Part shown: positions 1 through 64,000 of the stretch, piece after piece | How positions within the stretch are numbered: the stretch's first letter is position 1 | Layout of the letters: every line of letters starts with the position of its first letter | Sequence record: OQ349392.1 | Source: Escherichia phage KIT06 | Reading direction: 5' to 3' (one strand) | DNA length: 64,000 bases | Made by a program: the position numbers and the translations under genes | The notes under the pieces: generated by a model | Told to the model about the DNA's origin: nothing | The model's database searches: none | Seen by the model: only the letters and a program-made list of their open reading frames with translations

Positions 1-25
1 AATCTGTTGATGAAGCAAAAGATGA

Positions 26-487
<462 letters not shown>

Positions 488-500
488 TTTCACAAAGTTG

Positions 501-529
501 TTTACACGCTGATGAGGTAGTGATACTAT
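501..529 (+). promoter_or_regulatory. T4-type early promoter (-35 TTTACA, 17-bp spacer, -10 TACTAT, TG-extended)
   Basis: GTTGTTTACA...TGATACTAT with A/T-rich TTTCACAAAG upstream element; precedes ipI. Confidence 0.7.
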
Positions 530-559
530 TATCTCATCAAAATTAATTAGGAAAATAAA

Positions 560-847
560 ATGAAAACTTTCAAAGAATTTACTTCTACAACTATCCCGGT
601 TTCTACTATTACTGAAGCTACTCTTACTTCTGAAGTTATTAAAGCAAATAAAGGACGAGAAGGTAAACCAATGATTAGTTTGGTTGATGGCGAAGAAATC
701 AAAGGTACTGTTTACCTAGGTGATGGGTGGTCTGCTAAAAAGGATGGTGCTACAATCATTATCTCTCCTGCTGAAGAAACTGCGTTGTTTAAAGCTAAAC
801 ACATTTCTGCGGCACATCTCAAGATTATTGCTAAAAATCTTTTGTAA
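560..847 (+). CDS. ipI: internal protein I (capsid-targeted; anti-type-IV-restriction IPI in T4)
   Basis: 95 aa; N-terminal MKTFKEF capsid-targeting-like sequence with I-T-E site at residue 19; C-terminus ...HISAAHLKIIAKNLL as recalled for T4 IPI. Confidence 0.6.
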   Translation: MKTFKEFTSTTIPVSTITEATLTSEVIKANKGREGKPMISLVDGEEIKGTVYLGDGWSAKKDGATIIISPAEETALFKAKHISAAHLKIIAKNLL

Positions 848-866
848 TAAATATTTCACAAAGTTG

Positions 867-895
867 TTTACATAGGGTTTTAGTTGTGATACTAT
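867..895 (+). promoter_or_regulatory. T4-type early promoter
   Basis: TTTACA-N17-TACTAT with upstream TTTCACAAAG element. Confidence 0.7.
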
Positions 896-923
896 TACCC
901 TATCAACTACTGAGGAGAATAAA

Positions 924-1196
924 ATGAAAACATTTAAAGAATTTATCAATGAAGCTACTTTTAACGAAAAAGTAAAAATTAGCAAAGCTGTCAAGACTAT
1001 GATTGATAACATCAATTACCTATATGGTATTGATTTAACTGACTATGTAACAGTTGGTAACAAACGTAACTATTTCGTGTTTGACATCTCTGAACTTGAC
1101 CAGAATCAAATTAACAACATTGAGCGTTTTGCTAATGATAAGGGTCTTCGTCATGAGTCAGCGGGTTATAAAAAATACGCAATTTATTTAAAATGA
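924..1196 (+). CDS. capsid-targeted internal-protein-like protein (CTS MKTFKEFINE)
   Basis: 90 aa; N-terminal 10 residues match the T4 internal-protein capsid-targeting sequence with I-x-E site; own early promoter and GAGGAGAATAAAATG leader. Confidence 0.55.
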   Translation: MKTFKEFINEATFNEKVKISKAVKTMIDNINYLYGIDLTDYVTVGNKRNYFVFDISELDQNQINNIERFANDKGLRHESAGYKKYAIYLK

Positions 1197-1197
1197 G

Positions 1198-1226
1198 TTT
1201 ACTTTTAAATAGGGTTGTGGTACTAT
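1198..1226 (+). promoter_or_regulatory. T4-type early promoter
   Basis: TTTACT-N17-TACTAT, TG-extended. Confidence 0.65.
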
Positions 1227-1256
1227 TACCTTATCAAAATTAATTAGGAAAATAAA

Positions 1257-1565
1257 ATGAAAACTTACCAAGAATTTATCAATGAAGCGGCTGCACCAAA
1301 GACATTCATTATTTATACTCAAGCGGGTCTTGATGATGAGTATGCGGAAGCAATTCTGAGGTCACTTGCTAAGAACGGCGTTGAAGTAATCGCCTCGGAC
1401 TTTAAGAAAGGGGCTTCCGAGCTGTTTATTTCTATAACTAAAGGATCTAAAGCTAAAATCAAATCATCATTCGGAGTTGCTCGTACCGATCAAATCGACA
1501 ATCATGACTTTAAACAAACTGGTGCTAAACGGCAGAACACAATTGCATCACGCGGAATAAAATAG
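1257..1565 (+). CDS. capsid-targeted internal-protein-like protein (CTS MKTYQEFINE)
   Basis: 102 aa; CTS-type N-terminus; preceded by AGGAAAATAAAATG leader identical to the one before ipI. Confidence 0.55.
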   Translation: MKTYQEFINEAAAPKTFIIYTQAGLDDEYAEAILRSLAKNGVEVIASDFKKGASELFISITKGSKAKIKSSFGVARTDQIDNHDFKQTGAKRQNTIASRGIK

Positions 1566-1576
1566 TTTATAAACCG

Positions 1577-1605
1577 TTTACTTTTAGATAGGGTAGTGAT
1601 ATTAT
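1577..1605 (+). promoter_or_regulatory. T4-type early promoter
   Basis: TTTACT-N17-TATTAT. Confidence 0.65.
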
Positions 1606-1633
1606 TACCCTATCAACTACTGAGGAGAATAAA

Positions 1634-1857
1634 ATGAAAACTTATCAAAAATTTATCGCTGAAGCTAAAAGACATGAAGATGAACTACCAATTGTTACGA
1701 AAACTTTTGATGGTACATTAAGTGATTTTAAAAAATTCCTAGCGATAAACTTTCTAAGTTAACTGGCTCTATTAGTGAAAAGGATGGTAAAGTCACGTTT
1801 TCTGCTCGTGGCACTGCTAATCTTAAAAAGCTTTTGAAAGCTGCTGGAGCGGAATAA
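1634..1857 (+). pseudogene. frameshifted CTS-type internal-protein gene
   Basis: ATG 1634 opens MKTYQKFIAEA... which stops at 1760-1762; the -1 frame continues from the A-run at 1730-1735 to a stop at 1855-1857 (…KLSKLTGSISEKDGKVTFSARGTANLKKLLKAAGAE). Confidence 0.5.
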
Positions 1858-1861
1858 GTTG

Positions 1862-1890
1862 TTTACTTCTGGGTAGTAGTGTGATACTAT
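1862..1890 (+). promoter_or_regulatory. T4-type early promoter
   Basis: TTTACT-N17-TACTAT followed by the conserved leader. Confidence 0.7.
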
Positions 1891-1918
1891 TACCCTATCA
1901 ACTACTGAGGAGAATAAA

Positions 1919-2104
1919 ATGAAACGTTGTGAATTAATTCGAAATGTTGCTATTGCAATTTCTGCTTCCGCTTTTAGTTTTTCAATGTTTGTTGGATTTA
2001 TATGCGGATTATTGACTACAGCAGAAAATGTTTTTTCACTTGTAGTAGCATTTTTAATTGGTTTAATCGCTATTGTTATGGATAAAATTTCTAAAGGTGA
2101 ATAA
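1919..2104 (+). CDS. small membrane protein (two predicted TM helices)
   Basis: 61-aa hydrophobic ORF directly after early promoter and GAGGAGAATAAAATG leader. Confidence 0.45.
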   Translation: MKRCELIRNVAIAISASAFSFSMFVGFICGLLTTAENVFSLVVAFLIGLIAIVMDKISKGE

Positions 2105-2509
2105 ATGAATATTAACGAATATTATGTTTATGCTGGGGATTATGCAAATCCTTCTCATTTTGAAGGTAATTTAATACCTGATAGAGTTTTTAATACTCCT
2201 TTTGAAGCGTGGAGTTGGGTTGAAAGTAAAAATGGATTTTCTTATCGTTATGTTGAAGTAACTGATTGGAAAGGAACTAAATATCCTAAAGAGCATTATT
2301 ATGTAGACCCATCTAAAGTAAATTTTCTTTTGTTCGCAGGCGATAATTACTATCCTTGCGGTGGATATGATGATTTGATTGCGTATGCTGAAACAGAAGA
2401 TGAATTACGCCAAATTATTGAAGACAATAAATCAAAACGATTTGGTGATAGTTTTGACTGGTGGCAAATCGTAAATGCCCATACACATACTATTGTTGAT
2501 AAAGGTTAA
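2105..2509 (+). CDS. hypothetical protein
   Basis: 134-aa ORF, ATGA overlap with upstream stop. Confidence 0.5.
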   Translation: MNINEYYVYAGDYANPSHFEGNLIPDRVFNTPFEAWSWVESKNGFSYRYVEVTDWKGTKYPKEHYYVDPSKVNFLLFAGDNYYPCGGYDDLIAYAETEDELRQIIEDNKSKRFGDSFDWWQIVNAHTHTIVDKG

Positions 2510-2511
2510 TA

Positions 2512-2802
2512 ATGATTCTTTATGCGAAAGTATCATCCATTGAAAATGGATATAAATATGATCAAGATGCGGCTAAAGCCTTGATTGATGATTATGGCAT
2601 TTTAACATGTTTTGAAGTTGAAAAGGTTTACATTGACCGTTCATCTTCTCAAGTTAAATTAGTGAAGGAAGACCGTAAATTTAATACAGTAAATTTTGAT
2701 TTCTTTATTGAAACAGAAAAAGGTCCTCTTGAATATGATATTTTCAAGAATCCTTTGGGTCTTGAATGTATTAAATATACTTACATTAATGCAGCGTGGT
2801 GA
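2512..2802 (+). CDS. hypothetical protein
   Basis: 96-aa ORF tightly packed with neighbours. Confidence 0.45.
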   Translation: MILYAKVSSIENGYKYDQDAAKALIDDYGILTCFEVEKVYIDRSSSQVKLVKEDRKFNTVNFDFFIETEKGPLEYDIFKNPLGLECIKYTYINAAW

Positions 2803-3320
2803 AAATGAATATTTGTTTGGGTACTACAATTCCGCAGGGTTACGTAATTGATGTCACTACCTGGGAAAATGATGGTGACAACTATAAAACCAAAACACTG
2901 TTTGGCGTAGAAGAGCATGAAATCTTACAATTCCAATATCTTTTAAAGAAGTTTAAAAGCCGACATTCTAGTACTAAAATTGAGCACTATTGTGGTAATG
3001 CTTCGTTCAGTGAGCAATCGCTTTTTATCTATGAATACTTGGTTGAAGGACTGTTCTCAGACCAACTTTATCCAGAATTCATTAAAAAGGTCTTTGATAT
3101 AGAAGTTGACCTTGGTAATAAATCTGAAGAAGATGAAGAACGTGTATTTGACTTATTCTTTGTGAATGGTAATAAAGTGCTTGAAGGACTTATTAATATT
3201 TTAGGTAATGCTTCTGAGTATTATGATTATGATTTTTTGCGTGTAGTTGAGAGTGTTAAATACTCTTATATAGAAGAAGAAATTGTTTTGCCGACCGTTA
3301 AAATGTTTAATTTGCTTTAA
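2796..3320 (+). CDS. hypothetical acidic protein
   Basis: 174-aa ORF overlapping upstream stop. Confidence 0.45.
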   Translation: MVKMNICLGTTIPQGYVIDVTTWENDGDNYKTKTLFGVEEHEILQFQYLLKKFKSRHSSTKIEHYCGNASFSEQSLFIYEYLVEGLFSDQLYPEFIKKVFDIEVDLGNKSEEDEERVFDLFFVNGNKVLEGLINILGNASEYYDYDFLRVVESVKYSYIEEEIVLPTVKMFNLL

Positions 3321-3406
3321 GAATTATTTGTTATTATTAACTCATATCGCATTGATTAATACCCTCTATCATCAAGGGTTCTTTCCTGAGAGCCTTTGTT
3401 AATAAT

Positions 3407-3479
3407 TGGGAATTAGCCAAGTTGGTAAGGCATAGCACTTTGACTGCTAGATGCAAAGGTTCGAGTCCTTTATTCCCAG
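3407..3479 (+). tRNA. tRNA-Gln (anticodon TTG)
   Basis: Cloverleaf folded by hand: acceptor TGGGAAT/ATTCCCA, anticodon stem TAGCA/TGCTA, loop CTTTGAC, T-loop GGTTCGAGTCC. Confidence 0.85.
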
Positions 3480-3480
3480 C

Positions 3481-3567
3481 GCGAGAATGGTCAAATTGGT
3501 AAAGGCACAGCACTTAAAATGCTGCGGAATGATTTCCTTGTGGGTTCGAGTCCCACTTCTCGCACCA
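3481..3567 (+). tRNA. tRNA-Leu (anticodon TAA)
   Basis: Acceptor GCGAGAA/TTCTCGC, loop CTTAAAA, long variable arm, encoded CCA. Confidence 0.85.
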
Positions 3568-3572
3568 AATTT

Positions 3573-3647
<75 letters not shown>

Positions 3648-3657
3648 ATTTAATTTA

Positions 3658-3731
3658 CTCCGTGTAGCTCAGTTTGGTAGAGCGTCTGCTTTGGGAGCAG
3701 AATGTCGCAGGTTCAAATCCTGCCGCGGAGA
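3658..3731 (+). tRNA. tRNA-Pro (anticodon TGG)
   Basis: Acceptor CTCCGTG/CGCGGAG, loop TTTGGGA, T-loop GGTTCAAATCC; no encoded CCA. Confidence 0.8.
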
Positions 3732-3733
3732 CT

Positions 3734-3823
3734 GGAGGCGTGGCAGAGTGGTTTAATGCACCGGTCTTGAAAACCGGCAGTCGCTCCGGCGACTCATAGG
3801 TTCAAATCCTATCGCCTCCGCCA
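3734..3823 (+). tRNA. tRNA-Ser (anticodon TGA)
   Basis: Acceptor GGAGGCG/CGCCTCC, loop CTTGAAA, long variable arm, encoded CCA. Confidence 0.85.
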
Positions 3824-3828
3824 GTTTT

Positions 3829-3904
3829 GCTGATTTAGCTCAGTAGGTAGAGCAACTCACTTGTAATGAGAAGGTCGGCGGTTCGATTCCGTCAATCAGC
3901 ACCA
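3829..3904 (+). tRNA. tRNA-Thr (anticodon TGT)
   Basis: Acceptor GCTGATT/AATCAGC, loop CTTGTAA, encoded CCA. Confidence 0.85.
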
Positions 3905-3905
3905 A

Positions 3906-3980
3906 GGCCCTGTAGCTGGAAGGTTCAAGCAAGCGACTCATAATCGCCAGATGGTGGTTCAATTCCACCCAGGGCCACCA
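3906..3980 (+). tRNA. tRNA with CAT anticodon (Ile via lysidine as in T4, or Met)
   Basis: Acceptor GGCCCTG/CAGGGCC, loop CTCATAA, encoded CCA; occupies the tRNA-Ile position of the T4 array. Confidence 0.75.
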
Positions 3981-3989
3981 AATTAATTT

Positions 3990-4076
3990 GGGGAGTTATC
4001 CCGTAGAGGTAGCGGTGTGGACTGTAAATCCATTGTCATTGCGACTCGGGTGGTTCGACTCCATCACTCCCCACCA
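3990..4076 (+). tRNA. tRNA-Tyr (anticodon GTA)
   Basis: Acceptor GGGGAGT/ACTCCCC, loop CTGTAAA, long variable arm, encoded CCA. Confidence 0.75.
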
Positions 4077-4080
4077 ATTT

Positions 4081-4155
4081 GGATGTGTAGCTCAATGGCA
4101 GAGCGATCGCCTGTTAAGCGATTGGTTATAGGTTCGAATCCTATCACGTCCGCCA
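4081..4155 (+). tRNA. tRNA-Asn (anticodon GTT)
   Basis: Acceptor GGATGTG/CACGTCC (one G-U), anticodon stem ATCGC/GCGAT, loop CTGTTAA, encoded CCA. Confidence 0.75.
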
Positions 4156-4159
4156 AATC

Positions 4160-4235
4160 CGAGGCATAGCTCAGAAGGAAGAGCAAGGACCTTCTAAGTC
4201 CTAGGTCGTAGGTTCGATCCCTATTGCCTCGACCA
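4160..4235 (+). tRNA. tRNA-Arg (anticodon TCT)
   Basis: Acceptor CGAGGCA/TGCCTCG, loop CTTCTAA, T-loop TTCGATC, encoded CCA. Confidence 0.8.
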
Positions 4236-4251
4236 ATTAAGTGAGGAAAAT

Positions 4252-4602
4252 ATGAAAGGTAATGTTTATTTAGTAGTTCATGGTTTAACATTCTATTTTA
4301 ATCACAATGACACTGTTATTTCTGAACGTGTAATTAATTTACTTTATCAGCATGCAGATTATGTTTATGTCGAAAACGAATACGGTCATTGGCAATTTCT
4401 CAAAAATCGTTCATTTGGTTTAGATGGTTACGAATACTTTGAACGTAAAGACCTTTTAGATAAAATTCCATTATCTACACAATATCAAAATCACAAGTCT
4501 TTATATAAATGCCGTCCAATTCGAAATGCTGAATCTGCGTATGAAGTAATTGATTTATGGCGTAAACGTCGTGGACAGGTTGATGCTTTAAAAGAATATT
4601 AA
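4252..4602 (+). CDS. hypothetical protein
   Basis: 116-aa ORF with GAGGAAAATATG ribosome-binding site directly after tRNA-Arg. Confidence 0.5.
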   Translation: MKGNVYLVVHGLTFYFNHNDTVISERVINLLYQHADYVYVENEYGHWQFLKNRSFGLDGYEYFERKDLLDKIPLSTQYQNHKSLYKCRPIRNAESAYEVIDLWRKRRGQVDALKEY

Positions 4603-4604
4603 GA

Positions 4605-4915
4605 AACCGGGTCGCTACCGGTAAGTCGTCGGACTGATGTTCCCTGGGTAAGGACTGGCATTAACAAATCTTTACGATCTGTTAATGTCCCCTTACATCA
4701 CAGCAGAAACGGCGCACCGAATTATCGATTCGAGGAAATATCTTTGCCGTAAGCCGAGTAGCGTTTTTGACGGAACGTTCGGATATGGTCGAGATATGGC
4801 CTTTTAAAAATATTGAGTAGCGTCAACTACTCAATAACCGGGTTCGAATCCCGGCGTTTCGTACAAACACTTGCCTTAGCAGGTGGAACCCCGACAAGGT
4901 TGCCGCAAGGCTTAG
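4605..4915 (+). ncRNA. structured non-coding region, probably stable RNA species (T4 rnaC/rnaD-like)
   Basis: ~310 bp without ORF, tRNA-like T-arm CCGGGTTCGAATCCCGG at ~4838-4854, ends at a strong terminator; T4 has two stable RNAs beside its tRNA cluster. Confidence 0.4.
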
Positions 4916-4941
4916 CCCCGACCGAAAGGTCGGGGCTTTTT
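4916..4941 (+). terminator. rho-independent terminator (GAAA tetraloop hairpin plus T-run)
   Basis: CCCCGACC-GAAA-GGTCGGGG followed by CTTTTT. Confidence 0.75.
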
Positions 4942-5075
4942 GGCATCTAGGCCTTTCTGGACCTCTCTAGGCATCATTTAGTTTCTACCCTTTATAATAT
5001 ATTATCCTACATTTTAATTGCCCCTCCCTGCCCTAGAATTCCCTAAAACTTTTTAAAAAATTTTTCACAAAACTG

Positions 5076-5104
5076 TTTACATCCCCGTTCTTCCATGGTA
5101 CTAT
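5076..5104 (+). promoter_or_regulatory. T4-type early promoter
   Basis: TTTACA-N17-TACTAT with TTTTTCACAAAA upstream element. Confidence 0.7.
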
Positions 5105-5148
5105 ACAACTATCAACTACTGATACAGAAAAACAACTTGGAGAATGAA

Positions 5149-5412
5149 ATGGATAATTACGGCGAACTGTTCAACTTCTTTATGAAATGCGTTTCAGAAG
5201 ATTTCGGTCGTACAGTGAATGATATTAAAGTCATCGGTCCTGACCATCCGATGTTTGAAACTTACGCAGTAATGGGTAATGAAGACGGTCAGTGGTATAC
5301 TGTAAAAGTTGTGATTAATATGTTCACTGCTGAAGGTTATGTTAAACTGTCTTCTAAAGTTTACCACGATAACGATGAAATCGCAGAAGAATATTTCAAT
5401 AATATGAAATAA
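5149..5412 (+). CDS. hypothetical protein
   Basis: In-frame ATG 5149 after GGAG; the annotated 5095 start lies inside the promoter. Confidence 0.5.
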   Translation: MDNYGELFNFFMKCVSEDFGRTVNDIKVIGPDHPMFETYAVMGNEDGQWYTVKVVINMFTAEGYVKLSSKVYHDNDEIAEEYFNNMK

Positions 5413-5480
5413 GTGTGTACAAACACCAAGGACGGTGTTATTATAGATTTATCAAAACAATCACAGAAGCGGAGAAATAA

Positions 5481-5657
5481 ATGACTATTTTAACTATTTG
5501 GTTTGACGAAAATGAAGAAACATACTGTGTGAACATTGATGAAAGTCCAATGCCTGACTTTGAATCTTCAGATAAAAACTCGGTTGTATCTTGGGCTGAA
5601 GGTTATAAAGCAGCAAAAGGCGATGTTGAAATAGTTTACAAACTATCCGGAGTATAA
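5481..5657 (+). CDS. hypothetical small protein (58 aa)
   Basis: ORF not in the supplied track; GGAGAAATAAATG ribosome-binding site. Confidence 0.4.
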   Translation: MTILTIWFDENEETYCVNIDESPMPDFESSDKNSVVSWAEGYKAAKGDVEIVYKLSGV

Positions 5658-5700
5658 TACTCTCATGGATTTTAAATCTTAATTAACCTAAGGAAATACT

Positions 5701-6294
5701 ATGAACACACTGAAGAAAATTGTTGATTTTATTCGCACTAAACTTGGTTCTGCAATGGCTAAAAATCTATCTGTTGAAGAACAGTATACTGCTGCAGCAG
5801 CAAAACTGCTTGATAAAATTAAAGACCTAAAAACTGCTTCTGTTAAATCTATTAATGAAGAAAAACGTATTCGTGAACTTATTGTTGAAAAGAATAAACA
5901 GGCTGAATCAAAAGAGCGTGAAATTCGCAAGCTTCTTTCCGAAGGTCAAGATGTAACAATGCATGCTAAACTCGGTTTACTATATCGCCGAACAGCTGAG
6001 CAGTTGACTACTAAAGCTGACGGTTATGCTGAAATGCGAATTGAAATCGCCAAGAAAGTAGTTGAGTTAGATGATGCTCGCCAAGAACTTGCGGTTAAAT
6101 TGGAATATATCCGTGAAACTCGTGCGGCAAATGCCCTTGGAATTAGTACTGCCGATGATGTAGTTGAAATTGCAGCACTGACTAAGGTTGATATTGAAGA
6201 TACCCTTGCTCGAGTTGAAACCTTTAATGGTAATATTTCCGGGGTTGAAACTACCTCTGCCGATGTTCAGGAATACATTAATTCTCTGAAATAA
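5701..6294 (+). CDS. hypothetical coiled-coil protein
   Basis: 197 aa, heptad-rich, AAGGA ribosome-binding site. Confidence 0.5.
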
Positions 6295-6298
6295 TGAT

Positions 6299-6320
6299 AA
6301 GGGGCTTCGGCCCCTATTAC
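6299..6320 (+). terminator. UUCG-tetraloop hairpin (terminator or RNA-stabilising element)
   Basis: GGGGC-TTCG-GCCCC immediately after the stop; weak T-run. Confidence 0.5.
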
Positions 6321-6335
6321 TTGGAGTAAATAGGA

Positions 6336-6944
6336 ATGAAAATGCAAAGTGATTTCAATTCAATGTTTGAAGAGTTCCAAAGACAGGTTGATGTTCCAGA
6401 TCAATTACTAAATGCTCTTAAACGTATGGCAGAAGGACGTAATTACTATTGGGGGTCTTCATATGAAACTGATGAAAGCCTTTCTGGAAGATTTTATAAA
6501 GGTAAAAAGTCTTTAATACGTCCTGGAATACTCATTAAAAGTATTGAATCAATTCATTCATTGACGTGTGATTTTGATGTTGAATTTACTGATTTCATTT
6601 CTCCTGAATGGACAGTTTGTTATTTAAATGACGATTATGATTATCTTGGCGTTTACAGTTTAAGTGACGCATGGTTTAAACGTAATTTACAAAAGTCAAA
6701 TTTATTTTATATTGATACTACGGTAAAATTTCAGGGAAAGAAATATTTCTTTACTCTTATAGTTGATTCTGAAACAAAACATGAAAATAAACGTATTCTT
6801 AGTAAAAAGAATATCTTGACTATTGTTGATGATCTTTTTGATAAATTCGTAGAAAATCCTAATTTTGAAAGCGATTTATTATTAGAAAAATTTGTTAAGG
6901 AATGTAGAGAATATGTCAAAGCCATCACTATACCTTCCAAGTAA
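6336..6944 (+). CDS. hypothetical protein
   Basis: 202-aa ORF. Confidence 0.5.
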   Translation: MKMQSDFNSMFEEFQRQVDVPDQLLNALKRMAEGRNYYWGSSYETDESLSGRFYKGKKSLIRPGILIKSIESIHSLTCDFDVEFTDFISPEWTVCYLNDDYDYLGVYSLSDAWFKRNLQKSNLFYIDTTVKFQGKKYFFTLIVDSETKHENKRILSKKNILTIVDDLFDKFVENPNFESDLLLEKFVKECREYVKAITIPSK

Positions 6945-7305
6945 ACCTGTGAAGTATGAACTAAAGCGTCAGCTAATTCCTACTGACGTATTAATAGGTC
7001 CTGTGACAGCTATATCATTTGTAATTCTATTGATTGTTGGAATGGTTATAGACTTTATGACTGATATTGAATCTGGCGTAATATTTTTGTTAGTATTAAT
7101 TCTTCCATTAGTAGTTCCATTTTTATTGGTACCTGTAAATTGGGTAGGATATTGGTATCAAGGAAGGCATTATCGTAAACGTGTACGTGAATGGAAAGCT
7201 CAGTGTAAAAAGATTAAAAAGGAACACCAGCTTAAACTAAATATGTATGAATTTAATGAAATTATGAAATTTGTTAAGGAATCACGATGCAAAAGCCAAA
7301 ACTAA
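6913..7305 (+). CDS. membrane protein (two TM helices, basic C-terminus)
   Basis: ORF 6892-7305; ATG 6913 preferred as start, uncertain. Confidence 0.4.
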   Translation: MSKPSLYLPSKPVKYELKRQLIPTDVLIGPVTAISFVILLIVGMVIDFMTDIESGVIFLLVLILPLVVPFLLVPVNWVGYWYQGRHYRKRVREWKAQCKKIKKEHQLKLNMYEFNEIMKFVKESRCKSQN

Positions 7306-7661
7306 ATAAAGTCAAATATTCTTTTTCTGAGTCATTTTTAATTTTTGCTGTGGCGTTGGCTGCAGCTCTTGCTGGTAGTCTTATTGGATTAATGATTGAC
7401 TGTATTATTTTAAACATCCGCAGTAACGTCAGCGGTATAGTAGATATAATAGAAGTTTGGAGTGAACTTCATTATACTATAGCGATTTCATTATTTTCAT
7501 TCTTTGGTATTATTTTATATTTTCATTATGATAATTTTAAAATAAATTGGCAAAGAAAAAAGGATTACAAAATACAATTAAAAGAATATAATAACTACAT
7601 GTCTTATATTGAAAATGAATCAATGAAAGAATTCGTGAATGATTGTAGGAAAATCAAATGA
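7287..7661 (+). CDS. membrane protein
   Basis: 124 aa, AAGGA ribosome-binding site, two hydrophobic segments. Confidence 0.45.
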   Translation: MQKPKLNKVKYSFSESFLIFAVALAAALAGSLIGLMIDCIILNIRSNVSGIVDIIEVWSELHYTIAISLFSFFGIILYFHYDNFKINWQRKKDYKIQLKEYNNYMSYIENESMKEFVNDCRKIK

Positions 7662-8146
7662 TTTTAAAAACTCGCTGGTATGATTTAGATGATGGGGACG
7701 ATGGCATTCCAGTTGATAGAGTTGACTGGAATGGCTGTTCCGAAGATATGAAAAATTTGTTAATTAGGGAGTTTAGAATGGGATATCAGCCAGTTAAGCC
7801 ATCTACTGCAACAGATGATAAGTTTGTATGTATTCAAAATGGCCGCGCTAAGTTAACGAACGCTGATTGGTTCACAGATAAAATTATGATTCTGTGGTAT
7901 ATTATTAGTCTTCCTGTGACATCATTCGTATTTTACTTTTTTATAAAAAATCCAATGGACAGAATAGGAGATTGGATTCTTTTAACCATACTTGTTAATA
8001 TTTTTACAGCAGCAATATTATCTGGGATATGGTACACGTTCATTGAAATGCCATGGCGGCTACGCAGACAACAAAAGATTTTTGATGAAAAGAAATATAC
8101 TCAAAATTTAAATAACTTTATCACTGAATGCAGGAAATTAAAATGA
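7658..8146 (+). CDS. membrane protein
   Basis: 162 aa, ATGA overlap, hydrophobic central segments. Confidence 0.45.
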   Translation: MILKTRWYDLDDGDDGIPVDRVDWNGCSEDMKNLLIREFRMGYQPVKPSTATDDKFVCIQNGRAKLTNADWFTDKIMILWYIISLPVTSFVFYFFIKNPMDRIGDWILLTILVNIFTAAILSGIWYTFIEMPWRLRRQQKIFDEKKYTQNLNNFITECRKLK

Positions 8147-8583
8147 AAACATTATCAGCTGGTATTATCTTTATGACAGAAGATAAAGATTTATTCATGG
8201 GACGGGTTACTGGTTCTCGTAAGCCTGGAATGATGGCACATCGCTGGGATATCCCAAAGGGCCGCGTAGAAAATTCTGATTTAAGCGCACTAGATGCAGC
8301 ACGAAGAGAATGTTTAGAAGAGACTGGTTTTAACAATTATAATCCAGACCTTCTAGAAGACCTAGGTGTATTTAAATATTCTAGTAATAAAGACTTACAT
8401 CTGTTTTATTATACGATTCCAGTAGAGCATGAGATGTTTAGAAATTGCCATTGCGAGTCTTATTTTGAAAATAAAGATGGCGTTATGATTCCAGAGATGG
8501 ATGCTTTTGCTCTTATTCCTCGTACTCAGTGGCAATATGTGATGGGTCCTTCACTTTACCGAATAATGAACAACCTCTTTTAA
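8143..8583 (+). CDS. nudE: Nudix hydrolase NudE (T4 e.1)
   Basis: Nudix box ...RRECLEETGF...; ATG 8143 overlaps upstream stop; position immediately upstream of e. Confidence 0.75.
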   Translation: MKTLSAGIIFMTEDKDLFMGRVTGSRKPGMMAHRWDIPKGRVENSDLSALDAARRECLEETGFNNYNPDLLEDLGVFKYSSNKDLHLFYYTIPVEHEMFRNCHCESYFENKDGVMIPEMDAFALIPRTQWQYVMGPSLYRIMNNLF

Positions 8584-9114
<531 letters not shown>

Positions 9115-9119
9115 AGTTG

Positions 9120-9148
9120 TTTACTTTCTCCTAGAACTGTGATAGTAT
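9120..9148 (+). promoter_or_regulatory. T4-type early promoter
   Basis: TTTACT-N17-TAGTAT overlapping the e stop; precedes ipII. Confidence 0.65.
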
Positions 9149-9185
9149 ATTCATAGTTACTAATTAAAATATTTAAAGGAACCAT

Positions 9186-9503
9186 ATGAAAACGTTTAAA
9201 GAATTTATTGCAGAATCTGCCCAAGGACAACGTGTAGAAGGCGGTTATATCTGGATTGAACAAGTTGAGCCGCCAAGTCGCACTTCTACAGGTAAATGGA
9301 AAATTACTGTTGATGGTCCTGGTGGTAAACGTAGGACTCTTAAAGAAATTAATGGGTACTATGAAGAAGCTCTTTCGGATGCAGGAACTTACATGATGCA
9401 AATCATGATTAAAAACCCTGAAAACCGTTTTGCAGCTAGAGTTTTCCGACGCATCGGTAATAAACTTTATGACGCATACTCTAAAAACTTCCCTAAAGAA
9501 TAA
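9186..9503 (+). CDS. ipII: internal protein II
   Basis: 105 aa with CTS MKTFKEFIAE. Confidence 0.8.
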   Translation: MKTFKEFIAESAQGQRVEGGYIWIEQVEPPSRTSTGKWKITVDGPGGKRRTLKEINGYYEEALSDAGTYMMQIMIKNPENRFAARVFRRIGNKLYDAYSKNFPKE

Positions 9504-9529
9504 CATGAATTAAAACAATAGGAACAAAA

Positions 9530-10108
9530 ATGAAAACGTATCAAGAATTTATTGCTGAAGCTTCTGTAGTAAAGGCCAAAGGCATTAATAAGGACGAGTG
9601 GAACTATCGTGGTGGAAACGGCTTTGACCCTAAAACAGCCCCTATTGAACGATACTTAGCTACAAAAGCTTCCGATTTTAAAGCTTTCGCTTGGGAAGGA
9701 CTTCGCTGGCGTACCGATTTAAATATTGAAGTTGACGGACTTAAATTTGGTCATATTCAAGATGTTGTTGCTAGTAACTTGGACGCAGCTTTTGTTAAAG
9801 CTGACGGTGACCTTCGTCGCTGGAATTTAAAACTATTCTCTAAACAGAAAGGCCCGGTGTTTGTGCCTAAAGCTGGTAAATGGGTTATTGATAATAAATT
9901 AGCTAAGGCTGTCAACTACGCTGGCCTTGAATTCGCCAAGCATAAATCATCATGGAAAGGTCTTGATGCAATGGCCTTCCGTAAAGAATTTGCTGATGTT
10001 ATGGCTAAAGGCGGCTTTAAGGCAGAAATAGATACCTCTAAAGGTACGTTTAAGGACGCTAATGTTCAGTACGCTTATGCCGTTGCTAATGCAGCCCGTG
10101 GTAATTAA
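9530..10108 (+). CDS. ipIII: internal protein III
   Basis: 192 aa with CTS MKTYQEFIAE. Confidence 0.85.
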   Translation: MKTYQEFIAEASVVKAKGINKDEWNYRGGNGFDPKTAPIERYLATKASDFKAFAWEGLRWRTDLNIEVDGLKFGHIQDVVASNLDAAFVKADGDLRRWNLKLFSKQKGPVFVPKAGKWVIDNKLAKAVNYAGLEFAKHKSSWKGLDAMAFRKEFADVMAKGGFKAEIDTSKGTFKDANVQYAYAVANAARGN

Positions 10109-10110
10109 TA

Positions 10111-10135
10111 AGGCCGATACTTAGGCCTATTTACA
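10111..10135 (+). terminator. hairpin, possible terminator
   Basis: AGGCC-loop-GGCCT after ipIII; weak T-run. Confidence 0.4.
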
Positions 10136-10285
10136 TTCAAATAACATGGGAACAACCTGGACCTCATGATTCTATGAGGGATTCCCGCCAACCTGTAATA
10201 AGGTCGAGCCCAAGTGCGGTAATGGGTAAATACAGAAATGGACAATTCATGCGCCATGGAATGGCCCAAATTTAGAGAGAATAAA

Positions 10286-10825
10286 ATGAGAACATTTTTA
10301 ACTGGTCCTTATCTATCCCTGATGAATGCTTTTACACACCATTCTGATGCTAGAGTAGAAGAAATTTGTAAAAACGATTATATCCCACCATTTGAAGACT
10401 TACTCAAACAGTATTGTACACTTCGTTTAGATGGTGGCAGACAATCTGGTAAATCAACTGCAGTAACTAATTTTGCCGCTAATTGGTTATATGATGGTGG
10501 AACAGTTATTGTTCTTTCTAATACTTCAGCTTATGCTAAAATTTCTGCGGGCCACATTAAAAAAGAATTTTCTCGTTATTCTAGCGATGATATTCGATTC
10601 CGCTTATTTACCGATTCTGTCCGTAGTTTTATCGGTAATAAAGGAAGCAAGTTCAGAGGTTTATTGCTTTCGCGAATTTTGTATATAATTGATGATCCTG
10701 TTAAAGCTCCTGATATGGATAAAATTTACGATATTCATATTGAAACTGTGCACCACTGTTGCAATAGTAAATGCTGCATTGGTGGTATTACTCGTCCACA
10801 GTTTTTCATAATCGGAATGCAATGA
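10286..10825 (+). CDS. P-loop NTPase-like protein with C-terminal Cys cluster
   Basis: Walker A GGRQSGKST, Walker-B-like LYIIDD, HHCCNSKCC; ATG 10286 after GAGAGAATAAAATG. Confidence 0.45.
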   Translation: MRTFLTGPYLSLMNAFTHHSDARVEEICKNDYIPPFEDLLKQYCTLRLDGGRQSGKSTAVTNFAANWLYDGGTVIVLSNTSAYAKISAGHIKKEFSRYSSDDIRFRLFTDSVRSFIGNKGSKFRGLLLSRILYIIDDPVKAPDMDKIYDIHIETVHHCCNSKCCIGGITRPQFFIIGMQ

Positions 10826-11151
10826 TGACAGACACGCAACTTTTCGAATATCTTTATTTTTCGCCAAAAACTGTTAAAAATAAATTGGTGAATCATTTTG
10901 AAATTTTGGCAAATAACAACGTCTTGAGCGAATTTTATCCTAAGCAATACAAACTACAAAAAGGTGTATTCAAAGGATGCAGAGTTTTGTGCACTGCTCC
11001 TAATGTAAGATTAATGAATAAAATTCCATATTTTACCATGGAATTTATTGATGGGCCTTTTAAAGGACTAATCACGCAGAGTTTAATGGCATATGATTCT
11101 GAGCCATTTTTAATTAAAGAGCAATCTTGGATAAATTTATTTTCTAATTGA
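10822..11151 (+). CDS. hypothetical protein
   Basis: ATG overlapping upstream TGA (ATGATG). Confidence 0.45.
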
Positions 11152-11159
11152 GAGGTTAT

Positions 11160-11522
11160 ATGAAAGCATATCAAATTCTTGAAGGCACGCATAAAGGTAC
11201 TATTTATTTTGAAGACGGTATTCAAGCACGAATTATTGTCTCTAAAACTTTTAAAGAGGACTCTTTTGTAGACCCAGAAATTTTCTATGGTTTGCATGCC
11301 CGTGAAATTGAAATTGAAACACAACCTACAGTTAAAATTGAAGGTGGTCAACACCTGAACGTTAACGTTCTGCGTCGTGAAACTCTGGAAGATGCAGTTA
11401 AGCATCCGGAAAAATATCCGCAGCTGACCATCCGTGTATCCGGTTATGCAGTTCGCTTTAACTCTCTGACTCCGGAACAGCAGCGCGACGTTATCGCTCG
11501 TACCTTTACTGAGAGTCTGTAA
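11160..11522 (+). CDS. autonomous glycyl-radical cofactor (GrcA/YfiD-like; T4 Y06I-type)
   Basis: C-terminus ...[59 protein letters not shown] with glycyl-radical motif RVSGY; 3' ~190 bp uses host-like GC-rich codons. Confidence 0.8.
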
Positions 11523-11743
11523 TGGCAAAGATAATTATTGAAGGTTCTGAAGATGTGTTAAATGCTTTCGCCGAATGGTTTAGTAATTCAGGCGAACAGC
11601 AATTTAATGAAGCGTGGAACATGGGTGATATTAGTGGAATTTATCCTACGACAGAAATTTCTGTTCAGGGATATGGCATTCATGAGCCTATTCGTTTAAT
11701 TGAATATGATTTGGGTACTGGTGAGGAAGTAAAATATGATTGA
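11522..11743 (+). CDS. hypothetical protein
   Basis: 73 aa, TAATG stop-start overlap. Confidence 0.45.
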   Translation: MAKIIIEGSEDVLNAFAEWFSNSGEQQFNEAWNMGDISGIYPTTEISVQGYGIHEPIRLIEYDLGTGEEVKYD

Positions 11744-12002
11744 AGATATTAAGGGTTATAAGCCACATACTGAAGAGAAAATCGGTAAAGTGAATGCTAT
11801 CAAAGATGCTGAAGTTCGTTTAGGACTTATCTTTGATGCTTTATATGATGAATTCTGGGAAGCACTAGATAATTGTGAAGACTGTGAATTCGCGAAGAAT
11901 TATGCTGAAAGCCTTGATCAGTTAACTATTGCTAAAACTAAACTCAAAGAAGCCAGTATGTGGGCTTGTCGTGCTGTGTTCCAACCAGAGGAAAAATATT
12001 AA
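11736..12002 (+). CDS. hypothetical protein (vs-block; Acb2/vs.4 candidate by position only)
   Basis: 88-aa ORF. Confidence 0.45.
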
Positions 12003-12280
12003 TGGCTCAATTAAGCGCAGGGTTTGGTTATGAGTATTATACTGCCCCTCGTCGTGTATCTGTTGCTCCTAAGAAAATTCAAAGTCTTGATGATTTCCAG
12101 GAAGTAATTCGTAACGCTTTCCAGGACTATGCGCGTTATCTTAAAGAAGATTCACAGGACTGTCTCGAAGAAGATGAAATTGCTTACTATGAGCAGCGTC
12201 TTGAACAGCTTAAAAACTTACATGAGGTTCGTGCAGAAGTTTCAAAGTCTATGAATAAATTGATTAGATTTAAAGAATAA
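12002..12280 (+). CDS. hypothetical protein (vs-block)
   Basis: 92 aa [13 protein letters not shown]...; ATG overlaps upstream stop. Confidence 0.5.
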
Positions 12281-12283
12281 CTG

Positions 12284-12312
12284 TTTACTTTTCCTCTTGA
12301 CTGTGGTATAAT
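12284..12312 (+). promoter_or_regulatory. T4-type early promoter
   Basis: TTTACT-N17-TATAAT (perfect -10) upstream of regB. Confidence 0.7.
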
Positions 12313-12339
12313 TTTTCTATCAGTTAAGAGGAGAATAAC

Positions 12340-12801
12340 ATGACTATCAACACAGAAGTTTTTATCCGTCGAAATAAGCTCCGTCGTCACTTTGAGTCGG
12401 AGTTTCGTCAAATTAACAATGAGATTCGTGAGGCATCAAAAGCAGCAGGGGTCTCATCGTTTCATCTAAAATATTCTCAGCATCTTCTTGATCGTGCAAT
12501 TCAACGGGAGATTGATGAGACATATGTTTTTGAATTATTCCATAAAATAAAAGACCATGTTTTAGAAGTTAATGAATTCCTGAATATGCCTCCACGCCCT
12601 GACATTGACGAGGATTTTATTGATGGGATTGAATATCGTCCTGGGCGTTTAGAAATCACAGATGGAAATCTTTGGCTTGGATTTACAGTTTGTAAACCTA
12701 ATGCGAAGTTCAAAGACCCGTCGCTTCAATGCAGGATGGCAATTATCAACAGTCGTCGTTTACCGGGAAAGGCTTCTAAGGCAGTAATTAAAACTCAATG
12801 A
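12340..12801 (+). CDS. regB: RegB endoribonuclease
   Basis: 153 aa MTINTEVFIRRNKLRRHFESEFRQINNEIREASKAAG... as recalled for T4 RegB. Confidence 0.9.
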   Translation: MTINTEVFIRRNKLRRHFESEFRQINNEIREASKAAGVSSFHLKYSQHLLDRAIQREIDETYVFELFHKIKDHVLEVNEFLNMPPRPDIDEDFIDGIEYRPGRLEITDGNLWLGFTVCKPNAKFKDPSLQCRMAIINSRRLPGKASKAVIKTQ

Positions 12802-12808
12802 GGTAAGC

Positions 12809-13354
12809 ATGAGAAAAGCACTACTCGCTGGTCTATTGGCCATTTCTATGATGGCACATAGCTCCGAGCATACTTTCAGTAATGTCCAACTCGATAACAT
12901 GCGTTACGCGTATCAATTCGGGGAACAATTTTCTAAGGATGGAAAATATAAAACACACAAAAATATCCACAAGAGCGGATTAGGTCATATAATGGCTGCT
13001 ATTTTATGGCAAGAAAGCTCTGCCGGAGTTAATTTAAAATCTAAACCAAAGCATCATGCCTACGGAATGTTCCAAAATTATTTGCCGACCATGCGCGCAA
13101 GAGTTAAGGAACTTGGTTATAATATGACCGATGCCGAAATAAAAAGAATGTTGAATAAACGGTCCAATTCAGCTTCCTGGGCGTACATTGAACTTTCTTA
13201 TTGGTTAAATATACATAAGGGCGATATAAGAAAAGCAATATCCTCTTATAATTCGGGATGGAATGTTAAAGCAGGTTCTAAATATGCTTCTGAAGTCCTA
13301 GAAAAGGCTAACTACCTTAAAAATAATAAACTGTTGGAAATAGTAAATGACTAA
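12809..13354 (+). CDS. secreted lytic-transglycosylase-like protein (SLT motifs)
   Basis: Signal peptide MRKALLAGLLAISMMAHS; E-S...GMFQ...SYNSGWN motifs. Confidence 0.5.
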   Translation: MRKALLAGLLAISMMAHSSEHTFSNVQLDNMRYAYQFGEQFSKDGKYKTHKNIHKSGLGHIMAAILWQESSAGVNLKSKPKHHAYGMFQNYLPTMRARVKELGYNMTDAEIKRMLNKRSNSASWAYIELSYWLNIHKGDIRKAISSYNSGWNVKAGSKYASEVLEKANYLKNNKLLEIVND

Positions 13355-13688
13355 AATTTTGGTTTTATGTGTAGGATTAATTTCATTTTCTGCGTTAGCA
13401 GATATATCATATTCTGAAGTTAGAGAGTATGTAAACCGTACTGCCGCGGATTATTGTGGGAAAAATAAAGCATGCCAAGCTGAATTTGCGCAGAAATTAA
13501 TATATGCATATAAAGACGGAGAAAGAGATAAATCAAGTAGATACAAGAACGATACTTTATTAAAACGATATGCTAAAAAGTGGAATACCTTAGAATGTTC
13601 AGTTGCGGAGGAGAAAGATAAAGCCGCTTGTCATTCAATGGTTGACCGTTTAGTAGATTCTTATAATCGAGGATTGAGTACTAGATGA
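13347..13688 (+). CDS. secreted Cys-containing protein
   Basis: 113 aa, signal peptide MTKILVLCVGLISFSALA, four Cys. Confidence 0.45.
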   Translation: MTKILVLCVGLISFSALADISYSEVREYVNRTAADYCGKNKACQAEFAQKLIYAYKDGERDKSSRYKNDTLLKRYAKKWNTLECSVAEEKDKAACHSMVDRLVDSYNRGLSTR

Positions 13689-14164
13689 TTGTAAAATATA
13701 TCAAGGGCGATATTGTCGCCCTATTTCTTCAAGGTAATATTATTGCGCACGGGTGCAATTGTTTTCATACTATGGGTTCAGGTGTAGCAGGTCAATTAGC
13801 AAGGGCCTATCCTAAAATTTTAGAAATAGATAAAACTACTACCGAGTACGGTTCTCGCGATAAATTAGGCGATATGTCTATTGTTTTTAAACATAGTCCT
13901 ACGGGATTTGGTATATGCTATAACCTGTATACGCAATACGAACCGGGTCCTAATCTTGATTATGGTGCTTTAGTAAACTGCATGATAGAATTAAATCTAC
14001 AGGCAGAGACCCTTTTGTTTAAACCAGTAATTTACATTCCACGCATAGGTTGCGGTATTGCTGGCGGTGATTGGGATAAGGTTTCTAAATTAATCGATAT
14101 GTTTACTCCTGATATTGATTTAATAGTGGTGGATTATGAAAGTACATTACCCGCATCCGTTTGA
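13685..14164 (+). CDS. macro-domain-like protein (ADP-ribose binding/hydrolase fold, tentative)
   Basis: N-terminal IKGDI, glycine-rich HGCNCFHTMGSGVAGQL loop, later PRIGCGIAGG, resembling macro-domain signatures. Confidence 0.4.
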   Translation: MIVKYIKGDIVALFLQGNIIAHGCNCFHTMGSGVAGQLARAYPKILEIDKTTTEYGSRDKLGDMSIVFKHSPTGFGICYNLYTQYEPGPNLDYGALVNCMIELNLQAETLLFKPVIYIPRIGCGIAGGDWDKVSKLIDMFTPDIDLIVVDYESTLPASV

Positions 14165-14348
14165 TCCTAAAAACAAAGCGGAAATTATTCGTCAATGGGA
14201 ACGCATTTGCCGTACTAAATGCCCAATTAATAGTTCTCATGATGTAGATAAAGATTATATTGGAACATTCGTTGAATATACCTTTATTGATAGGAAAGGT
14301 CGTAAACAACATGTAGAAGAATATTGCTTAAAGGTTACATGGTTATGA
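14136..14348 (+). CDS. hypothetical protein
   Basis: 70-aa ORF overlapping upstream gene end. Confidence 0.35.
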   Translation: MKVHYPHPFDPKNKAEIIRQWERICRTKCPINSSHDVDKDYIGTFVEYTFIDRKGRKQHVEEYCLKVTWL

Positions 14349-14530
14349 GTCTGAGTAAAGAACAAAAAGATAAATTGTTTGAGCTTATCCATGAACTTCT
14401 AGATGAGCATACAGAAGCAAACACCTTTTATGATGAATACGGCCCGCTATCTCCCGAACAGCAAGAAGAATTTGCTGACCGGTTTGATAAGAAAGAAAAC
14501 GAATTAATAGCTTATGTGAATACGCTTTAA
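14324..14530 (+). CDS. hypothetical protein
   Basis: 68-aa ORF; start may be ATG 14345. Confidence 0.4.
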   Translation: MLKGYMVMSLSKEQKDKLFELIHELLDEHTEANTFYDEYGPLSPEQQEEFADRFDKKENELIAYVNTL

Positions 14531-14539
14531 GAAGGTGAT

Positions 14540-15121
14540 ATGGCGAGTTTAATTTTTACTTATGCAGCAATGAATGCTGGAAAATCTGCTTCTCTTTTGA
14601 CTGCTGCGCATAATTATAAAGAACGCGGAATGGGTGTATTAGTTCTTAAACCTGCTATTGATACTCGCGATTCTGTCTGTGAAGTCGTTTCTCGCATTGG
14701 AATTAAGCAGGAAGCGAATATTATTACGGATGATATGGATATTTTTGAGTTCTATAAATGGGCTGAAGCACAAAAAGATATTCATTGCGTATTTGTAGAT
14801 GAAGCTCAGTTTTTAAAAACTGAACAGGTGCATCAATTAAGCCGAATTGTCGATACATACAATGTTCCTGTTATGGCTTATGGTCTAAGGACTGATTTCG
14901 CTGGAAAATTATTTGAAGGTTCTAAAGAACTTTTGGCGATTGCAGATAAACTTATTGAACTAAAGGCAGTTTGTCATTGCGGTAAAAAAGCGATTATGAC
15001 GGCTCGATTAATGGAAGATGGAACACCAGTTAAAGAAGGTAATCAAATCTGTATTGGTGATGAAATTTATGTTTCTTTGTGCAGAAAACATTGGAATGAA
15101 TTAACTAAAAAGCTCGGTTAG
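14540..15121 (+). CDS. tk: thymidine kinase
   Basis: 193 aa with P-loop NAGKSAS; MASLIFTYAAMNAGKSASLL... as recalled for T4 Tk. Confidence 0.95.
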   Translation: MASLIFTYAAMNAGKSASLLTAAHNYKERGMGVLVLKPAIDTRDSVCEVVSRIGIKQEANIITDDMDIFEFYKWAEAQKDIHCVFVDEAQFLKTEQVHQLSRIVDTYNVPVMAYGLRTDFAGKLFEGSKELLAIADKLIELKAVCHCGKKAIMTARLMEDGTPVKEGNQICIGDEIYVSLCRKHWNELTKKLG

Positions 15122-15130
15122 TGCAAAAGT

Positions 15131-15138
15131 TATAAATA
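15131..15138 (+). promoter_or_regulatory. T4 late promoter (TATAAATA)
   Basis: Exact TATAAATA 26 bp before ATG 15164. Confidence 0.55.
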
Positions 15139-15163
15139 GGTTTATCTAACTAAAGGGGTATAT

Positions 15164-15376
15164 ATGCTACAATTAACTGAAAAGCAACTTCGCAATCTTA
15201 CTGTTCTTCAATTAGATGAAATTCGTAGGGAAGTTGGAAATATCATTTCAGCTTTGCGTCGAGAAGTATCACTCAACCAATCTCCGGCAGACTATACTAG
15301 ATTGCGAAATTTTGAAAAATACCTTGATAAAGTTAAGGCCGTGCATCGGCACAAAGTAAATACAGGACAAAAATGA
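15164..15376 (+). CDS. hypothetical protein (rI-adjacent)
   Basis: 70-aa ORF. Confidence 0.5.
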
Positions 15377-15388
15377 TAGGAGGCCTTT

Positions 15389-15682
15389 ATGGCCTTAAAA
15401 GCAACGGCACTATTTGCCATGCTAGGATTAGCGTTTGCTTTATCTCCACCGATTGAAGCGAATGTCGATCCTCATTTTGATAAATTTATGGAATCTGGCA
15501 TTAGACATGTTTATATGCTTTTTGAAAATAAAAGCGTAGAATCATCTGAACAGTTCTATAGTTTTATGCGAACGACCTATAAAAATGACCCGTGCTCTTC
15601 CGATTTTGAATGTATAGAGCGAGGCGCGGAGATGGCACAATCATACGCTAGAATTATGAACATTAAATTGGAGACTGAATGA
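15389..15682 (+). CDS. rI: RI antiholin (lysis-inhibition regulator)
   Basis: 97 aa MALKATALFAMLGLAFALSPPIEANVDPHFDKFMESGIRH... as recalled for T4 RI. Confidence 0.9.
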   Translation: MALKATALFAMLGLAFALSPPIEANVDPHFDKFMESGIRHVYMLFENKSVESSEQFYSFMRTTYKNDPCSSDFECIERGAEMAQSYARIMNIKLETE

Positions 15683-16065
15683 AATTCAGCGACTTTTCAC
15701 AAAGTGGAAAACCTTCAAAGGCAGATGAATACTTAGGTTTATTAATGGCTGCACAAGCTTATTTTCATTCTGCACATTTTGAAACTAAAAGTTATGCTAG
15801 ACACAAAGCATACGATTTTATTTTCTCTGAGTTGCCAGATTTGATTGATAAATTTGGTGAGCAATATTTGGGGTATTCTGGTAGAAAATACACACCTTCT
15901 ATTCCAGATGCCAGTAAACTTCCTACCGACACAATTAAAATGATTGATCGCATATTAGACCAATCTAACAGCATTTACAAAGAAATGCCTCCAGCCATTC
16001 AAAGCACGATAGATGATATTACTGGAATGTTTTATCAAAGTAAATATCTTCTTTCCCTCGAATAA
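15679..16065 (+). CDS. hypothetical protein
   Basis: 128 aa, ATGA overlap. Confidence 0.5.
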
Positions 16066-16070
16066 CATTA

Positions 16071-16092
16071 GTCTCCTTCGGGAGACTTTTTT
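16071..16092 (+). terminator. rho-independent terminator (UUCG tetraloop)
   Basis: GTCTCC-TTCG-GGAGAC followed by TTTTTT. Confidence 0.8.
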
Positions 16093-16103
16093 CATTTTAC
16101 CGG

Positions 16104-16132
16104 TTTACTTTCCATTTGAGCTGTGATACTAT
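16104..16132 (+). promoter_or_regulatory. T4-type early promoter
   Basis: TTTACT-N17-TACTAT. Confidence 0.7.
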
Positions 16133-16160
16133 ACAACTATCGGATAAAGAGGAGAACATC

Positions 16161-16349
16161 ATGAAAATTGAAGCACTTAATCAAGAAGGAAATATCTACG
16201 TCATCATTAATGGTGATTTTTTCGTCGACATGGATGAAGTTACCAGTGAAGAACTTGAAAAACTTCTTAAGAAACGTTATGATATGTGTGATGAAGCTGC
16301 AACTCATATGGCGTGTGCAATATTCTCTCTTTCATATGTGGTGGAATAA
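16161..16349 (+). CDS. hypothetical small acidic protein
   Basis: ATG 16161 after AGAGGAGAACATC. Confidence 0.5.
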
Positions 16350-16552
16350 TGATTAGTATCGAACAAGCAGATAAAATTAAAGAATTGGTAGCTTTAATTC
16401 GCAAAGCAGACGAGGAACTTAGTGACTTTGCTTGGTTTTCGGCAGGCATTGCAAATAAAGGCGCTGAAGAACTTGAAGCTAAAGTTGATAATGCTGTAGA
16501 AGCTTTAGATATGTTTCTTGATGAAATTATCGATCATAATACGAGAGTTTAA
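16349..16552 (+). CDS. hypothetical small protein
   Basis: ATG 16349 overlapping upstream TAA. Confidence 0.45.
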   Translation: MISIEQADKIKELVALIRKADEELSDFAWFSAGIANKGAEELEAKVDNAVEALDMFLDEIIDHNTRV

Positions 16553-16554
16553 GT

Positions 16555-16749
16555 ATGCTAACACGTGAACAGTTTGAAAAAATCATTAAATTAGCACGTG
16601 ATATTGAAATAGATTCATACCAATTGGCAGTTGAGCATTGTGAAGGATATTCATACGATGGTATAGAAGCAGCTAAAAAGGATTTGGATAAATCCAAAGC
16701 TAAGTTAGTTCAATATCTTGAAATGATTAGGTGGAATAATGAAAACTGA
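16555..16749 (+). CDS. hypothetical small protein
   Basis: 64-aa ORF. Confidence 0.45.
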   Translation: MLTREQFEKIIKLARDIEIDSYQLAVEHCEGYSYDGIEAAKKDLDKSKAKLVQYLEMIRWNNEN

Positions 16750-16912
16750 AAAGCAGATGTTTTTAATGAAGCTAATTGAAGAATATGCTAATGCAGTTTC
16801 TGACTATGAGTATTCTTCTCGTGAAAGAGGTACAGCTTTCGCAAAGGAAGAAATGAAAATCATGGTTGATGCTCACACAAAGCTTCAGAATTTTATTGAA
16901 AACGTCATTTAA
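16739..16912 (+). CDS. hypothetical small protein (57 aa)
   Basis: Not in the track (<60 aa); ATG overlaps upstream stop. Confidence 0.35.
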   Translation: MKTEKQMFLMKLIEEYANAVSDYEYSSRERGTAFAKEEMKIMVDAHTKLQNFIENVI

Positions 16913-16915
16913 TGG

Positions 16916-16944
16916 TTTACAAGTTGGCAAGGTTATGGTATAGT
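16916..16944 (+). promoter_or_regulatory. T4-type early promoter
   Basis: TTTACA-N17-TATAGT. Confidence 0.65.
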
Positions 16945-17137
16945 AATCTTGTCAACTGCCAAGGAGAAGAGAATGAAAATTTTGTTTGTTGTGTATGTGA
17001 TGATTCAATATAATTACCCAATGTTTACTTATAATCTAGTGAACAACATTATTGATATTATTCAAAGGAGTATGTAATGACAAATGAACAAGCTTTTAAG
17101 TTAAGAGAATTAATTGAAACTTTAATTGGTGAATAAT

Positions 17138-17404
17138 GTGAGCTTTCCGAAATTAGAAGTAGGTGATTTAGTCTTAACAAAATTGTGGAATGATGCTCAA
17201 TCAGTAGAAATCTGCCAATATCGTGGAGCAACAGGTAATTTGATGTACACGATTTATAATCCAGAAATTTTATTAGAGTGTCATTTGGAACGCTTTATAA
17301 AAGACACTGATAGTATGCCTTATAGTGTATCGATTGTGCGTAAATCTGATACAAAGGAATACTCTAAAATTTTAGAAAAAATTCATGCCAATAAAAAGGA
17401 TTAA
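17138..17404 (+). CDS. hypothetical protein (non-ATG start)
   Basis: ORF 17126-17404 has no in-frame ATG near its 5' end; GTG 17138 after GGTGA is most plausible. Confidence 0.3.
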   Translation: MSFPKLEVGDLVLTKLWNDAQSVEICQYRGATGNLMYTIYNPEILLECHLERFIKDTDSMPYSVSIVRKSDTKEYSKILEKIHANKKD

Positions 17405-17405
17405 T

Positions 17406-17936
17406 ATGAAACGATTAGTACTAGAAGTTAGTTCACTTTTTGGTGAATTGGCTATAGAAAAAGTAAATAATATGTATCGTTTGACGCAAGAAGACGATAT
17501 GCTGTATTTTACACCTAGTGAAATTATTCATTTAACCCAAATTGAAAAACCTTATACTGATAAAATTGTAAGCATTAATGATGAGCATAAAATTCATTTC
17601 TATTCTTTATGCCCAGGATTTAACATTGAAAGCGAGTCAATATGCTTATCAATTAATAATTGGGATAATTTTATAACTAAAATTAAATATTTTTATTATT
17701 CTAACGAAAGAAAACATGGTTTAAAATGGTTTAAAAATTGCAATGCTATTATTACTAACGCTTGTAATCAAAATTATGAAACTGTTTTAAATGTATCAAA
17801 GTGTTACGAAGAAGGAGATGTCTTAACTATTCGTCAATCGGTAAATGATGTTAATGTTGTTGTATTAAACAAAGAAGAAGCTGTTTTATTAAAGACTTAT
17901 CTTGATTCTGTCATTCCAACTATGATTTCAAAGTGA
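17406..17936 (+). CDS. hypothetical protein (paralogue A of a tandem pair)
   Basis: ATG 17406 after AAAAAGGA; C-terminal motif KTYLDSVIPTM shared with next gene. Confidence 0.5.
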   Translation: MKRLVLEVSSLFGELAIEKVNNMYRLTQEDDMLYFTPSEIIHLTQIEKPYTDKIVSINDEHKIHFYSLCPGFNIESESICLSINNWDNFITKIKYFYYSNERKHGLKWFKNCNAIITNACNQNYETVLNVSKCYEEGDVLTIRQSVNDVNVVVLNKEEAVLLKTYLDSVIPTMISK

Positions 17937-17942
17937 GGAAAT

Positions 17943-18464
17943 ATGTTTATTTCAAGTGAAAGCGGTTTAATTCGTGTTGAATTTAAAAATGACATCTTCC
18001 TTATTCAAGGAGATGATATTATTAAAATGAGTTATGATGAAATTAAGAAAATTTGTAATGCTCTTGAAAATCATGGAAAGGTGAATGCTGTCATTGATAT
18101 TGGCGATTTATGGGTGACACTTTATGAAGTATCCGAAGGATTTAACATTGAAGATGAAAACAACATCTTAGCTATTGATAAAAGAAGTGATTTGTTTGAT
18201 GTGTTAAAAGTTTATGAACAGTCAAACGGTGGAAGAAAAGCTGCATTGATTTATCAAAAACCACATTCATGCGGAACTGCTTCAATCATTTCAGATATTG
18301 AAGATGAAACTGATACTTATATGTGTATTTTAAAAGCTGGTGGTGACCGTCATCCGGATTTTATTTCTATTCGTCAAAACAATGGAGAAATTTCATTATC
18401 AAAATCAGAAGCTGAAGCTATGATTAAGTATTTAACAACTGTTACACCTTCAATGAAAGGATAA
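17943..18464 (+). CDS. hypothetical protein (paralogue B of a tandem pair)
   Basis: 173 aa; C-terminal IKYLTTVTPSM and EGFNIE segment echo the upstream gene. Confidence 0.5.
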   Translation: MFISSESGLIRVEFKNDIFLIQGDDIIKMSYDEIKKICNALENHGKVNAVIDIGDLWVTLYEVSEGFNIEDENNILAIDKRSDLFDVLKVYEQSNGGRKAALIYQKPHSCGTASIISDIEDETDTYMCILKAGGDRHPDFISIRQNNGEISLSKSEAEAMIKYLTTVTPSMKG

Positions 18465-18466
18465 TT

Positions 18467-18928
18467 ATGATTATTAATGAAAGCTCTTGGCACTATAAAT
18501 TATTCAAAATGTTTAACGACGAATGGAAACGACCTAAGACACTGTGTGCATATTTTTGGTCTATTGTTATCCCTACATTTTTCGTTTCTTTTTTCGGATG
18601 TACTATACTCGCAGGTCTAACTATCATCTGCGCAGAAATCATGCAGAAATGGCTTATTTTTGGTAGTTTATGGACTCTTATTCCATCAGCATTTATACTT
18701 GCTATTTTGCTTGTTTTACTTATTATTGGTTCATTTGTTATTCCTGCACAATTGCATGAAAAATATAAAGATTATAAATGGAAAAAGGATTATGCTTTAC
18801 ATGTAGAAAATATTGATAGAGCGTATAAAGGTTTACCTCCTATTCAACCAAAGAAATCTATTATCGTCGAATTTTTAAAAGCGCGTAAAGCTAAAGTATG
18901 TCCTGTTATTGAATATAAGGCTGAATGA
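18467..18928 (+). CDS. integral membrane protein
   Basis: 153 aa with several hydrophobic helices. Confidence 0.5.
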   Translation: MIINESSWHYKLFKMFNDEWKRPKTLCAYFWSIVIPTFFVSFFGCTILAGLTIICAEIMQKWLIFGSLWTLIPSAFILAILLVLLIIGSFVIPAQLHEKYKDYKWKKDYALHVENIDRAYKGLPPIQPKKSIIVEFLKARKAKVCPVIEYKAE

Positions 18929-19938
18929 TGAAAACAGTAATGAAAAGCTATTTTGGTAGTCATCTTTATGGAACTTCTACTCCAGAATCTGATGTAGATT
19001 TTAAAGAAATCTTTGTTCCTCCTGCTCGTGATATTCTTATCGGAAATGTTAAAGAGCATATGAGTAAAAACACTAACAACACATCATCTAAAAACACTAA
19101 AGATGATATTGACCATGAACTATACAGTCTTAAGTATTTCTTTAAATTAGCAGCAGATGGTGAAACTGTAGCATTGGATATGCTCCACACTCCACCTGAA
19201 CTGGTAGTTAAATCTGATTTGCCTGATGTATGGAAGTTTATTCAAGACAATCGTTCTCGTTTTTATACAACTAACATGAAATCTTATTTAGGATATGTCC
19301 GCAAGCAAGCTTCTAAATATGGTGTCAAGGGTTCTCGTTTGGCCGCATTGCGTGATGTATTGAAAGTAGTTAATCAAATCCCTGAGCAATGGGTTGATTA
19401 CCAAGAAGACGGTTCCATTAAGCAGCGTCGAACTAAAGTTGAAGATATTAAGCATCGTCTTCCAGAGAACGAATTCTGTGAATGGGTATTCCATAATCAT
19501 GAGAAAACAGGCCCACAAACGTTCTACACTGTGTTGGGCCGTAAATATCAGACAACGCTTTCTCTTATCGAGCTTAAGCAGTCACTGAACAAATTAGATG
19601 CTGAATATGGCGAGCGCGCTCGTAAGGCTGAAGCTAATGAAGGTATTGACTGGAAAGCTCTGAGTCATGCTTGTCGTGGTGGACTCCAACTATTGGAAAT
19701 TTACAAAACTGGTGACTTAGTCTATCCACTTCAAGACGCTCCTTTTATTCTCGACGTGAAGTTGGGTAAACATCCATTTAAAACTGTTCAAGAGTTTTTG
19801 GAAGATGTGGTCGATCAAGTAGAAGCAGCATCCATTGAAGCTTCTAAGAACGGTATGCAGCAAAAAGTAGATATGAGTTTCTGGGATGACTTCCTTGAGA
19901 GGGTTTATCTTGAAAACCACCGAAGTTATTATAAATGA
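18925..19938 (+). CDS. hypothetical protein with nucleotidyltransferase-like motif
   Basis: 337 aa; N-terminal GSHLYGTSTPESDVDF fits the G-S...D-x-D pattern of pol-beta-type nucleotidyltransferases (tentative). Confidence 0.45.
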   Translation: MMKTVMKSYFGSHLYGTSTPESDVDFKEIFVPPARDILIGNVKEHMSKNTNNTSSKNTKDDIDHELYSLKYFFKLAADGETVALDMLHTPPELVVKSDLPDVWKFIQDNRSRFYTTNMKSYLGYVRKQASKYGVKGSRLAALRDVLKVVNQIPEQWVDYQEDGSIKQRRTKVEDIKHRLPENEFCEWVFHNHEKTGPQTFYTVLGRKYQTTLSLIELKQSLNKLDAEYGERARKAEANEGIDWKALSHACRGGLQLLEIYKTGDLVYPLQDAPFILDVKLGKHPFKTVQEFLEDVVDQVEAASIEASKNGMQQKVDMSFWDDFLERVYLENHRSYYK

Positions 19939-19940
19939 TA

Positions 19941-19964
19941 GGGAGCCTTCGGGCTCCCTTTTTT
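19941..19964 (+). terminator. rho-independent terminator (UUCG tetraloop)
   Basis: GGGAGCC-TTCG-GGCTCCC followed by TTTTTT. Confidence 0.8.
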
Positions 19965-19987
19965 GTTTAAATGACGTCACAAAGTTG

Positions 19988-20016
19988 TTTACAAGCATAA
20001 AGCTTTGTGGTACTAT
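19988..20016 (+). promoter_or_regulatory. T4-type early promoter
   Basis: TTTACA-N17-TACTAT. Confidence 0.7.
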
Positions 20017-20050
20017 ACAACTATCAACTGATGTGGATTTGGGGAATAAA

Positions 20051-20200
20051 ATGAAAACTACGTTAATTGAAGTAAAAAAGTTGATTGACACAGAAGAGAT
20101 TTCAGCTTATTTTGAAAATTTCTTAGAAGATGCAACTGAAGATAACGCGGTTTATCTCGCTCAGAAAATTATAGAAACATATTTGGAGCAGAATCAATGA
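20051..20200 (+). CDS. hypothetical small acidic protein (49 aa)
   Basis: ATG after GGGGAATAAA; upstream part of ORF 19886 overlaps the promoter. Confidence 0.45.
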   Translation: MKTTLIEVKKLIDTEEISAYFENFLEDATEDNAVYLAQKIIETYLEQNQ

Positions 20201-20460
20201 CAGTTTACGTAGATGTTTTAATGAATCATGGATGGAAACTTCGCGGTCATCCAACTAAAAATTGTCATATGTTCACTGATGGAGATATTGAAGAGCTTCA
20301 TGAAATGGCAGAAGCAATAGGAATGAAACGTTCTTGGTTTCAAGATAAACGCATTAAACATTATGACTTACACGCGCGGCGACGCCAAAAAGCCGTAGAA
20401 CTTGGAGCTGTAGAAGTATCTCGTCGCGAAGCAGTAAAAATTTGGCGAACATTAAAATAA
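20197..20460 (+). CDS. hypothetical basic protein
   Basis: 87 aa, ATGA overlap. Confidence 0.5.
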   Translation: MTVYVDVLMNHGWKLRGHPTKNCHMFTDGDIEELHEMAEAIGMKRSWFQDKRIKHYDLHARRRQKAVELGAVEVSRREAVKIWRTLK

Positions 20461-20464
20461 ATTG

Positions 20465-20493
20465 TTTACAGTAGGGTAGTAGTGTGATACTAT
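20465..20493 (+). promoter_or_regulatory. T4-type early promoter
   Basis: TTTACA-N17-TACTAT. Confidence 0.7.
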
Positions 20494-20529
20494 TACCCTA
20501 TCAAAACAAATGTGAAATTGGAGAATAAA

Positions 20530-21498
20530 ATGAAAACTGTAACTATCAATAAGGGTATCTACTTCGGTAAAGAAATCTCTGGAACTTTTGAGCTTTTAGG
20601 CGAATGGTTCCCAGATAATGCTCCGGTAGATGCACAAGGAGATGGTAAAGTTTTTGTTGAAATTGACGGTAAACGTCGCGGTGTTTGGGTTTACAAATCA
20701 GATATTTCATATGATGGTGTAAAAGTTGAAGAAGTTAAAGAATCATATGAAGATATGAAAACCCGCATTAATAAAAGATTTAATGTTATGGGAATGATGA
20801 CGAATGGTATTATTAACGGAAATATTCGTTCATTGATTATCTCTGGCGCAGCAGGTATTGGTAAAACGTATTCTTTAGATAAAGCTTTAAATAAAGCAAA
20901 TGATATTGGATACATTGAATATAAAAGCATTAATGGTAAAATCTCTGGTATTGGTCTTTATGAACAGCTTTGGAATAATCGTGAAGAGAATTCTGTCCTT
21001 TTGATTGATGATGTGGATGTTTTCTCTGATATGGACATTCTTAATCTTCTAAAAGCTGCTCTGGACACTGGAGAGACCCGTAAAGTCTGCTGGAGCACTG
21101 CATCTTCTTACTTAGAAGAAAAAGGCATTGACCGTGAGTTTGAATTTAAAGGAACGATTGTTTTTATCACAAACGTTGACATTGACCGCGAATTAGACCG
21201 TGGTACTAAACTTGCCCCACACTTACAAGCATTAGTGTCCCGCTCAGTTTATTTGGATTTGGGTGTTCACACTAATGAAGAAATTATGGTCAGGGTTGAA
21301 GATGTTATTCTTTCAACTGACATGATGCAAAAGCGCGGTCTTTCTGATGAAGAAACTTATAAAGCATTATCATGGATGAAAGTTAATGTTAATCGTTTAC
21401 GCAATGTTTCACTGCGTACTGCTCTTTATCTTGCTGACTTTATTATGACCGACAAAAACGGTTGGGAAGAAATTGCTGAGGTTACTCTTCTGAAATAA
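20530..21498 (+). CDS. AAA+ ATPase-like protein
   Basis: Walker A GAAGIGKT, Walker B LLIDDVD; ATG 20530 after GGAGAATAAA. Confidence 0.55.
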   Translation: MKTVTINKGIYFGKEISGTFELLGEWFPDNAPVDAQGDGKVFVEIDGKRRGVWVYKSDISYDGVKVEEVKESYEDMKTRINKRFNVMGMMTNGIINGNIRSLIISGAAGIGKTYSLDKALNKANDIGYIEYKSINGKISGIGLYEQLWNNREENSVLLIDDVDVFSDMDILNLLKAALDTGETRKVCWSTASSYLEEKGIDREFEFKGTIVFITNVDIDRELDRGTKLAPHLQALVSRSVYLDLGVHTNEEIMVRVEDVILSTDMMQKRGLSDEETYKALSWMKVNVNRLRNVSLRTALYLADFIMTDKNGWEEIAEVTLLK

Positions 21499-21599
21499 TT
21501 CATAAGAGGACTTCTATGACAAAAAGGCAGTTCAGAAATAGATTATATGGACTGCCATCAAAAAGATGACTAGAATTAAACTGGTGAATGGAGGTAGTG

Positions 21600-21902
21600 A
21601 TGTTATACTCAAAGGCTCGTGAAATTTACGAAACTAAGATTAAAGAAGCTGTATTTCAATTCGCAACGACAATGCGATGGACAAATGATTGGGAATATTC
21701 AAAAAATCATAAGAAGCCCTTGGTGACAAGAAAGGCTCATATGTTAGTGTTAATAGACCGTGAGCAGATTAAAGCCCGAGAAGCCCTCCAGAATCATAAA
21801 AAGGCTGCCTTTGAATGGTTTATGGATAACACTGCTCCTGAGACTAAGAAAGCAGTGAGCGCTTGGTTCAGTGGAAAAAATTGTGAAAGAAGTTTCTTTT
21901 AG
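21600..21902 (+). CDS. hypothetical protein
   Basis: ATG 21600 after GGAGG (alternative ATG 21588). Confidence 0.45.
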   Translation: MLYSKAREIYETKIKEAVFQFATTMRWTNDWEYSKNHKKPLVTRKAHMLVLIDREQIKAREALQNHKKAAFEWFMDNTAPETKKAVSAWFSGKNCERSFF

Positions 21903-21905
21903 TGG

Positions 21906-21934
21906 TTTACAAGACTGTTCCTCTGTGGTACTAT
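21906..21934 (+). promoter_or_regulatory. T4-type early promoter
   Basis: TTTACA-N17-TACTAT. Confidence 0.7.
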
Positions 21935-21962
21935 ACAACTATCAACTACGGAGGAACAGAAA

Positions 21963-22490
21963 ATGAACGCTAAAGATATTTTCAACTTGGTAAATTACAA
22001 TGATGGTAAATTTAAATCTGAAGCACAGAGTAAGTTCTTTAATGACATCTCAATCGGAGGTGAAATCACTGTTGATGGAGGACAAATTTACAAATCCCGT
22101 TGGAATTGGATCGTTATTATTGATGAGATTGGTATTGTAGAAATTTACAAGAATACGAATAAAAATCGTACATTACACTGGTCTCGTGATACTAACGAAC
22201 AGTACAAAAAGGATAAAGCATCTAAATTATCTCGTGTAACTCAAGAAGATATTGAGTTCATCAAGAAAGATATTTTAATGTATGATAACTTAATTGCTGA
22301 AGAGCAAGCTGTTATTGATAAATTTGATGAGATTAAAGCTTCTCGTGAAATTCCTGATTTTATGAAAGAATCAGTAAATGAACGATACACTCTCATTTCA
22401 GAGCGTATTGAAACTTACAAAAAGCAAAGAGCTGAACGCCAAAATACTCTTCGGAAGTTTGAAGAACGGTTAAAGACGGTACTCGCATAA
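21963..22490 (+). CDS. hypothetical protein (coiled-coil C-terminus)
   Basis: 175 aa after GGAGGAACAGAAAATG. Confidence 0.5.
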   Translation: MNAKDIFNLVNYNDGKFKSEAQSKFFNDISIGGEITVDGGQIYKSRWNWIVIIDEIGIVEIYKNTNKNRTLHWSRDTNEQYKKDKASKLSRVTQEDIEFIKKDILMYDNLIAEEQAVIDKFDEIKASREIPDFMKESVNERYTLISERIETYKKQRAERQNTLRKFEERLKTVLA

Positions 22491-22492
22491 CC

Positions 22493-22516
22493 GCTTTATA
22501 CCAAGGATGGTATAAT
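22493..22516 (+). promoter_or_regulatory. possible MotA-dependent middle promoter (imperfect MotA box)
   Basis: CGCTTTA, 12-bp spacer, TATAAT. Confidence 0.35.
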
Positions 22517-22545
22517 GGTTCTAAGCCCTTTTAATTGAGATTATT

Positions 22546-22953
22546 ATGAAACAGTTGATAATTAAAAGATTGAATTTATTGATATGTTGTTTATGTGTAG
22601 TAGTTGCATACGGTTATTATGCTATTAATGATTATATGCATTATAAAGATTATGATGTTACTGTAGTTAATACCATTACAGGAACACAAGGAAAAGGGTC
22701 TAGTTTATCGTTTATTGCCGTATATGAACTTAAAGACGGTTATAGATTTAGTGAATATATTTCCCCAGAGATGTATTCTTCAATAGAAAAAGGTGATAAT
22801 ATTACTGTAAGTTTACGTCCTTTCGACGTAAAACAGACACTGTTTGATAATATTGTTTGGTTCTTTGGGATGGTATTAGTTCAATCTGTGTGCGGTGCTT
22901 ATGTAGTCTGTTCCATCTTATTCTGTATATTTAGTAAAATTGAAATTGAGTGA
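22546..22953 (+). CDS. membrane protein
   Basis: 135 aa with N- and C-terminal hydrophobic helices. Confidence 0.5.
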   Translation: MKQLIIKRLNLLICCLCVVVAYGYYAINDYMHYKDYDVTVVNTITGTQGKGSSLSFIAVYELKDGYRFSEYISPEMYSSIEKGDNITVSLRPFDVKQTLFDNIVWFFGMVLVQSVCGAYVVCSILFCIFSKIEIE

Positions 22954-22960
22954 GGAAAAT

Positions 22961-23851
22961 ATGTCAGTAGTAATTAATAATGTCAATGCAGTAATTAAAT
23001 CTTTAGTTAATAAAAAAATGATGAATGAATGGACTGTATTTCGTCGTGGAGAGCCAGATAAATTTTTTCATAGATTTAACCCAACTTTGGATTTGAATGT
23101 TATCGACAAAGATGTTCATGCAGAAATTTTAGATAAGTTTAAAGTTGATATTGGATTTGGATTAGAAAAACATTTACAGCGAACAACCGGGTCTGGAATG
23201 AGTTTATCTAATCGCATTATGAAAGCCCTTAATAAAATTGGAGCGTTGTCTCGTATTAATGCGAGTGAAATTCTTCGTAATTATAATAAAGGATATGACC
23301 TTTATGGTCGACTAATGCCGAAATTATCATTCGATCAAATGATTGCGGATTTGTGGGAAAATCAACGACGATTATTAGCATTAGGCGCTCGATTAGCTAA
23401 AGGTCTAGATAAACAAATGATTTTTAAGACCAATAATACAGAAGACCTTAAATGCTTTAAATTTAGTATTCGTGGAGATGATTATTACATCAGAGCTCGC
23501 TCTACCGATTATATTAATATGGGACATCATCTCTGTTTAGCTTTTGAAGTTTTAAAAGAAGCTGGAACACTAGAATATTCATCTGGTGCAAAATGCCCTA
23601 TTGGTTCAAGTTGTATTTTAATTTATCGCCCGGATGAATCTAGTTCAACTAAATTGCCTACAAAACCTGTACCGGTTCGTAGTAACGAAAAACATTCTGA
23701 ACAAATTGATTATTTTAATAAGCAGATTGAAGAGCTGAATATTTCTATTCAACAATATGATGATGAAATTTTCAGACTATCTGGATTGAGTAGTAAAGCT
23801 AAATCTGAGCGTGAAAAGTTAATTAAAATTGTTGATTTACTTAAATCTTAA
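22961..23851 (+). CDS. hypothetical protein, C-terminal coiled coil (array member 1)
   Basis: ATG 22961 after GAGGAAAAT; C-terminal ~40 aa heptad-like. Confidence 0.5.
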   Translation: MSVVINNVNAVIKSLVNKKMMNEWTVFRRGEPDKFFHRFNPTLDLNVIDKDVHAEILDKFKVDIGFGLEKHLQRTTGSGMSLSNRIMKALNKIGALSRINASEILRNYNKGYDLYGRLMPKLSFDQMIADLWENQRRLLALGARLAKGLDKQMIFKTNNTEDLKCFKFSIRGDDYYIRARSTDYINMGHHLCLAFEVLKEAGTLEYSSGAKCPIGSSCILIYRPDESSSTKLPTKPVPVRSNEKHSEQIDYFNKQIEELNISIQQYDDEIFRLSGLSSKAKSEREKLIKIVDLLKS

Positions 23852-23859
23852 GGAACACC

Positions 23860-24888
23860 ATGAAAACTCGTTCTCAAATTGAAGATATGGTTCGTACTGC
23901 CAGTGATACTCGTAATGTTATGACATTTTTGTGTGAAAATAATTTAGACCCTGATAAAGTTAATCGTGTTATTCATCACTTTAAGTATACGAATAGCAGT
24001 GAATGGGTGCGTAATTTTAGTAAAGCGGGTTATATTACACAAATGACTGCTCGTGAGCAACTCACCGATTTCTGTAAAACTATTGATTATAAAAATCCTC
24101 TATTTGTTCAAGGCGTTGGTCAAAGTAAGGTCGATTTATCATCTGGATTTTTCAATCCAAATCATTATCGTATTGAATGGAGATTTATTGCTCTGTTCCG
24201 TAGACAATTAAAGCAAATTTTATCAACTGCGAGTCGATTAAAAGGTTCTGATATTAATTTAAAGAATCTGAAATTTGATGGTTATACTCTTCAGATGGAA
24301 GTAAGACCATTAAAAGAAAATAATAGAACTGCACGAATTAGCTTTAAACCTAATACAAAAAATTCTCTTTCAATTTGCGAATGCCTTAAATCGCAGTTGA
24401 CAGAAGCATTTAAGTATATGGATGTTGTTGCCGCTGTTCAGTCTAAGATTTTACCTCGTTTTGAGCGATTTAAATTAGACACAACAACATATGAACTTGA
24501 TATGATCGTTTCATTTAAATACGATTTTTTGAGAAAGGATGAAGTCACGCAAGAGAAAAAGCAAGAAGTGCAAGATAACTTAAATTTAAATTTATCCAAT
24601 TACTCATCAAACGACCCTAAATTTTGGATGTATAGCTCAAGCAATATAGATGCATGTAAACTTAATAAAGTGAGTTTTCTTCCTACTGAAAATTCAAATT
24701 TTAAACCTGTAGAAAAATGGCACGCTGACGCGATTGAGAAGTCTCTTGAGGCAGTAGATGATGAACTCGTTAAAGCGACCAATGAAGTGCTAGAAGCTGA
24801 AAAGGTGTTAGAACAAGCTCAGTCAAGGGTTCAAAATCTGACAAAGCAACGTTCTAAACTGAACAATGCACTAAATGCACTGAACTAG
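23860..24888 (+). CDS. hypothetical protein, C-terminal coiled coil (array member 2)
   Basis: 342 aa; C-terminus ...EAEKVLEQAQSRVQNLTKQRSKLNNALNALN. Confidence 0.5.
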   Translation: MKTRSQIEDMVRTASDTRNVMTFLCENNLDPDKVNRVIHHFKYTNSSEWVRNFSKAGYITQMTAREQLTDFCKTIDYKNPLFVQGVGQSKVDLSSGFFNPNHYRIEWRFIALFRRQLKQILSTASRLKGSDINLKNLKFDGYTLQMEVRPLKENNRTARISFKPNTKNSLSICECLKSQLTEAFKYMDVVAAVQSKILPRFERFKLDTTTYELDMIVSFKYDFLRKDEVTQEKKQEVQDNLNLNLSNYSSNDPKFWMYSSSNIDACKLNKVSFLPTENSNFKPVEKWHADAIEKSLEAVDDELVKATNEVLEAEKVLEQAQSRVQNLTKQRSKLNNALNALN

Positions 24889-24917
24889 TTTACTTTGCCA
24901 CAAGGATGTGGTATAAT
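24889..24917 (+). promoter_or_regulatory. T4-type early promoter
   Basis: TTTACT-N17-TATAAT overlapping upstream stop. Confidence 0.65.
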
Positions 24918-24945
24918 GTTCTTACTTTCTACTGAGGAGATTAAT

Positions 24946-25947
24946 ATGACTCGTAACGAATATATCAAATCATTCAATAGTGTTATTGATGATAAAGCTA
25001 TACCGATGTTTGGCCAAAATAGCGTTCTTTCTATTATCAATCAATGGCTCAATAGTGTTGATGCAGGTATTGTTTCTTCTACTAAATTTATTCATGAAAT
25101 TCGTAAAATTTCTAGTCGTGTAGATAAAGATGTTATCAAGAAAACCTTTAAAGAGTCTCGTCTTCTTTCATATTTGGTTAATCGGGATATTCTTGGTAAT
25201 TTTGGGAAAGAAATTAAACGAACCAAAGATGTAGTAGGATATAATTGGTTCGGTGATGTTAATTCTTATCATCTTAATAATAAAGAAGACCCTGAGAATA
25301 TTTTTACTCGTCGTTGGATTAGTAATTTCAGACTTTTCAAAGGACAGATTCTAAAATCAGCTTCTAAATTATGTTATGGCGATTATCGTCAAATTCATCC
25401 TTTGGCTTCTGATATGATTATCATAAAAGAATATGAACTTGATAAAAATAAAGTATCTATTTTTGTGAATTATGGATTTTTTACACCAGAAACTAACCAA
25501 AAGAATATTAATAAATTTTTCTCAATTGCTAGCACTATAACTCGTCAATTAGAAACCGCATTACTTTGTATGGAAACGGTAGAAAATATTCATACTTATC
25601 CTTTTAAGAATATGTGTGGTTGGGAAGGATATAAAATTATAATTAGCCTTCGTGAAGTGAAATGCGCTTATTCACCGACTGATAAAGAAATTTACCAACA
25701 AAAATGTGATGAAATTGTGAATACTCCTAAAGAAGAAACTACCCTTGAAGAACTAATGGATAATCTTGACGATTCGCCTGAACCGATAGAAATTCGTCCA
25801 GAAGTTATTGCACTAGAAAAAGCTTATAAAGAAGTTCTAGAAATTTCTAATAAAGCGCAGAAAGAATATGAGAAGGCTAAAAGGATTTGGGAAGAATCTG
25901 TTAATCGTCTGGATCGTCTTGAACAAGCTTTACAGCTAATTAAGTAA
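24946..25947 (+). CDS. hypothetical protein, C-terminal coiled coil (array member 3)
   Basis: ATG 24946 after GAGGAGATTAAT; C-terminus ...KAQKEYEKAKRIWEESVNRLDRLEQALQLIK. Confidence 0.5.
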   Translation: MTRNEYIKSFNSVIDDKAIPMFGQNSVLSIINQWLNSVDAGIVSSTKFIHEIRKISSRVDKDVIKKTFKESRLLSYLVNRDILGNFGKEIKRTKDVVGYNWFGDVNSYHLNNKEDPENIFTRRWISNFRLFKGQILKSASKLCYGDYRQIHPLASDMIIIKEYELDKNKVSIFVNYGFFTPETNQKNINKFFSIASTITRQLETALLCMETVENIHTYPFKNMCGWEGYKIIISLREVKCAYSPTDKEIYQQKCDEIVNTPKEETTLEELMDNLDDSPEPIEIRPEVIALEKAYKEVLEISNKAQKEYEKAKRIWEESVNRLDRLEQALQLIK

Positions 25948-25999
25948 TTTAAAGCCAAGGATGGCTCGGAGTATAAATCATTAACCAAATGAGAAGAAC

Positions 26000-26929
26000 A
26001 TGAAAACTCGTAAACATTATATTGATTATTTTGATAGTCTTATTACTAAACACCGTAATTATCAGATCGGACACAGAGCAGTAATCAATAATATTCTTCG
26101 TGATTTCCTTCAATATGTTGGCCAGGAAAATCATATCTGTAAAGATACACAGAACGCTTATTCTCATTCGTTGGGCAATTTGCTTCAATGGTTTAAACGT
26201 TCTCGTATGTTATCTTCTACTGTAGCTCGCGATAACATTAAAAACTTTATGAAGCCGAGTTTTATTAAATCTGCGACATCTATAACTGATTTGGTTGAAT
26301 TTACTATTGTTAACGATGTTAAAAAGACCCATTTGGCTGATTGGCTATCTACCATTCCTGAAACTAAATTTGCTGATAAATTTGCCTGTCAATTTAATGA
26401 CCAAGTGAATATGCTTTTTAAGCATGCTCGTAAACTATTTACCGCAGGCGATGACCGTACAAATACAGTTCATGTTAAGGACTGGGTTATTGCTGATGAA
26501 GTAACACACAAGCCAGGTGGTTCATCAGTATTAATTAATATCCAGGTTCCTTATTATTACTCACGTAATCTCGGCACCATGACAGCTAGAGAAATTAATA
26601 AGCACAACAAAACTATTCGTTCGTTGTCTTATAAACTCCGCATGATGCTAAAAATTATGGACGTAGTGGAAATGTATGACGAAACCGAAGATAACGGTTC
26701 AATGTTATACAGTTCACGCATTCTAATTAAACTGAAGAACCCTAATACATATAAGACAGTTGTAAAAGAGCCTAAAGTAGAAAAGATTGATAACTTGAGC
26801 GAAGAACGTGAATATCTCAATGCTCGCTTAATTGAAGTTGAATCCCAGATTGCCGAACACACCAAATTGTTAAAAGCTCTTAATGCAAAAGCAAATGGTT
26901 TACGCAATGCTATTGAGGTATTGAAATGA
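26000..26929 (+). CDS. hypothetical protein, C-terminal coiled coil (array member 4)
   Basis: 309 aa; C-terminus ...[42 protein letters not shown]. Confidence 0.5.
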   Translation: MKTRKHYIDYFDSLITKHRNYQIGHRAVINNILRDFLQYVGQENHICKDTQNAYSHSLGNLLQWFKRSRMLSSTVARDNIKNFMKPSFIKSATSITDLVEFTIVNDVKKTHLADWLSTIPETKFADKFACQFNDQVNMLFKHARKLFTAGDDRTNTVHVKDWVIADEVTHKPGGSSVLINIQVPYYYSRNLGTMTAREINKHNKTIRSLSYKLRMMLKIMDVVEMYDETEDNGSMLYSSRILIKLKNPNTYKTVVKEPKVEKIDNLSEEREYLNARLIEVESQIAEHTKLLKALNAKANGLRNAIEVLK

Positions 26930-27243
26930 AAAAGCGTCTATTAGAAGATATTGCAGCTTCAAGTAATTCCAGTCTAATTAAAATTATTATGGCTGGTGAA
27001 GAAGACGATCTGGAAATGCGTGGAAAGATTCATGGTTGCGATGATTTAGACTTTAAACCTCCAGCCTGGGATGCCATTATGGTTATGGTTGAACGCCGCG
27101 AAAGGGCTTCTAAGAATGTTCCGAACTGCCCAAAATGTGGTACTGAACAGGTTCAATTAATTCATTGGCAGACTAGTAATCTTCGTTATAAATGTCGTCA
27201 TTGCAAACACCGATTTAACCGAGAAGAAAATGACCAAGCGTAA
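26926..27243 (+). CDS. zinc-ribbon protein
   Basis: CPKCG...CRHCKH four-Cys motif. Confidence 0.5.
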
Positions 27244-27472
27244 AGAATATATGGAGATTGCTGAAAAGGCAGTCCGCGAATTAGCAATAGCTTATTATTA
27301 TGAACATGGTAAATTTCCTGATAGATACAGCGTGCTTAAATCTGCTTTAACTCGTTCATATAAAAATATGCTATCAGAAGTAAGTGATATTATATACAAA
27401 CATAAAGAACAAACAGGTCAAAGTCTTGATTACGACGAGACTTTTAAACAAGTACTAGGAATTAAGGAATAA
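27230..27472 (+). CDS. hypothetical protein
   Basis: 80-aa ORF. Confidence 0.45.
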
Positions 27473-27473
27473 T

Positions 27474-27737
27474 ATGTTTAAAGTATATGGTTATGATAGC
27501 AGCATCCATAAATGTGTGTATTGCGATAATGCAAAACGTCTTTTGACTGTGAAGAAACAGCCGTTTGAATTTATCAACATTATGCCGGAAAAAGGTGTTT
27601 TTGATGATGAGAAAATCGCTGAGCTTCTAACTAAACTGGGTCGTGATACTCAAATTGGTTTGACAATGCCACAAGTATTTGCTCCTGATGGAAGTCATAT
27701 TGGTGGATTTGACCAATTGCGGGAATACTTTAAATGA
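27474..27737 (+). CDS. nrdC: thioredoxin/glutaredoxin NrdC
   Basis: 87 aa MFKVYGYDSSIHKCVYCDNAKRLL... with CVYC redox motif. Confidence 0.92.
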   Translation: MFKVYGYDSSIHKCVYCDNAKRLLTVKKQPFEFINIMPEKGVFDDEKIAELLTKLGRDTQIGLTMPQVFAPDGSHIGGFDQLREYFK

Positions 27738-27949
27738 TGCTCGAAGGAACTGATTATATCCATGACTACCGCGGAAGCTCGGTATATGTAGGTGATGAGG
27801 TTGCAGTTTATTACGGGTATGGAACTTTGATGACAGCAAAGGTTATTCAAATTAAAAATAATCGTGCTAAACTCGAAGTTTATTATTCTAACGGTGAAAA
27901 GTCTATTTCTAAATGGAAATACGGCGATTGCATGGTCAAACTGGGGTAA
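27734..27949 (+). CDS. hypothetical protein
   Basis: 71 aa, ATGA overlap. Confidence 0.45.
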   Translation: MMLEGTDYIHDYRGSSVYVGDEVAVYYGYGTLMTAKVIQIKNNRAKLEVYYSNGEKSISKWKYGDCMVKLG

Positions 27950-27951
27950 AT

Positions 27952-28122
27952 ATGATTTACGATATTAGTGTATCAAGAACTCCGTCAATGGTTACTATTC
28001 CAGCCGAAGAATTAGATCGTCTTCAGAAAATTGAAGAGCTTCTTTGGGAAATTGAATCTGATTTGCCATCAGGATTAGAATCCTGGATTGATTATGAAGA
28101 ACTTAATAAATTGCGAAATTAA
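27952..28122 (+). CDS. hypothetical small protein (56 aa)
   Basis: ATG 27952 right after upstream stop. Confidence 0.4.
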   Translation: MIYDISVSRTPSMVTIPAEELDRLQKIEELLWEIESDLPSGLESWIDYEELNKLRN

Positions 28123-28133
28123 AGTGGTGAAAA

Positions 28134-28454
28134 ATGAATATTGAAAATAAATTAGATGTTGATGCAGTTCTGAGTGAAATCATCGAAGACCATGATGCAT
28201 TTTCAGAAAATTATGATTTCGATTTTTCGGATTATCTTAAACCTGTCGAAATAGAAGATTGGGTACAAGATGGCAAATGCCAATATCGGAAGTGCGTTTA
28301 TTTTAGTCCGAAACATAATGTACATGTTTCCGTAAATGAATCTCGCTCAGGTTCTTACCATTCTGACTGGTATTATGCAGTTCCAACTGTTGAACTAGTC
28401 GAGCCTCGTGAACGCGTAGTAACTCAGACAATACGAGAATGGATTACGCTATAA
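28134..28454 (+). CDS. hypothetical acidic protein
   Basis: 106-aa ORF. Confidence 0.5.
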   Translation: MNIENKLDVDAVLSEIIEDHDAFSENYDFDFSDYLKPVEIEDWVQDGKCQYRKCVYFSPKHNVHVSVNESRSGSYHSDWYYAVPTVELVEPRERVVTQTIREWITL

Positions 28455-28594
28455 AACCTTGGTGGGCGGCTAGATGGGAAACTGTAGAGCCAGAGCCGGA
28501 AGAACCGGTTTACACTGATGAAGAAACAGTATATAATGAACCTACGATAAATGACTTAATTGATATGGAGATGGGACATGATTACAGTAGATAA
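28439..28594 (+). CDS. hypothetical small acidic protein (51 aa)
   Basis: Not in the track; overlaps both neighbours. Confidence 0.3.
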   Translation: MDYAIKPWWAARWETVEPEPEEPVYTDEETVYNEPTINDLIDMEMGHDYSR

Positions 28595-29024
28595 GTGGTT
28601 TAGAATTAATCGTGCTGATACAGGGCTGTGTAATTATTGGCCGGAACTTAGTGCAGGTACTGTCTTTAAAGTTCGTGAACTTACAAAAGAATGCGAAGAT
28701 GATATAGAACCTGATACTGGAATTATTGAAATTGAACTTTCTGATGGAAAGATTATTAACATCTACGATAAGCCAATTACGTATTGGTGCTTATGGAATA
28801 CTGAATCAGTAGAAAATGGCGAAATTGAAGAGGTCGTAGAACGAGTTGATCAAGCTATTCATAAACCTAAAGCCGCTTTTCAAGGTGAACGTATTTCATA
28901 TGCATTAGCTAAATTAGCTGCGCAAGAAAACAACGATGGCTATGAAGGAAATTTGATGCAAGCTGCGGCAGAATATATTGAATGGCTTGAAACTCAAATT
29001 TCTTTTTCTGACCGAGCATTTTAA
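28578..29024 (+). CDS. hypothetical protein
   Basis: ATG 28578 (MITVDKW...); alternative ATG 28560. Confidence 0.45.
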   Translation: MITVDKWFRINRADTGLCNYWPELSAGTVFKVRELTKECEDDIEPDTGIIEIELSDGKIINIYDKPITYWCLWNTESVENGEIEEVVERVDQAIHKPKAAFQGERISYALAKLAAQENNDGYEGNLMQAAAEYIEWLETQISFSDRAF

Positions 29025-29042
29025 TACTTGAAAATAATAAAT

Positions 29043-29067
29043 ACCCTTATCTATTCAAGGTAAGGGT
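29043..29067 (+). promoter_or_regulatory. hairpin sequestering the gene 49 ribosome-binding site
   Basis: ACCCTTA-11 nt loop-TAAGGGT then TTTTATT; the 3' stem contains AAGGG 8 nt before ATG 29074. Confidence 0.5.
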
Positions 29068-29073
29068 TTTATT

Positions 29074-29547
29074 ATGTTATTGACTGGCAAATTATACAAA
29101 GAAGAAAAACAAAAATTTTATGATGCACAAAACGGTAAATGCTTAATTTGCCAACGAGAACTAAATCCTGATGTTCAAGCTAATCACCTTGACCATGACC
29201 ATGAATTAAATGGACCAAAAGCAGGAAAGGTACGTGGGTTGCTATGTAATCTCTGTAATGCTGCAGAAGGTCAAATGAAGCATAAATTCAATCGTTCTGG
29301 CTTAAAGGGACAAGGTGTTGATTATCTTGAATGGCTAGAAAATTTACTTACTTATTTAAAATCCGATTACACCCAAAATAATATTCACCCTAACTTCGTT
29401 GGAGATAAATCAAAGGAATTTTCTCGTTTAGGAAAAGAGGAAATGATGGCTGAGATGCTTCAAAGAGGATTTGAATATAATGAATCTGACACTAAAACAC
29501 AATTAATAGCTTCATTTAAGAAGCAGCTTAGAAAGAGTTTAAAATGA
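29074..29547 (+). CDS. 49: endonuclease VII (Holliday-junction resolvase)
   Basis: 157 aa MLLTGKLYKEEKQKFYDAQNGKCLICQRELNPDVQANHLDHDHELNGPKAGKVRGLLCNLCN... as recalled for T4 gp49. Confidence 0.95.
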   Translation: MLLTGKLYKEEKQKFYDAQNGKCLICQRELNPDVQANHLDHDHELNGPKAGKVRGLLCNLCNAAEGQMKHKFNRSGLKGQGVDYLEWLENLLTYLKSDYTQNNIHPNFVGDKSKEFSRLGKEEMMAEMLQRGFEYNESDTKTQLIASFKKQLRKSLK

Positions 29548-31361
29548 CAATTGAAAAAGAAATTGAAGGATTGATTCATAAAACTAATAAAGACCTTTTA
29601 AACGAGAATGCTAATAAAGATTCTCGTGTTTTTCCAACTCAACGGGACCTTATGGCTGGTATTGTGTCTAAACACATTGCCAAAAATATGGTCCCGTCTT
29701 TTATTATGAAAGCGCATGAAAGCGGAATTATTCATTTCCATGATATTGATTATTCCCCTGCTCTTCCATTTACTAATTGCTGTTTAGTAGATTTAAAAGG
29801 AATGCTTGAGAACGGATTTAAGCTCGGTAATGCACAGATTGAAACTCCTAAATCAATCGGTGTTGCTACTGCAATTATGGCACAAATTACTGCACAGGTT
29901 GCTTCCCATCAATATGGTGGAACGACTTTTGCGAATGTAGATAAAGTACTTTCTCCTTATGTTAAACGCACCTATGCAAAACATATTGAGGACGCAGAAA
30001 AATGGCAAATCGCTGATGCGTTGAATTATGCCCAATCTAAAACAGAAAAAGATGTATACGATGCATTCCAAGCTTATGAATACGAAGTAAATACTCTCTT
30101 TAGTTCAAACGGACAAACGCCTTTTGTAACAATTACATTTGGTACGGGAACTGACTGGACTGAACGAATGATTCAGAAAGCAATTCTGAAAAATCGTATT
30201 AAAGGCCTTGGTCGCGACGGGATAACTCCTATTTTCCCTAAACTTGTTATGTTCGTTGAAGAAGGTGTTAATCTTTATAAAGACGATCCGAACTATGATA
30301 TTAAGCAGCTTGCTCTAGAATGTGCAAGTAAAAGAATGTATCCTGACATCATTTCGGCTAAGAACAATAAAGCTATCACCGGTTCATCTATTCCTGTTTC
30401 TCCAATGGGTTGTCGTAGTTTCTTGGGTGTATGGAAAGATTCGACTGGTAATGAAATTCTTGATGGACGTAATAATCTTGGTGTTGTAACACTGAATCTT
30501 CCTCGCATTGCACTAGATTCTTATATTGGAACACAGTTCAATGAACAGAAATTTGCCGAATTGTTCAATGAGAGAATGGATTTATGTTTTGAAGCATTGA
30601 TGTGTAGAATTAGTTCATTAAAAGGAGTTAAAGCTACTGTTGCTCCTATTCTTTACCAAGAAGGTGCATTCGGGGTTCGTCTTAAACCTGATGACGATAT
30701 AATTGAGTTATTTAAAAACGGTAGAAGTTCAGTGTCTTTGGGATACATTGGTATTCACGAATTGAATATTCTTGTCGGTCGTGATATTGGACAAGAAATT
30801 TTAACTAAAATGAATGCTCATCTTAAGCAGTGGACTGAAAGAACTGGTTTTGCTTTTAGTTTGTATTCGACACCTGCTGAAAACCTGTGCTATCGCTTCT
30901 GTAAACTTGATACCGAAAAATATGGAAGTGTAAAAGATGTTACCGATAAAGGCTGGTACACTAACAGTTTCCACGTTTCAGTAGAAGAAAATATCACTCC
31001 GTTTGAAAAGATTTCTCGTGAAGCACCATATCATTTCATTGCGACAGGTGGTCACATTTCTTATGTTGAACTTCCTGATATGAAAAATAACCTAAAAGGT
31101 CTTGAGGCTGTATGGGATTATGCTGCGCAACATTTAGATTATTTTGGCGTTAACATGCCAGTAGATAAATGTTTTACGTGTGGAAGTACCCATGAAATGA
31201 CTCCTACTGAAAACGGATTTGTTTGTTCTATTTGTGGAGAAACTGATCCTAAAAAGATGAACACAATAAGAAGAACATGCGGATATCTTGGAACTCCTAG
31301 CGTTGTTCCATGGAATTTAGGTAAAATGAAAGAAATGGTAAAACGAGTAAAACATGCATAG
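29544..31361 (+). CDS. nrdD: anaerobic ribonucleoside-triphosphate reductase NrdD
   Basis: 605-aa uninterrupted ORF with C-terminal glycyl-radical motif RRTCGYLG and Cys cluster. Confidence 0.97.
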   Translation: MTIEKEIEGLIHKTNKDLLNENANKDSRVFPTQRDLMAGIVSKHIAKNMVPSFIMKAHESGIIHFHDIDYSPALPFTNCCLVDLKGMLENGFKLGNAQIETPKSIGVATAIMAQITAQVASHQYGGTTFANVDKVLSPYVKRTYAKHIEDAEKWQIADALNYAQSKTEKDVYDAFQAYEYEVNTLFSSNGQTPFVTITFGTGTDWTERMIQKAILKNRIKGLGRDGITPIFPKLVMFVEEGVNLYKDDPNYDIKQLALECASKRMYPDIISAKNNKAITGSSIPVSPMGCRSFLGVWKDSTGNEILDGRNNLGVVTLNLPRIALDSYIGTQFNEQKFAELFNERMDLCFEALMCRISSLKGVKATVAPILYQEGAFGVRLKPDDDIIELFKNGRSSVSLGYIGIHELNILVGRDIGQEILTKMNAHLKQWTERTGFAFSLYSTPAENLCYRFCKLDTEKYGSVKDVTDKGWYTNSFHVSVEENITPFEKISREAPYHFIATGGHISYVELPDMKNNLKGLEAVWDYAAQHLDYFGVNMPVDKCFTCGSTHEMTPTENGFVCSICGETDPKKMNTIRRTCGYLGTPSVVPWNLGKMKEMVKRVKHA

Positions 31362-32184
31362 GTATTATATAATTTATAAAATAACAAATATAATTAATTC
31401 AAAGGAATATATCGGTGCGCATAGCACCGATAACATAAATGACGGTTATATGGGGTCAGGAACATTGATTCGTGCCGCTTTATTAAAATATGGTAGAAAA
31501 AATTTTAATAAAGAAATTTTACATGTTTTTGATAATGAAAAACAAATGTATGATAAAGAAGCTGAACTCGTAACCGAAGAGTATTGTCTAAAAGAAAATA
31601 CATATAATATTAAACCTGGTGGAAAAGGTGGAACTGCCTATGAACAGACACTTGAACATCGCCGCAAAAATAGTTTAGCAAATAAAGGTAAAAAGAGAAC
31701 AGAAGAAACTAAAATAGCTATTTCACGTGCTTTAAAGAAATATAAACGTACGCCAGAGCATCAAGCAAATTTAAATAAAGCCGTAAGCATAGCTATGAAG
31801 CGAAAAGATGTTAGAAGTAAATTAGCTGGAGAGCGGTCTGAGAAAGATAAATTATCTATATCAAACGGTGTTAAAAAATATTACAATTCTTTGAGTGAAG
31901 AAGAACGCGAACTTCATCGCAAGCGAATTATTGAAGGTAAAAAGAATTCTCCCATGTCATTGGAATCTAGACAAAAGCTTTCAAAAGCTTTAAAAGGACT
32001 TCAAGTTGGTTCAAAAAATCCAATGTATGGAAAAATTTCTCCAACTAGCAAAACCGTTTCAGTTGACGGTATTAAATATGATTCAATTAAAAAGTGCTCA
32101 AATGCCATAAAAGTTTCTAGACATCTTATACTAAAACGCTGTAATTCTACTGATGAAGCTTGGAAAAATTGGATATTATTATGA
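31354..32184 (+). CDS. free-standing GIY-YIG homing endonuclease (Seg-like)
   Basis: N-terminal YIIYKITN...EYIGAHS GIY-YIG module; basic C-terminal region with NUMOD3-like GSKNPMYGK; overlaps nrdD stop and nrdG start. Confidence 0.8.
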   Translation: MHRYYIIYKITNIINSKEYIGAHSTDNINDGYMGSGTLIRAALLKYGRKNFNKEILHVFDNEKQMYDKEAELVTEEYCLKENTYNIKPGGKGGTAYEQTLEHRRKNSLANKGKKRTEETKIAISRALKKYKRTPEHQANLNKAVSIAMKRKDVRSKLAGERSEKDKLSISNGVKKYYNSLSEEERELHRKRIIEGKKNSPMSLESRQKLSKALKGLQVGSKNPMYGKISPTSKTVSVDGIKYDSIKKCSNAIKVSRHLILKRCNSTDEAWKNWILL

Positions 32185-32651
32185 ATTATGACAGAATATA
32201 CCCGTGTTGCTTTGTTAACGGTCCTGGGTGCCGAACTGTTCTTTTCGTTACAGGTTGTTTGCATAAATGTGAAGGGTGTTATAATAAATCAACATGGAAT
32301 GCTAGAAATGGCGTTCCATTCACTGGTGAAACACTAGAACAATTAATTAAATGTTTGAATAATGATTATATAGAAGGATTAACTATAACTGGAGGAGACC
32401 CTCTCTATCCAGATAACCGAGATGTTGTTCATTGCATTGTTCAAACAGTAAAAAATCTTTATCCGAATAAAAGCATTTGGTTGTGGACAGGATATAAGTT
32501 TGAAGATATTAAACAACTAGAAATGCTTAAATATGTTGATGTTATTATTGATGGGAAGTATGAGAAAAATCTTCCGACCAAAAAGCTGTGGCGAGGTTCA
32601 GATAATCAGCGACTTTGGTCAAATACCGATGGGGTGTGGAAACATGATTAA
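32181..32651 (+). CDS. nrdG: anaerobic RNR activating enzyme NrdG (radical SAM)
   Basis: MNYDRIYPCCFVNGPGCRTVLFVTGCLHKCEGCYN...; ATG 32181 overlaps the endonuclease stop. Confidence 0.9.
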   Translation: MNYDRIYPCCFVNGPGCRTVLFVTGCLHKCEGCYNKSTWNARNGVPFTGETLEQLIKCLNNDYIEGLTITGGDPLYPDNRDVVHCIVQTVKNLYPNKSIWLWTGYKFEDIKQLEMLKYVDVIIDGKYEKNLPTKKLWRGSDNQRLWSNTDGVWKHD

Positions 32652-32765
32652 ACTGAATTATATTATTGATACTATAAATGATATGATTTTTCATTTTGGT
32701 CCAGAATTTTATTCGCAGTATAGTTTAGTACTTATCAATGCTTGGTTAATCAATTAAGGGTAAAT

Positions 32766-32981
32766 ATGTATAAATTTCGTAAAGGTTTAGCTGATTTTCT
32801 TACAACTGTAACATTCTTTTTGTTTATGGCAGTTGGTGCTATTTTTCTTATTCCTTTTATTGCTATATTTTTCGTGATTAGCTTAATTTCTCCAGAAAAA
32901 GGACTATCTTCTAGCGAGTTCAATGAGCGTCTGGATAAAATTACTAACAAACTGAATGCTGTTCTTGATAAAAAGGCTTAA
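32766..32981 (+). CDS. small membrane protein
   Basis: ATG 32766 after AAGGG; hydrophobic core. Confidence 0.45.
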   Translation: MYKFRKGLADFLTTVTFFLFMAVGAIFLIPFIAIFFVISLISPEKGLSSSEFNERLDKITNKLNAVLDKKA

Positions 32982-32983
32982 TT

Positions 32984-33295
32984 ATGATTAGTTTTGAGCG
33001 GTATGTGGTAGAGAGTTGGAAGGGTTTTGATATGTTCGGTAATGACTATTATTTCTATGAATGTAGTCTAAATCCTAGTTTTTGGGCTGGACGAGAACGA
33101 GAACTTGAAGAAATTAATAACCGCGCTGAATTGTTAGGTGAATTACCTACGGTTTATTTTACCTTTGATGCATCTGGATTTGTTATCCAGGTTTATTTTC
33201 CTGAAGAAAATTCTGGCGATGATTCTGTTAACCCGCCATACTGGGCTTATCAAGGAATTATTTCTCGTGGAACAAAACTCGAACTTAAAGAATAA
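32984..33295 (+). CDS. hypothetical protein
   Basis: 103-aa ORF. Confidence 0.5.
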   Translation: MISFERYVVESWKGFDMFGNDYYFYECSLNPSFWAGRERELEEINNRAELLGELPTVYFTFDASGFVIQVYFPEENSGDDSVNPPYWAYQGIISRGTKLELKE

Positions 33296-33296
33296 G

Positions 33297-33590
33297 ATTG
33301 AAGTCTATGGAATTCCAGATGAAGTAGGTCGTTGTCCTGGATGTCAATCAGTTACAAAACTTCTAAAGGAGCTCAATGCTCCTTTTACTTTCTATAAAGT
33401 TCTTACAAATAATGGTAAGATTGAGTATGATCGCCCACTGATTGTATCTCTTGCTAAACGTGCTGGATTCACATCTCTTAACATTCGTTATCCAGTCATT
33501 TTCATCAATGATTCTAGACAAAAGAACATTAAACACTTCAAAGAAACTCTCATTTCACTTGGATATGATAGAGATATCATAGAAGATTAA
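33297..33590 (+). CDS. nrdH: glutaredoxin-like protein (NrdH-like) without canonical start codon
   Basis: KIEVYGIPDEVGRCPGCQ... with CPGC redox motif; reading frame opens right after upstream TAA; first sense codon ATT, no in-frame ATG. Confidence 0.4.
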   Translation: MEVYGIPDEVGRCPGCQSVTKLLKELNAPFTFYKVLTNNGKIEYDRPLIVSLAKRAGFTSLNIRYPVIFINDSRQKNIKHFKETLISLGYDRDIIED

Positions 33591-33593
33591 GAC

Positions 33594-33613
33594 GGGCCCT
33601 CTGGGCCTTTCTT
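33594..33613 (+). terminator. hairpin plus T-rich tract (possible terminator)
   Basis: GGCCC-TCT-GGGCC followed by TTTCTTTCTC. Confidence 0.45.
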
Positions 33614-33689
33614 TCTCGCATTCTGTATATTACCATTCTAAGCTATCGTTCCCTTCTTATCATTCCCTAAAATAATTTTCACAAAGTTG

Positions 33690-33718
33690 TTTACAAGAAG
33701 TTCAAACTGTGGTATTAT
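33690..33718 (+). promoter_or_regulatory. T4-type early promoter
   Basis: TTTACA-N17-TATTAT. Confidence 0.65.
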
Positions 33719-33748
33719 TAACATATGAATTGCCTTTGAGGATTTGAT

Positions 33749-33925
33749 ATGGTTGATAAAGAGATTAAAAGGGATCAGTATTATCGTGTTAACGGACATA
33801 TTGTTATTGTTACAGCAGTAGATGATCTAGATGTTCATTATACTGTACTTAAATGGAACAAACACATGATTTGTGACCGTGCTGTATTTAGTTCAGTTGC
33901 TAAGGAAATTAAACTCCATGGGTAA
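33749..33925 (+). CDS. hypothetical small protein (58 aa)
   Basis: Not in the track; ATG 33749. Confidence 0.35.
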   Translation: MVDKEIKRDQYYRVNGHIVIVTAVDDLDVHYTVLKWNKHMICDRAVFSSVAKEIKLHG

Positions 33926-34211
33926 AACGTATCGTCGTAAAGATTTAAAAGTACGTGATTATGACTATTTCGGAAAGCGTAAAGCTCCTGATGGTGTAAG
34001 TCATAAAGATATGGTTGAAAACATTTTTCGCTCTGATAAATGGCGTAGAATGAAAGGCATTGATTCAGAAGTTAAAGATGAGCTAAATCGTCAATTACGT
34101 AGTGAAGTAAGAAAGTTGAAAAAATCAGTTTACATTGATGACGATTTTGATTATAATACTTCTCAACGAGTTGCTAAACGTAAATCAAACGAGTGCTATC
34201 GTTACAGCTGA
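33918..34211 (+). CDS. hypothetical basic protein
   Basis: ATG 33918 overlapping upstream stop; Lys/Arg-rich. Confidence 0.45.
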   Translation: MGKTYRRKDLKVRDYDYFGKRKAPDGVSHKDMVENIFRSDKWRRMKGIDSEVKDELNRQLRSEVRKLKKSVYIDDDFDYNTSQRVAKRKSNECYRYS

Positions 34212-34218
34212 GGAAAAT

Positions 34219-34350
34219 ATGAATATCAAACGTATGCTTTTTAAACAAGGATTATACACTTTAAATGTTGCTCCAAAAGGCGATACGACCAAGTGGTCAG
34301 TAAATGACTGGATTAAATTCATTGATGAAAATGGCAATTGGAAAATTTAA
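34219..34350 (+). CDS. hypothetical small protein (43 aa)
   Basis: ATG after GAGGAAAAT. Confidence 0.4.
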   Translation: MNIKRMLFKQGLYTLNVAPKGDTTKWSVNDWIKFIDENGNWKI

Positions 34351-34551
34351 ATGAATCCTGAATCTAAATTATCACAACGAATTGCCGAAGCTCGTCGTCA
34401 GTTCTTTGAAAATATGATAGCCCAAGGTATTGATGACGAAGTTTTTCTGAACTGGTTTTGGAATCACAAATATTCAAGTTGTTCAGGGGCAATATTAATA
34501 TCAGCCGCAATGATGTATGAAGGCTGGAAGGGTGCCAAACAGTTTAGCTAA
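34351..34551 (+). CDS. hypothetical small protein
   Basis: 66 aa, TAAATG junction. Confidence 0.45.
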   Translation: MNPESKLSQRIAEARRQFFENMIAQGIDDEVFLNWFWNHKYSSCSGAILISAAMMYEGWKGAKQFS

Positions 34552-34569
34552 GGGCTTCGGCCCTTTTTG
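34551..34569 (+). terminator. rho-independent terminator (UUCG tetraloop)
   Basis: AGGGC-TTCG-GCCCT followed by TTTTT. Confidence 0.8.
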
Positions 34570-34603
34570 GATAATAAAATTTTAACGCAATTGAGGATAA
34601 TGT

Positions 34604-34930
34604 ATGACTATTCAAATTAAAAACGCCATCAATTCTTATGCATATGATAAAGTAGTTTCTCTGCTAGAAAAAGGCGATATTGTAACTCCTCAAATTTTGG
34701 ATAAATGGGAAAAAGAGCTTCATCAGATGATGAAACAGAATGATCAGAAAATTGGACGAAATACTATTCGTGAATTGTTGGTTCAATATATCTTGTCAGA
34801 ATTTGATGTTAAAGCTTTTGGTGTAGAATCTAAAGCTTATCAAAAGCATGAAATTTCTGATAAAACTATTCGTCGTATGAAAAATCAACGCAAGAAAAAA
34901 TTTGCTGATCTGAAAATTACTAAGGTATAA
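34604..34930 (+). CDS. hypothetical protein
   Basis: 108 aa after GAGGATAATGTATG. Confidence 0.5.
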   Translation: MTIQIKNAINSYAYDKVVSLLEKGDIVTPQILDKWEKELHQMMKQNDQKIGRNTIRELLVQYILSEFDVKAFGVESKAYQKHEISDKTIRRMKNQRKKKFADLKITKV

Positions 34931-34932
34931 TT

Positions 34933-35148
34933 ATGAATGAATCTCTTATCAATGATTTGCGTCTTGCCGGATATGAAGTAAATACAAATGGCATTGGTTT
35001 AACTCAAATTGAAGGAAATGGATTTATCCTTGAGTATGAATTTAGCCAATGGTGGTTATATGCTAATTACGGCGAATTGATTGAATATGCCGATCAATTT
35101 GATTCACTAGATGCAGCTCTTGAAGCGGCTAAGTTGATGAATGCATGA
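34933..35148 (+). CDS. hypothetical small acidic protein
   Basis: 71-aa ORF. Confidence 0.45.
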   Translation: MNESLINDLRLAGYEVNTNGIGLTQIEGNGFILEYEFSQWWLYANYGELIEYADQFDSLDAALEAAKLMNA

Positions 35149-35414
35149 AATTTATTAATATTTCTATTACTATTGAAAATTATGGAATTTTCTATGTTGA
35201 CCAATATATGAAAATTTCATTTTTCCCAAATAAGACTGGTGTTGGATATTGGGAAAGCCATGTTTCTGAATTAAATGAAAGCGAATATGTTAGCACACAT
35301 GAAAAGTTTTTAGACTTTTTATATCATGCTGATTTAACTAGTCATTATATAGATATTCATGAATTTAAAAAGATGATGGAGAAAGTATTCCAAGCATACT
35401 GTTTACTTAGATAG
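35145..35414 (+). CDS. hypothetical protein
   Basis: 89 aa, ATGA overlap. Confidence 0.45.
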   Translation: MKFINISITIENYGIFYVDQYMKISFFPNKTGVGYWESHVSELNESEYVSTHEKFLDFLYHADLTSHYIDIHEFKKMMEKVFQAYCLLR

Positions 35415-35494
35415 CTGATTTATCCTCTATGCTTTAAGATAGATCTTCAAATATTATGATATAATAGATCTATGAATTGAGCTAAGAGGTGAAA

Positions 35495-36052
35495 ATGTCA
35501 GAAACTAAGCCTAAATATAATTACGTAAACAATAAAGAGCTTTTACAAGCTATTATTGATTGGAAAACAGAATTAGCAAATAATAAAGACCCAAATAAAG
35601 TAGTTCGTCAGAATGATACTATCGGATTAGCCATTATGCTTATTGCAGAAGGCTTATCTAAACGTTTCAACTTTTCAGGATACACCCAATCCTGGAAACA
35701 AGAAATGATTGCAGATGGTATAGAAGCTTCTATTAAGGGGCTTCATAATTTTGATGAAACGAAATATAAAAACCCACATGCATATATAACTCAAGCTTGT
35801 TTTAATGCATTCGTCCAACGTATTAAAAAAGAACGTAAGGAAGTTGCAAAGAAATATAGTTACTTCGTTCACAATGTCTATGACAGTCGTGACGACGATA
35901 TGGTTGCGTTAGTAGATGAAACTTTTATTCAAGACATCTACGATAAAATGACGCATTACGAAGAATCAACCTATAGAACACCGGGGGCTGAAAAGAAAAG
36001 TGTTGTAGACGATTCTCCTAGTTTGGATTTTTTATATGAGGCTAACGATTAA
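35495..36052 (+). CDS. 55: late-transcription sigma factor gp55
   Basis: 185 aa [20 protein letters not shown]... after AAGAGG. Confidence 0.92.
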
Positions 36053-36254
36053 CCTCTCCGGATTCTTGGAAGAAATACCTGAAGTTGAAGCTATTCCCTA
36101 TTTACTTAAAATGTATCTCAGGGAAGTTTTAGCTCTTGACATTGATATTGATCCAGAAAATCCGTATGATACCGCTTTTAAATCTAATGGTGTAGAATTA
36201 AACTATCGGTATCATTTAACAGATGATGATTTTTATTTTATATTAGAGAAATAA
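36036..36254 (+). CDS. hypothetical small protein
   Basis: 72-aa ORF overlapping the end of gene 55; start uncertain. Confidence 0.35.
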
Positions 36255-36255
36255 T

Positions 36256-36573
36256 ATGACTGATAAACCCGAAATTAATGATGAAGTGGAAAAGCTTATT
36301 TCTTCTATTGAAGAAAAGAACCGTCTTGAAGCAGAAAGAAAAGCAAATAAGTTATTGTCTAAAAACAAACGCGAACTGAACCGTCTTTATAAGCACGCTC
36401 AGATTGCAGCTGAAAACAATAATTTTGCTCAATACGAATATGCTATCAAGAAAAGTCGGGATATTCTAAAACAGCCATATAACGATGAACTTATTAGTAT
36501 TCTTTGGAAGACTACTAGATCGCAGATTGAGGATATGATTGATGCTTACACACGTAAAATTCAAGCGTCTTAA
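36256..36573 (+). CDS. hypothetical protein
   Basis: 105-aa ORF. Confidence 0.5.
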   Translation: MTDKPEINDEVEKLISSIEEKNRLEAERKANKLLSKNKRELNRLYKHAQIAAENNNFAQYEYAIKKSRDILKQPYNDELISILWKTTRSQIEDMIDAYTRKIQAS

Positions 36574-36745
36574 AATTAACGCAGGATTTACTGAATCTTT
36601 GAATGGTCATCTTTGTGTGAAAATTTCTGAAAAAGAATACCATGATAGTTCAATTAAAGAAGTTAATCCTCCTATTGTAAGAGCAGACCCTAATATGAAA
36701 GTGTGGGTTGATTCTTATCAAGTCAAAAAATGGTGGCAACTGTGA
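36542..36745 (+). CDS. hypothetical small protein
   Basis: ATG 36542 overlaps upstream gene by 32 nt; start uncertain. Confidence 0.3.
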   Translation: MLTHVKFKRLKINAGFTESLNGHLCVKISEKEYHDSSIKEVNPPIVRADPNMKVWVDSYQVKKWWQL

Positions 36746-36921
36746 AAGATGAACACCAGACTTCTGAAATAGATTATAATAAAATTCGTTCCTCTAAAGT
36801 AGAAATGATGAGACGCTTTAAAGAGGCTCATGATAAAGCTAAAGCAGAAGGAACTATAACGTATAAGCGTATTAAATTTAGAAGCTCTAATGAGCCTCTG
36901 TACGGTGTATTATGCGGATAG
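36730..36921 (+). CDS. hypothetical small protein
   Basis: 63-aa ORF. Confidence 0.4.
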   Translation: MVATVKDEHQTSEIDYNKIRSSKVEMMRRFKEAHDKAKAEGTITYKRIKFRSSNEPLYGVLCG

Positions 36922-36936
36922 GAGCTTCGGCTCCTA
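36919..36936 (+). terminator. UUCG-tetraloop hairpin (terminator or stabiliser)
   Basis: TAGGAGC-TTCG-GCTCCTA. Confidence 0.5.
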
Positions 36937-36939
36937 TAT

Positions 36940-36963
36940 TGCTTTATAAATTTTTGGTAAAAT
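36940..36963 (+). promoter_or_regulatory. MotA-dependent middle promoter
   Basis: MotA box TTGCTTTA, 11-bp spacer, -10 TAAAAT; 25 bp before the alpha-gt start. Confidence 0.5.
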
Positions 36964-36987
36964 AAACCAAAACAATGAGGATATTAA

Positions 36988-38190
36988 ATGAAAGTATGTA
37001 TTTTTATGGCTCGAGGTCTTGAAGGTTGCGGTGTAACTAAATTTTCTCTTGAGCAGCGTGATTGGTTTATTAAAAATGGTCATGAAGTAACTTTGGTTTA
37101 TGCTAAAGATAAATCATTTACTCGTAATTGCGCGCATGATTATAAATCATTTTCAATTCCGGTTTTATTGGCAAAAGAATACGATAAAACGCTTAAGCTG
37201 GTAAATGATTGTGATATTCTAGTTATCAATTCAGTTCCTGCTACTTCAGTCGAAGAAGACACAATTAATAACTATAAAAAAATTATTGATAACATTAAAC
37301 CTTCGGTTCGTGTTGTAGTTTATCAGCATGACCATTCTTCTCTTTCTTTGCGTCGAAATTTGGGATTAGAAGAAACTGTTCGTCGAGCTGATGTTATTTT
37401 TAGCCATTCTGATAATGGCGATTTTAATAAAGTTTTAATGAAAGAATGGTATCCAGAAACTGTTTCACTGTTTGATGATATTGAAGAAGCACCGACTGTA
37501 TATAACTTTCAGCCTCCTATGGATATTGCGAAGGTTCGATCAACTTACTGGAAAGATGTTTCTGAAATTAACATGAATATCAACCGTTGGATTGGTCGTA
37601 CTACTACATGGAAAGGCTTTTATCAGATGTTTGATTTTCACGAAAAACATCTTAAACCTGCAGGACTAAGTACTATTATGGAAGGTCTGGAACGTTCTCC
37701 AGCGTTCATTCCTATTAAAGAAAAAGGAATTCCATACGAGTATTATCGTCTTCATCAAGTAGACCAAATTAAAATTGCTCCTAATTTGCCGACGCAAATT
37801 CTCGACCGTTATGTAAATAGCGAAATGCTTGAACGCATGAGTAAATCCGGATTTGGTTATCAGCTGAGTAAATTAGATAAAAAATATCTACAGCGTTCTT
37901 TAGAATATACTCATCTCGAGCTTGGTGCGTGTGGAACAATTCCGGTATTTTGGAAATCTACTGGCGAAAATTTAAAATTCCGTGTTGATAATACTCCGTT
38001 AATTTCACATGATAGTGGTATCGTTTGGTTTGATGAAAATGACATGGAATCAACATTTGAACGTATTAAAGAACTGTCATCTGATCGAGCTCTTTATGAC
38101 CGTGAACGTGAAAAAGCTTATGAATTTTTGTATCAGCATCAAGATTCAAGCTTCTGCTTTAAAGAACAGTTTGACATTATTACAAAATAA
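36988..38190 (+). CDS. agt: DNA alpha-glucosyltransferase
   Basis: 400 aa M(K)VCIFMARGLEGCGVTKFSLEQRDWFIKNGHEVTLVYAKDKSF... as recalled for T4 alpha-gt. Confidence 0.93.
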   Translation: MKVCIFMARGLEGCGVTKFSLEQRDWFIKNGHEVTLVYAKDKSFTRNCAHDYKSFSIPVLLAKEYDKTLKLVNDCDILVINSVPATSVEEDTINNYKKIIDNIKPSVRVVVYQHDHSSLSLRRNLGLEETVRRADVIFSHSDNGDFNKVLMKEWYPETVSLFDDIEEAPTVYNFQPPMDIAKVRSTYWKDVSEINMNINRWIGRTTTWKGFYQMFDFHEKHLKPAGLSTIMEGLERSPAFIPIKEKGIPYEYYRLHQVDQIKIAPNLPTQILDRYVNSEMLERMSKSGFGYQLSKLDKKYLQRSLEYTHLELGACGTIPVFWKSTGENLKFRVDNTPLISHDSGIVWFDENDMESTFERIKELSSDRALYDREREKAYEFLYQHQDSSFCFKEQFDIITK

Positions 38191-38212
38191 AGGGCTTCGG
38201 CCCTTTAGCTTT
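38191..38212 (+). terminator. UUCG-tetraloop hairpin terminator
   Basis: AGGGC-TTCG-GCCCT then TTAGCTTTA. Confidence 0.6.
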
Positions 38213-38229
38213 ATACGGAGTTTGATATA

Positions 38230-38370
38230 ATGATATTTCTTGGATATGTGATACTTTTTCTTGCATTTTATCTATTTGCTAGAGCATGTTGGATTGGGTT
38301 CTTTAGCACTCCAGATGGATTTATTTCAATAATTTTATTTTGCATTTCAATGACGGTTCTTGATATATGA
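38230..38370 (+). CDS. small hydrophobic peptide (46 aa)
   Basis: Not in the track; ends ATATGA overlapping gene 47 start. Confidence 0.35.
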   Translation: MIFLGYVILFLAFYLFARACWIGFFSTPDGFISIILFCISMTVLDI

Positions 38371-39386
38371 AAATTTTAAATTTAGGTGATTGGCATTTAG
38401 GCGTTAAAGCTGATGATGAGTGGATTCAATCAATCCAGTTGGATGGAATTAAGCAAGCGATAGAATATTCTAAGAAAAACGGAATTACTACATGGATTCA
38501 ATACGGCGATATTTTTGATGTGCGAAAAGCAATCACACATAAAACTATGGAGTTCGCCCGTGAAATAGTTCAAATGCTTGATGATGCTGGTATTACCCTG
38601 CATACTGTTGTAGGAAACCATGATATGCACTTTAAAAATACTTTAACTCCAAATGCTTCTACTGAGCTTTTGGCTAAATATTCTAATGTTAAAGTATATG
38701 ATAAGCCTACTACAGTAGATTTTGACGGATGTTTGATTGATTTAATTCCTTGGATGTGTGAAGAAAATACTGGTGAAATTCTTGAACACATCAAAACTTC
38801 ATCTGCTTCTTTTTGTGTCGGTCACTGGGAACTGAATGGATTTTATTTTTATAAAGGAATGAAATCTCACGGTCTTGAACCTGATTTCCTTAAGACTTAT
38901 AAAGAGGTGTGGTCTGGTCACTTCCATACTATCTCTGAGGCTGCTAACGTCAGATATATTGGGACACCATGGACACTAACTGCAGGTGACGAGAATGACC
39001 CTCGTGGGTTCTGGATGTTTGATACAGAAACAGAACGAATGGAATTTATTCCAAACAACACTACCTGGCATCGTCGAATTCAATATCCATTTAAGGGAAA
39101 AATTGACTATAAAGATTTTACAAATCTATCAGTACGTGTTATAGTAACTGAGGTAGACAAAAATCTGACGAAGTTCGAATCTGAACTAGAAAAAGTTGTG
39201 CATTCATTACGAGTTGTGTCAAAGATTGATAACTCTGTCGAGTCAGATGATAGTGAAGAAGTTGAAGTTCAATCTCTTCAGACGTTAATGGAAGAATACA
39301 TTAATGCAATTCCAGACATCACTGATTCTGACCGCGAAGCACTTATTCAATATGCAAATCAGTTATATGTAGAGGCAACACAATGA
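38367..39386 (+). CDS. 47: recombination nuclease subunit gp47 (Mre11-like)
   Basis: 339 aa with phosphoesterase motifs LGDWHLG, GDIFD, GNHD. Confidence 0.93.
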   Translation: MKILNLGDWHLGVKADDEWIQSIQLDGIKQAIEYSKKNGITTWIQYGDIFDVRKAITHKTMEFAREIVQMLDDAGITLHTVVGNHDMHFKNTLTPNASTELLAKYSNVKVYDKPTTVDFDGCLIDLIPWMCEENTGEILEHIKTSSASFCVGHWELNGFYFYKGMKSHGLEPDFLKTYKEVWSGHFHTISEAANVRYIGTPWTLTAGDENDPRGFWMFDTETERMEFIPNNTTWHRRIQYPFKGKIDYKDFTNLSVRVIVTEVDKNLTKFESELEKVVHSLRVVSKIDNSVESDDSEEVEVQSLQTLMEEYINAIPDITDSDREALIQYANQLYVEATQ

Positions 39387-39646
39387 CTTTTGATGAATTT
39401 AAAAATGTTATGATGAGTCAGCATTTTGAATGCGAAGTAAAAGATGATATTGGGCATAAAGAAATTATTGAATATTGGTTTGAACCGCTAGAGGTTGAAG
39501 ATAATTGTATTAAAAAGGTCACGGTCTGCACTGACTGGGCTGTATCTTTTAACTTCAACATTTTAGATAATGACACACCTAAATCATTACAAGATATGGC
39601 TGTATCTTGTATTAAGGATGCATACTGTGAAGTTTTCGACATTTGA
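39383..39646 (+). CDS. hypothetical protein
   Basis: 87 aa, ATGA overlap with gene 47 stop. Confidence 0.45.
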   Translation: MTFDEFKNVMMSQHFECEVKDDIGHKEIIEYWFEPLEVEDNCIKKVTVCTDWAVSFNFNILDNDTPKSLQDMAVSCIKDAYCEVFDI

Positions 39647-39833
39647 CATTAATGATGAATTCATAGCAAATATTGATTACACCGAAGAAGATTCTAGATA
39701 TGTTGGAATAATTTATATCACATCAAAAGCAGCACAAGGTGTTGTTTGCATGGCTGAATTTGATGAATACTTTTTAGATTATGACGATATGATAGAATGG
39801 TCTAAAAGATACATTAAAAGGAATCTTTTGTGA
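39618..39833 (+). CDS. hypothetical protein (start uncertain)
   Basis: ORF 39570-39833 overlaps upstream gene; ATG 39618 or GTG 39627 after AAGGA. Confidence 0.35.
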   Translation: MHTVKFSTFDINDEFIANIDYTEEDSRYVGIIYITSKAAQGVVCMAEFDEYFLDYDDMIEWSKRYIKRNLL

Positions 39834-41512
39834 AGAATTTTAAACTAAACCGAGTTAGGTATCAAAATATAATGTCAGTAGGTGGAAATCCTATTGACAT
39901 TCAACTAGATAAGGTTCAAAAAACTCTTATTACTGGACGAAATGGCGGTGGTAAGTCTACTATGTTAGAAGCCATCACATTTGGGCTTTTCGGCAAGCCA
40001 TTCCGTGATGTAAAGAAAGGTCAATTAATAAACAGCACAAATAAGAAAGAACTTTTAGTTGAACTGTGGATGGAATATGATGAGAAAAAGTACTATATCA
40101 AAAGAGGACAAAAACCAAACGTTTTCGAAATCACCGTTAACGGTACACGTCTTAATGAATCTGCCAGCAGTAAAGATTTCCAAGCAGAATTTGAACAGCT
40201 TATCGGAATGTCATATGCCAGTTTCAAGCAGATTGTTGTCCTTGGTACAGCAGGGTATACCCCTTTCATGGGTTTGTCGACCCCTGCGCGAAGAAAGCTT
40301 GTGGAAGACCTGCTTGAGGTAGGAACATTAGCTGAAATGGATAAGCTTAATAAAGCACTAATACGTGAATTAAATTCACAAAACCAAGTGCTTGATGTTA
40401 AAAAAGATAGTATTATCCAACAAATTAAAATATATAATGATAACGTTGAACGCCAGAAAAAATTAACTGGTGATAATCTTACTCGTCTGCAGAATATGTA
40501 TGATGATTTAGCAAAAGAAGCTAGAACGTTAAAATCGGAAATAGAAGAAGCTAATGAAAGATTAGTTAATATTGTTTTGGATGAAGACCCGACTGATGCA
40601 TTTAATAAAATCGGTCAAGAAGCATTTTTAATTAAATCAAAAATTGACTCGTATAATAAAGTTATTAATATGTATCACGAAGGTGGATTATGTCCAACCT
40701 GTTTGTCACAATTAAGTTCCGGTGATAAAGTTGTTTCTAAAATTAAAGATAAAGTTTCTGAATGCACGCATTCATTTGAACAGCTTTCAACACATCGTGA
40801 TAATTTAAAAGTTCTTGTTGATGAATACCGAGATAATATTAAAACCCAACAGACGTTGGCAAATGATATTCGCAATAAAAAGCAATCTCTAATCACGACT
40901 GTAGATAAAGCTAAAAAGGTTAAAGCGGCTATAGAAAAAGCATCATCTGAGTTTATTGACCATGCTGATGAAATAGCACTGCTTCAAGAAGAACTTGATA
41001 AAATTGTTAAGACAAAAACTAATTTAGTAATGGAAAAATACCACAGAGGAATTTTGACTGACATGCTCAAAGATTCTGGTATTAAAGGTGCTATTATTAA
41101 AAAGTACATTCCATTATTTAATAAGCAAATTAACCATTATCTTAAAATAATGGAAGCGGATTATGTGTTTACATTAGATGAAGAATTTAATGAGACAATT
41201 AAATCCCGTGGTCGTGAAGATTTTAGTTATGCTTCATTTAGTCAAGGTGAAAAAGCACGAATTGATATTGCTCTTTTATTTACTTGGCGTGATATTGCTG
41301 AAAAAGTTTCAGGTGTTAAAATAAACACACTAATTCTTGATGAAGTTTTTGATTCAGCAACTGATGTTGAAGGCGTAAAAGCTATTTCAACTATTTTAGA
41401 TAGTTTAAAAAATACTAATGTTTTTGTTATTTCGCATAGAGACCATGACCCACAAGCATATGGTCAGCATCTTCAAATGAAGAAAGTTGGTCGATTTACT
41501 GTAATGGTTTAA
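39830..41512 (+). CDS. 46: recombination ATPase gp46 (Rad50/SbcC-like)
   Basis: 560 aa; Walker A GRNGGGKST; GTG start M(V)KNFKLNRV... Confidence 0.93.
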   Translation: MKNFKLNRVRYQNIMSVGGNPIDIQLDKVQKTLITGRNGGGKSTMLEAITFGLFGKPFRDVKKGQLINSTNKKELLVELWMEYDEKKYYIKRGQKPNVFEITVNGTRLNESASSKDFQAEFEQLIGMSYASFKQIVVLGTAGYTPFMGLSTPARRKLVEDLLEVGTLAEMDKLNKALIRELNSQNQVLDVKKDSIIQQIKIYNDNVERQKKLTGDNLTRLQNMYDDLAKEARTLKSEIEEANERLVNIVLDEDPTDAFNKIGQEAFLIKSKIDSYNKVINMYHEGGLCPTCLSQLSSGDKVVSKIKDKVSECTHSFEQLSTHRDNLKVLVDEYRDNIKTQQTLANDIRNKKQSLITTVDKAKKVKAAIEKASSEFIDHADEIALLQEELDKIVKTKTNLVMEKYHRGILTDMLKDSGIKGAIIKKYIPLFNKQINHYLKIMEADYVFTLDEEFNETIKSRGREDFSYASFSQGEKARIDIALLFTWRDIAEKVSGVKINTLILDEVFDSATDVEGVKAISTILDSLKNTNVFVISHRDHDPQAYGQHLQMKKVGRFTVMV

Positions 41513-41567
41513 TTTATAAGAGATTATGCTTTAATTTATTAGAGTATAATCTCTATGGAGGAAAAAC

Positions 41568-41756
41568 ATGGAATATTCAACTGGACAGCATCTATTAACT
41601 ATTCCTGAAATAAAACGATATATTCTGAGAAATAATTTTTCTAATGAAGAGCATATAGTTACTGAATCTATGCTTAAGAATGCATTTAAATCAGAATATA
41701 CGAAAATAATGTCCAACAGAAATGAAGCTTGGACTGTTACTGATTATTATGACTAA
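41568..41756 (+). CDS. hypothetical small protein
   Basis: 62 aa after GGAGGAAAAACATG. Confidence 0.5.
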   Translation: MEYSTGQHLLTIPEIKRYILRNNFSNEEHIVTESMLKNAFKSEYTKIMSNRNEAWTVTDYYD

Positions 41757-41765
41757 AGGTGTATT

Positions 41766-42155
41766 ATGACTAAAATTACCGTGAATTATACTGTTGATGT
41801 AAAAGATATTCAGCCAAAACACGTGCGTTCTGAATCAAATCCACAAAACCAAAATAAAATTCGTCGAGCATGGGTTTTGTCTCTTTCTGATAACGCGATG
41901 GAAGTTATTCAGAACAAAATTAAATCTGCACCTGCTCGTCATGCGTATTATGAAGCTATCGATCGTGAAGTTAGTGATAAATGGATTGAACTGATGCGCA
42001 AACATACGGCAGAATCTCTAAATGCTGGTGCTAAATTTATTATGACTTCATGCGGTGAACGCCTTGAAGATGATTATTGCGGTAATGCAGATGAACGTCT
42101 AATTGTTGCTGCTCAAATTGTTGCGGAAACAATTGCTGCTGATTTTAATCGTTAA
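41766..42155 (+). CDS. rpbA: RNA polymerase binding protein RpbA
   Basis: 129 aa immediately upstream of gene 45, as in T4. Confidence 0.75.
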
Positions 42156-42156
42156 T

Positions 42157-42181
42157 TGCTTTATTAAATTAGTTATAAAAT
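42157..42181 (+). promoter_or_regulatory. MotA-dependent middle promoter
   Basis: MotA box TTGCTTTA then TATAAAAT; 30 bp before the gene 45 start. Confidence 0.55.
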
Positions 42182-42210
42182 TAAATCTCATTTGAATTGA
42201 AGGAAATTAC

Positions 42211-42897
42211 ATGAAACTGTCTAAAGATACTACTGCTCTGCTTAAAAATTTCGCTACTATTAACTCTGGTATTATGCTTAAATCCGGTCAATTTATTATG
42301 ACTCGCGCGGTTAATGGTACCACTTATGCGGAAGCAAATATTTCTGACACTATTGATTTTGATGTAGCAATTTACGATTTGAACGGTTTTCTCGGTATTC
42401 TGTCTCTAGTTAATGACGATGCAGAAATTTCCCAGTCAGAAGATGGAAATATTAAAATTGCTGATGCCCGTTCAACAATTTTTTGGCCAGCAGCCGATCC
42501 GAGTACAGTAGTTGCTCCTAATAAACCAATTCCATTCCCGGTAGCATCTGTTGTTACTGAAATTAAAGCTGAAGACCTTCAACAGCTGTTGCGTGTATCT
42601 CGTGGTCTGCAGATTGATACAATTGCTATCACAGTAAAAGAAGGTAAAATCGTAATTAACGGTTTTAATAAAGTAGAAGATTCTGCTTTGACTCGTGTTA
42701 AATATTCTTTGACTCTTGGTGATTATGATGGTGAAAATACATTTAATTTCATTATCAATATGGCAAATATGAAAATGCAACCAGGAAATTATAAACTTCT
42801 TCTCTGGGCAAAAGGTAAACAAGGCGCTGCTAAATTTGAAGGTGAACACGCGAATTATGTAGTAGCTCTTGAAGCTGATTCTACCCACGATTTTTAA
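42211..42897 (+). CDS. 45: sliding clamp gp45
   Basis: 228 aa MKLSKDTTALLKNFATINSGIMLKSGQFIMTRAVNGTTYAEANISD... Confidence 0.95.
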   Translation: MKLSKDTTALLKNFATINSGIMLKSGQFIMTRAVNGTTYAEANISDTIDFDVAIYDLNGFLGILSLVNDDAEISQSEDGNIKIADARSTIFWPAADPSTVVAPNKPIPFPVASVVTEIKAEDLQQLLRVSRGLQIDTIAITVKEGKIVINGFNKVEDSALTRVKYSLTLGDYDGENTFNFIINMANMKMQPGNYKLLLWAKGKQGAAKFEGEHANYVVALEADSTHDF

Positions 42898-42898
42898 T

Positions 42899-42922
42899 AG
42901 AGGGCTTCGGCCCTTTATAATT
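42899..42922 (+). terminator. UUCG-tetraloop hairpin terminator
   Basis: GAGGGC-TTCG-GCCCTT then TATAATTT. Confidence 0.6.
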
Positions 42923-42948
42923 TACACTAAAACTTGAATGAGGAAATT

Positions 42949-43908
42949 ATGATTACTGTAAATGAAAAAGAACACATTCTTGAACAGAAATATCGTCCAT
43001 CTACTATCGATGAATGTATTCTTCCCGCCTTTGATAAAGAAACCTTTAAATCTATTACAAGTAAAGGTAAGATTCCACATATTATTCTTCATTCTCCTTC
43101 TCCAGGAACAGGTAAAACAACTGTAGCAAAAGCATTGTGTCATGATGTAAATGCTGATATGATGTTTGTGAATGGATCAGATTGTAAAATTGATTTCGTT
43201 CGTGGTCCTTTGACTAATTTTGCCAGTGCAGCTTCATTTGATGGTCGTCAAAAAGTAATCGTTATTGATGAATTTGACCGTTCAGGGTTAGCAGAGTCTC
43301 AGCGACATCTTCGTTCCTTTATGGAAGCTTATAGTTCAAACTGTAGTATTATTATTACTGCTAACAATATTGATGGTATTATTAAACCGCTTCAGTCACG
43401 CTGCCGAGTTATTACGTTCGGTCAACCGACCGATGAAGATAAAATTGAAATGATGAAGCAGATGATTCGTCGATTGACTGAAATCTGTAAGCATGAAGGA
43501 ATTGCTATAGCTGATATGAAAGTTGTAGCAGCTTTGGTTAAAAAGAATTTTCCTGATTTTCGTAAAACTATTGGCGAGCTCGATAGTTATTCATCTAAAG
43601 GTGTTTTGGATGCTGGTATTTTATCACTGGTTACTAACGATCGTGGTGCTATTGATGATGTTCTTGAGTCTCTCAAAAATAAAGATGTTAAACAACTCAG
43701 AGCTTTAGCACCAAAATATGCGGCTGATTATTCGTGGTTCGTTGGTAAACTTGCCGAAGAAATTTATACACGCGTAACTCCGCAAAGTATTATTCGTATG
43801 TATGAAATTGTTGGTGAAAATAACCAGTATCATGGAATTGCGGCTAATACGGAATTACATTTAGCATATCTTTTCATTCAATTGGCATGTGAAATGCAGT
43901 GGAAGTGA
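42949..43908 (+). CDS. 44: clamp loader large subunit gp44
   Basis: 319 aa [17 protein letters not shown]... with Walker [11 protein letters not shown]. Confidence 0.95.
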
Positions 43909-43909
43909 T

Positions 43910-44473
43910 ATGAGCTTATTTGAAGATGATATTCAATTAAACGAGCATCAAGTTGCTTGGTATTCAAAAGATTGGACAGCTGTCCAATCTGCTGCTGATT
44001 CTTTTAAAGAAAAAGCTGAAAATGAATTTTTTGAAATAATTGGAGCTATTAATAATAAAACTAAATGCTCTATTGCTCAAAAAGATTATTCAAAATACAT
44101 GGTTGAGAATGCATTATCACAATTTCCTGAATGTATGCCAGCTGTATATGCTATGAATTTAATTGGATCAGGTTTAAGCGATGAAGCCCATTTTAATTAT
44201 CTAATGGCTGCTGTTCCTCGGGGTAAAAGATATGGTAAATGGGCAAAACTGGTAGAAGATTCTACCGAAGTATTGATTATTAAGTTACTTGCTAAGCGGT
44301 ATCAAGTTAATACAAATGATGCAATTAACTATAAATCAATTCTTACTAAAAATGGAAAACTCCCTTTAGTATTAAAAGAACTAAAAGGTTTAGTCACGGA
44401 TGATTTTTTGAAAGAAGTGACTAAGAACGTAAAAGAACAGAAACAACTCAAAAAACTAGCATTGGAATGGTAA
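43910..44473 (+). CDS. 62: clamp loader small subunit gp62
   Basis: 187 aa [22 protein letters not shown]...; ATG overlaps gene 44 stop. Confidence 0.92.
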
Positions 44474-44474
44474 A

Positions 44475-44843
44475 ATGATTGAAATTACTCTTAAAAAACC
44501 TGAAGATTTTCTGAAAGTTAAAGAAACTCTGACTCGTATGGGAATTGCTAATAATAAAGATAAAGTTCTATATCAGTCCTGTCATATTCTTCAGAAAAAA
44601 GGACTATACTATATCGTTCATTTTAAAGAAATGCTTCGTATGGATGGTCGCCAGGTTGAAATGACAGAAGAAGATGAAGTTCGTCGTGATTCGATTGCAT
44701 GGCTGTTAGAAGATTGGGGACTGATTGAAATCGTTCCTGGTCAAAGAACTTTTATGAAAGATTTAACCAATAACTTCCGAGTTATTTCTTTTAAACAAAA
44801 ACATGAATGGAAACTCGTTCCAAAATATACGATTGGTAATTAA
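44475..44843 (+). CDS. regA: translational repressor RegA
   Basis: 122 aa MIEITLKKPEDFLKVKETLTRMGIANNKDKVLYQSCHILQKKG... Confidence 0.92.
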   Translation: MIEITLKKPEDFLKVKETLTRMGIANNKDKVLYQSCHILQKKGLYYIVHFKEMLRMDGRQVEMTEEDEVRRDSIAWLLEDWGLIEIVPGQRTFMKDLTNNFRVISFKQKHEWKLVPKYTIGN

Positions 44844-44844
44844 T

Positions 44845-45066
44845 ATGACTGCTATAACCCCACAAGAATACATGGCGTCTCTTAAAGAAAAATATAATCT
44901 TTCTGCAACAGAAACACTTTTTGATTTACCAGAAAATCTCCAACTAAAATTTCAGGTAGAATTTCAAAAATTAGTTCACCCAGAACAAAAACACTTTACC
45001 GCAGTGGTTAAGTCAATTAATGCAGATGGATTGACAATTTTTCACCGACAAATGGTATTAATTTAA
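44845..45066 (+). CDS. hypothetical small protein
   Basis: 73 aa, ATG right after regA stop. Confidence 0.45.
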   Translation: MTAITPQEYMASLKEKYNLSATETLFDLPENLQLKFQVEFQKLVHPEQKHFTAVVKSINADGLTIFHRQMVLI

Positions 45067-45068
45067 GC

Positions 45069-45090
45069 AAGGGGCTTCGGCCCCTTATTT
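45069..45090 (+). terminator. UUCG-tetraloop hairpin terminator
   Basis: GGGGC-TTCG-GCCCC then TTATTT. Confidence 0.65.
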
Positions 45091-45144
45091 GGAGTATAAT
45101 ATATCAAGAGCCTAATAACTCGGGCTATAAACTAAGGAATATCT

Positions 45145-47841
45145 ATGAAAGAATTTTATATCTCTATCGAAACAGTCGGAAATAATATTGTTGAGCGTTA
45201 TATTGATGAAAACGGAAAGGAACGTACTCGTGAAGTAGAATATCTTCCGACTATGTTTAGGCATTGTAAGGAAGAGTCAAAGTACAAAGACATTTACGGT
45301 AAAAATTGCGCTCCTCAAAAATTTCCATCAATGAAAGATGCACGAGACTGGATGAAGCGAATGGAAGACATCGGTCTCGAAGCTCTTGGTATGAACGATT
45401 TTAAACTCGCTTATATCAGTGATACATATGGTTCAGAAATTGTTTATGACCGAAAATTTGTTCGTGTAGCTAACTGTGACATTGAGGTTACTGGTGATAA
45501 ATTTCCTGACCCAATGAAAGCAGAATATGAAATTGATGCTATCACTCATTATGATTCAATTGACGACCGTTTTTACGTCTTTGATTTGTTGAATTCAATG
45601 TACGGTTCAGTATCAAAATGGGATGCAAAGTTAGCTGCTAAGCTTGACTGTGAAGGTGGTGATGAAGTTCCTCAAGAAATTCTTGACCGAGTAATTTATA
45701 TGCCATTTGATAATGAGCGCGATATGCTCATGGAATATATTAATCTCTGGGAACAGAAACGACCTGCTATTTTTACTGGTTGGAATATTGAGGGATTTGA
45801 CGTTCCGTATATCATGAATCGTGTTAAAATGGTTCTCGGTGAACGTAGTATGAAACGTTTCTCTCCAATCGGTCGAGTAAAATCTAAACTAATTCAAAAT
45901 ATGTACGGTAGCAAAGAAATTTATTCTATTGATGGCGTATCTATTCTTGATTATTTAGATTTGTACAAGAAGTTCGCATTTACTAATTTGCCATCGTTCT
46001 CTTTGGAATCAGTTGCTCAACACGAAACCAAAAAAGGTAAATTGCCGTACGATGGTCCTATTAATAAACTTCGTGAGACTAATCATCAACGATACATTAG
46101 TTATAACATCATTGACGTAGAATCAGTTCAAGCAATTGATAAAATTCGTGGGTTTATCGATCTAGTTTTAAGTATGTCTTATTACGCTAAAATGCCTTTT
46201 TCTGGTGTAATGAGTCCTATTAAAACTTGGGATGCTATTATTTTTAACTCATTGAAAGGTGAACATAAGGTTATTCCTCAACAAGGTTCGCACGTTAAAC
46301 AGAGTTTTCCAGGTGCATTTGTATTTGAACCTAAACCGATTGCTCGTCGATACATTATGAGTTTTGACTTGACGTCTCTGTATCCTAGCATTATTCGTCA
46401 GGTTAACATTAGTCCTGAGACTATTCGTGGACAGTTTAAAGTTCATCCAATTCATGAATATATCGCAGGAACAGCTCCTAAGCCAAGTGATGAATATTCT
46501 TGTTCTCCGAATGGATGGATGTATGATAAGCATCAAGAAGGTATCATTCCAAAGGAAATCGCTAAAGTATTTTTCCAACGTAAAGATTGGAAAAAGAAAA
46601 TGTTCGCTGAAGAAATGAATGCCGAAGCTATTAAAAAGATTATTATGAAAGGTGCAGGGTCTTGTTCAACTAAACCAGAAGTTGAACGATATGTTAAGTT
46701 CAATGATGATTTCTTAAACGAATTATCGAATTACACTGAATCTGTTCTTAATAGTCTGATCGAAGAATGTGAAAAAGCAGCTACACTTGCTAACACAAAT
46801 CAGCTGAACCGTAAAATTCTTATTAACAGTCTTTATGGTGCTCTTGGTAATATTCATTTCCGTTACTATGATTTGCGAAATGCTACTGCTATCACAATTT
46901 TTGGTCAAGTTGGTATTCAGTGGATTGCTCGTAAAATTAATGAATACCTAAATAAAGTATGTGGAACTGATGGTGAAGATTTCATCGCGGCGGGTGATAC
47001 TGATTCGGTATATGTTTGTGTAGATAAAGTTATTGAAAAAGTAGGTCTTGACCGCTTTAAAGAACAAAATGATTTAGTTGAATTCATGAATCAGTTTGGT
47101 AAGAAAAAGATGGAACCTATGATTGATGTTGCATATCGTGAGTTATGTGATTATATGAATAACCGCGAGCATCTGATGCATATGGACCGTGAAGCTATTT
47201 CTTGCCCTCCACTTGGTTCAAAGGGTGTTGGTGGATTTTGGAAAGCGAAAAAACGTTATGCTCTGAACGTTTATGATATGGAAGATAAACGATTTGCTGA
47301 ACCGCATCTAAAAATCATGGGTATGGAAACTCAACAAAGTTCAACACCAAAAGCAGTACAAGAAGCTCTCGAAGAAAGTATTCGTCGTATTCTTCAGGAA
47401 GGTGAAGAGTCTGTCCAAGAATACTATAAGAACTTTGAGAAAGAATACCGTCAACTTGACTATAAAGTTATTGCTGAAGTAAAAACCGCGAACGATATAG
47501 CGAAATATGATGATAAAGGTTGGCCAGGGTTTAAATGCCCGTTCCATATTCGTGGTGTACTAACTTATCGTCGAGCTGTTAGTGGTTTAGGTGTAGCTCC
47601 AATTTTGGATGGAAATAAGGTAATGGTTCTTCCATTACGTGAGGGAAATCCATTTGGTGACAAGTGCATTGCTTGGCCGTCGGGTACGGAACTTCCAAAA
47701 GAAATTCGTTCTGATGTACTGTCTTGGATTGACTACTCAACTTTGTTCCAAAAATCGTTTGTTAAACCGCTTGCGGGCATGTGTGAATCGGCAGGTATGG
47801 ACTATGAGGAAAAAGCTTCGTTAGACTTCTTGTTTGGCTGA
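45145..47841 (+). CDS. 43: DNA polymerase gp43 (family B)
   Basis: 898 aa MKEFYISIETVGNNIVERYIDENGKERTRE...; polymerase motifs DTDS and KxxxNSLYG. Confidence 0.97.
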   Translation: MKEFYISIETVGNNIVERYIDENGKERTREVEYLPTMFRHCKEESKYKDIYGKNCAPQKFPSMKDARDWMKRMEDIGLEALGMNDFKLAYISDTYGSEIVYDRKFVRVANCDIEVTGDKFPDPMKAEYEIDAITHYDSIDDRFYVFDLLNSMYGSVSKWDAKLAAKLDCEGGDEVPQEILDRVIYMPFDNERDMLMEYINLWEQKRPAIFTGWNIEGFDVPYIMNRVKMVLGERSMKRFSPIGRVKSKLIQNMYGSKEIYSIDGVSILDYLDLYKKFAFTNLPSFSLESVAQHETKKGKLPYDGPINKLRETNHQRYISYNIIDVESVQAIDKIRGFIDLVLSMSYYAKMPFSGVMSPIKTWDAIIFNSLKGEHKVIPQQGSHVKQSFPGAFVFEPKPIARRYIMSFDLTSLYPSIIRQVNISPETIRGQFKVHPIHEYIAGTAPKPSDEYSCSPNGWMYDKHQEGIIPKEIAKVFFQRKDWKKKMFAEEMNAEAIKKIIMKGAGSCSTKPEVERYVKFNDDFLNELSNYTESVLNSLIEECEKAATLANTNQLNRKILINSLYGALGNIHFRYYDLRNATAITIFGQVGIQWIARKINEYLNKVCGTDGEDFIAAGDTDSVYVCVDKVIEKVGLDRFKEQNDLVEFMNQFGKKKMEPMIDVAYRELCDYMNNREHLMHMDREAISCPPLGSKGVGGFWKAKKRYALNVYDMEDKRFAEPHLKIMGMETQQSSTPKAVQEALEESIRRILQEGEESVQEYYKNFEKEYRQLDYKVIAEVKTANDIAKYDDKGWPGFKCPFHIRGVLTYRRAVSGLGVAPILDGNKVMVLPLREGNPFGDKCIAWPSGTELPKEIRSDVLSWIDYSTLFQKSFVKPLAGMCESAGMDYEEKASLDFLFG

Positions 47842-47854
47842 TAGAATAAATCTA

Positions 47855-47876
47855 GGGACCTCCGGGTCCCTTTTTC
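47855..47876 (+). terminator. rho-independent terminator
   Basis: GGGACC-TCCG-GGTCCC followed by TTTTT. Confidence 0.8.
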
Positions 47877-47959
47877 ATACAAGTAATATAAATCTATACT
47901 TAGGAAAAATAGATGATTCTGGGCCCTTTGAATTCATTAAAAATTTTTTCACAAAATGG

Positions 47960-47988
47960 TTTACATCCCGGTTCCTTTATGGTACTAT
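47960..47988 (+). promoter_or_regulatory. T4-type early promoter
   Basis: TTTACA-N17-TACTAT with TTTTTTCACAAAA upstream element. Confidence 0.7.
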
Positions 47989-48022
47989 ACAACTATCAAC
48001 TGATGCGGATTTGGAGAATGAA

Positions 48023-48403
48023 ATGAAAATCGCTATTTTGGTTATTGCATTGGGTCTTACTGGTTGTGTAGCTCAAGGACCAGTAGTAAATCAGTCTGAT
48101 GTAGGAAAAATTGTAAACTGTTCAAGCAAATTTTATAATCCTAATGTTAAGTGTTATAAAGAAGCTCCAAAACAGACAGTAGAACAAATGCAGGCGAATT
48201 TTGACGAAGCTATTCGTCCAGATGAATCTGCCCAAGCATATCGTAATTCAGATGTAATTACACGCGAAGAAAAAATTGAAAGCTACTGCGCTGAACTTTG
48301 GGCAAATTGGGCTAATAATTACCAATGGCGTACTGGTAAAAATGCTCCGATGGAGTATGTAGTAAATTCTTATAATTCATGTGTAAAAAATTTAACTAAG
48401 TGA
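48023..48403 (+). CDS. predicted lipoprotein
   Basis: ATG 48023 after GGAGAATGAA; signal peptide with lipobox LTGC. Confidence 0.55.
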   Translation: MKIAILVIALGLTGCVAQGPVVNQSDVGKIVNCSSKFYNPNVKCYKEAPKQTVEQMQANFDEAIRPDESAQAYRNSDVITREEKIESYCAELWANWANNYQWRTGKNAPMEYVVNSYNSCVKNLTK

Positions 48404-48410
48404 GGAAAAC

Positions 48411-48662
48411 ATGGAAACTTTAGTAGCAGGTTCAATTTTTATGGTTTTAGTTTCAGGCGTGTTGGCTATTATTATATACATGCTTCCATGGTTCATCGCC
48501 TTGATGCGTGGGTCAAAATCTACAGTAGGAATCTTTTTCACATCTTTACTGTTTAACTGGTCAATTATTGGTTGGTTTATTACATTTATTTGGTCAATTG
48601 CCGGTGAAACTAAAAAATCTGCACAGCAAAACCAAGTAATTATCATCAGAGAGAAGGAATGA
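48411..48662 (+). CDS. imm: immunity protein Imm (superinfection exclusion)
   Basis: 83-aa two-TM protein METLVAGSIFMVLVSGVLAIIIYMLPWFIALMRGSKSTVG... Confidence 0.9.
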   Translation: METLVAGSIFMVLVSGVLAIIIYMLPWFIALMRGSKSTVGIFFTSLLFNWSIIGWFITFIWSIAGETKKSAQQNQVIIIREKE

Positions 48663-48808
48663 AAAGCAAAATTATAGCAGTGCTGCTTTTAATCTTGATG
48701 ATTATAATAAGTATATACTATAGTGTAACGGTTCCTCTTATGATTCCAACGCTTATTATAGGGTGGAGTTTATTACTGTTACAAGTTAAATATGAATGTA
48801 TCAATTGA
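48659..48808 (+). CDS. small membrane peptide (49 aa)
   Basis: Not in the track; ATGA overlap with imm stop. Confidence 0.35.
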   Translation: MKSKIIAVLLLILMIIISIYYSVTVPLMIPTLIIGWSLLLLQVKYECIN

Positions 48809-48815
48809 GGTTTAA

Positions 48816-49556
48816 ATGATTAATGACTCTATGACAGTTGAAGAAATTCGTCTTCATTTGGGAATTGCATTAAAGGAAAAAGATTTTGTAATTGACAAAA
48901 CCGGGGTTAAAACTATTGAAATTATTGGTGCATCATTTGTAGCAGATGAACCTTTTATTTTTGGTGCTCTTAATGACGAATACATTCAGCGTGAACTTGA
49001 ATGGTATAAATCTAAAAGCTTGTTTGTTAAAGATATTCCAGGTGAAACACCGAAGATTTGGCAACAAGTAGCATCTTCTAAAGGTGAAATTAACTCGAAT
49101 TATGGTTGGGCTATCTGGTCAGAAGATAACTATGCTCAGTATGATATGTGTTTAGCTGAACTTTGTCAAAATCCTGATTCTCGACGTGGTATCATGATTT
49201 ATACTCGTCCATCCATGCAATTTGACTACAATAAAGATGGTATGTCAGATTTCATGTGTACTAATACAGTACAGTACCTGATTCGTGATAAGAAAGTCAA
49301 TGCAGTCGTTAACATGAGAAGCAATGATTGCTGGGCAGGCTATCGTAATGATTATGCATGGCAAAAATACGTATTAGATAAATTAGTATCTGATTTGAAT
49401 GCAGGCGACCCATCGCGGCAATATAAAGCAGGTTCTATTATATGGAACGTTGGAAGTCTTCATGTGTACGAAAATCAGTTTTATTTAGTTGACCATTGGT
49501 GGAACACTGGTGAAACTCATATTGCTAAAAAGGATTATACTGGAAAATGGAAGTAA
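48816..49556 (+). CDS. 42: dCMP hydroxymethylase gp42
   Basis: 246 aa MINDSMTVEEIRLHLGIALKEKDFVIDKTGVKTIEIIGASFVADEPF... Confidence 0.95.
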   Translation: MINDSMTVEEIRLHLGIALKEKDFVIDKTGVKTIEIIGASFVADEPFIFGALNDEYIQRELEWYKSKSLFVKDIPGETPKIWQQVASSKGEINSNYGWAIWSEDNYAQYDMCLAELCQNPDSRRGIMIYTRPSMQFDYNKDGMSDFMCTNTVQYLIRDKKVNAVVNMRSNDCWAGYRNDYAWQKYVLDKLVSDLNAGDPSRQYKAGSIIWNVGSLHVYENQFYLVDHWWNTGETHIAKKDYTGKWK

Positions 49557-50188
49557 ATGTGCCACATGTTTATAAGTATAAACATCCTAAAACTAAAAAG
49601 TGGTATATAGGAAGTCATGATGGTCACAACCCGAATTATGATGGTTCGGGTGTAGTTTGGCAACATGCTAAAAAGAAATATGGAATAAAATCCTTTAATA
49701 AAGAAATATTATATGAAGGACCAATGTTTAGACAAGTTGAAGAAATTATTTTAACTTGTTTAGATGCTGCTAATTGTCCGGATTCATATAATTTAAAGAA
49801 TGAAGCATGGGGAGGAAGTTTTCCAGGCAAATTAAATGGAATGTACGGTAAAAAACTATCTCCAGAAGAAAGATATAAGTGCGGAAATGCCTTTCGTGGA
49901 ATCAAGCGTCCTGATCATTCTAAAAGAATGAAAGGCGAAGGTAATCCAATGTATGGTAAAAATGAGCAGGCATATGGAATTATAAATCGAGCAAAGGAAA
50001 ATTCTGGTAAAACTTATGAAGAAATTTTTGGCGCAGAAAAAGCTAAAATAATTAAAGAAACGATGTCTAAAAATCGTAAAGGAAAACCTCATAATTTGAT
50101 AGAAAAAATATGTCCGCATTGCGGACTAAAAGGACGTGGGCCAAATATGACAAGATACCATTTTGACAAATGTAAGGCACTTAAATGA
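49547..50188 (+). CDS. free-standing GIY-YIG homing endonuclease (Seg-like)
   Basis: HVYKYKH...KKWYIGSHDG GIY-YIG module; repeated NUMOD3-like GKKLSPEE / NPMYGK motifs; overlaps gene 42 stop. Confidence 0.75.
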   Translation: MEVNVPHVYKYKHPKTKKWYIGSHDGHNPNYDGSGVVWQHAKKKYGIKSFNKEILYEGPMFRQVEEIILTCLDAANCPDSYNLKNEAWGGSFPGKLNGMYGKKLSPEERYKCGNAFRGIKRPDHSKRMKGEGNPMYGKNEQAYGIINRAKENSGKTYEEIFGAEKAKIIKETMSKNRKGKPHNLIEKICPHCGLKGRGPNMTRYHFDKCKALK

Positions 50189-51027
50189 TTCAATTTGTAA
50201 TTCCAAGTTATCAACGCGTAGGGGCAGTTTCTGCCCTTGATATGTTTCCGACTGATTATGAACCTCATATTGTAGTACGTGAACACGAAGAAAAAGCTTA
50301 TTTTGACGCTTACGGGTCTAGAGCTAAAATTATAACTATTCCTGATGATGTTAATGGAATTGCTGGAACTCGTAAAGCAATTACTGATATGTATGCAGGT
50401 CAACGAATTTGGATGATCGATGATGATACTACTATTCGTATGAGTTCAATGCGAAAGAAAGATGATCGTCGCTGCGTAGATAAAATTAATCAGTTAACTC
50501 GTGAACAGTTCTATGAATTGATTCAATATGTTGAAGATGCCATGGATTGCGGATATTATCATGGCCATGCTCGTTTACCAATTTTTAAAATTACTTCATC
50601 TTGGGGTAATTATCGTGAAAATTCATATGGATTCACGAATACATGGTATGACCTTGGAAAACTTACGACAGAACAAATTGGGTATGGAAAAATTGATTTA
50701 TGCGAAGATATGTATGCATTTCTCAATTTAATTAATCAAGGTTATCCGCATTTGGCCTTGTTCAAATATCTGGTTGTGTCTGGAAAAGCACAAGCTCCAG
50801 GTGGATGTAGTTCAATTCGTAGTAATTCAAAACATAATAGAGCTCTTGAGCAAATCAATAGAGAGTTTCCAGAGCAAGCTCGTTGGAAAACATCGAATAT
50901 TGAAAAGAGAAAATCGTTGGGTGAAGAAGACGAGCCATTAAAGGTTCTTCGCATGTGTGTTTCGCGCAAAGAAAAATCAGAAGCGTTTCATAAGTTTAAT
51001 GCTATTCATCCAATAGCAGTCGATTAA
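50185..51027 (+). CDS. GT-A-type glycosyltransferase in the beta-gt slot (possibly T2/T6 beta-glucosyl-HMC-alpha-glucosyltransferase)
   Basis: 280 aa with DxD-type motif WMIDDDTTI; unlike T4 beta-gt as recalled. Confidence 0.5.
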   Translation: MIQFVIPSYQRVGAVSALDMFPTDYEPHIVVREHEEKAYFDAYGSRAKIITIPDDVNGIAGTRKAITDMYAGQRIWMIDDDTTIRMSSMRKKDDRRCVDKINQLTREQFYELIQYVEDAMDCGYYHGHARLPIFKITSSWGNYRENSYGFTNTWYDLGKLTTEQIGYGKIDLCEDMYAFLNLINQGYPHLALFKYLVVSGKAQAPGGCSSIRSNSKHNRALEQINREFPEQARWKTSNIEKRKSLGEEDEPLKVLRMCVSRKEKSEAFHKFNAIHPIAVD

Positions 51028-51104
51028 TGCCTAAATTTATTGTGTTATAATTACTTTATCTTTAACCAGTGAGGAAAATATAATGATGCCTATGGAAAAA
51101 ATGA

Positions 51105-52286
51105 ATGTCTATTGCAGATTTAAAATCCCGTTTGATTAAAGCTTCCACTTCTAAAATGACTGCTGAACTGACTACATCTAAATTCTTTAATGAAAAGGAT
51201 GTAATCCGTACAAAAATCCCAATGCTTAATATCGCTATTTCTGGTGCGATTGATGGTGGTATGCAGTCTGGTTTAACCATTTTTGCAGGTCCTTCTAAAC
51301 ACTTTAAATCAAATATGTCTTTGACTATGGTTGCGGCGTATTTGAACAAATATCCTGATGCGGTTTGTTTATTTTATGATAGCGAATTTGGTATTACTCC
51401 AGCTTATTTGCGATCCATGGGAGTTGACCCGGAACGAGTAATTCATACACCAATTCAGTCAGTTGAACAGCTGAAAATTGATATGGTGAATCAGCTTGAA
51501 GCTATTGAGCGCGGTGAAAAAGTTATTGTATTCATCGACTCAATCGGTAATATGGCTTCTAAGAAAGAAACGGAAGATGCCTTGAATGAAAAATCTGTGG
51601 CAGATATGACTCGTGCTAAATCACTGAAGTCATTATTCCGTATTGTTACTCCTTATTTTAGTATTAAAAACATTCCGTGTGTTGCGGTTAACCACACAAT
51701 TGAAACAATTGAAATGTTTAGTAAAACCGTGATGACAGGTGGTACAGGCGTAATGTATTCGGCTGATACTGTATTCATTATCGGTAAGCGCCAGATTAAA
51801 GATGGTTCTGATCTTCAGGGGTATCAATTTGTTCTAAATGTAGAAAAATCTCGTACCGTTAAAGAAAAAAGTAAATTCTTTATTGATGTTAAATTTGACG
51901 GTGGTATCGATCCTTATTCTGGATTGTTAGATATGGCTCTTGAATTAGGATTTGTAGTAAAACCTAAAAATGGTTGGTATGCTCGTGAATTTCTTGACGA
52001 AGAAACCGGCGAGATGATTCGCGAAGAAAAATCTTGGCGTGCAAAAGATACCAATTGCACTACATTCTGGGGTCCTTTATTTAAGCATCAACCATTCCGA
52101 GATGCTATTAAACGTGCTTATCAGTTAGGTGCTATTGATAGTAATGAAATTGTTGAAGCTGAAGTTGATGAATTGATTAACTCAAAGGTTGAAAAATTTA
52201 AATCTCCAGAAAGTAAAAGTAAATCAGCCGCTGATTTAGAAACTGACCTAGATCAGTTAAGTGATATGGAAGAATTTAATGAATAA
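51105..52286 (+). CDS. uvsX: recombinase UvsX (RecA-like)
   Basis: 393 aa MSIADLKSRLIKASTSKMTAELT... Confidence 0.95.
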   Translation: MSIADLKSRLIKASTSKMTAELTTSKFFNEKDVIRTKIPMLNIAISGAIDGGMQSGLTIFAGPSKHFKSNMSLTMVAAYLNKYPDAVCLFYDSEFGITPAYLRSMGVDPERVIHTPIQSVEQLKIDMVNQLEAIERGEKVIVFIDSIGNMASKKETEDALNEKSVADMTRAKSLKSLFRIVTPYFSIKNIPCVAVNHTIETIEMFSKTVMTGGTGVMYSADTVFIIGKRQIKDGSDLQGYQFVLNVEKSRTVKEKSKFFIDVKFDGGIDPYSGLLDMALELGFVVKPKNGWYAREFLDEETGEMIREEKSWRAKDTNCTTFWGPLFKHQPFRDAIKRAYQLGAIDSNEIVEAEVDELINSKVEKFKSPESKSKSAADLETDLDQLSDMEEFNE

Positions 52287-52623
52287 AGATGATTTAGATT
52301 TAGATCTAGAAATTATCGATGAATCCCCCTCTTCGGAGGGGGAAGAAGAAAGAAAAGAACGTCTTTTTAATGAATCTCTTAAGATAATTAAATCTGCCAT
52401 GGAAAATGTTATCCAGGAGATTGTCATTAAACTAGAAGACGGTTCTACACACATTGTGTATGTGACAAAATTAGATTGGGTTGATGGAAAAGTCGTAATG
52501 GACTTTGCTGTTCTTGACCAAGAAAGAGGAGCTGAGTTAGCTCCTCATGTAGAAAAATGTATTACAATGCAACTACAAGATGCATTTAATAAAAGGTCAA
52601 AGAAAAAATTTAAATTCTTTTAA
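52279..52623 (+). CDS. 40: gp40 (head-vertex assembly factor)
   Basis: MNKDDLDLDLEIIDESPSSEGEEERKERLF...; ATG 52279 overlaps uvsX stop. Confidence 0.75.
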   Translation: MNKDDLDLDLEIIDESPSSEGEEERKERLFNESLKIIKSAMENVIQEIVIKLEDGSTHIVYVTKLDWVDGKVVMDFAVLDQERGAELAPHVEKCITMQLQDAFNKRSKKKFKFF

Positions 52624-52632
52624 GGAGTAAGT

Positions 52633-54060
52633 GTGGTAGAAATTATTCTTTCTCATCTCATATTTGATCAAGCTTATTTTTCAAAAGTTTGGCCATATAT
52701 GGATTCAGAATATTTTGAAAGTGGTCCGGCTAAAAATACGTTCAAATTAATTAAATCTCATGTTAATGAGTATCATAGCGTTCCATCCATTAATGCGTTA
52801 AATGTTGCATTAGAAAATAGTTCATTTACTGAAACAGAATATTCTGGTGTAAAAACACTTATTTCAAAACTAGCCGATTCTCCGGAAGACCACAGCTGGT
52901 TAGTAAAAGAAACAGAAAAATATGTTCAGCAAAGGGCAATGTTTAATGCCACGTCTAAAATAATTGAAATTCAAACTAATGCTGAGCTTCCTCCGGAAAA
53001 ACGAAATAAGAAAATGCCAGATGTAGGTGCTATTCCTGACATCATGCGCCAAGCATTATCAATTTCATTTGATAGTTACGTTGGTCATGATTGGATGGAT
53101 GACTACGAAGCACGTTGGCTATCTTATATGAATAAAGCTCGTAAGGTTCCATTTAAACTCAAAATTCTAAATAAAATTACTAAAGGCGGAGCTGAGACTG
53201 GAACACTGAACGTTTTAATGGCTGGTGTTAACGTTGGTAAGTCATTAGGTCTGTGTTCATTGGCAGCAGATTATTTACAGCTTGGACATAATGTTCTTTA
53301 CATTTCCATGGAAATGGCAGAAGAAGTCTGTGCTAAGCGTATTGACGCTAATATGCTTGATGTTTCTCTTGATGACATTGATGATGGGCATATTTCTTAC
53401 GCTGAGTATAAAGGAAAAATGGAAAAATGGCGTGAGAAATCTACTCTCGGTCGTTTAATCGTTAAACAGTATCCTACTGGTGGAGCAGACGCTAATACAT
53501 TTCGATCGCTTTTAAACGAATTAAAGCTCAAGAAGAATTTTGTTCCAACAATCATTATTGTTGACTATCTAGGTATTTGTAAATCTTGCCGCATCAGAGT
53601 TTACTCAGAAAATAGTTACACAACTGTTAAAGCTATCGCAGAGGAATTGCGTGCTCTGGCTGTTGAAACCGAAACTGTTCTTTGGACTGCAGCACAGGTT
53701 GGTAAGCAAGCTTGGGATTCTTCTGATGTTAACATGAGCGATATTGCAGAATCTGCCGGTCTTCCAGCAACAGCCGATTTTATGCTTGCGGTCATTGAAA
53801 CCGAGGAGTTAGCAGCTGCTGAACAACAACTCATTAAGCAAATCAAATCACGATATGGTGATAAGAATAAATGGAATAAGTTTTTGATGGGTGTTCAAAA
53901 AGGAAATCAGAAATGGGTAGAAATTGAACAAGATTCTACTCCAACTGAAGTGAACGAAGTAGCAGGTTCACAGCAGATTCAGGCTGAGCAGAATCGCTAT
54001 CAAAGAAACGAATCTACTCGAGCCCAGTTAGATGCTTTGGCAAATGAATTAAAATTTTAG
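52633..54060 (+). CDS. 41: replicative DNA helicase gp41
   Basis: 475 aa, GTG start after AAGGAG; Walker A GVNVGKS. Confidence 0.95.
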   Translation: MVEIILSHLIFDQAYFSKVWPYMDSEYFESGPAKNTFKLIKSHVNEYHSVPSINALNVALENSSFTETEYSGVKTLISKLADSPEDHSWLVKETEKYVQQRAMFNATSKIIEIQTNAELPPEKRNKKMPDVGAIPDIMRQALSISFDSYVGHDWMDDYEARWLSYMNKARKVPFKLKILNKITKGGAETGTLNVLMAGVNVGKSLGLCSLAADYLQLGHNVLYISMEMAEEVCAKRIDANMLDVSLDDIDDGHISYAEYKGKMEKWREKSTLGRLIVKQYPTGGADANTFRSLLNELKLKKNFVPTIIIVDYLGICKSCRIRVYSENSYTTVKAIAEELRALAVETETVLWTAAQVGKQAWDSSDVNMSDIAESAGLPATADFMLAVIETEELAAAEQQLIKQIKSRYGDKNKWNKFLMGVQKGNQKWVEIEQDSTPTEVNEVAGSQQIQAEQNRYQRNESTRAQLDALANELKF

Positions 54061-54089
54061 TTTACAAGCTGACAGGACTATGGTATAGT
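54061..54089 (+). promoter_or_regulatory. T4-type early promoter
   Basis: TTTACA-N17-TATAGT abutting gene 41 stop. Confidence 0.65.
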
Positions 54090-54118
54090 AGTCTTGTTGG
54101 TTAAATGAGGAGATTGTT

Positions 54119-54301
54119 ATGGAATTGGTAAAGGTAGTTTTTATGGGGTGGTTTAAGAATGAAAGCATGTTTACTAAAGAAATCACAATGATGAAAGACG
54201 ACGTTCAATGGGCTACTACTCAATATGCTGAAGTTAATAAAGCATTAGTTAAAGCTTTCATTGATGACAAGAAAGTATGCGAAGTGGATTGCCGAGGGTA
54301 A
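54119..54301 (+). CDS. dmd: Dmd, inhibitor of host RnlA/LsoA RNase toxins (T4 61.5)
   Basis: 60 aa MELVKVVFMGWFKNESMFTKEITMMKDDVQWATTQYAEVNKALVKAFIDDKKVCEVDCRG; first gene after 41 as in T4. Confidence 0.8.
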   Translation: MELVKVVFMGWFKNESMFTKEITMMKDDVQWATTQYAEVNKALVKAFIDDKKVCEVDCRG

Positions 54302-54302
54302 T

Positions 54303-54545
54303 ATGCATATCGTTTTATTTAAACCTACTCCGTATAATGTCAGGAAAAATACTCAATTCAAAGCACTTATTGCAGATACGTGGGAATTGGTGTTAGATAT
54401 TCCAGCAGAAGAAAGTCCTCCATTTGGTCGAGTGGAATTTATTAAGTTTGCTGTGCGCCCTACGAAGCGGCAGATTCGCCAATGCAAAAGATACTTTCGT
54501 AAAATCGTCAAGTTAAAGAAACAGTTATTGATGCTAGTAAAATAG
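54303..54545 (+). CDS. hypothetical small basic protein
   Basis: ATG 54303 after GAGGGTAAT. Confidence 0.45.
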   Translation: MHIVLFKPTPYNVRKNTQFKALIADTWELVLDIPAEESPPFGRVEFIKFAVRPTKRQIRQCKRYFRKIVKLKKQLLMLVK

Positions 54546-54548
54546 TAG

Positions 54549-54577
54549 TTTACAAGCTGATAGAGTTGTGTTATAGT
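54549..54577 (+). promoter_or_regulatory. T4-type early promoter
   Basis: TTTACA-N17-TATAGT. Confidence 0.65.
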
Positions 54578-54608
54578 AATTCTATCAGCTAATCGCGGAG
54601 AAAAGAAA

Positions 54609-54863
54609 ATGATGCTAGTTAATAGAGAATATCAGTTTAAATCAGAAGAAGATTTGGAAAAATTCGCAAGTGGTTGTGAACTGAATAGACGCACAGCTAA
54701 AGTCATAGGATTAAAACCCTTTACAGTTCTAGATTGTGAAGTTTCTAAATTCCGCAGAGGGTGTTCTATTAGCGGTCATGCTCTGGTTGATGGGAACACA
54801 TTTTTCTTTGTTTTTAGCGTCAGAGAACTTTTATTGATTAACGAACTTGAGGAAATAAAATAG
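54609..54863 (+). CDS. hypothetical small protein
   Basis: 84 aa after GCGGAGAAAAGAAAATG. Confidence 0.5.
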   Translation: MMLVNREYQFKSEEDLEKFASGCELNRRTAKVIGLKPFTVLDCEVSKFRRGCSISGHALVDGNTFFFVFSVRELLLINELEEIK

Positions 54864-54892
54864 TTTACTTTTGTTAGAAATTGAGATACTAT
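54864..54892 (+). promoter_or_regulatory. T4-type early promoter
   Basis: TTTACT-N17-TACTAT. Confidence 0.65.
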
Positions 54893-54921
54893 TATAAACA
54901 TAAACTACTGAGGAGATTATC

Positions 54922-55215
54922 ATGAAAAAATTTGTTTTTGCTGCAATTTTTGCTTTGGCTTCTTGTGCTGCTCAGCCTGCTATGGCGGGTTATGATAAAG
55001 ATTTGTGCGAATGGTCTATGACTGCAGATCAGACTGAGGTTGAAACTCAGATTGAAGCAGATATTATGAATATCGTTGAGCGTGATCGCCCTGAAATGAA
55101 AGCTGAAGTACAAAAACAGCTTAAGTCTGGTGGTGTAATGCAGTATAATTACGTTCTGTATTGTGATAAAAACTTCAATAATAAAAATATCATCGCTGAA
55201 GTAGTAGGTGAATAA
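54922..55215 (+). CDS. sp: Spackle periplasmic protein (superinfection exclusion)
   Basis: 97 aa with signal peptide MKKFVFAAIFALASCAAQPAMA... Confidence 0.85.
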   Translation: MKKFVFAAIFALASCAAQPAMAGYDKDLCEWSMTADQTEVETQIEADIMNIVERDRPEMKAEVQKQLKSGGVMQYNYVLYCDKNFNNKNIIAEVVGE

Positions 55216-55841
55216 TGCTCTATCAAATGCACAAGTGTAAAGACACGTACAATTATAAAGGTGCCCAGTGTTATATCATCAATCGTGAAAACGTGGGTCC
55301 AGGTCATTCGCATCAATCACGGTTTGTATTCGTTAAAAATAATGAAATTATAGCAGTTGCTAATTACATGCTTGTGACTAATGATGTTAATCCGGTGCCT
55401 TTTACGTATTATAATCTAATGGATTTGGCGTACGATTATAATTGGTTTAATCATGATAATTTGGCTCATATTGAAGGCGTAGGATTTGACATCTCTTATT
55501 CTAGTTACTCGTTGTGTCCTATGAGCCGAGCTCATAAAGAGCCTGAATATTTTTCATTTCGTCGGCGTGTAGACTTTGAACGCAGCACAGAGTATATCGG
55601 TGGAATTTTTGTTAAAGATAATCGAATTACTCGCATTATTTATCCTTTGGGCTGTGGTCAAAAAGATATTGATGTTGATTTAGACTTTACTGAAAACATC
55701 ATTAATCATATTGCTTCTGTGTATTTTGATATTGATCATAAAATTGTAATATGTGGATATGAATTACCATCAGAAAAACAGTCTAAAGTGAATGTTTCTA
55801 TTGATGACCAAATTTTTAATGCTTTTATGAATAGAGGTTAA
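55215..55841 (+). CDS. hypothetical protein in the T4 61.2 position (AdfA-like anti-DarT candidate by synteny)
   Basis: 208-aa ORF between sp and primase; assignment is positional only. Confidence 0.4.
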   Translation: MLYQMHKCKDTYNYKGAQCYIINRENVGPGHSHQSRFVFVKNNEIIAVANYMLVTNDVNPVPFTYYNLMDLAYDYNWFNHDNLAHIEGVGFDISYSSYSLCPMSRAHKEPEYFSFRRRVDFERSTEYIGGIFVKDNRITRIIYPLGCGQKDIDVDLDFTENIINHIASVYFDIDHKIVICGYELPSEKQSKVNVSIDDQIFNAFMNRG

Positions 55842-55842
55842 T

Positions 55843-56007
55843 ATGAAAACGTTTAAAGAATTTATCAAAGAAGATATGGTCGCTGGAGATTCAGGTGGTA
55901 ATCCTGAAAATATCTCTACTGGAACAACGTCAGGCGCTGTAGTAAATAAAGGTCCTGAACAGATTCCTAAAAAGAAAAAAGAGGAATCTAAAGAAAAAGA
56001 AGAGTAA
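55843..56007 (+). CDS. small CTS-bearing protein (54 aa)
   Basis: Not in the track; MKTFKEFIKE N-terminus identical in type to internal-protein CTS; Lys/Glu-rich tail. Confidence 0.4.
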   Translation: MKTFKEFIKEDMVAGDSGGNPENISTGTTSGAVVNKGPEQIPKKKKEESKEKEE

Positions 56008-56009
56008 AA

Positions 56010-57038
56010 ATGTCATCAATACCTTGGATTGATAATGAGTTTGCATACCGTGCGCTAGCTCATTTACCTAAATTCACACAAGTAAATAATAGTTCAACTT
56101 TTAAATTACGGTTTAGATGCCCTGTTTGTGGAGATTCAAAAACCGACCAAAATAAAGCCCGTGGATGGTATTATGGTGATAATAATGAAGGAAATATTCA
56201 TTGTTATAACTGTAACTATCATGCACCAATCGGAATATATTTAAAGGAGTTTGAACCTGATTTATATCGTGAGTATATCTTTGAAATAAGAAAAGAAAAA
56301 GGTAAAAGTCGTCCAGTAGAAAAACCTAAAGAACTTCCTAAACAACCTGAGAAGAAAATAATTAAATCTCTTCCGTCATGTATTAGATTAGATAAACTGG
56401 CGGAAGACCATCCAATTATAAAATACGTAAAAGCTCGCTGTATTCCAAAGGATAAATGGAAATATCTTTGGTTTACAACCGAATGGCCTAAATTAGTTAA
56501 TAGTATAGCACCAGGAACATACAAAAAGGAAATACCTGAGCCCCGTCTTGTTATTCCAATTTATAATGCTAATGGAAAAGCTGAGTCTTTTCAAGGACGT
56601 GCATTAAAGAAAGATGCTCCCCAAAAATATATCACAATCAAAGCTTATCCTGAGGCAACAAAAATCTATGGAGTCGAACGAGTCAAAGATGGTGATGTAT
56701 ATGTTCTAGAAGGACCTATAGATTCACTTTTTATTGAAAACGGTATAGCTATTACGGGTGGTCAATTAGACCTAGAAATTGTTCCATTTAAAGATAGACG
56801 TGTATGGGTTTTAGATAATGAACCTCGTCACCCTGACACTATTAAACGAATGACTAAATTAGTTGATGCAGGAGAAAGGGTTATGTTTTGGGACAAATCT
56901 CCCTGGAAATCAAAAGATGTTAATGATATGATTAGAAAGGAAGGTGCAACCCCTGAACAAATTATGGAATATATGAAAAATAATATTGCACAGGGGTTGA
57001 TGGCTAAAATGCGGCTATCTAAATATGCTAAGATTTAA
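56010..57038 (+). CDS. 61: DNA primase gp61
   Basis: 342 aa with zinc-binding CPVCGDS...CYNCNYH and TOPRIM-like core. Confidence 0.93.
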   Translation: MSSIPWIDNEFAYRALAHLPKFTQVNNSSTFKLRFRCPVCGDSKTDQNKARGWYYGDNNEGNIHCYNCNYHAPIGIYLKEFEPDLYREYIFEIRKEKGKSRPVEKPKELPKQPEKKIIKSLPSCIRLDKLAEDHPIIKYVKARCIPKDKWKYLWFTTEWPKLVNSIAPGTYKKEIPEPRLVIPIYNANGKAESFQGRALKKDAPQKYITIKAYPEATKIYGVERVKDGDVYVLEGPIDSLFIENGIAITGGQLDLEIVPFKDRRVWVLDNEPRHPDTIKRMTKLVDAGERVMFWDKSPWKSKDVNDMIRKEGATPEQIMEYMKNNIAQGLMAKMRLSKYAKI

Positions 57039-57235
57039 ATTAACCCAACTAAAGCAAATGCTAAATCTACGAATGTATCAAGAGTAATTACTGGAATACT
57101 AACGCCATGAGCAATAGCAACTGGCGATAAAACAAAATTCCAAAGTAAAATTCCTATCATAGCAGAAATAGTAAAAGCTATACGTTTTTTATTACCTTTG
57201 ATGGCATTAACAAGTGCCATTAATTTTTGTACCAT
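57035..57235 (-). CDS. small membrane protein on the opposite strand
   Basis: 66 aa, two hydrophobic helices; strong minus-strand AAGGAGG 5 nt before ATG. Confidence 0.55.
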   Translation of the reverse strand: MVQKLMALVNAIKGNKKRIAFTISAMIGILLWNFVLSPVAIAHGVSIPVITLDTFVDLAFALVGLI

Positions 57236-57248
57236 ATGTCCTCCTTAT

Positions 57249-57272
57249 TGCTTTATATATTTATTGTATAAT
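57249..57272 (+). promoter_or_regulatory. MotA-dependent middle promoter
   Basis: MotA box TTGCTTTA, 11-bp spacer, -10 TATAAT; upstream of gene 56. Confidence 0.55.
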
Positions 57273-57308
57273 TAATCTACTAACCCATGAATTGAAAGGA
57301 AAAATAAC

Positions 57309-57827
57309 ATGCCACATTTTAACGAATGTAGTCATCTGATCGAAGGCGCTGATAAAGCTCAAAATGAATACTGGGATATTCTCGGTGATGAAAAAGACCC
57401 GCTGCAGGTTATGCTTGATATGCAGAAATCTTTGCAGGTTCGTTTAGCTAAAGATAAACCTGAATATAACCGTCATCCTGATGATTTGGCTACTGCTGGT
57501 GAAGTTGTTGATTGGCTGCGTAATCAGAAAGATTATATTGATGATGAATTCCGCGAACTTCTGACTTCTCTTGGCGGTATGAGCAATGGCGAAAAAGATG
57601 CATCTGCTGTATGGAAACCTTGGAAGTCACAGCACGGTGAACGCCGTGAAACTCTAATTACTGATTTGTCTCCACAAGACCAGTTAGAAATTAAATTCGA
57701 AATGATTGATATTCTTCATTTCGTTCTGAATATGTTCCAAGGTCTCGGTCTTACGGCTGAAGAAATCTTTAAACTTTATTATCTGAAAAATGCTGAAAAC
57801 TTCGCTCGTCAAGATCGAGGTTATTAA
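57309..57827 (+). CDS. 56: dCTP pyrophosphatase gp56
   Basis: 172 aa M(P)HFNEC(S)HLIEG...NEYWDILGDEKDPLQVMLDMQ...LYYLKNAENFARQDRGY. Confidence 0.92.
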   Translation: MPHFNECSHLIEGADKAQNEYWDILGDEKDPLQVMLDMQKSLQVRLAKDKPEYNRHPDDLATAGEVVDWLRNQKDYIDDEFRELLTSLGGMSNGEKDASAVWKPWKSQHGERRETLITDLSPQDQLEIKFEMIDILHFVLNMFQGLGLTAEEIFKLYYLKNAENFARQDRGY

Positions 57828-58036
57828 TGGCTCGTTTAAATAAACGCCAGCTTAAGAAAGCCCGCAAGAAACGTATTGACCAGCTATTTAAAAATTATGA
57901 CAAAGAGCTCGTATGTGAGCTCTTATCTAATCAGCTTCGTGTGGTTGATTGGGTTGATTGGGTTGTAGAAGAAGGTCCTGATGAAATTTTTGTCAGCGAA
58001 GAAGCCTTAAAATTAATTATAGAACATTCAAAATGA
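57827..58036 (+). CDS. hypothetical small protein (occupies the T4 segF position)
   Basis: 69 aa; contains 9-bp tandem repeat encoding VDWVDWV. Confidence 0.45.
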   Translation: MARLNKRQLKKARKKRIDQLFKNYDKELVCELLSNQLRVVDWVDWVVEEGPDEIFVSEEALKLIIEHSK

Positions 58037-58242
58037 AATTTGATTTTTATGCATGGCAAAAAGCCGGGAGACCGGCTAGTCGAGCATTTGGTTCTGATGG
58101 ATATAATATTAGAGCCCATTGGAAATTTAATGCTCCAGAAGATTATTCTCCGGTAATTATTAACGGCGATGTTGTTATATTAACTAAAATCGGGTATTTT
58201 AACGTTCCGCGAGAATTTATTATAAATAATCATGTAATTTAA
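58033..58242 (+). CDS. hypothetical small protein
   Basis: 69 aa, ATGA overlap. Confidence 0.45.
   Translation: MKFDFYAWQKAGRPASRAFGSDGYNIRAHWKFNAPEDYSPVIINGDVVILTKIGYFNVPREFIINNHVI
58231..58238 (+). promoter_or_regulatory. T4 late promoter (TATAAATA)
   Basis: Exact TATAAATA 21 bp before soc ATG. Confidence 0.65.
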
Positions 58243-58258
58243 ATAAAAGGAGAATTAC

Positions 58259-58516
58259 ATGGCTAGTACTCGCGGTTATGTTAATATCAAAACATTTGAC
58301 CAAGCAGTTGATGGTGGTACAATTCAGGGTAAAGAAATTTCTGTAGCTTTCCCTCTTTATTCTGATGTTCACAAAATTTCTGGTGCTCATTATCAGACAT
58401 TCCCTTCTGAAAAAGCAGCATATTCTACAGTATATGAAGAAAATCAGCGTACTGAATGGATCACTGCTAATGAAGGTCTTTGGACTGTTACACCTACACC
58501 AGGTGTAGGTGGTTAA
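58259..58516 (+). CDS. soc: small outer capsid protein Soc
   Basis: 85 aa MASTRGYVNIKTFDQ...ISVAFPLYSDVHKISGAHYQTFPSEKAAYSTVYEENQRTEW... Confidence 0.9.
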   Translation: MASTRGYVNIKTFDQAVDGGTIQGKEISVAFPLYSDVHKISGAHYQTFPSEKAAYSTVYEENQRTEWITANEGLWTVTPTPGVGG

Positions 58517-58525
58517 ATAATTTAA

Positions 58526-58548
58526 GGAATCCTTCGGGGTTCCTTTTT
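58526..58548 (+). terminator. rho-independent terminator (UUCG tetraloop)
   Basis: GGAATCC-TTCG-GGGTTCC followed by TTTTT. Confidence 0.8.
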
Positions 58549-58559
58549 CGTTTTTGCAG

Positions 58560-58588
58560 TTTACATATCAAAATGAGTGTGGTATAAT
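58560..58588 (+). promoter_or_regulatory. T4-type early promoter
   Basis: TTTACA-N17-TATAAT. Confidence 0.7.
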
Positions 58589-58614
58589 AGAATTATCTTA
58601 TAGAGGAGAACACT

Positions 58615-58827
58615 ATGTTAAATCGTTGGATTAAACCAAATGAAGACCTCCAGAAGGTTCTTGATAAAGCTATCGCTGATAAATGGGGTATGAAAAGCTG
58701 GGATTGTGATGTCGTCACGCATTCATTCATGATGCATGCAGATGGTTCAGTCGAGTTCAATGCTGAAATGCGATACACTGACTGGGGTGGATTTCAAAGA
58801 GTCGAATTTCAAAGAGGCTTTTTGTAA
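58615..58827 (+). CDS. hypothetical small protein
   Basis: 70 aa after AGAGGAGAACACTATG. Confidence 0.5.
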   Translation: MLNRWIKPNEDLQKVLDKAIADKWGMKSWDCDVVTHSFMMHADGSVEFNAEMRYTDWGGFQRVEFQRGFL

Positions 58828-59168
58828 TGTTTATCTTTAATTGGTTTAAAAGTTTCTTTACGGATTTTTTCTCTACAACTCCCGGAGAAGGTGTAGTTCC
58901 TATTTCAAACGACTACCTTCCTTTAACTGTAGTTGAATATGTTTATATGGGAGATGGAACAGTAGAAGCAGTTACTATGACTTATGAAGAAGCCCAAGAA
59001 TATTATAAAAATCCTTGGCGCTGGTCAACACCTACTACATCATCTAATACACAGAATACGCAGTCTAGTTCTGATTCATATGATACTAATGTTCCTGTTC
59101 ATGTATGGACGGGCGATTCATGTGGAAGTTCTTGTGATTCTAGTTGTTCATCTACATCTTGTGATTGA
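58827..59168 (+). CDS. hypothetical protein with Ser/Cys-rich C-terminus
   Basis: 113 aa ending [18 protein letters not shown]. Confidence 0.45.
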
Positions 59169-59176
59169 GGAAAATT

Positions 59177-59662
59177 ATGGAAGCGATTTTGTTTGAAATG
59201 TATATTAGCAGTAATAGTATGTCGTTTGCTAAAGACGTTCCAATTACTGTAGCAGTAATGATTGATAAAAGATATGATAATAGCATGTATCTAGTAGAAG
59301 ATTTTATTTCAATGCCAGTTCCAGAAGATGCTGAAATAAAACTTAAAAAGATTGGTATTATTGAAACTGTACGAAATTCTCCATTTATGTCAATTCAAGC
59401 ATTTACTAAATCTAACTATATTGATGTTGCTGAAGCATATTATAACAATAAACCGTTGCCATTATATTCATATGATTCAATATATGACTGGAAAGTAGAT
59501 AAGGGAAATAAATTTATAATTACGGAAGAAAATGCGCTATCATATTTTATTACCTCTTTATGGAATAATTTAAATCCAAATTTGCTAAAAATTCATAAAT
59601 TCGATGATGCTCCTACTGTTGTTTTAGGTAAAATAAATGAAAGTTCTGAAGAAAATGTTTGA
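59177..59662 (+). CDS. hypothetical protein
   Basis: ATG 59177 after GAGG (track start 59165 is TTG). Confidence 0.45.
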
Positions 59663-59840
59663 ATGGTTCAATAGACCAAACTCAATGTACATTGATGATG
59701 GTTGGGTTGAACAAGCAAATAAAGAAATACAGAATGAATCAGAAGAATGGATGAAATCAATGATTAGTGCTGAGAAAGAAAAGAAATTAGAACGCTCAGC
59801 GCTTAAATTGATGAGAGACATCTATGGGGATAAATCATGA
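59637..59840 (+). CDS. hypothetical small protein
   Basis: 67-aa ORF overlapping upstream gene end. Confidence 0.35.
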
Positions 59841-60001
59841 ACAGAGATATGACGCTAGAAGAGGCCAAGGCTAAAGCAAATGAAGCATTGGATTTGCTTC
59901 TTAAAATCGGTAGTAAAATGATGAAAGAAAATGAGAAATATATCCAGGAAAACAAAATTCCTGACGGCCCGTTAGTAGGCAAGAGGAAATCACATGATTG
60001 A
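59837..60001 (+). CDS. hypothetical small protein (54 aa)
   Basis: Not in the track; overlaps both neighbours. Confidence 0.35.
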
Positions 60002-60464
60002 AGTAGCAAAACATTATTCAATAGAATTTATGTCTAAAGAAGGTAAATCGGTAAATACACTTGATAAAGAGTGCTCATTAATTATTCCTTTAGCAGAAAA
60101 TCCGGATATTTTAATTAAAGATATAAAAGAAAGAAAATATCCAGAAAATGTTATTCTAATTATAAAGCATACTGAAGATATTTTGCAGAATACTGATTCA
60201 CCGTTTTCTTCTTCCGAAGCTTTAACTATTAAAGGCTATAAAAGAGCCCATGAATATGGTCTTTTTGACCTGTTTGAAGACGATAAAGTTAAATTAGCGA
60301 GTCAACCTTCTAAAAGTAAAACATTCATTATTGAAGATATTAAAGATATAAATGCATTTGTTAAGATGGTCTGGGCTCATTTTGATGTTGGACTACGCTG
60401 GAGAATGTCCGAAGAAGAAAGAAAAATTATTGAAGCTAATCGTTATTTTGGTTTTTATCGCTAG
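59994..60464 (+). CDS. hypothetical protein (possibly mrh-like by position)
   Basis: 156-aa ORF upstream of the mod genes. Confidence 0.45.
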
Positions 60465-60472
60465 GAATTAAT

Positions 60473-60655
60473 ATGGATTTATTTGAGATGTTAGAAGATA
60501 ATCATTCTACGAATATCCAGAATGATTCTAGTGATTATAAGAAAGAGTACCGTATAGTATTACAGAATTATGGAATTGAAGCCCCAGATGCTCTTCTAGA
60601 AGAACTAGCTTCATACCATCTTGACCCTCCGCCCTGGGCTCCCTGGGCAAAATAA
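60473..60655 (+). CDS. hypothetical small acidic protein
   Basis: 60-aa ORF. Confidence 0.4.
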   Translation: MDLFEMLEDNHSTNIQNDSSDYKKEYRIVLQNYGIEAPDALLEELASYHLDPPPWAPWAK

Positions 60656-60667
60656 TTCAAAAAGTTG

Positions 60668-60696
60668 TTTACTTTCCTTCCTAACAATGATATGAT
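60668..60696 (+). promoter_or_regulatory. T4-type early promoter
   Basis: TTTACT-N17-TATGAT. Confidence 0.6.
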
Positions 60697-60722
60697 AGCT
60701 TCTGAAGTATATGGAGGCTATC

Positions 60723-61346
60723 ATGATTATTAATCTTGCAGATGTTGAACAGTTATCTATAAAAGCTGAAAGCGTTGATTTTCAATATGATATGTATAAA
60801 AAGGTCTGTGAAAAATTTACTGACTTTGAACAATCAGTTCTTTGGCAATGTATGGAAGCCAAAAAGAATGAATCTCTTCATCGGCAGTTGAATAAAATCA
60901 TTAAAAAGCATTTAACTAAATCACCTTATCAGCTATATCGTGGTATATCAAAATCGACAAAAGAACTCATTAAAGATTTACAAGTTGGAGAAGTGTTTTC
61001 AACGAATAGAGTAGATTCATTTACTACTAGTTTGCACACAGCATGTGGTTTTTCTTATGTTGAGTATTTCACTGAAATAATATTTCGCTTAAAAACTGAT
61101 AAAGCTTTTAATTATTCTGACCATATCAGCGATATTATACTTTCTTCTCCTAATACTGAGTTTAAGTATACATATGAAGATACTGATGGATTAGATTCAG
61201 AACGTACTGATAACTTAATGATGATTGTGCGTGAACAAGAATGGATGATTCCAATTGGAAAGTATAAAATAACTTCTATTTCAAAAGAAAAATTACACGA
61301 TTCGTTTGGAACATTTAAAGTGTATGATATTGAGGTAGTTGAATGA
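60723..61346 (+). CDS. modB: mono-ADP-ribosyltransferase ModB-like
   Basis: ATG 60723 after GGAGG; R-S-E type motifs LYRG, STN, REQEWMIP. Confidence 0.7.
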   Translation: MIINLADVEQLSIKAESVDFQYDMYKKVCEKFTDFEQSVLWQCMEAKKNESLHRQLNKIIKKHLTKSPYQLYRGISKSTKELIKDLQVGEVFSTNRVDSFTTSLHTACGFSYVEYFTEIIFRLKTDKAFNYSDHISDIILSSPNTEFKYTYEDTDGLDSERTDNLMMIVREQEWMIPIGKYKITSISKEKLHDSFGTFKVYDIEVVE

Positions 61347-61945
61347 AATATTCAGCAATGCAATTAAAAGATTTTAAAATCAAATCAATGGATGCATCGG
61401 TGCGTGCTTCTATTCGTGAAGAATTACTTTCTGAAGGATTTAATTTATCCGAAATTGAACTTTTAATTCATTGTATTACTAATAAGCCAGACGATCATTC
61501 TTGGTTAAATGAAATAATCAAATCTCGTTTGGTTCCAAACGATAAACCTCTTTGGAGAGGTGTTCCAGTTGAGACTAAGCAGGCGTTAAATCAAGGAATT
61601 GATATTATTACATTTGATAAAGTAGTATCAGCTTCATATGATAAAAATATAGCTTTACATTTTGCTTCTGGATTAGAATACAATACACAAGTTATTTTTG
61701 AATTCAAAGCTCCTATGGTATTTAATTTCCAGGAGTATGCTATAAAAGCTTTACGTTGTAAAGAATATAGTCCGAGTTTTAAATTTCCAGATAGCCATCG
61801 CTATCGTAATATGGAATTAGTTTCAGATGAACAAGAAGTAATGATACCAGCTGGAAGTGTATTTAGAATTGCGGATAGATATGAATATAAAAAGTATTCA
61901 ACATACACTATCTATACTCTTGATTTTGAAGGATTTAATCTATAA
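61343..61945 (+). CDS. modA: mono-ADP-ribosyltransferase ModA-like
   Basis: 200 aa; LWRG, SAS, DEQEVMIP motifs; paralogue of upstream gene. Confidence 0.75.
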   Translation: MKYSAMQLKDFKIKSMDASVRASIREELLSEGFNLSEIELLIHCITNKPDDHSWLNEIIKSRLVPNDKPLWRGVPVETKQALNQGIDIITFDKVVSASYDKNIALHFASGLEYNTQVIFEFKAPMVFNFQEYAIKALRCKEYSPSFKFPDSHRYRNMELVSDEQEVMIPAGSVFRIADRYEYKKYSTYTIYTLDFEGFNL

Positions 61946-62002
61946 TGGAAGGACTTAGATTCATTATACCATGAAAGTTTTAAAGCATTTTTCATAAAGT
62001 TG

Positions 62003-62031
62003 TTTACAAGCTGAAGTAAAAATGTTATAGT
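62003..62031 (+). promoter_or_regulatory. T4-type early promoter
   Basis: TTTACA-N17-TATAGT. Confidence 0.65.
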
Positions 62032-62061
62032 ATAAGTAGTTAACCCGTCCGTGAGAAAAAT

Positions 62062-62808
62062 ATGAAACTGTCTAAAAATCAAATTCGTAAAATTACACGT
62101 CGTTTAGAGCATACTCAGGCATCTGCCAAAAGACGTTCTAAAGATTTTAACTTAGACTTCAATTACATTAAGAACATTTTAGATCAGAAAGTTTGCGCTT
62201 ACTCGGGAGAACCTTTTGATAATCGTATTGAAGGAGAGAAATTATCGTTAGAACGTTTTGATAATAACGTTGGATACATTAAAGGGAATGTTATTGCAGT
62301 AAAGAAAAAGTATAATACATTTCGTTCTGATTATACTTTAGAAGAGTTGATTGAAAAGCGTGATTTATTTGCTTTGCGAATTGGTCGTTCATCTGCGAAA
62401 AAAGTTCATAAACTAAATTTAGATGAAAAGAAATGGGCTAAAATCAAAAAGACTTATAATCAAATTAAAGCTATACAGAAAAAACGTGAAAACCGAATTG
62501 AGCACATTTCTCAGCTTTCTAAATCAAAACAAACTTCTGACGTTAAGCTAACGATTATAGCACTCAAAGCTCGTATTGATGGTTCTCGTATAGCAGAAGG
62601 CGCTGAAGTTGTTAAATTGAACGTTCTTCTTAAAGGCTCGGATTGGAAAACTGTGAAAAAGTTGTCAGAAGCAGAAATGCAATATGATATGTGTGATAAA
62701 ATTATTCAAGGTGTAGAGCGGTATCAAAACTTGTCTTTTATTGATAAACTTAAACTGAAAAGAGGATACCCGCTAAATTGTTCAATTTTTAAACTTATCC
62801 GAGGATAA
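62062..62808 (+). CDS. srd: Srd (sigma-like protein)
   Basis: 248-aa basic protein between modA and dda as in T4. Confidence 0.65.
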   Translation: MKLSKNQIRKITRRLEHTQASAKRRSKDFNLDFNYIKNILDQKVCAYSGEPFDNRIEGEKLSLERFDNNVGYIKGNVIAVKKKYNTFRSDYTLEELIEKRDLFALRIGRSSAKKVHKLNLDEKKWAKIKKTYNQIKAIQKKRENRIEHISQLSKSKQTSDVKLTIIALKARIDGSRIAEGAEVVKLNVLLKGSDWKTVKKLSEAEMQYDMCDKIIQGVERYQNLSFIDKLKLKRGYPLNCSIFKLIRG

Positions 62809-62809
62809 T

Positions 62810-63121
62810 ATGTTTTATGTATATGCGATAGTGTATAGAGATAAAGATGGATTTGCGGTGCCTGTTCCTCTTGATGAACATCGTCCTGCTGTATTTTTTG
62901 AAAGGGAGATTGCTGATAAAGTATTTACTACTCTTAAAGAGCAGTATCGACTAGCTTTAGGTATGGGAATTCCGAGATTAGTTGAGACTCCACGCAAGTT
63001 TTGGTTTAATAAAATAGAAGTTAAACATGTTAAGCCTGATGTAGACACACAAAGATTATATCGGCGAATTTTAGATACTGGGCGTATTGTTAGTATACCA
63101 ATTGCAGGGAATTTACGATGA
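62810..63121 (+). CDS. hypothetical protein (dda.1 position)
   Basis: 103 aa; stop overlaps dda ATG. Confidence 0.5.
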   Translation: MFYVYAIVYRDKDGFAVPVPLDEHRPAVFFEREIADKVFTTLKEQYRLALGMGIPRLVETPRKFWFNKIEVKHVKPDVDTQRLYRRILDTGRIVSIPIAGNLR

Positions 63122-64000
63122 CATTTGATGATTTGACAGAAGGCCAGAAAAATGCCTTTAACATCGTTATGAGGGCTATTAAAGAAAAGAAACATCATGT
63201 AACTATTAATGGACCTGCTGGTACTGGTAAGACTACTCTTACTAAGTTCATCATTGAAGCCTTAATATCTACAGGCGAAACTGGCATTATTTTAGCAGCT
63301 CCTACTCATGCAGCTAAAAAGATTCTTTCAAAACTGTCAGGGAAAGAAGCGAGTACTATTCACAGTATTCTTAAAATTAACCCAGTAACATACGAAGAAA
63401 ACGTTCTTTTTGAGCAAAAAGAAGTACCGGATTTGGCTAAATGCAGAGTACTAATCTGCGACGAAGTGTCAATGTATGATAGAAAGCTATTTAAAATTCT
63501 GCTTTCAACTATTCCACCTTGGTGTACTATAATTGGAATAGGCGATAATAAGCAAATTAGACCTGTTGACCCAGGAGAAAATACTGCTTATATCAGTCCA
63601 TTCTTTACGCACAAAGACTTTTATCAGTGTGAACTCACTGAAGTTAAACGCAGTAATGCTCCTATTATTGATGTAGCTACTGATGTTCGTAACGGTAAGT
63701 GGATTTATGATAAAATTGTTGACGGACATGGAGTACGTGGATTTACTGGTGATACCGCTTTACGCGATTTTATGGTAAATTATTTTTCAATCGTCAAATC
63801 ACTAGATGATTTGTTTGAAAATCGCGTAATGGCATTTACGAATAAATCTGTTGATAAGTTAAATAGCATTATTCGCAAAAAGATTTTTGAAACCGATAAA
63901 GATTTTATCGTTGGTGAAATTATTGTAATGCAGGAACCATTAATTAAAACATATAAAATTGATGGAAAGCCTGTGTCAGAAATTATTTTTAATAACGGGC
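63118..64000 (+). CDS. dda: Dda DNA helicase (5' part; continues beyond window)
   Basis: MTFDDLTEGQKNAFNIVMRAIKEKKHHVTINGPAGTGKTTLTKF... Walker A GPAGTGKTT; no stop before window end. Confidence 0.9.
   Translation, partial: MTFDDLTEGQKNAFNIVMRAIKEKKHHVTINGPAGTGKTTLTKFIIEALISTGETGIILAAPTHAAKKILSKLSGKEASTIHSILKINPVTYEENVLFEQKEVPDLAKCRVLICDEVSMYDRKLFKILLSTIPPWCTIIGIGDNKQIRPVDPGENTAYISPFFTHKDFYQCELTEVKRSNAPIIDVATDVRNGKWIYDKIVDGHGVRGFTGDTALRDFMVNYFSIVKSLDDLFENRVMAFTNKSVDKLNSIIRKKIFETDKDFIVGEIIVMQEPLIKTYKIDGKPVSEIIFNNG

Follow-up and report, generated by a model that had tools for sequence, protein, structure and literature searches.

The region between gene 57B and the tRNA cluster of Escherichia phage KIT06 raises the question of which proteins are specified by a series of short genes with closely similar starts, how these genes came together and what their products may do. 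In the window, i.e. the 64,000 nucleotides of phage DNA analysed here (OQ349392.1), four short ORFs lie in tandem on the plus strand between positions 560 and 1857 (Table 1). They are bounded by 57B (acb1) as conserved left flank, which directly adjoins the array, and by trna.4 as conserved right flank together with the tRNA cluster (3407-4235). The locations that define genes for T4-type internal proteins (Ip) are the two Ip loci 57B-tRNA and e-denV, and the array resides in the first of these. Region 488-1918 is the 57B-proximal Ip locus of a Tequatrovirus and contains ipI, ip9, ip7 and a frameshifted fourth Ip gene. A previous sequence-only reading had taken the locus for an expanded ipI region of a T4-like phage, and it is correct in this respect, as a further 927 bp that contain three cassettes are present in addition to the 57B-ipI-trna.4 arrangement of T4. 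The observation is thus real, but the locus is a well-known one: Ip loci and the idea that they encode exchangeable anti-restriction proteins delivered with the DNA have been in the literature since 1994, as have the polymorphism of these loci, their repeats and the notion that the injected proteins are diverse (Repoila, 1994; Rao & Black, 2010; Arbiol, 2010; Silas, 2025). Taken as a whole, the region is very probably best explained as an Ip locus built from self-contained cassettes that are exchanged via their modules and whose products would be injected and act against restriction.

Table 1. Genes and promoter-leader modules in and around the Ip array (positions refer to the window).
Feature	Position	Strand	Product or elements	Basis of assignment
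57B	32-487	+	Acb1 (anti-CBASS phosphodiesterase family)	Pfam PF23474 Acb1, E=7.8e-60; annotated 57B in T2 and RB32
Module M1	488-559	+	TTTCACAAAG; T4-type early promoter GTTTACA ... TGATACTAT; type A leader ending AGGAAAATAAAATG	
ipI	560-847	+	Internal protein I, 95 aa	PF11634, PDB 2JUB, identity with T4 IpI
Module M2	848-923	+	TTTCACAAAG; early promoter; type B leader ending GAGGAGAATAAAATG	
ip9	924-1196	+	Internal head protein Ip9, 90 aa	PHROG 7673, UniProt Q38376, Ip9 annotation in RB32
Module M3	1197-1256	+	Early promoter GTTTACT ... TGGTACTAT; degenerate hairpin; type A leader; no TTTCACAAAG	
ip7	1257-1565	+	Internal head protein Ip7, 102 aa	PHROG 2667, identity with T2 ip7, source names 'Ip7 protein'
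Module M4	1566-1633	+	Early promoter GTTTACT ... TGATATTAT; hairpin GATAGGGTA/TACCCTATC; type B leader	
Fourth Ip gene	1634-1857	+	74-aa 'internal virion protein' family, frameshifted	Alignment with EP01 and UFV-AREG1; PHROG 8765
Module M5	1858-1918	+	Early promoter; hairpin GGGTAGTAG/CTATTACCC; type B leader; precedes trna.4	
trna.4	1919-2104	+	61-aa predicted membrane protein without CTS	PHROG 1692, E=6e-35

All four ORFs begin with MKT(F/Y)(K/Q)(E/K)F and thereby with the capsid-targeting sequence (CTS) of T4-type internal proteins, defined as about ten N-terminal residues that resemble MKTYQEFIAE and have their targeting determinants at positions 4 and 7. The N-termini read MKTFKEFTST...ITE/A in IpI, MKTFKEFINE/A in Ip9, MKTYQEFINE/A in Ip7 and MKTYQKFIAE/A in the fourth protein (the slash marks the cleavage site); in every case positions 4 and 7 are aromatic and an I-x-E site is present. 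Sites for the prohead protease gp21, which consist of I/L-x-E followed by a small residue and close the propeptide, are accordingly present as INE/A in Ip9 and Ip7, as IAE/A in the fourth protein and as ITE19/A20 in IpI. According to the work of Mullaney & Black (1996) as summarised in PMC9026906, targeting is assigned to positions 4 and 7 and processing to positions 8 and 10, and the residues of all four proteins fit both sets of determinants. The earlier assignment of a CTS plus I-x-E to four consecutive short genes was therefore right. The 30 nt at the gene start that encode the CTS are part of each cassette.

The CTS and propeptide of IpI comprise residues 1-19, cleavage falls after ITE19, and the mature IPI* encompasses residues 20-95. 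Exactly this part matches Pfam family PF11634 (IPI_T4, E=2e-53, 76 of 76 profile positions) and PDB entry 2JUB (E=1.6e-44), the solved mature IPI* chain, which begins at residue 20. The protein is 97.9% identical to T4 IpI and has relatives in 290 phage records. One of the closest known systems is IPI*/GmrSD of T4 (Bair, Rifat & Black, 2007; Rifat et al., 2008, PDB 2JUB), with an alignment to 2JUB that extends over the entire mature protein. By analogy, IpI of KIT06 may block a GmrSD enzyme of the CT596 type. Among the four ORFs, only 560-847 belongs to the IPI* family; Ip9, Ip7 and the fourth protein gave no match to PF11634.

The 90-aa and 102-aa proteins had been considered novel. This does not hold, as they are Ip9 and Ip7, both of which fall into PHROG families of internal head proteins and are annotated in RB32, T2 and RB15; the names date from Repoila et al. 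(1994). Ip9 matches PHROG 7673 with E=3.6e-54, is 87% identical to 'Ip9' of RB15 (Q38376) and occurs in 182 phage records, while Ip7 matches PHROG 2667 with E=6.7e-41, is 92% identical to T2 ip7 and occurs in 283. Together with PF11634 for IpI and PHROG 8765 for the fourth protein, the body of each protein in the array can thus be traced to a named Ip family ('internal head/virion protein'). The bodies are mutually unrelated, just as had been proposed, with pairwise identities of 20-32% that stem mostly from the CTS. The body of Ip9 is predicted to form a small alpha/beta domain (AlphaFold2, mean pLDDT 77) and Ip7 is predicted to combine a ferredoxin/ACT-like core (residues about 15-72) with a basic, disordered tail (residues 73-102; mean pLDDT 64). 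A Foldseek search of the two models against the PDB, based on shallow alignments and small domains, yielded nothing below E=0.02. We rejected the best matches (trehalose-6-P phosphatase cap and SepF at E=0.095, ACT/ferredoxin-like domains at E=0.02, all with TM below 0.5) as indicators of function because they reflect generic small alpha/beta folds. Pfam hits for Ip9, Ip7 and the 74-aa Ip (Tenui_NS4, E=0.045; KH_PNO1, E=0.086) were likewise discarded as sub-threshold noise.

The fourth gene had been described as disrupted, and alignment with EP01 and UFV-AREG1 reveals the lesion as a 1-nt deletion. One A is missing from an A7 run (A6 at 1730-1735), resulting in a 42-aa product that ends at 1762. 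EP01 is otherwise identical over the gene and reads a 74-aa protein that ends at the equivalent of position 1857 and matches PHROG 8765 with E=1.4e-26. The same four-gene array with an intact fourth gene is present in EP01 (99.5% identical over window positions 1-2117) and in UFV-AREG1. The fourth protein is found in 107 phage records, and about 15 records have the gene in an IpI, Ip9 and Ip7 context. Programmed frameshifting was considered and rejected, as the intact A7 allele is present in EP01 and all other relatives and there is no sign of a recoding signal. In the genome as sequenced, the array can therefore give rise to at most three functional Ips. Given that EP01 differs by a single base in this gene, the lesion is either very recent or a homopolymer sequencing error.

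Each of the genes is preceded by the sequence GTTTAC-N-TG(A/G)TA(C/T)TAT and a leader ending in AGGA(A/G)AATAAAATG. The pattern of leader plus start occurs eight times in the window (0.05 expected) and the promoter core GTGRTAYTATTAYCYYATCAA six times (none expected). The idea of a near-identical module in front of each gene stands for early promoter and leader, which are present at all four, and fails for the UP element, since TTTCACAAAG is found before ipI (at 488) and ip9 (at 854) and not before the third and fourth genes. All but one of the five modules contain a hairpin that spans the -10 region (-5.4 to -7.0 kcal/mol, z -2.3 to -3.3), the offset of its 5' arm varying from module to module. 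It is weak in M1 (GATGAGGTA/TATCTCATC, DNA hairpin of -5.4 kcal/mol, z -2.3), where the arms as read from the sequence carry compensating changes relative to M4 (-6.8 kcal/mol, z -3.3), and is also formed in M2 (ATAGGGT/ACCCTAT, -7.0 kcal/mol, z -2.7) and M5 (-6.0 kcal/mol, z -2.4); M3 is the exception, as no hairpin reaches significance there (z +0.6). The gene trna.4, which encodes a membrane protein without CTS, is driven by a further identical module, the fifth (1858-1918). A regex scan of the plus strand of the whole window found 15 promoter/leader units of this type. Ten lie outside the Ip array, and those at 20464 and 19987 precede genes without a CTS. Such modules are thus not restricted to Ip genes, and the repeated copies are generic T4-type early promoters of the phage rather than an Ip-specific device. 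Scans of positions 1-2200 revealed neither a MotA box nor a late promoter (TATAAATA), and the absence of the latter from 480-1920 means that the supply of Ips at head assembly is not explained by sequence alone. Intrinsic terminators were not found in positions 1-4500.

Comparison with other T-even genomes sheds light on how the array may have been assembled. The locus differs from those of T4, T2 and RB32 in which cassettes it contains, lacks or has had replaced, and at least 17 unrelated families of CTS-linked bodies, zero to four per locus, occur in 40 loci adjoining 57B. With respect to T4, which matches window positions 1-929 and 1856-2200, modules M2 and M5 are the left and right direct repeats of the insertion; T2 breaks at 593/1214 and 1639/1854, and RB32 at 593/853 and 1639/1881. 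All six internal breakpoints are situated inside promoter-leader-CTS modules. As the junctions lie in shared sequence, homologous recombination between modules is the likely route by which cassettes are gained, lost and exchanged, and the earlier suggestion that the repeats allow swapping is supported by differences that start and stop within them. Each gene is a self-contained cassette in which a T4-type early promoter, in most cases with a weak hairpin across it, is followed by either of the two conserved leaders, the CTS start and an unrelated body. The similarity between modules is by itself no proof of a recombination device, because a general early promoter/leader present in 15 copies will in part reflect promoter consensus, and the core of the promoter at 20464, which lies outside the array, is identical to those of M2 and M5. 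It is nevertheless highly improbable that the modules are merely convergent copies of a strong early-promoter/RBS consensus with no part in exchange and that illegitimate recombination or some other process gave rise to the variation. The six breakpoints all fall into modules of 60-110 nt, which account for roughly one quarter of the 1.4-kb array, the single T4 module aligns to both M2 and M5, which is the signature of unequal homologous exchange, and GenBank notes on RB32 give a 43-bp direct repeat flanking Ip9 and Ip7. Cassettes gained by recombination need not be under selection in the lineage, and one could regard the array as partly decaying baggage with the frameshift as its first visible sign: Ip genes are non-essential, loci with no or one Ip are common, and a single-base deletion has cut the fourth protein to 42 aa. 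We consider this very unlikely, as ipI, ip9 and ip7 are intact and each retain promoter, RBS, CTS and cleavage site, and as the fourth gene of EP01 is intact and identical save for one base.

With regard to function, T4 biology suggests that the CTS would dock each protein on the scaffolding core of the prohead, that gp21 would cut after I-x-E and that the small basic mature proteins (7-10 kDa, pI 8.9-9.7) would stay with the packaged DNA and be injected together with it. Ip9, Ip7 and, if made, the fourth protein may then each neutralise a different first-response host nuclease, the most likely target class being, by analogy with T4 Ip1, Ip2 and Ip3, another type IV restriction enzyme of the GmrSD family. 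An anti-defence role of Ip7, Ip9 and the fourth protein is a published hypothesis (PMC3012670, PMC12373910). Silas et al. (2025, PMC12373910) found a separate GmrSD to be inhibited by each of Ip1, Ip2 and Ip3 and proposed the same role for all proteins of the Ip loci. Ip9, Ip7 and the 74-aa Ip share delivery signal and locus with the proven GmrSD inhibitors IPI* of T4, Ip2 and Ip3, but they resemble IPI* neither in sequence nor, as far as can be detected, in fold. Our literature searches returned nothing usable on virion proteomics of Ip7 and Ip9 and only noise on gp61.1 as a CTS protein. It is conceivable that the extra Ips act without any specific target, mainly as generic basic counter-ions or as packaging or ejection aids for condensed DNA, and are interchangeable because charge and CTS are all that matters. 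All mature forms are indeed basic (11-15 K+R in 64-92 residues), Ip7 ends in a tail rich in lysine and arginine for which disorder is predicted, and lysines of T4 internal proteins contact DNA phosphates (PMC3012670). We still regard this explanation as unlikely, since each family has a folded body that its members conserve (78-97% identity between homologues) instead of being made up of low-complexity basic peptides, since each of the three T4 Ips has its own specific GmrSD target without cross-protection (PMC12373910), since IPIII is active in the cytoplasm without a CTS (PMC9391042) and since siphoviruses keep the Ip9 body without any CTS.

The occurrence of the Ip9 body without targeting sequence in siphoviruses is the one small new point that emerges here. 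In Kagunavirus- and Seuratvirus-type phages, homologues with about 50% identity are encoded as free-standing accessory proteins. To our knowledge, these siphoviruses do not have glucosyl-hmC DNA. If so, their CTS-less homologues argue against a strictly glucosyl-hmC-specific target, and the comparison suggests that Ip9 may act on a target that is not restricted to such DNA. On the basis of this hint, we tentatively raise the possibility, which we hold to be rather doubtful, that Ip9, Ip7 and an intact 74-aa Ip are injected in order to inhibit host defences different from glucosyl-hmC-specific GmrSD enzymes. Were this true, T4-like phages would have recruited an already existing cytoplasmic anti-defence protein by recombining it behind a promoter-leader-CTS module and would thereby have turned an early-expressed inhibitor into a pre-delivered one. 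The siphoviral relatives offer a concrete handle on such effector recruitment. In KIT06, EP01 and UFV-AREG1, Ip9, Ip7 and the 74-aa Ip reside side by side near IpI and acb1, and these phages are convenient material for target screens of the type that identified the targets of Ip2 and Ip3.

Several known systems resemble the locus. In the Dar anti-restriction system of phage P1, the head likewise carries protective proteins that enter the host along with the DNA, and in anti-CRISPR and other anti-defence hotspots variable genes for small inhibitors are clustered together. The direct neighbourhood of Acb1 and the Ip array is reminiscent of both, but proteins and packaging mechanism are unrelated, and neither an N-terminal CTS nor gp21 processing is found there. 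The PeSL (promoter-early stem-loop) cassettes of RB49 and phi1 (Arbiol et al., 2010, PMC2839356; Comeau et al., 2014, PMC4122927) are similar in that an early promoter with an overlapping stem-loop is repeated between small accessory genes and that these elements, like the modules described here in comparison with T4, T2 and RB32, lie at the boundaries of insertions, deletions and replacements. In contrast to PeSLs, the promoters of KIT06 are of the T4 type (GTTTAC / TACTAT) and not sigma70-consensus, and instead of GC-rich polyG/polyC stems we found short, AT-rich and variable ones, with one of the five degenerate. Arbiol et al. (PMC2839356) themselves considered the T-even Ip elements analogues and not homologues of PeSLs and reported Ip-locus polymorphism with promoter/stem-loop repeats and more than 30 variants. 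Finally, the polymorphic Ip loci of T-even phages (Repoila, Tetart, Bouet & Krisch, 1994, EMBO J 13:4181), including Ip5, Ip7 and Ip9 of T2, T6, RB15, K3 and RB32, share with KIT06 the position between 57B and trna.4 or the tRNA cluster, the CTS, the gene families (Ip9 87-89% and Ip7 92-93% identical), the promoter/stem-loop repeats between genes and the combinatorial presence and absence of cassettes. The KIT06 locus differs from them only in the 1-nt frameshift and in the combination of IpI, Ip9, Ip7 and the 74-aa Ip, which is uncommon and already present in EP01 and UFV-AREG1. The finding restates the established picture of T-even phages with two hotspots of CTS-tagged, injected and unrelated small proteins that are shuffled via repeated promoter elements.

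The window belongs to a T4-like phage (Tequatrovirus) and starts at the end of gene 57A, which is followed by 57B, an array of internal protein (Ip) genes, trna.4, trna.3, trna.2 and a tRNA cluster. Gene 57B, for which 'RNA ligase' and 'hypothetical' are frequent annotations, has a match to Pfam Acb1 (anti-CBASS, E=7.8e-60), and the array therefore directly adjoins another anti-defence gene. All four ORFs of the array begin with MKT[F/Y][K/Q][E/K]F, the T4-type capsid-targeting sequence (CTS), and contain an I-x-E site for the prohead protease gp21 followed by A, at residues 8-10 in three cases and at residues 17-19 in the first, IpI. The four consecutive CTS genes noticed in the sequence-only reading are thus present, and the fourth is indeed disrupted: one A is missing from a run (A6 at 1730-1735) that is A7 in phage EP01, where the rest of the gene is identical and 74 amino acids are encoded up to a stop equivalent to position 1857. 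Either the gene is a true pseudogene or the missing A reflects a sequencing error in the homopolymer. Downstream, the trna.3/trna.2/ORF segment (2105-3320) also varies between phages. Positions ~2118-2499 (trna.3) are missing from EP01, trna.3 is missing from T2 too, and ~2779-3300, with a 170-174-aa ORF present in RB32 and T2, is missing from EP01 and UFV-AREG1. Unlike in T4 and RB32, the tRNA cluster lacks an internal segB homing-endonuclease gene.

Positions of genes, matching blocks and related genes (window coordinates unless stated otherwise)
Feature	Position	Strand	Remark
Gene 57B	32-487		directly before Ip array
ORF 1 (IpI)	560-847	+	95 aa
ORF 2 (Ip9)	924-1196	+	90 aa
ORF 3 (Ip7)	1257-1565	+	102 aa
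ORF 4 (fourth Ip)	1634-1762 as read	+	42 aa
Blocks matching T4	1-929, 1856-2200
Blocks matching T2	1-593, 1214-1639, 1854-2104
Blocks matching RB32	20-593, 853-1639, 1881-2200
tRNA cluster	3407-4235		ten genes: Gln, Leu, Gly, Pro, Ser, Thr, Met/Ile-CAU, Tyr, Asn, Arg
Second Ip locus	9116-10108		directly after lysozyme gene e (8621-9115)
105-aa CTS protein	9186-9503		PHROG 3966, annotated 'unknown function'
192-aa IpIII-type protein	9530-10108		PHROG 5341
Gene 61.1	55843-56007		54 aa, just upstream of primase gene 61
CTS-less Ip9 homologue	2492-2716 of locus L041		Seuratvirus KS_A3, PP627278
CTS-less Ip9 homologue	2507-2725 of locus L042		Kagunavirus SXAU_B4, OQ696342

IpI matches Pfam PF11634 (E=2e-53) and mature IPI* (PDB 2JUB, E=1.6e-44), both over residues 20-95, and shares 97.9% identity with T4 IpI. 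The bodies of the 90- and 102-aa proteins had been taken as novel. Both fall into long-named families and are therefore not novel: the former is Ip9 (PHROG 7673, E=3.6e-54; 87% identity with UniProt Q38376 'Ip9' of RB15; collinear with the RB32 gene annotated Ip9), the latter Ip7 (PHROG 2667, E=6.7e-41; 92% identity with T2 ip7; homologues named 'Ip7 protein' by the sources). The fourth gene (1634-1857) corresponds to an 'internal virion protein' of 74 aa; in its intact form, from EP01, this protein matches PHROG 8765 (E=1.4e-26). The phage collection holds 290, 182, 283 and 107 records of the IpI, Ip9, Ip7 and fourth families, respectively, and the same gene order with an intact fourth gene occurs in EP01 (99.5% identity over window 1-2117) and UFV-AREG1. 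The predicted mature proteins comprise 64-92 residues with pI values of 8.9-9.7. AlphaFold modelled Ip9 as helix-strand-strand-helix-strand-strand (mean pLDDT 77) and Ip7 with a ferredoxin/ACT-like core and a disordered basic tail (mean pLDDT 64). Neither model had a significant neighbour in the PDB (best E 0.095 and 0.02, respectively), such that the proposed structure search of the two bodies yielded no functional lead.

Each of the four Ip genes and trna.4 is preceded by its own promoter-leader module (M1 to M5 in this order). The promoter reads GTTTAC, 14-17 nt, TG(A/G)TA(C/T)TAT and is usually overlapped by a weak AT-rich hairpin with TACCCTATC or TATCTCATC as 3' arm; the leader ends with AATTAATTAGGAAAATAAAATG at ipI and ip7 (type A) and with CAACTACTGAGGAGAATAAAATG at ip9, the fourth gene and trna.4 (type B). 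This repetition is far above chance, with eight matches to the leader-plus-start pattern versus 0.05 expected and six to the promoter core versus 0 expected. Hairpins were predicted in four of the five modules (-5.4 to -7.0 kcal/mol, z -2.3 to -3.3) and none in M3. In the alignment of M1 and M4, two stem positions differ on both arms (GATGAGG/TCTCATC versus GATAGGG/CCCTATC), so that pairing is kept. The notion of a near-identical module at each gene holds for the module as such but not for the UP element TTTCACAAAG, which among the modules is confined to M1 and M2. The module is not specific to Ip genes because the same promoter type, of which a regex scan of the window found 15 copies, all on the + strand, also precedes genes without CTS. 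Two further copies of the promoter-hairpin-leader module reside at 19987-20053 and 20464-20533 before early CTS-less genes, one a short ORF beginning MKTTLIEV and the other coding for a P-loop-like protein of 322-328 aa. The promoter core at 20464, GTGATACTATTACCCTATCAA, is identical to that of M2 and M5. The Ip array stands out by its promoter density, with five within 1.4 kb and a separate one for every gene, and its repeat reaches past the start codon to include, as the CTS, 30 nt of coding sequence.

When window 1-2200 was compared by pairwise BLAST with the corresponding T4, T2 and RB32 loci, all internal breakpoints were located within the promoter-leader-CTS modules: 593 marks where the CTS-coding stretch ends, 929 and 1639 lie six bases into coding sequence, and 853, 1214, 1854/1856 and 1881 fall within promoters. 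The T4 locus is 57B-ipI-trna.4 and its single intergenic module aligns to M2 and also to M5; the window thus has a 927-bp insertion between direct repeats, consisting of Ip9, Ip7 and the fourth Ip. In a wider sample (36 IMG/VR loci found via 57B, four GenBank loci and the window), loci contain zero to four CTS ORFs in many combinations, and the bodies belong to 17 or more families unrelated to one another. Breakpoints and cassette variety support the proposal that cassettes may be swapped by recombination between modules, and the RB32 GenBank notes agree ('flanked by 43 bp direct repeat').

Some homologues of the Ip9 body (residues ~19-90), about 50% identical to it, lack a CTS and begin directly at the body. 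They are found in about ten siphovirus records of 43-45 kb (Kagunavirus-type) and one Seuratvirus, as compared to ~160 T4-like records for Ip9 with CTS. This distribution shows the CTS as an apparently portable graft onto a free-standing accessory protein and hints that the Ip9 target need not be specific for glucosyl-hmC-DNA. These homologues are a mildly new point.

CTS genes also occur elsewhere in the window. In the second Ip locus one early promoter (GTTTACTTTC...TGATAGTAT) is situated ahead of two genes, and the late-promoter motif TATAAATA occurs twice upstream of e (8586 and 8599). Distant from both Ip loci, 61.1 starts with MKTFKEFIKE followed by D, a near-perfect CTS with I-x-E site; the remainder is acidic and of low complexity (pI 5.0). 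Members of the family occur in 1232 phage records, one of which, from T6, reads 'putative head morphogenesis protein', and we found no literature discussing 61.1 as a CTS protein.

IPI* is an inhibitor of the GmrSD enzyme of E. coli CT596. T4 Ip2 and Ip3 inhibit two other subtypes of this type IV restriction enzyme family without cross-protection, and GmrSD variants have been proposed as targets of all proteins from the two Ip loci (Silas et al., 2025, PMC12373910). IPIII is active in the cytoplasm without its CTS (Srikant et al., 2022, PMC9391042). T4 internal proteins are directed to the prohead core by their first ten residues, in which positions 4 and 7 determine targeting and positions 8 and 10 gp21 cleavage, and about 1000 internal protein molecules remain with the DNA and are co-injected (PMC9026906, PMC3012670). 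The Ip ORFs of the window exhibit the sequence features for targeting and cleavage. By T4 biology, their CTS would lead them to the prohead core, gp21 would cut them and the mature proteins would be kept with the DNA for injection. By analogy, we infer that the most likely role of Ip9 and Ip7 is to be injected and to inhibit other first-response nucleases. The T4 late promoter motif was not found within the Ip array, so that the Ips needed at head assembly would have to be made early or from transcripts that read through from upstream of the window.

The Ip array is already known in kind. Promoter/stem-loop sequences resembling PeSLs (promoter-early stem-loop regulatory cassettes) at the two highly variable IP loci were seen by Repoila et al. 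(1994), as recounted by Arbiol et al. (2010, PMC2839356), who also describe the recombination picture and more than 30 IP variants. Our finding therefore repeats an established description in anatomy and interpretation. The four-gene combination is uncommon, with the fourth gene in this context in about 15 records, and deposited genomes already contain it. The Ip-locus elements are considered analogues and not homologues of PeSLs, from which they differ in using T4 early promoters and weaker AT-rich stems (Arbiol et al., 2010, PMC2839356).

Follow-up and report, generated by a model that had tools for sequence, protein, structure and literature searches.

The window analysed here, 64,000 nucleotides from Escherichia phage KIT06 (OQ349392.1), begins with gene 57B (positions 32-487), which is followed by four short genes (560-847, 924-1196, 1257-1565, and 1634-1762), each starting with MKT[F/Y][K/Q][E/K]F; on the 3' side of these lie homologues of trna.4, trna.3, and trna.2, and then a tRNA cluster from about position 3400. 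According to megablast, the locus is that of Tequatrovirus phages, with EP01 being 99.5-99.6% identical over the region. The features considered below are the following:

32-487: gene 57B, matching Pfam Acb1 (anti-CBASS nuclease, 7.8e-60)
560-1565, plus strand: the intact upstream cassette members taken together (ORFs, PHROG and Pfam matches)
560-847, plus strand: IPI (Pfam IPI_T4, 2e-53)
924-1196, plus strand: Ip9-like gene (PHROG "internal head protein")
1257-1565, plus strand: Ip7-like gene (PHROG "internal head protein")
1577-1605, plus strand: promoter-like site of the ip8 cassette (TTTACT, 17-nt spacer, TG-TATTAT), found by a consensus scan and of presumed function
1622-1627, plus strand: Shine-Dalgarno sequence GAGGAG, intact, 6 nt before the ATG and conserved in EP01, F13076, and UFV-AREG1
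1634-1857, plus strand: the whole ip8 homologue as a frameshifted allele or pseudogene (224 nt, against 225 nt in relatives)
1634-1663, plus strand: capsid targeting sequence (CTS) MKTYQKFIAE, 10 codons, with Tyr4 and Phe7 at the targeting positions and Ile8-Ala9-Glu10 as the L/I-X-E cleavage motif of gp21
1634-1762, plus strand: the ORF as it stands, 42 amino acids and a stop (TAA 1760-1762)
1730-1735, plus strand: run of six A (A6), the site of the one-base deletion according to the alignments and the blastn gap list
1735-1857, plus strand: the stranded C-terminal 40 codons of Ip8 and the stop (IPSDKL...AAGAE*), in the -1 frame relative to ATG 1634

The ip8 gene is the last cassette of a 57B(Acb1)-IPI-Ip9-Ip7-Ip8 array located upstream of the tRNA cluster, and the order IPI-Ip9-Ip7-Ip8-trna.4 is common to KIT06, EP01, and UFV-AREG1. 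A leader of ~70 nt is repeated before ipI, ip9, ip7, ip8, and trna.4; its elements are GTTTAC, TG-n-TA(C/T)TAT after a 17-nt spacer, and a ribosome-binding site of GGAG type, and the alignment of the five leaders revealed the conservation of GTTTAC ... GTGATACTATTACC ... GGAGAATAAAATGAAA. Moreover, 57B/Acb1 adjoins IPI, a member of the GmrSD inhibitor family (PF11634), at positions 32-847, and the array of ip cassettes seems to sit in a counter-defence island.

The CTS of T4 is ten residues long; positions 4 and 7 determine targeting, positions 8 and 10 determine processing, and the prohead protease gp21 cleaves after L/I-X-E (PMC9026906). The N-terminus MKTYQKFIAE fits these rules, and the protein obtained by repairing the frame matches phrog_8765, "internal virion protein", with an E value of 1.4e-26, so that the preliminary description was right in calling this a CTS-type gene. 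The homologue is annotated as ip8 or Ip8-like in RB15, VR5, and Merlin; in RB15 (Z35082) it is named ip8 and comes after ip5, ip9, and ip7. The KIT06 copy shares with the family the homology over the full length, the position in the ip array with its repeated leader, and a CTS ending in L/I-X-E, and departs from it in that, in place of an uninterrupted ORF of about 72-74 codons, there are 42 codons followed by a stop. Judged by its sequence, the gene at 1634-1857 is a member of the Ip8 family of internal-protein cassettes endowed with a CTS.

The frame opened by the ATG at 1634 encodes MKTYQKFIAEAKRHEDELPIVTKTFDGTLSDFKKFLAINFLS, whose residues 1-34 are those of wild-type Ip8 and whose residues 35-42 (FLAINFLS) are out of frame, while the frame ending with the TAA at 1855-1857 reads KIPSDKLSKLTGSISEKDGKVTFSARGTANLKKLLKAAGAE (41 amino acids). 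The stop after 42 codons had been noticed from the DNA letters, together with a -1 frame thought to be open from 1726 to 1857; the end of the latter at 1857 and its reading as the rest of a small protein, here of 74 amino acids, stood, whereas its start did not, as a TAA at 1729-1731 leaves this frame open only from 1732. The late opening is harmless to the reading because the switch must fall within the A-run. This run, preceded directly by TTTT (1726-1729), is the homopolymer at 1730-1735 that had been pointed out as the switch point; the closest relatives have seven A (A7) where KIT06 has six.

The chance of encountering 41 stop-free codons at about 35% G+C is, by our own arithmetic, about 5%. 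Probing the window with the 74-aa protein of EP01 (tblastn) retrieved two abutting pieces in two frames, the first aligning EP01 residues 1-35 with positions 1634-1738 (97%) and the second aligning residues 32-74 with positions 1726-1854 (98%). The two-frame split of ip8 thus exceeds chance, the tblastn pieces being more decisive than the arithmetic of stop-free codons. Furthermore, the addition of one A to the sequence yields a 74-aa protein 100% identical to that of EP01 (UIU46887.1). An independent translation of the 3' half was also considered and rejected, as positions 1732-1857 contain no ATG, GTG, or ribosome-binding site.

We then checked the state of the gene in related genomes. In an alignment of 13 sequences, the window reads TTTT-AAAAAA-TTCC at the site, where A7 is present in EP01, vB_SsoM_113, F13076, UFV-AREG1, RB15, SH_GT, and Klebsiella phage F48; in the dhakaviruses and Mineola the sequence is A6+G and stays in frame, and Merlin lacks a run here. 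The ip8 gene of EP01 is an intact ORF of 225 nt, identical to the window at every base except for the missing A, and that of vB_SsoM_113 differs from EP01 and KIT06, the run apart, only in the first 16 nt, within the CTS. This last difference (window 1634-1650 versus vB_SsoM_113 1501-1517) gives a CTS beginning with MKTYQKF in KIT06 and MKSFKEF in vB_SsoM_113; the order of the cassettes in the latter is also different (Ip5-Ip8), while over the mature part of ip8, KIT06, EP01, and vB_SsoM_113 agree base for base. On sequence grounds, such a pattern is consistent with recombination breakpoints within the repeated leader/CTS.

The search was extended with blastn and tblastn. The 224-nt ip8 query retrieved 108 records by blastn, with a span of 225 nt in all 60 matches listed; a query from the Dhakavirus branch gave, among the matches listed, spans of 225 or 222 nt, and 226 nt in phage C6. 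Overall, the spans were of 225, 222, or 219 nt, phage C6 (226 nt) excepted, and in the about 90 phage records inspected they were divisible by three in all but phage C6. Probing with the 74 amino acids (tblastn) retrieved 107 phage records, each covering at least 80% of the protein and with 78-100% identity, the match being in one piece in all the 60 records listed out of 107. The intact homologues to which the preliminary description proposed to compare the gene clearly exist. The amino-acid identity is 78-89% across Tequatrovirus, Dhakavirus, Jiaodavirus, Marfavirus, and Moonvirus, and the family being intact across genera at this level argues that the intact gene is maintained by selection. 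The two-frame layout at this A-run was not found in any other genome among the 105-108 records matched, about 90 of which were inspected, nor among 18 protein clusters. An exact-pattern scan of IMG/VR, which holds few ip8 loci, retrieved two unrelated chance matches only for the A6 allele and one VR5-like contig for A7. A separate variant was observed on an ENA contig of 3,830 bp (protein P0016): a 65-aa Ip8 in which an in-frame deletion of nine residues (KKIPSDKLx) removes exactly the region of the A-run.

In the published annotation of KIT06, the 42-aa stub is the hypothetical protein KIT06_00016 (WCS66761.1), listed as ORF 137 in the table of the KIT06 paper and representing the sole member of its protein cluster. 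ORFs 136-141 of that table match the ORFs of the window base for base, and ORF 137, at 71818-71690 in the paper, corresponds to positions 1634-1762 of the window (x + y = 73452), which puts the A-run at 71722-71717 in the coordinates of Table S5. Two neighbouring proteins of the window are likewise exact matches, to KIT06_00015 and KIT06_00021. The 156 nt at 1763-1918, devoid of any feature in the published annotation, contain the 3' half of ip8 and the leader of trna.4. The annotation can be corrected in this sense: the "hypothetical protein" KIT06_00016 is the front half of ip8, and its back half lies in the unannotated 156 nt.

Taken as a whole, the gene is very probably an ordinary and recent homopolymer frameshift (A7 to A6) in a known gene, whose function would have been lost or strongly reduced. 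The suggestion of a "recently inactivated cassette member" made in the preliminary description fits the data: the missing A is all that distinguishes the gene from that of EP01, and its promoter-like site and Shine-Dalgarno sequence are intact.

The first point to be weighed is whether the phage really carries A7 and an intact ip8, with one A having been dropped from the consensus during sequencing or assembly. The lesion falls in a homopolymer and alone separates the gene from that of EP01, relatives with a disrupted gene are rare, and the blastn gap list contains several other one-base run-length differences from EP01, in which the window is usually the shorter. These other differences, however, are intergenic or located at ORF edges, and when 265 EP01 ORFs (of at least 40 aa) were searched against the 64-kb window by tblastn, ip8 alone turned out to be split over two frames, none of the other 264 being so. 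At an Illumina depth of 153x, a 7-mer seldom acquires an indel in the consensus. The KIT06 genome was obtained by Illumina MiSeq 2x301 sequencing and SPAdes assembly with a mean coverage of 153x (reads under PRJNA1101219; PMC11274021). This coverage, together with the lack of any other frame-split EP01 ORF in the 64 kb, favours a real deletion; we consider an error of this kind unlikely and a deletion present in the sequenced stock highly probable, a recent and real loss of one A from A7 being the more likely of the two. The KIT06 lysate may also hold a mixed A6/A7 population.

One of the run-length differences was checked individually. At the a-gt.3/a-gt.2 junction (36730-36921), the window has CC at 36758 versus CCC in EP01; from the usual ATG of a-gt.2 (36749) only 7 codons are open, and the start of the ORF is instead the ATG at 36730, with another N-terminus. 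The CC form is also found in P922 and IME340 and, by this comparison, reads as a natural polymorphism and not as an error. A window-wide signature of homopolymer errors was consequently rejected, given that no other gene is split and that the difference at 36758 is shared with other phages.

Two further A-run frameshifts were encountered in ip8. In phage C6 (MW679410, 2417-2642), the gene reads GCTAAAAAAACAC, with A7 where IME08 has A6, that is, a +1 insertion at codons 12-13, and the record annotates only a 46-aa C-terminal ip8 fragment (QVW28295.1). In the metagenome scaffold ERZ28621216 SMIT22-1 scaffold_18 (171,815 bp; 601-801), it reads CTTAAAAACTTTTGA, with A5 where the relatives have A6 at codons 65-66; the product ends with NLKNF*, having lost the last 8 residues, and is carried by three contigs.

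These alleles might be taken as the traces of a switch. According to one version, the A6 allele would act as a dosage or phase switch, with -1 slippage on the in-frame AAA AAA providing wild-type Ip8 in a reduced amount and replication slippage reverting the run to A7, and the three alleles would be snapshots of this process; we regard it as very unlikely. If it were true, the ip8 A-runs would allow T4-like phages to adjust, or to switch on and off, an injected protein with a possible anti-defence role. In another version, ip8 would be a phase-variable contingency locus, whose A-runs are kept mutable in order to switch the injected protein reversibly. Indeed, A-run frameshifts are seen in three independent alleles of ip8, each at another run (KIT06, C6, and the metagenomic scaffold), and A-runs are the classical frameshift hot spots of T4, as in rII and in the slippage model of Streisinger. 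Yet the tract is not conserved, Merlin having no run and the dhakaviruses and Mineola breaking it with a G; frameshifts are infrequent among cultured phages, with KIT06 and 1 of about 90 records, and show no clear excess over ip7, used as a control (0 of about 58 sampled); and AAA would be simply the preferred Lys codon of a Lys-rich protein in a genome of 35% G+C. A contingency locus is therefore most unlikely, and the recurrence of A-run frameshifts agrees with hypermutable runs in a gene that is rich in Lys, weakly selected, and part of a 35% G+C genome.

The preliminary description had also raised the possibility of a slippage-dependent gene, in which full-length Ip8 would be produced at a fixed short:long ratio by transcriptional slippage or programmed -1 frameshifting. 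Exactly the wild-type Ip8 would result from a -1 slip on U_AAA_AAA, the tRNA-Lys of E. coli is slippery on AAA-AAA (PMC1851650), and both frames are otherwise undamaged; EP01 being identical, though, this lack of damage can be read as a consequence of recency. The two-frame arrangement is unique to KIT06 among the records and clusters surveyed above, and the site does not form a canonical X_XXZ_ZZN heptamer: in the zero frame U_AAA_AAA, the slip leaves a cognate A-site part (A_AAA), while the P-site part (U_AA) is not XXX; a near relative of this motif, C-AAA-AAA, is nevertheless active in E. coli (PMC1851650). No stimulatory hairpin follows the site, as the predicted folding of the 80 nt past the run does not surpass that of shuffled sequences (z = +0.66) and the folding of the whole gene likewise revealed no frameshift stimulator; no SD-like sequence was seen 10-14 nt upstream of the run. 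As for transcriptional slippage, the run of 6 A falls far short of the roughly 9 nt from which slippage becomes efficient or is counter-selected, about 9 or more being the length in most bacteria (PMC1088944). With a layout that is not shared, no downstream structure, and too short a run, an evolved recoding arrangement is unsupported and exceedingly improbable.

This does not concern an incidental leakiness of the allele. In E. coli, an in-frame C-AAA-AAA gave 25-60% of -1 frameshifting under T7 over-expression and with no known stimulator (PMC1851650), whereas in a systematic study unstimulated tetramer motifs were barely over background, at about 0.15% (PMC4066793). By analogy with these systems, the A6 allele of KIT06 may be slightly or appreciably leaky, with a very uncertain estimate ranging from 0.1% to tens of percent.

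The comparison with known systems places the KIT06 gene more precisely. The Ip8 of RB15 (Z35082; PHROG 8765) resembles the repaired KIT06 copy over its whole length (85% amino-acid and 82% nucleotide identity) and likewise stands at the end of the ip array, ahead of trna.4, with a CTS-type N-terminus; it belongs to the polymorphic internal proteins of T-even phages (Repoila et al. 1994, as reported in PMC3012670). RB15 and nearly all the other Ip8 copies encode 72-74 amino acids, whereas the KIT06 copy, without one A of the A7 run, encodes 42. With the internal proteins of T4, and the rules established on IPIII, MKTYQKFIAE shares an aromatic residue at each of positions 4 and 7 and the I-X-E of positions 8-10 (PMC9026906). 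The true homologue of T4 IPI lies three cassettes upstream of the KIT06 ip8 (Pfam IPI_T4), and between IPI* and the mature part of Ip8 there is no detectable similarity of sequence or fold. As to the mutation, the likeness with the A-run hot spots of T4 rII consists in the loss of one base from a 7-A run in a T4-type genome with a T4-type polymerase; the rII hot spots, however, emerged from a genetic screen, while KIT06 carries a fixed or majority allele in an accessory gene of a natural isolate. Finally, the attB1 C-AAA-AAA site of pDEST17 (PMC1851650), related to dnaX A-AAA-AAG, has in common with KIT06 a zero-frame AAA AAA and a single slippery tRNA-Lys, and there a -1 slip corrects a one-base deletion and gives the normal protein, as predicted for KIT06. 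It differs in that KIT06 has U before the run (not C or A), a phage promoter in place of T7 over-expression, and no stimulators.

The consequences for the protein were examined on an AF2 model of the intact Ip8, built with 16 homologues (pLDDT of 77.5 on average and of about 85 over residues 20-74). In the model, residues 1-14, which include the CTS, are disordered; after them comes a compact alpha/beta domain with strands at 20-26, 45-50, and 53-59 and helices at 37-42 and 61-71, a further short helix lying between the first strand and helix 37-42. With the frame broken at residue 35, the 42-aa product would retain the CTS and the first beta-strand, followed by eight unrelated residues, and on the model the domain could not form. 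Since the product keeps only the CTS and the first beta-strand, the function of Ip8 in KIT06 is expected to be lost or strongly reduced, although, from what is known of T4, its uptake into the prohead and its trimming could still be possible. The loss would be tolerated because internal proteins are dispensable on laboratory hosts, T4 mutants without all three IPs growing on standard laboratory strains (PMC9026906).

A Foldseek search of the Ip8 model against the PDB gave no significant match (best E value 0.22). The beta-alpha-alpha-beta-beta-alpha order of the model (residues 20-71; window 1691-1857) has weak KH look-alikes, PNO1 and PNPase in Foldseek (E 0.2-0.4) and a sub-threshold Pfam KH_PNO1_2nd match (E 0.086), and lacks a GXXG loop. 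The assignment of Ip8 to the KH domains was not adopted.

On these bases, we can depict the following scenario for a recent one-base deletion in KIT06. The ip8 gene is one of the polymorphic internal head protein cassettes that lie between 57B (Acb1) and the tRNA cluster, each of them self-contained, with its own promoter-like leader, ribosome-binding site, and N-terminal CTS. By analogy with T4 IPI-III, the intact 74-aa Ip8 would enter the prohead core by means of its 10-residue CTS, be trimmed by gp21 after Glu10, and then be injected with the DNA, possibly with an anti-defence role. In KIT06, the A7 run at codons 33-35 would have become shorter by one A, most likely by replication slippage of the kind classically seen at the A-runs of T4, so that the ribosome would read 8 wrong codons and stop at 1760. 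After the deletion, the zero frame reads UUU AAA AAA UUC, and a -1 slip on U_AAA_AAA would lead to AUU CCU AGC, the exact wild-type sequence; some full-length Ip8 may thus be made through a -1 slip of tRNA-Lys, as an incidental leakiness due to the accident of the deletion site rather than an evolved device.

For the KIT06 ip8, the gene family and the kind of mutation are already known and the genome has been published; the frameshift is no new recoding mechanism, and the mechanism itself matters little, being a textbook homopolymer frameshift in a non-essential and highly polymorphic accessory gene. IPI* is an injected inhibitor of the GmrS/GmrD restriction enzyme, and the variable internal proteins are regarded by reviewers as a set of counter-defence factors (PMC3012670). 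KIT06 provides a clean natural test case for the leakiness of an in-frame U_AAA_AAA in E. coli. Moreover, it is a natural Ip8-deficient or Ip8-low phage standing beside nearly isogenic intact alleles (EP01 and vB_SsoM_113), and the three phages together could be used to seek the function of Ip8, for instance in counter-defence, its gene lying near those of Acb1 and of the GmrSD inhibitor IPI.

What the first reader, a model, noticed from the sequence alone, without database searches (positions are those of the whole stretch)
4605..4941. ORF-free structured RNA region after the tRNA array
About 330 bp with no plausible ORF, a tRNA-like T-arm (CCGGGTTCGAATCCCGG) and a strong GAAA-tetraloop terminator. 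This is consistent with the small stable RNAs T4 encodes beside its tRNAs, but here a 116-aa ORF separates it from tRNA-Arg, so the arrangement differs.
Basis: partly seen in the sequence, partly recalled or inferred. Interest (0 to 1): 0.4.

Follow-up and report, generated by a model that had tools for sequence, protein, structure and literature searches.

The report
Phage T4 stable RNAs rnaD/rnaC
This stretch encodes the two small stable RNAs (species 2 and species 1) that T4-type phages make at the end of their tRNA operon. They have been known since the 1970s and still have no known function, and one is a tRNA look-alike whose two arms seem to lock onto each other.

Summary
The window is a Tequatrovirus (T4-like coliphage).

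**What the interval 4605-4941 holds**
- The orthologue of T4 rnaD (species 2 RNA), about 4599/4603-4718, 86% identical to T4.
- A 7-nt spacer.
- The orthologue of T4 rnaC (species 1 RNA), 4726-4862, 135 of 137 bases identical.
- A conserved trailer.
- The GAAA-tetraloop intrinsic terminator of the tRNA operon, 4914-4941.

**Arrangement.** A 116-aa ORF (phrog_3355, unknown function) does separate tRNA-Arg from rnaD, unlike in T4. This arrangement is common among sequenced relatives.

**What the comparison adds.** Rfam has no family for either RNA. In 28 non-redundant homologues from at least six Tevenvirinae genera, rnaC folds as a non-decoding tRNA mimic:
- a 7-bp acceptor stem with two invariant U·U pairs;
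- a canonical T arm, a discriminator U, and a CCA that is added or, in one clade, encoded;
- a 71-73-nt arm where the D arm would be;
- a hairpin with a 6-nt loop where the anticodon arm would be.

The two apical hexamers are always complementary: UUGACG/CGUCAA, and UUGGCG/CGCCAA in Marfavirus-type phages. I infer a 6-bp kissing interaction.

**Verdict.** Function is still unknown. Already known; modest interest.

The parts
4599..4718 (+). rnaD orthologue (T4 species 2 RNA). The conserved core starts at G4603. The 5' end is placed by homology to T4 and overlaps the TAA stop (4600-4602) of the upstream ORF. The 3' end is ...GGCGCACC (T4 encodes ...CACCA; here the next base is G4719).
   Evidence: Alignment to T4 rnaD, 86%. 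Annotation in NC_000866 and X03016. MFE z = -3.19. RNAalifold consensus of 10 homologues.
4606..4622 (+). rnaD P1 hairpin: ACCGG / CCGGU stem with the loop GUCGCUA. Invariant in all 10 non-redundant homologues.
4645..4702 (+). rnaD variable central arm (approximate limits). It occurs in at least three unrelated sequence types among relatives, and carries most of the window-versus-T4 differences, several of them compensatory.
4719..4725 (+). Spacer GAAUUAU between rnaD and rnaC. It is the 5' leader of rnaC, and the same (A)AUUAU leader follows a tRNA CCA end in Karamvirus-type phages. The inferred RNase P cut lies between U4725 and C4726.
   Evidence: The 5' end of T4 species 1 RNA is annotated at the homologous C (X03016 4741). 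The RNase P step is from the classical T4 literature, recalled from memory.
4726..4862 (+). rnaC orthologue (T4 species 1 RNA): 137 nt encoded, from +1 C to the discriminator U. CCA is not encoded here; the next bases are ACA.
   Evidence: 135/137 identical to T4. X03016 annotates 137 nt. MFE -52.3 to -52.4 kcal/mol, z = -4.95. Covariation.
4726..4732 (+). rnaC acceptor stem, 5' strand CGAUUCG. It pairs with 4855-4861 (CGUUUCG). Pairs 4 and 5 are U·U in all 21 sequences. Pair 3 is A-U in 9 sequences and G-C in 12.
   Evidence: helix 1.
4733..4802 (+). rnaC long arm in the position of a D arm (70 nt here). The base stem AGG/CCU is invariant. The arm is 71-73 nt by the measure in every homologue, although its sequence falls into at least 5 unrelated clusters.
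4767..4772 (+). Apical loop UUGACG of the long arm: kissing partner 1.
   Evidence: helix 4: 100% of cells paired; A-U in 16 sequences, G-C in 5.
4811..4836 (+). rnaC anticodon-arm-like hairpin: a 10-bp stem, with 8 of its 10 pairs showing changes on both sides.
   Evidence: (helix 5).
4821..4826 (+). 6-nt loop CGUCAA: kissing partner 2, the exact complement of 4767-4772.
4838..4854 (+). rnaC T arm: CCGGG-UUCGAAU-CCCGG.
   Evidence: helix 6.
4855..4862 (+). rnaC acceptor 3' strand CGUUUCG plus the discriminator U4862.
   Evidence: Marfavirus-type homologues continue directly with an encoded CCA.
4863..4913 (+). Conserved structured trailer between rnaC and the terminator. It is kept in Dhakavirus VR5, where rnaC itself is absent.
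4914..4941 (+). Intrinsic terminator of the tRNA operon: a 9-10-bp G+C-rich stem, a GAAA loop and UUUUU.
   Evidence: The homologous T4 feature is annotated as 'pot. terminator'. A transcript ending after species I is stated in PMC2330249.
4252..4602 (+). Context: a 116-aa ORF between tRNA-Arg and rnaD. It is absent from T4.
   Evidence: phrog_3355, unknown function, E = 4.5e-54. No Pfam family.
3407..4235 (+). Context: an array of 10 tRNA genes (Gln, Leu, Gly, Pro, Ser, Thr, Met-CAU, Tyr, Asn, Arg) on the same strand, upstream in the same presumed transcription unit.

Best explanation
The interval is the distal end of the phage's tRNA operon. It encodes the orthologues of T4's two small stable RNAs, rnaD (species 2) and rnaC (species 1), followed by a conserved trailer and the operon terminator.

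**Shown here**
- Orthology, synteny and the secondary structures.
- rnaC is a tRNA-shaped RNA that cannot decode. It has a 12-bp acceptor/T-arm stack: a 7-bp acceptor stem with two invariant U·U pairs, a canonical T stem-loop and a discriminator U.
- A 70-nt arm replaces the D arm.
- The 'anticodon' arm has a 10-bp stem and a 6-nt loop.

**Inferred from covariation.** The apical loop of the long arm (UUGACG) pairs with that 6-nt loop (CGUCAA). The pairing is either a 6-bp kissing interaction that closes the molecule on itself, or a head-to-tail link between two molecules.

**Inferred from T4 knowledge and annotation**
- Both RNAs are co-transcribed with the tRNAs and the 116-aa ORF.
- RNase P cuts between U4725 and C4726 to make the rnaC 5' end.
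- The 3' side is trimmed to U4862 and the host enzyme adds CCA.
- rnaD is released between the ORF and this cut.

**Function, not shown by anyone.** My best guess is that rnaC acts in trans as a tRNA-shaped ligand, that is a decoy, sponge or adaptor, for a host or phage protein that recognises the acceptor/T-arm/CCA end of tRNAs. Its anticodon-like loop would be masked. rnaD is a separate module with a conserved core and a fast-evolving arm, and its role may depend on the host.
For: **Identity**
- Alignment to T4 rnaD/rnaC: rnaC 98.5%, rnaD 86%, trailer and terminator 94%.
- Same neighbours as in T4: a tRNA array upstream and an e.8-like ORF downstream.
- 813 phage records match, nearly all Tevenvirinae of enterobacteria.

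**rnaC fold**
- MFE z = -4.95.
- RNAalifold on 21 sequences returns the same fold, with 20 of 35 pairs carrying compensatory changes.
- For the hand-specified structure including the kissing helix, 92.4% of cells pair, against 82.2% in shuffles (0/500 shuffles reach it).
- 16 pairs change on both sides, against 10.4 in shuffles and 1-4 in the slid controls.

**Kissing helix**
- The two hexamers are complementary in 28 of 28 non-redundant homologues.
- They sit at fixed positions in arms of 71-73 nt whose sequences fall into at least 5 unrelated clusters.
- A double change is present, UUGACG/CGUCAA to UUGGCG/CGCCAA.

**tRNA-like ends**
- X03016 places the T4 5' end on the C that pairs with the base next to the discriminator, and annotates 137 encoded nt. 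That fits the 140 nt I recall for the mature RNA if CCA is added.
- Marfavirus-type homologues encode CCA right after the discriminator.
- In Karamvirus, Gelderlandvirus and Erwinia phages, rnaC sits inside the tRNA array (Trp | rnaC | Gly) with a tRNA-type leader and trailer.

**Expression of the T4 orthologues**
- Northern blot and RNA-seq (PMC9697503).
- A single operon transcript ending after species I (PMC2330249).

**Hint of a host-dependent role.** A convergent SNP arose in rnaD in three lines of a T4-like phage evolved on a semi-permissive host (PMC12685909).
Against: - There are no transcript data for this particular phage. All ends are placed by homology.
- The rnaD 5' end is uncertain, because its upstream context (an ORF stop codon) differs from T4 (a tRNA-Arg CCA end).
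- The kissing helix rests on invariance plus one compensatory change, seen in a single clade. That is one evolutionary event.
- Scans of viral and metagenome collections found no further clade.
- Whether the contact is within one molecule or between two cannot be decided from sequence.
- An alternative 8-bp pairing of the 3' strand with ACGGAACG in the long arm is perfect in T4-type sequences. It could be a second conformer.
- The decoy/adaptor function is pure inference. Reviews and recent papers state that the function is unknown. As I recall the T4 literature, deletions of the tRNA region are viable on laboratory hosts.
- RNase P processing and the 140-nt length are recalled from classical literature that I could not open here.
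Confidence: 0.9

Rival explanations
1. These are cis-acting parts of the tRNA operon rather than trans-acting RNAs. On this reading the structured 3' modules protect the polycistronic precursor from 3' exonucleases or organise its processing, and the stable fragments are by-products.
For: They sit at the 3' end of the operon just before the terminator in T4-type phages. A conserved structured trailer is kept even where rnaC is missing. Processing by tRNA enzymes is expected.
Against: - In Karamvirus, Gelderlandvirus and Erwinia phages, rnaC lies in the middle of the tRNA array, between tRNA-Trp and tRNA-Gly, where it cannot act as a 3' cap.
- In Marfavirus-type phages it stands almost alone.
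- The invariant loop hexamers, the invariant U·U pairs and the constant arm length are more than a protective hairpin needs.
Confidence: 0.1
2. rnaC and/or rnaD are base-pairing riboregulators. On this reading the conserved hexamer loops, or the rnaD loop GUCGCUA, seed pairing with a host or phage mRNA or tRNA instead of with each other.
For: - Short invariant single-stranded loops on stable hairpins are typical seed regions.
- CGUCAA contains GUC and UUGACG contains GAC, so either could in principle meet a codon or an anticodon (read directly from the sequence).
- PMC9697503 calls them small regulatory RNAs of unknown function.
Against: - The two rnaC hexamers change together in the Marfavirus clade. 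Mutual pairing predicts this; an external target would have had to change as well.
- Six nucleotides is a short seed.
Confidence: 0.08
3. The region holds decayed tRNA genes (pseudo-tRNAs) with no function of their own.
For: - A tRNA-like T arm and acceptor are present.
- There is a weak tRNA-Sec hit: 18.5 bits against a gathering score of 47.
- ARAGORN and some annotators call part of the PG7 homologue a 95-nt 'tRNA-Met', or 'tRNA-OTHER' in another phage.
Against: - rnaC is more conserved than its surroundings: 98.5% to T4, and recognisable across at least six genera.
- Its helices are kept through compensatory changes, and its non-tRNA features never vary.
- The T4 RNAs accumulate as discrete stable species.
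Confidence: 0.02
4. The interval encodes small proteins, as many GenBank records annotate ('hypothetical protein' over this stretch).
For: Automatic annotations place CDSs of 40-55 aa here in relatives, for example R5505 1982-2110 and 2116-2277. ORFs of 40 and 45 aa exist in the window.
Against: - The ORFs are short, and one starts with TTG.
- They are not kept across the divergent homologues, whose arms differ completely in sequence but keep the pairing.
- G+C is tRNA-like rather than like phage coding DNA.
- T4 records annotate RNAs here.
Confidence: 0.01

Closest known systems
Phage T4 rnaC (species 1 RNA; 'band C')
   Same: 135 of 137 encoded bases are identical. It occupies the same place between rnaD and the operon terminator, with the same leader, trailer and fold.
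   Different: Two substitutions: one in the long arm, and one that turns a G·U into a G-C pair in the anticodon-like stem.
Phage T4 rnaD (species 2 RNA; 'band D')
   Same: The conserved 5' hairpin, closing stem and 3' segment are identical, and the position directly upstream of rnaC is the same.
   Different: - The central arm differs, partly through compensatory changes.
- T4 encodes ...CACCA at the 3' end; the window has ...CACCG.
- In T4 the 5' end abuts tRNA-Arg; here it abuts or overlaps the stop codon of a 116-aa ORF.
Canonical tRNA
   Same: A 7-bp acceptor stem stacked on a 5-bp T stem, the GGUUCGAAUCC T loop, a discriminator base and a CCA end. It is located in or next to tRNA arrays with a tRNA-type leader.
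   Different: - There is no D arm; a 70-nt arm stands in its place.
- The anticodon-like arm has 10 bp and a 6-nt loop.
- Two invariant U·U pairs lie in the acceptor stem.
- It is not called by ARAGORN and does not reach the Rfam tRNA thresholds in the window.
tRNA-like domain of tmRNA, bacterial and phage YrlA (Y RNA-like) RNAs, plant-virus 3' tRNA-like structures, mascRNA
   Same: These are partial tRNA mimics that use an acceptor/T-arm module to engage tRNA-processing enzymes without decoding. This comparison is from general knowledge; the review-type papers are listed.
   Different: - No tmRNA was called, and there is no tag reading frame.
- No Rfam family matched.
- In YrlA, as I recall, the two ends form the Ro-binding stem rather than an acceptor stem.
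- Plant-virus tRNA-like structures build the acceptor with a pseudoknot at the 3' end of a genome. Here the 5' and 3' ends pair conventionally.
- The loop-loop lock is not a feature I know from any of these.
Loop-loop kissing complexes (ColE1 RNA I/II, HIV-1 TAR-TAR* and DIS; the T-box specifier-anticodon contact)
   Same: Six Watson-Crick pairs form between two hairpin loops. 6-nt loops that pair completely are known from TAR-TAR* (general knowledge).
   Different: Here both loops lie in one 140-nt tRNA-shaped RNA. Whether they meet within one molecule or between two is not known.

Membership tests
T4 rnaC (species 1 RNA) | Sequence homology to the T4 gene over its full length | tested here: met
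   135/137 identical to X03016 4741-4877.
T4 rnaC (species 1 RNA) | Location at the distal end of the tRNA operon: after rnaD, before the terminator and the e.8-type ORF, on the same strand | tested here: met
T4 rnaC (species 1 RNA) | Conserved fold: acceptor/T-arm module, long arm and 6-nt-loop hairpin | tested here: met
T4 rnaC (species 1 RNA) | Accumulates as a stable RNA of about 140 nt, with the 5' end made by RNase P and CCA added | not testable with these tools
   There are no expression data for this phage. The T4 RNA is detected by Northern blot (PMC9697503). RNase P and the 140-nt length are from classical literature, recalled from memory.
T4 rnaD (species 2 RNA) | Sequence homology to the T4 gene, and position immediately upstream of rnaC | tested here: met
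   105 identical over 122 columns, with the 5' 45 nt and 3' 25 nt nearly identical.
T4 rnaD (species 2 RNA) | 5' end directly after the tRNA-Arg CCA end, as in T4 | tested here: not met
   A 116-aa ORF intervenes. This is a difference of context, not of the RNA. Relatives show several different upstream contexts.
T4 rnaD (species 2 RNA) | Stable transcript of about 120 nt | not testable with these tools
   Known only for T4.
tRNA (Rfam RF00005 / ARAGORN) | Cloverleaf with a D arm and a 7-nt anticodon loop, scoring above the family threshold | tested here: not met
   - No ARAGORN call in 4599-4941.
- No Rfam hit at gathering score.
- Best weak hit is tRNA-Sec, 18.5 bits against 47.
- The loop is 6 nt and the D arm is replaced.
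tmRNA | tRNA-like domain plus a tag-peptide reading frame, detectable by ARAGORN or Rfam | tested here: not met
Rho-independent terminator | G+C-rich hairpin directly followed by a U run, at the end of a transcription unit | tested here: met
   - 9-10 bp stem, GAAA loop and UUUUU at 4914-4941.
- The homologous T4 hairpin is annotated as a potential terminator.
- The simple scan missed it, and I did not establish why.
- Termination itself was not tested.

The most novel reading that the evidence does not exclude
rnaC is a self-locking tRNA mimic. A codon-like triplet in the long-arm loop (GAC, or GGC in Marfavirus-type phages) pairs with an anticodon-like triplet in the 6-nt loop (GUC, or GCC). 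The RNA would then show cells only its acceptor/T-arm/CCA face. Together with the fast-evolving rnaD, it would serve as an anti-defence decoy against host systems that attack or sense tRNA 3' ends or elbows. That would explain why the RNAs are dispensable on laboratory strains yet conserved across genera, and why an rnaD SNP arose convergently on a semi-permissive host.
Probability: 0.1. Interest if true: 0.65.

Novelty: already known. Interest (0 to 1): 0.3.

Why it matters
As a finding in this window it is a rediscovery. The two RNAs are annotated in the T4 reference genome, and their T4 versions were sequenced as RNA decades ago.

**Why it is still of some use**
- Their function has been an open question for about fifty years.
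- No curated RNA family exists for them.
- Many phage genomes mis-annotate this stretch as hypothetical proteins or odd tRNAs.

**What the comparison adds**
- A concrete and cheaply testable structural model for rnaC: a tRNA mimic with a conserved loop-loop lock and invariant U·U pairs.
- A map of which parts are constant and which are free to vary.
- The observation that rnaC and rnaD are independent modules with different distributions.

These points could guide mutagenesis, probing and pull-down experiments, and could seed covariance models for annotation.

Tried and rejected
**1. Rfam.** Nothing reached gathering thresholds in the interval. At permissive E-values there were only chance-level hits: tRNA-Sec 18.5 bits, and terminator look-alikes.

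**2. ARAGORN.** No tRNA or tmRNA was called in the interval.

**3. Alternative acceptor pairing.** ACGGAACG (4770-4777) pairs with CGUUUCGU; this is the fold behind the tRNA-Sec hit and the 95-nt 'tRNA-Met' call in PG7.
- It is perfect in T4-type sequences.
- Across 21 homologues it shows no compensatory change and is not above shuffles.
- It ignores the annotated T4 5' end.
- I rejected it as the main fold and kept it as a possible alternative conformer.

**4. rnaD as a second tRNA mimic.** T4 encodes ...ACCA at its end. However, the predicted closing stem uses part of that CCA, the 5' hairpin loop GUCGCUA is not a T loop, and relatives have ...CACAG or ...CAAAG instead. Not supported.

**5. 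The ~555-bp extra DNA in many relatives.** I first suspected an insertion inside the RNA region. It lies after the terminator, as a late-promoter plus 157-aa ORF cassette (phrog_2280) with a duplicated terminator. It is irrelevant to the RNAs.

**6. Search for more covariation in the kissing loops.**
- I ran three pattern scans of viral contigs, one scan of metagenome contigs, and BLAST with divergent homologues.
- Many metagenome hits were unrelated coding sequences.
- New lineages all carried UUGACG/CGUCAA: Moonvirus, Gelderlandvirus, Kosakonia, Ursula and Erwinia phages.
- That leaves one covarying clade.

**7. Pfam and PHROGs on the flanking ORFs.** Only families of unknown function were returned.

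**8. Literature on function.**
- None was found. The Miller 2003 review and the 1970s-80s primary papers are not held in the library.
- No covariance model was built, because 98.5% identity to T4 already settles membership.
Full report
**Where we are.** The window is a T4-like coliphage. A 951-base query around the finding matches 825 phage records, the best at 95-97% identity and nearly all of them Tequatrovirus and relatives. ARAGORN and Rfam find ten tRNA genes on the + strand at 3407-4235: Gln, Leu, Gly, Pro, Ser, Thr, Met-CAU, Tyr, Asn and Arg. A 116-aa ORF follows at 4252-4602, and then the interval in question.

**Check of the observation.**
- The longest ORFs overlapping 4605-4941 are 40 and 45 aa.
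- CCGGG-TTCGAAT-CCCGG lies at 4838-4854.
- A 9-10-bp G+C-rich stem with a GAAA loop and five T lies at 4914-4941.
- All three segments fold better than every one of 200 dinucleotide shuffles: z = -4.95, -3.19 and -3.86.
- Their G+C content is 45-57%. That matches the tRNA array (49.5%), not the window (34.6%) or the adjacent ORF (30.5%).

**What it is.** The T4 reference genome annotates the order tRNA-Arg, rnaD ('species 2 RNA'), rnaC ('species 1 RNA') at 70908-71247. The older T4 record X03016 gives the RNA ends. Aligning the window to T4 gives:

| Segment | Window | T4 (X03016) | Identity |
|---|---|---|---|
| rnaD | 4599-4719 | 4615-4734 | 105 identical of 122 columns |
| rnaC | 4726-4862 | 4741-4877 | 135 of 137 |
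| Trailer plus terminator | 4863-4945 | 4878-4960 | 78 of 83 |

The rnaD differences are concentrated in its central arm. The interval is therefore two known small stable RNA genes, a 7-nt spacer, a conserved trailer and the operon terminator.

The arrangement difference is also real. T4 has tRNA-Arg abutting rnaD, whereas here the ORF intervenes and its TAA stop (4600-4602) overlaps the position homologous to the T4 rnaD 5' end. The difference is ordinary, though: most close relatives share the ORF. The ORF belongs to phrog_3355 of unknown function and has no Pfam family. The SegB paper describes T2L, RB1 and RB3 tRNA regions that lack segB and carry tRNA-Asn, and two ORFs of unknown function in the T2L region (PMC2330249).

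**State of knowledge.** The function of both RNAs is unknown.
- A 2010 review says so (PMC3014915).
- A 2022 omics study detected them by RNA-seq and Northern blot, classed them as late RNAs and called their function unknown (PMC9697503).
- A 2025 evolution study found one convergent SNP, inside rnaD, in three lines of a T4-like phage adapting to a semi-permissive host (PMC12685909).
- Rfam release 15 has no family that matches either RNA.
- From memory of the classical literature, which I could not open here: species 1 RNA is 140 nt, its 5' end is made by RNase P from the dimeric precursor p2Sp1, and it is cut by RNase III in vitro.

**Anatomy of rnaC.** X03016 starts species 1 RNA at the C homologous to C4726 and annotates 137 encoded nt, ending at the U homologous to U4862. 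With these ends the RNA has four parts:
- **Acceptor stem.** 5' CGAUUCG pairs with CGUUUCG-3' over 7 bp, with U·U at pairs 4 and 5. It is stacked directly on a canonical T arm and followed by a discriminator U.
- **Long arm.** An irregular hairpin of about 70 nt stands where a D arm would be. Its base is the stem AGG/CCU.
- **Anticodon-like hairpin.** It has a 10-bp stem and the 6-nt loop CGUCAA.
- **3' end.** 137 encoded nt plus CCA gives the 140 nt I recall for the mature RNA.

**Homologues.** I collected them from annotated phage genomes, IMG/VR and metagenome contigs. There are 28 non-redundant sequences, from:
- Tequatrovirus, Mosigvirus and Gaprivervirus;
- Karamvirus, Kanagawavirus and Moonvirus;
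- Gelderlandvirus;
- Marfavirus-type Klebsiella phages;
- an Erwinia phage.

**Support for the rnaC fold.** RNAalifold on 21 of these sequences returns the same fold without any input from me. Of its 35 pairs, 20 carry compensatory changes. I then counted a hand-specified structure on the same alignment:
- 92.4% of cells are paired, against 82.2% in shuffles (0 of 500 shuffles reach it).
- 16 pairs change on both sides, against 10.4 in shuffles and 1-4 when the 3' partners are slid.

Helix by helix:
- Acceptor pair 3 is A-U in 9 sequences and G-C in 12. Pairs 4 and 5 are U·U in all 21.
- The apical stem of the long arm covaries at 5 of 5 pairs.
- The anticodon-like stem covaries at 8 of 10 pairs.

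Marfavirus-type homologues continue ...CGUUCCGU-CCA, so CCA is encoded right after the discriminator. This independently supports a tRNA-type 3' end.

In Karamvirus, Gelderlandvirus and Erwinia phages, rnaC sits inside the tRNA array between tRNA-Trp and tRNA-Gly. It has the same AAUUAU-type leader that follows rnaD here. It is inherited and, presumably, processed like a tRNA gene.

**The loop-loop complementarity.** The long arm falls into at least five sequence clusters that cannot be aligned with each other. Even so:
- It is always 71-73 nt long.
- Its apical hexamer is at the same position in every sequence.
- That hexamer is always the exact complement of the 6-nt loop of the anticodon-like hairpin.
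- The pair is UUGACG/CGUCAA in 23 sequences, and UUGGCG/CGCCAA in the 5 Marfavirus-type sequences.

On the 21-sequence alignment the six pairs are 100% paired, with A-U in 16 sequences and G-C in 5 (helix 4). The flanking bases do not extend the complementarity in the T4, PEi26 and Marfa types (read from the sequences).

I therefore infer a 6-bp kissing interaction between 4767-4772 and 4821-4826. The weaknesses are these:
- It rests on a single covarying clade, that is one evolutionary event.
- No further clade turned up despite several scans.
- Sequence cannot tell an intramolecular lock, which needs the long arm to bend back, from a head-to-tail dimer.

I found no mention of this pairing in the searchable literature, but the primary structural papers are not held there.

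**Alternative fold considered.** The 3' strand CGUUUCGU can also pair perfectly with ACGGAACG (4770-4777). This is the fold behind the weak tRNA-Sec hit and the 95-nt 'tRNA-Met' that ARAGORN and the PG7 annotators call in that phage. Across the 21 sequences it is 86.9% paired, has no compensatory change and is not above shuffles. It also ignores the annotated 5' end. It may be an alternative conformer in T4-type sequences, but it is not the conserved fold.

**Anatomy of rnaD.** Ten non-redundant homologues share:
- an invariant 5' hairpin (ACCGG/CCGGU with loop GUCGCUA, 4606-4622);
- an invariant closing stem (4625-4631 with 4710-4717);
- a short inner helix with one U-A to A-U exchange;
- a central arm that comes in at least three unrelated sequence types.

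T4 encodes ...CACCA at the 3' end, the window ...CACCG, and other relatives ...CACAG or ...CAAAG. I see no convincing tRNA-like module in rnaD.

**The two RNAs are independent modules.** Dhakavirus VR5 has tRNA-Arg, rnaD, the trailer and the terminator, with rnaC precisely absent. Karamvirus-type and Marfavirus-type phages have rnaC in the loci examined here, with no rnaD next to it.

**How it most likely works.**
- *Shown:* orthology, synteny, the folds, and the tRNA-type ends in homologues.
- *Established for T4 and inferred here:* one transcript runs through the tRNA cluster and ends after species I (PMC2330249). RNase P makes the rnaC 5' end, which here would fall between U4725 and C4726. 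The 3' end is trimmed and CCA is added.
- *Inferred:* the kissing lock masks the only anticodon-like element, so the RNA presents a tRNA acceptor/T-arm/CCA face without being able to decode.
- *Speculative:* it acts in trans as a decoy, sponge or adaptor for a protein that recognises that face. The convergent rnaD SNP on a semi-permissive host hints that the pair matters in some hosts only.

**Rivals.**
- A purely cis-acting processing or stability role fits the operon-end position in T4-type phages. It does not fit the mid-array or stand-alone positions elsewhere.
- A base-pairing regulator using the loops fits less well than mutual pairing, because the two loops changed together.
- Decayed tRNA genes are contradicted by the conservation pattern and the covariation.
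- Small proteins are contradicted by the conservation pattern, the covariation and the composition.

**Verdict.** The window adds an ordinary variant of gene order. The comparative structure model for rnaC, and the modular picture of rnaC and rnaD, are the only new elements. They make an old open question somewhat more testable, so I rate the interest as modest.

Noticed in passing
window 3407-4235: The tRNA array has ten genes, including Met-CAU, Tyr and Asn, and no segB gene. T4 has eight tRNAs with segB between tRNA-Ile and tRNA-Arg. According to PMC2330249, the tRNA-Asn gene of segB-less relatives (T2L, RB1, RB3) carries the preferred SegB cleavage site, so this phage would be a recipient in SegB-driven marker exclusion.
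   Followed up: partly
window 4252-4602: A 116-aa ORF (phrog_3355, unknown function, no Pfam family, 30.5% G+C) is inserted between tRNA-Arg and rnaD. Its stop codon overlaps the position homologous to the T4 rnaD 5' end, so an mRNA segment must be cut away between two stable RNAs.
   Followed up: partly
L002 (phage R5505) 2236-2800; homologous to just after window 4941: Many relatives carry an extra cassette of about 555 bp directly after the operon terminator. It has a TATAAATA late-promoter-like box, a 157-aa ORF (phrog_2280, unknown function) and a second, near-duplicate copy of the terminator. It looks like a gene cassette gained or lost by recombination between terminator copies.
   Followed up: partly
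window 4863-4913; L005 (VR5) 1621-1660: The trailer between rnaC and the terminator (ACACUUGCCUUAGCAGGUGGAACCCCGACAAGGUU...) is conserved and predicted to be structured. It is retained in Dhakavirus VR5, where rnaC is precisely absent. Its role (processing signal, or a third small RNA) is unknown.
   Followed up: no
L003 (PG7) 1554-1648; hits H63, H107 (G9062); L002 1982-2277: Public annotations of this locus are inconsistent. The 3' two-thirds of rnaC is called a 95-nt 'tRNA-Met' in PG7 and by ARAGORN, and 'tRNA-OTHER' in G9062. Many genomes place 40-55-aa 'hypothetical protein' CDSs over rnaD and rnaC. Only a few records (T4, RB3, ATK47) name rnaC.
   Followed up: partly
L004 (PEi26) about 1570-1810: Downstream of rnaC in Edwardsiella phage PEi26 lies about 240 bp of unannotated, G+C-rich sequence with another T-arm-like motif (GUAGGUUCGAGCCCUAU) and a terminator-like hairpin. 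ARAGORN calls no tRNA there. It may be a further tRNA-like or stable RNA.
   Followed up: no
window 4757-4765 and 4815-4823: The 9-mer GAGUAGCGU occurs in both rnaC arms, just 5' of or overlapping each kissing hexamer, in T4-type sequences. In the fGh-Ecl01/VPA32 type the two apical hairpins are near reverse complements of each other over 12 nt (GUAGUUGACGCU / AGCGUCAACUAC). This may reflect the origin of one hairpin from the other.
   Followed up: no
window 5076-5104: A promoter-like site (TTTACA, 17 nt, TACTAT with an upstream TG) lies just upstream of the e.8-like ORF (5149-5412, phrog_2678). This fits a separate transcription unit starting after the tRNA-operon terminator.
   Followed up: no
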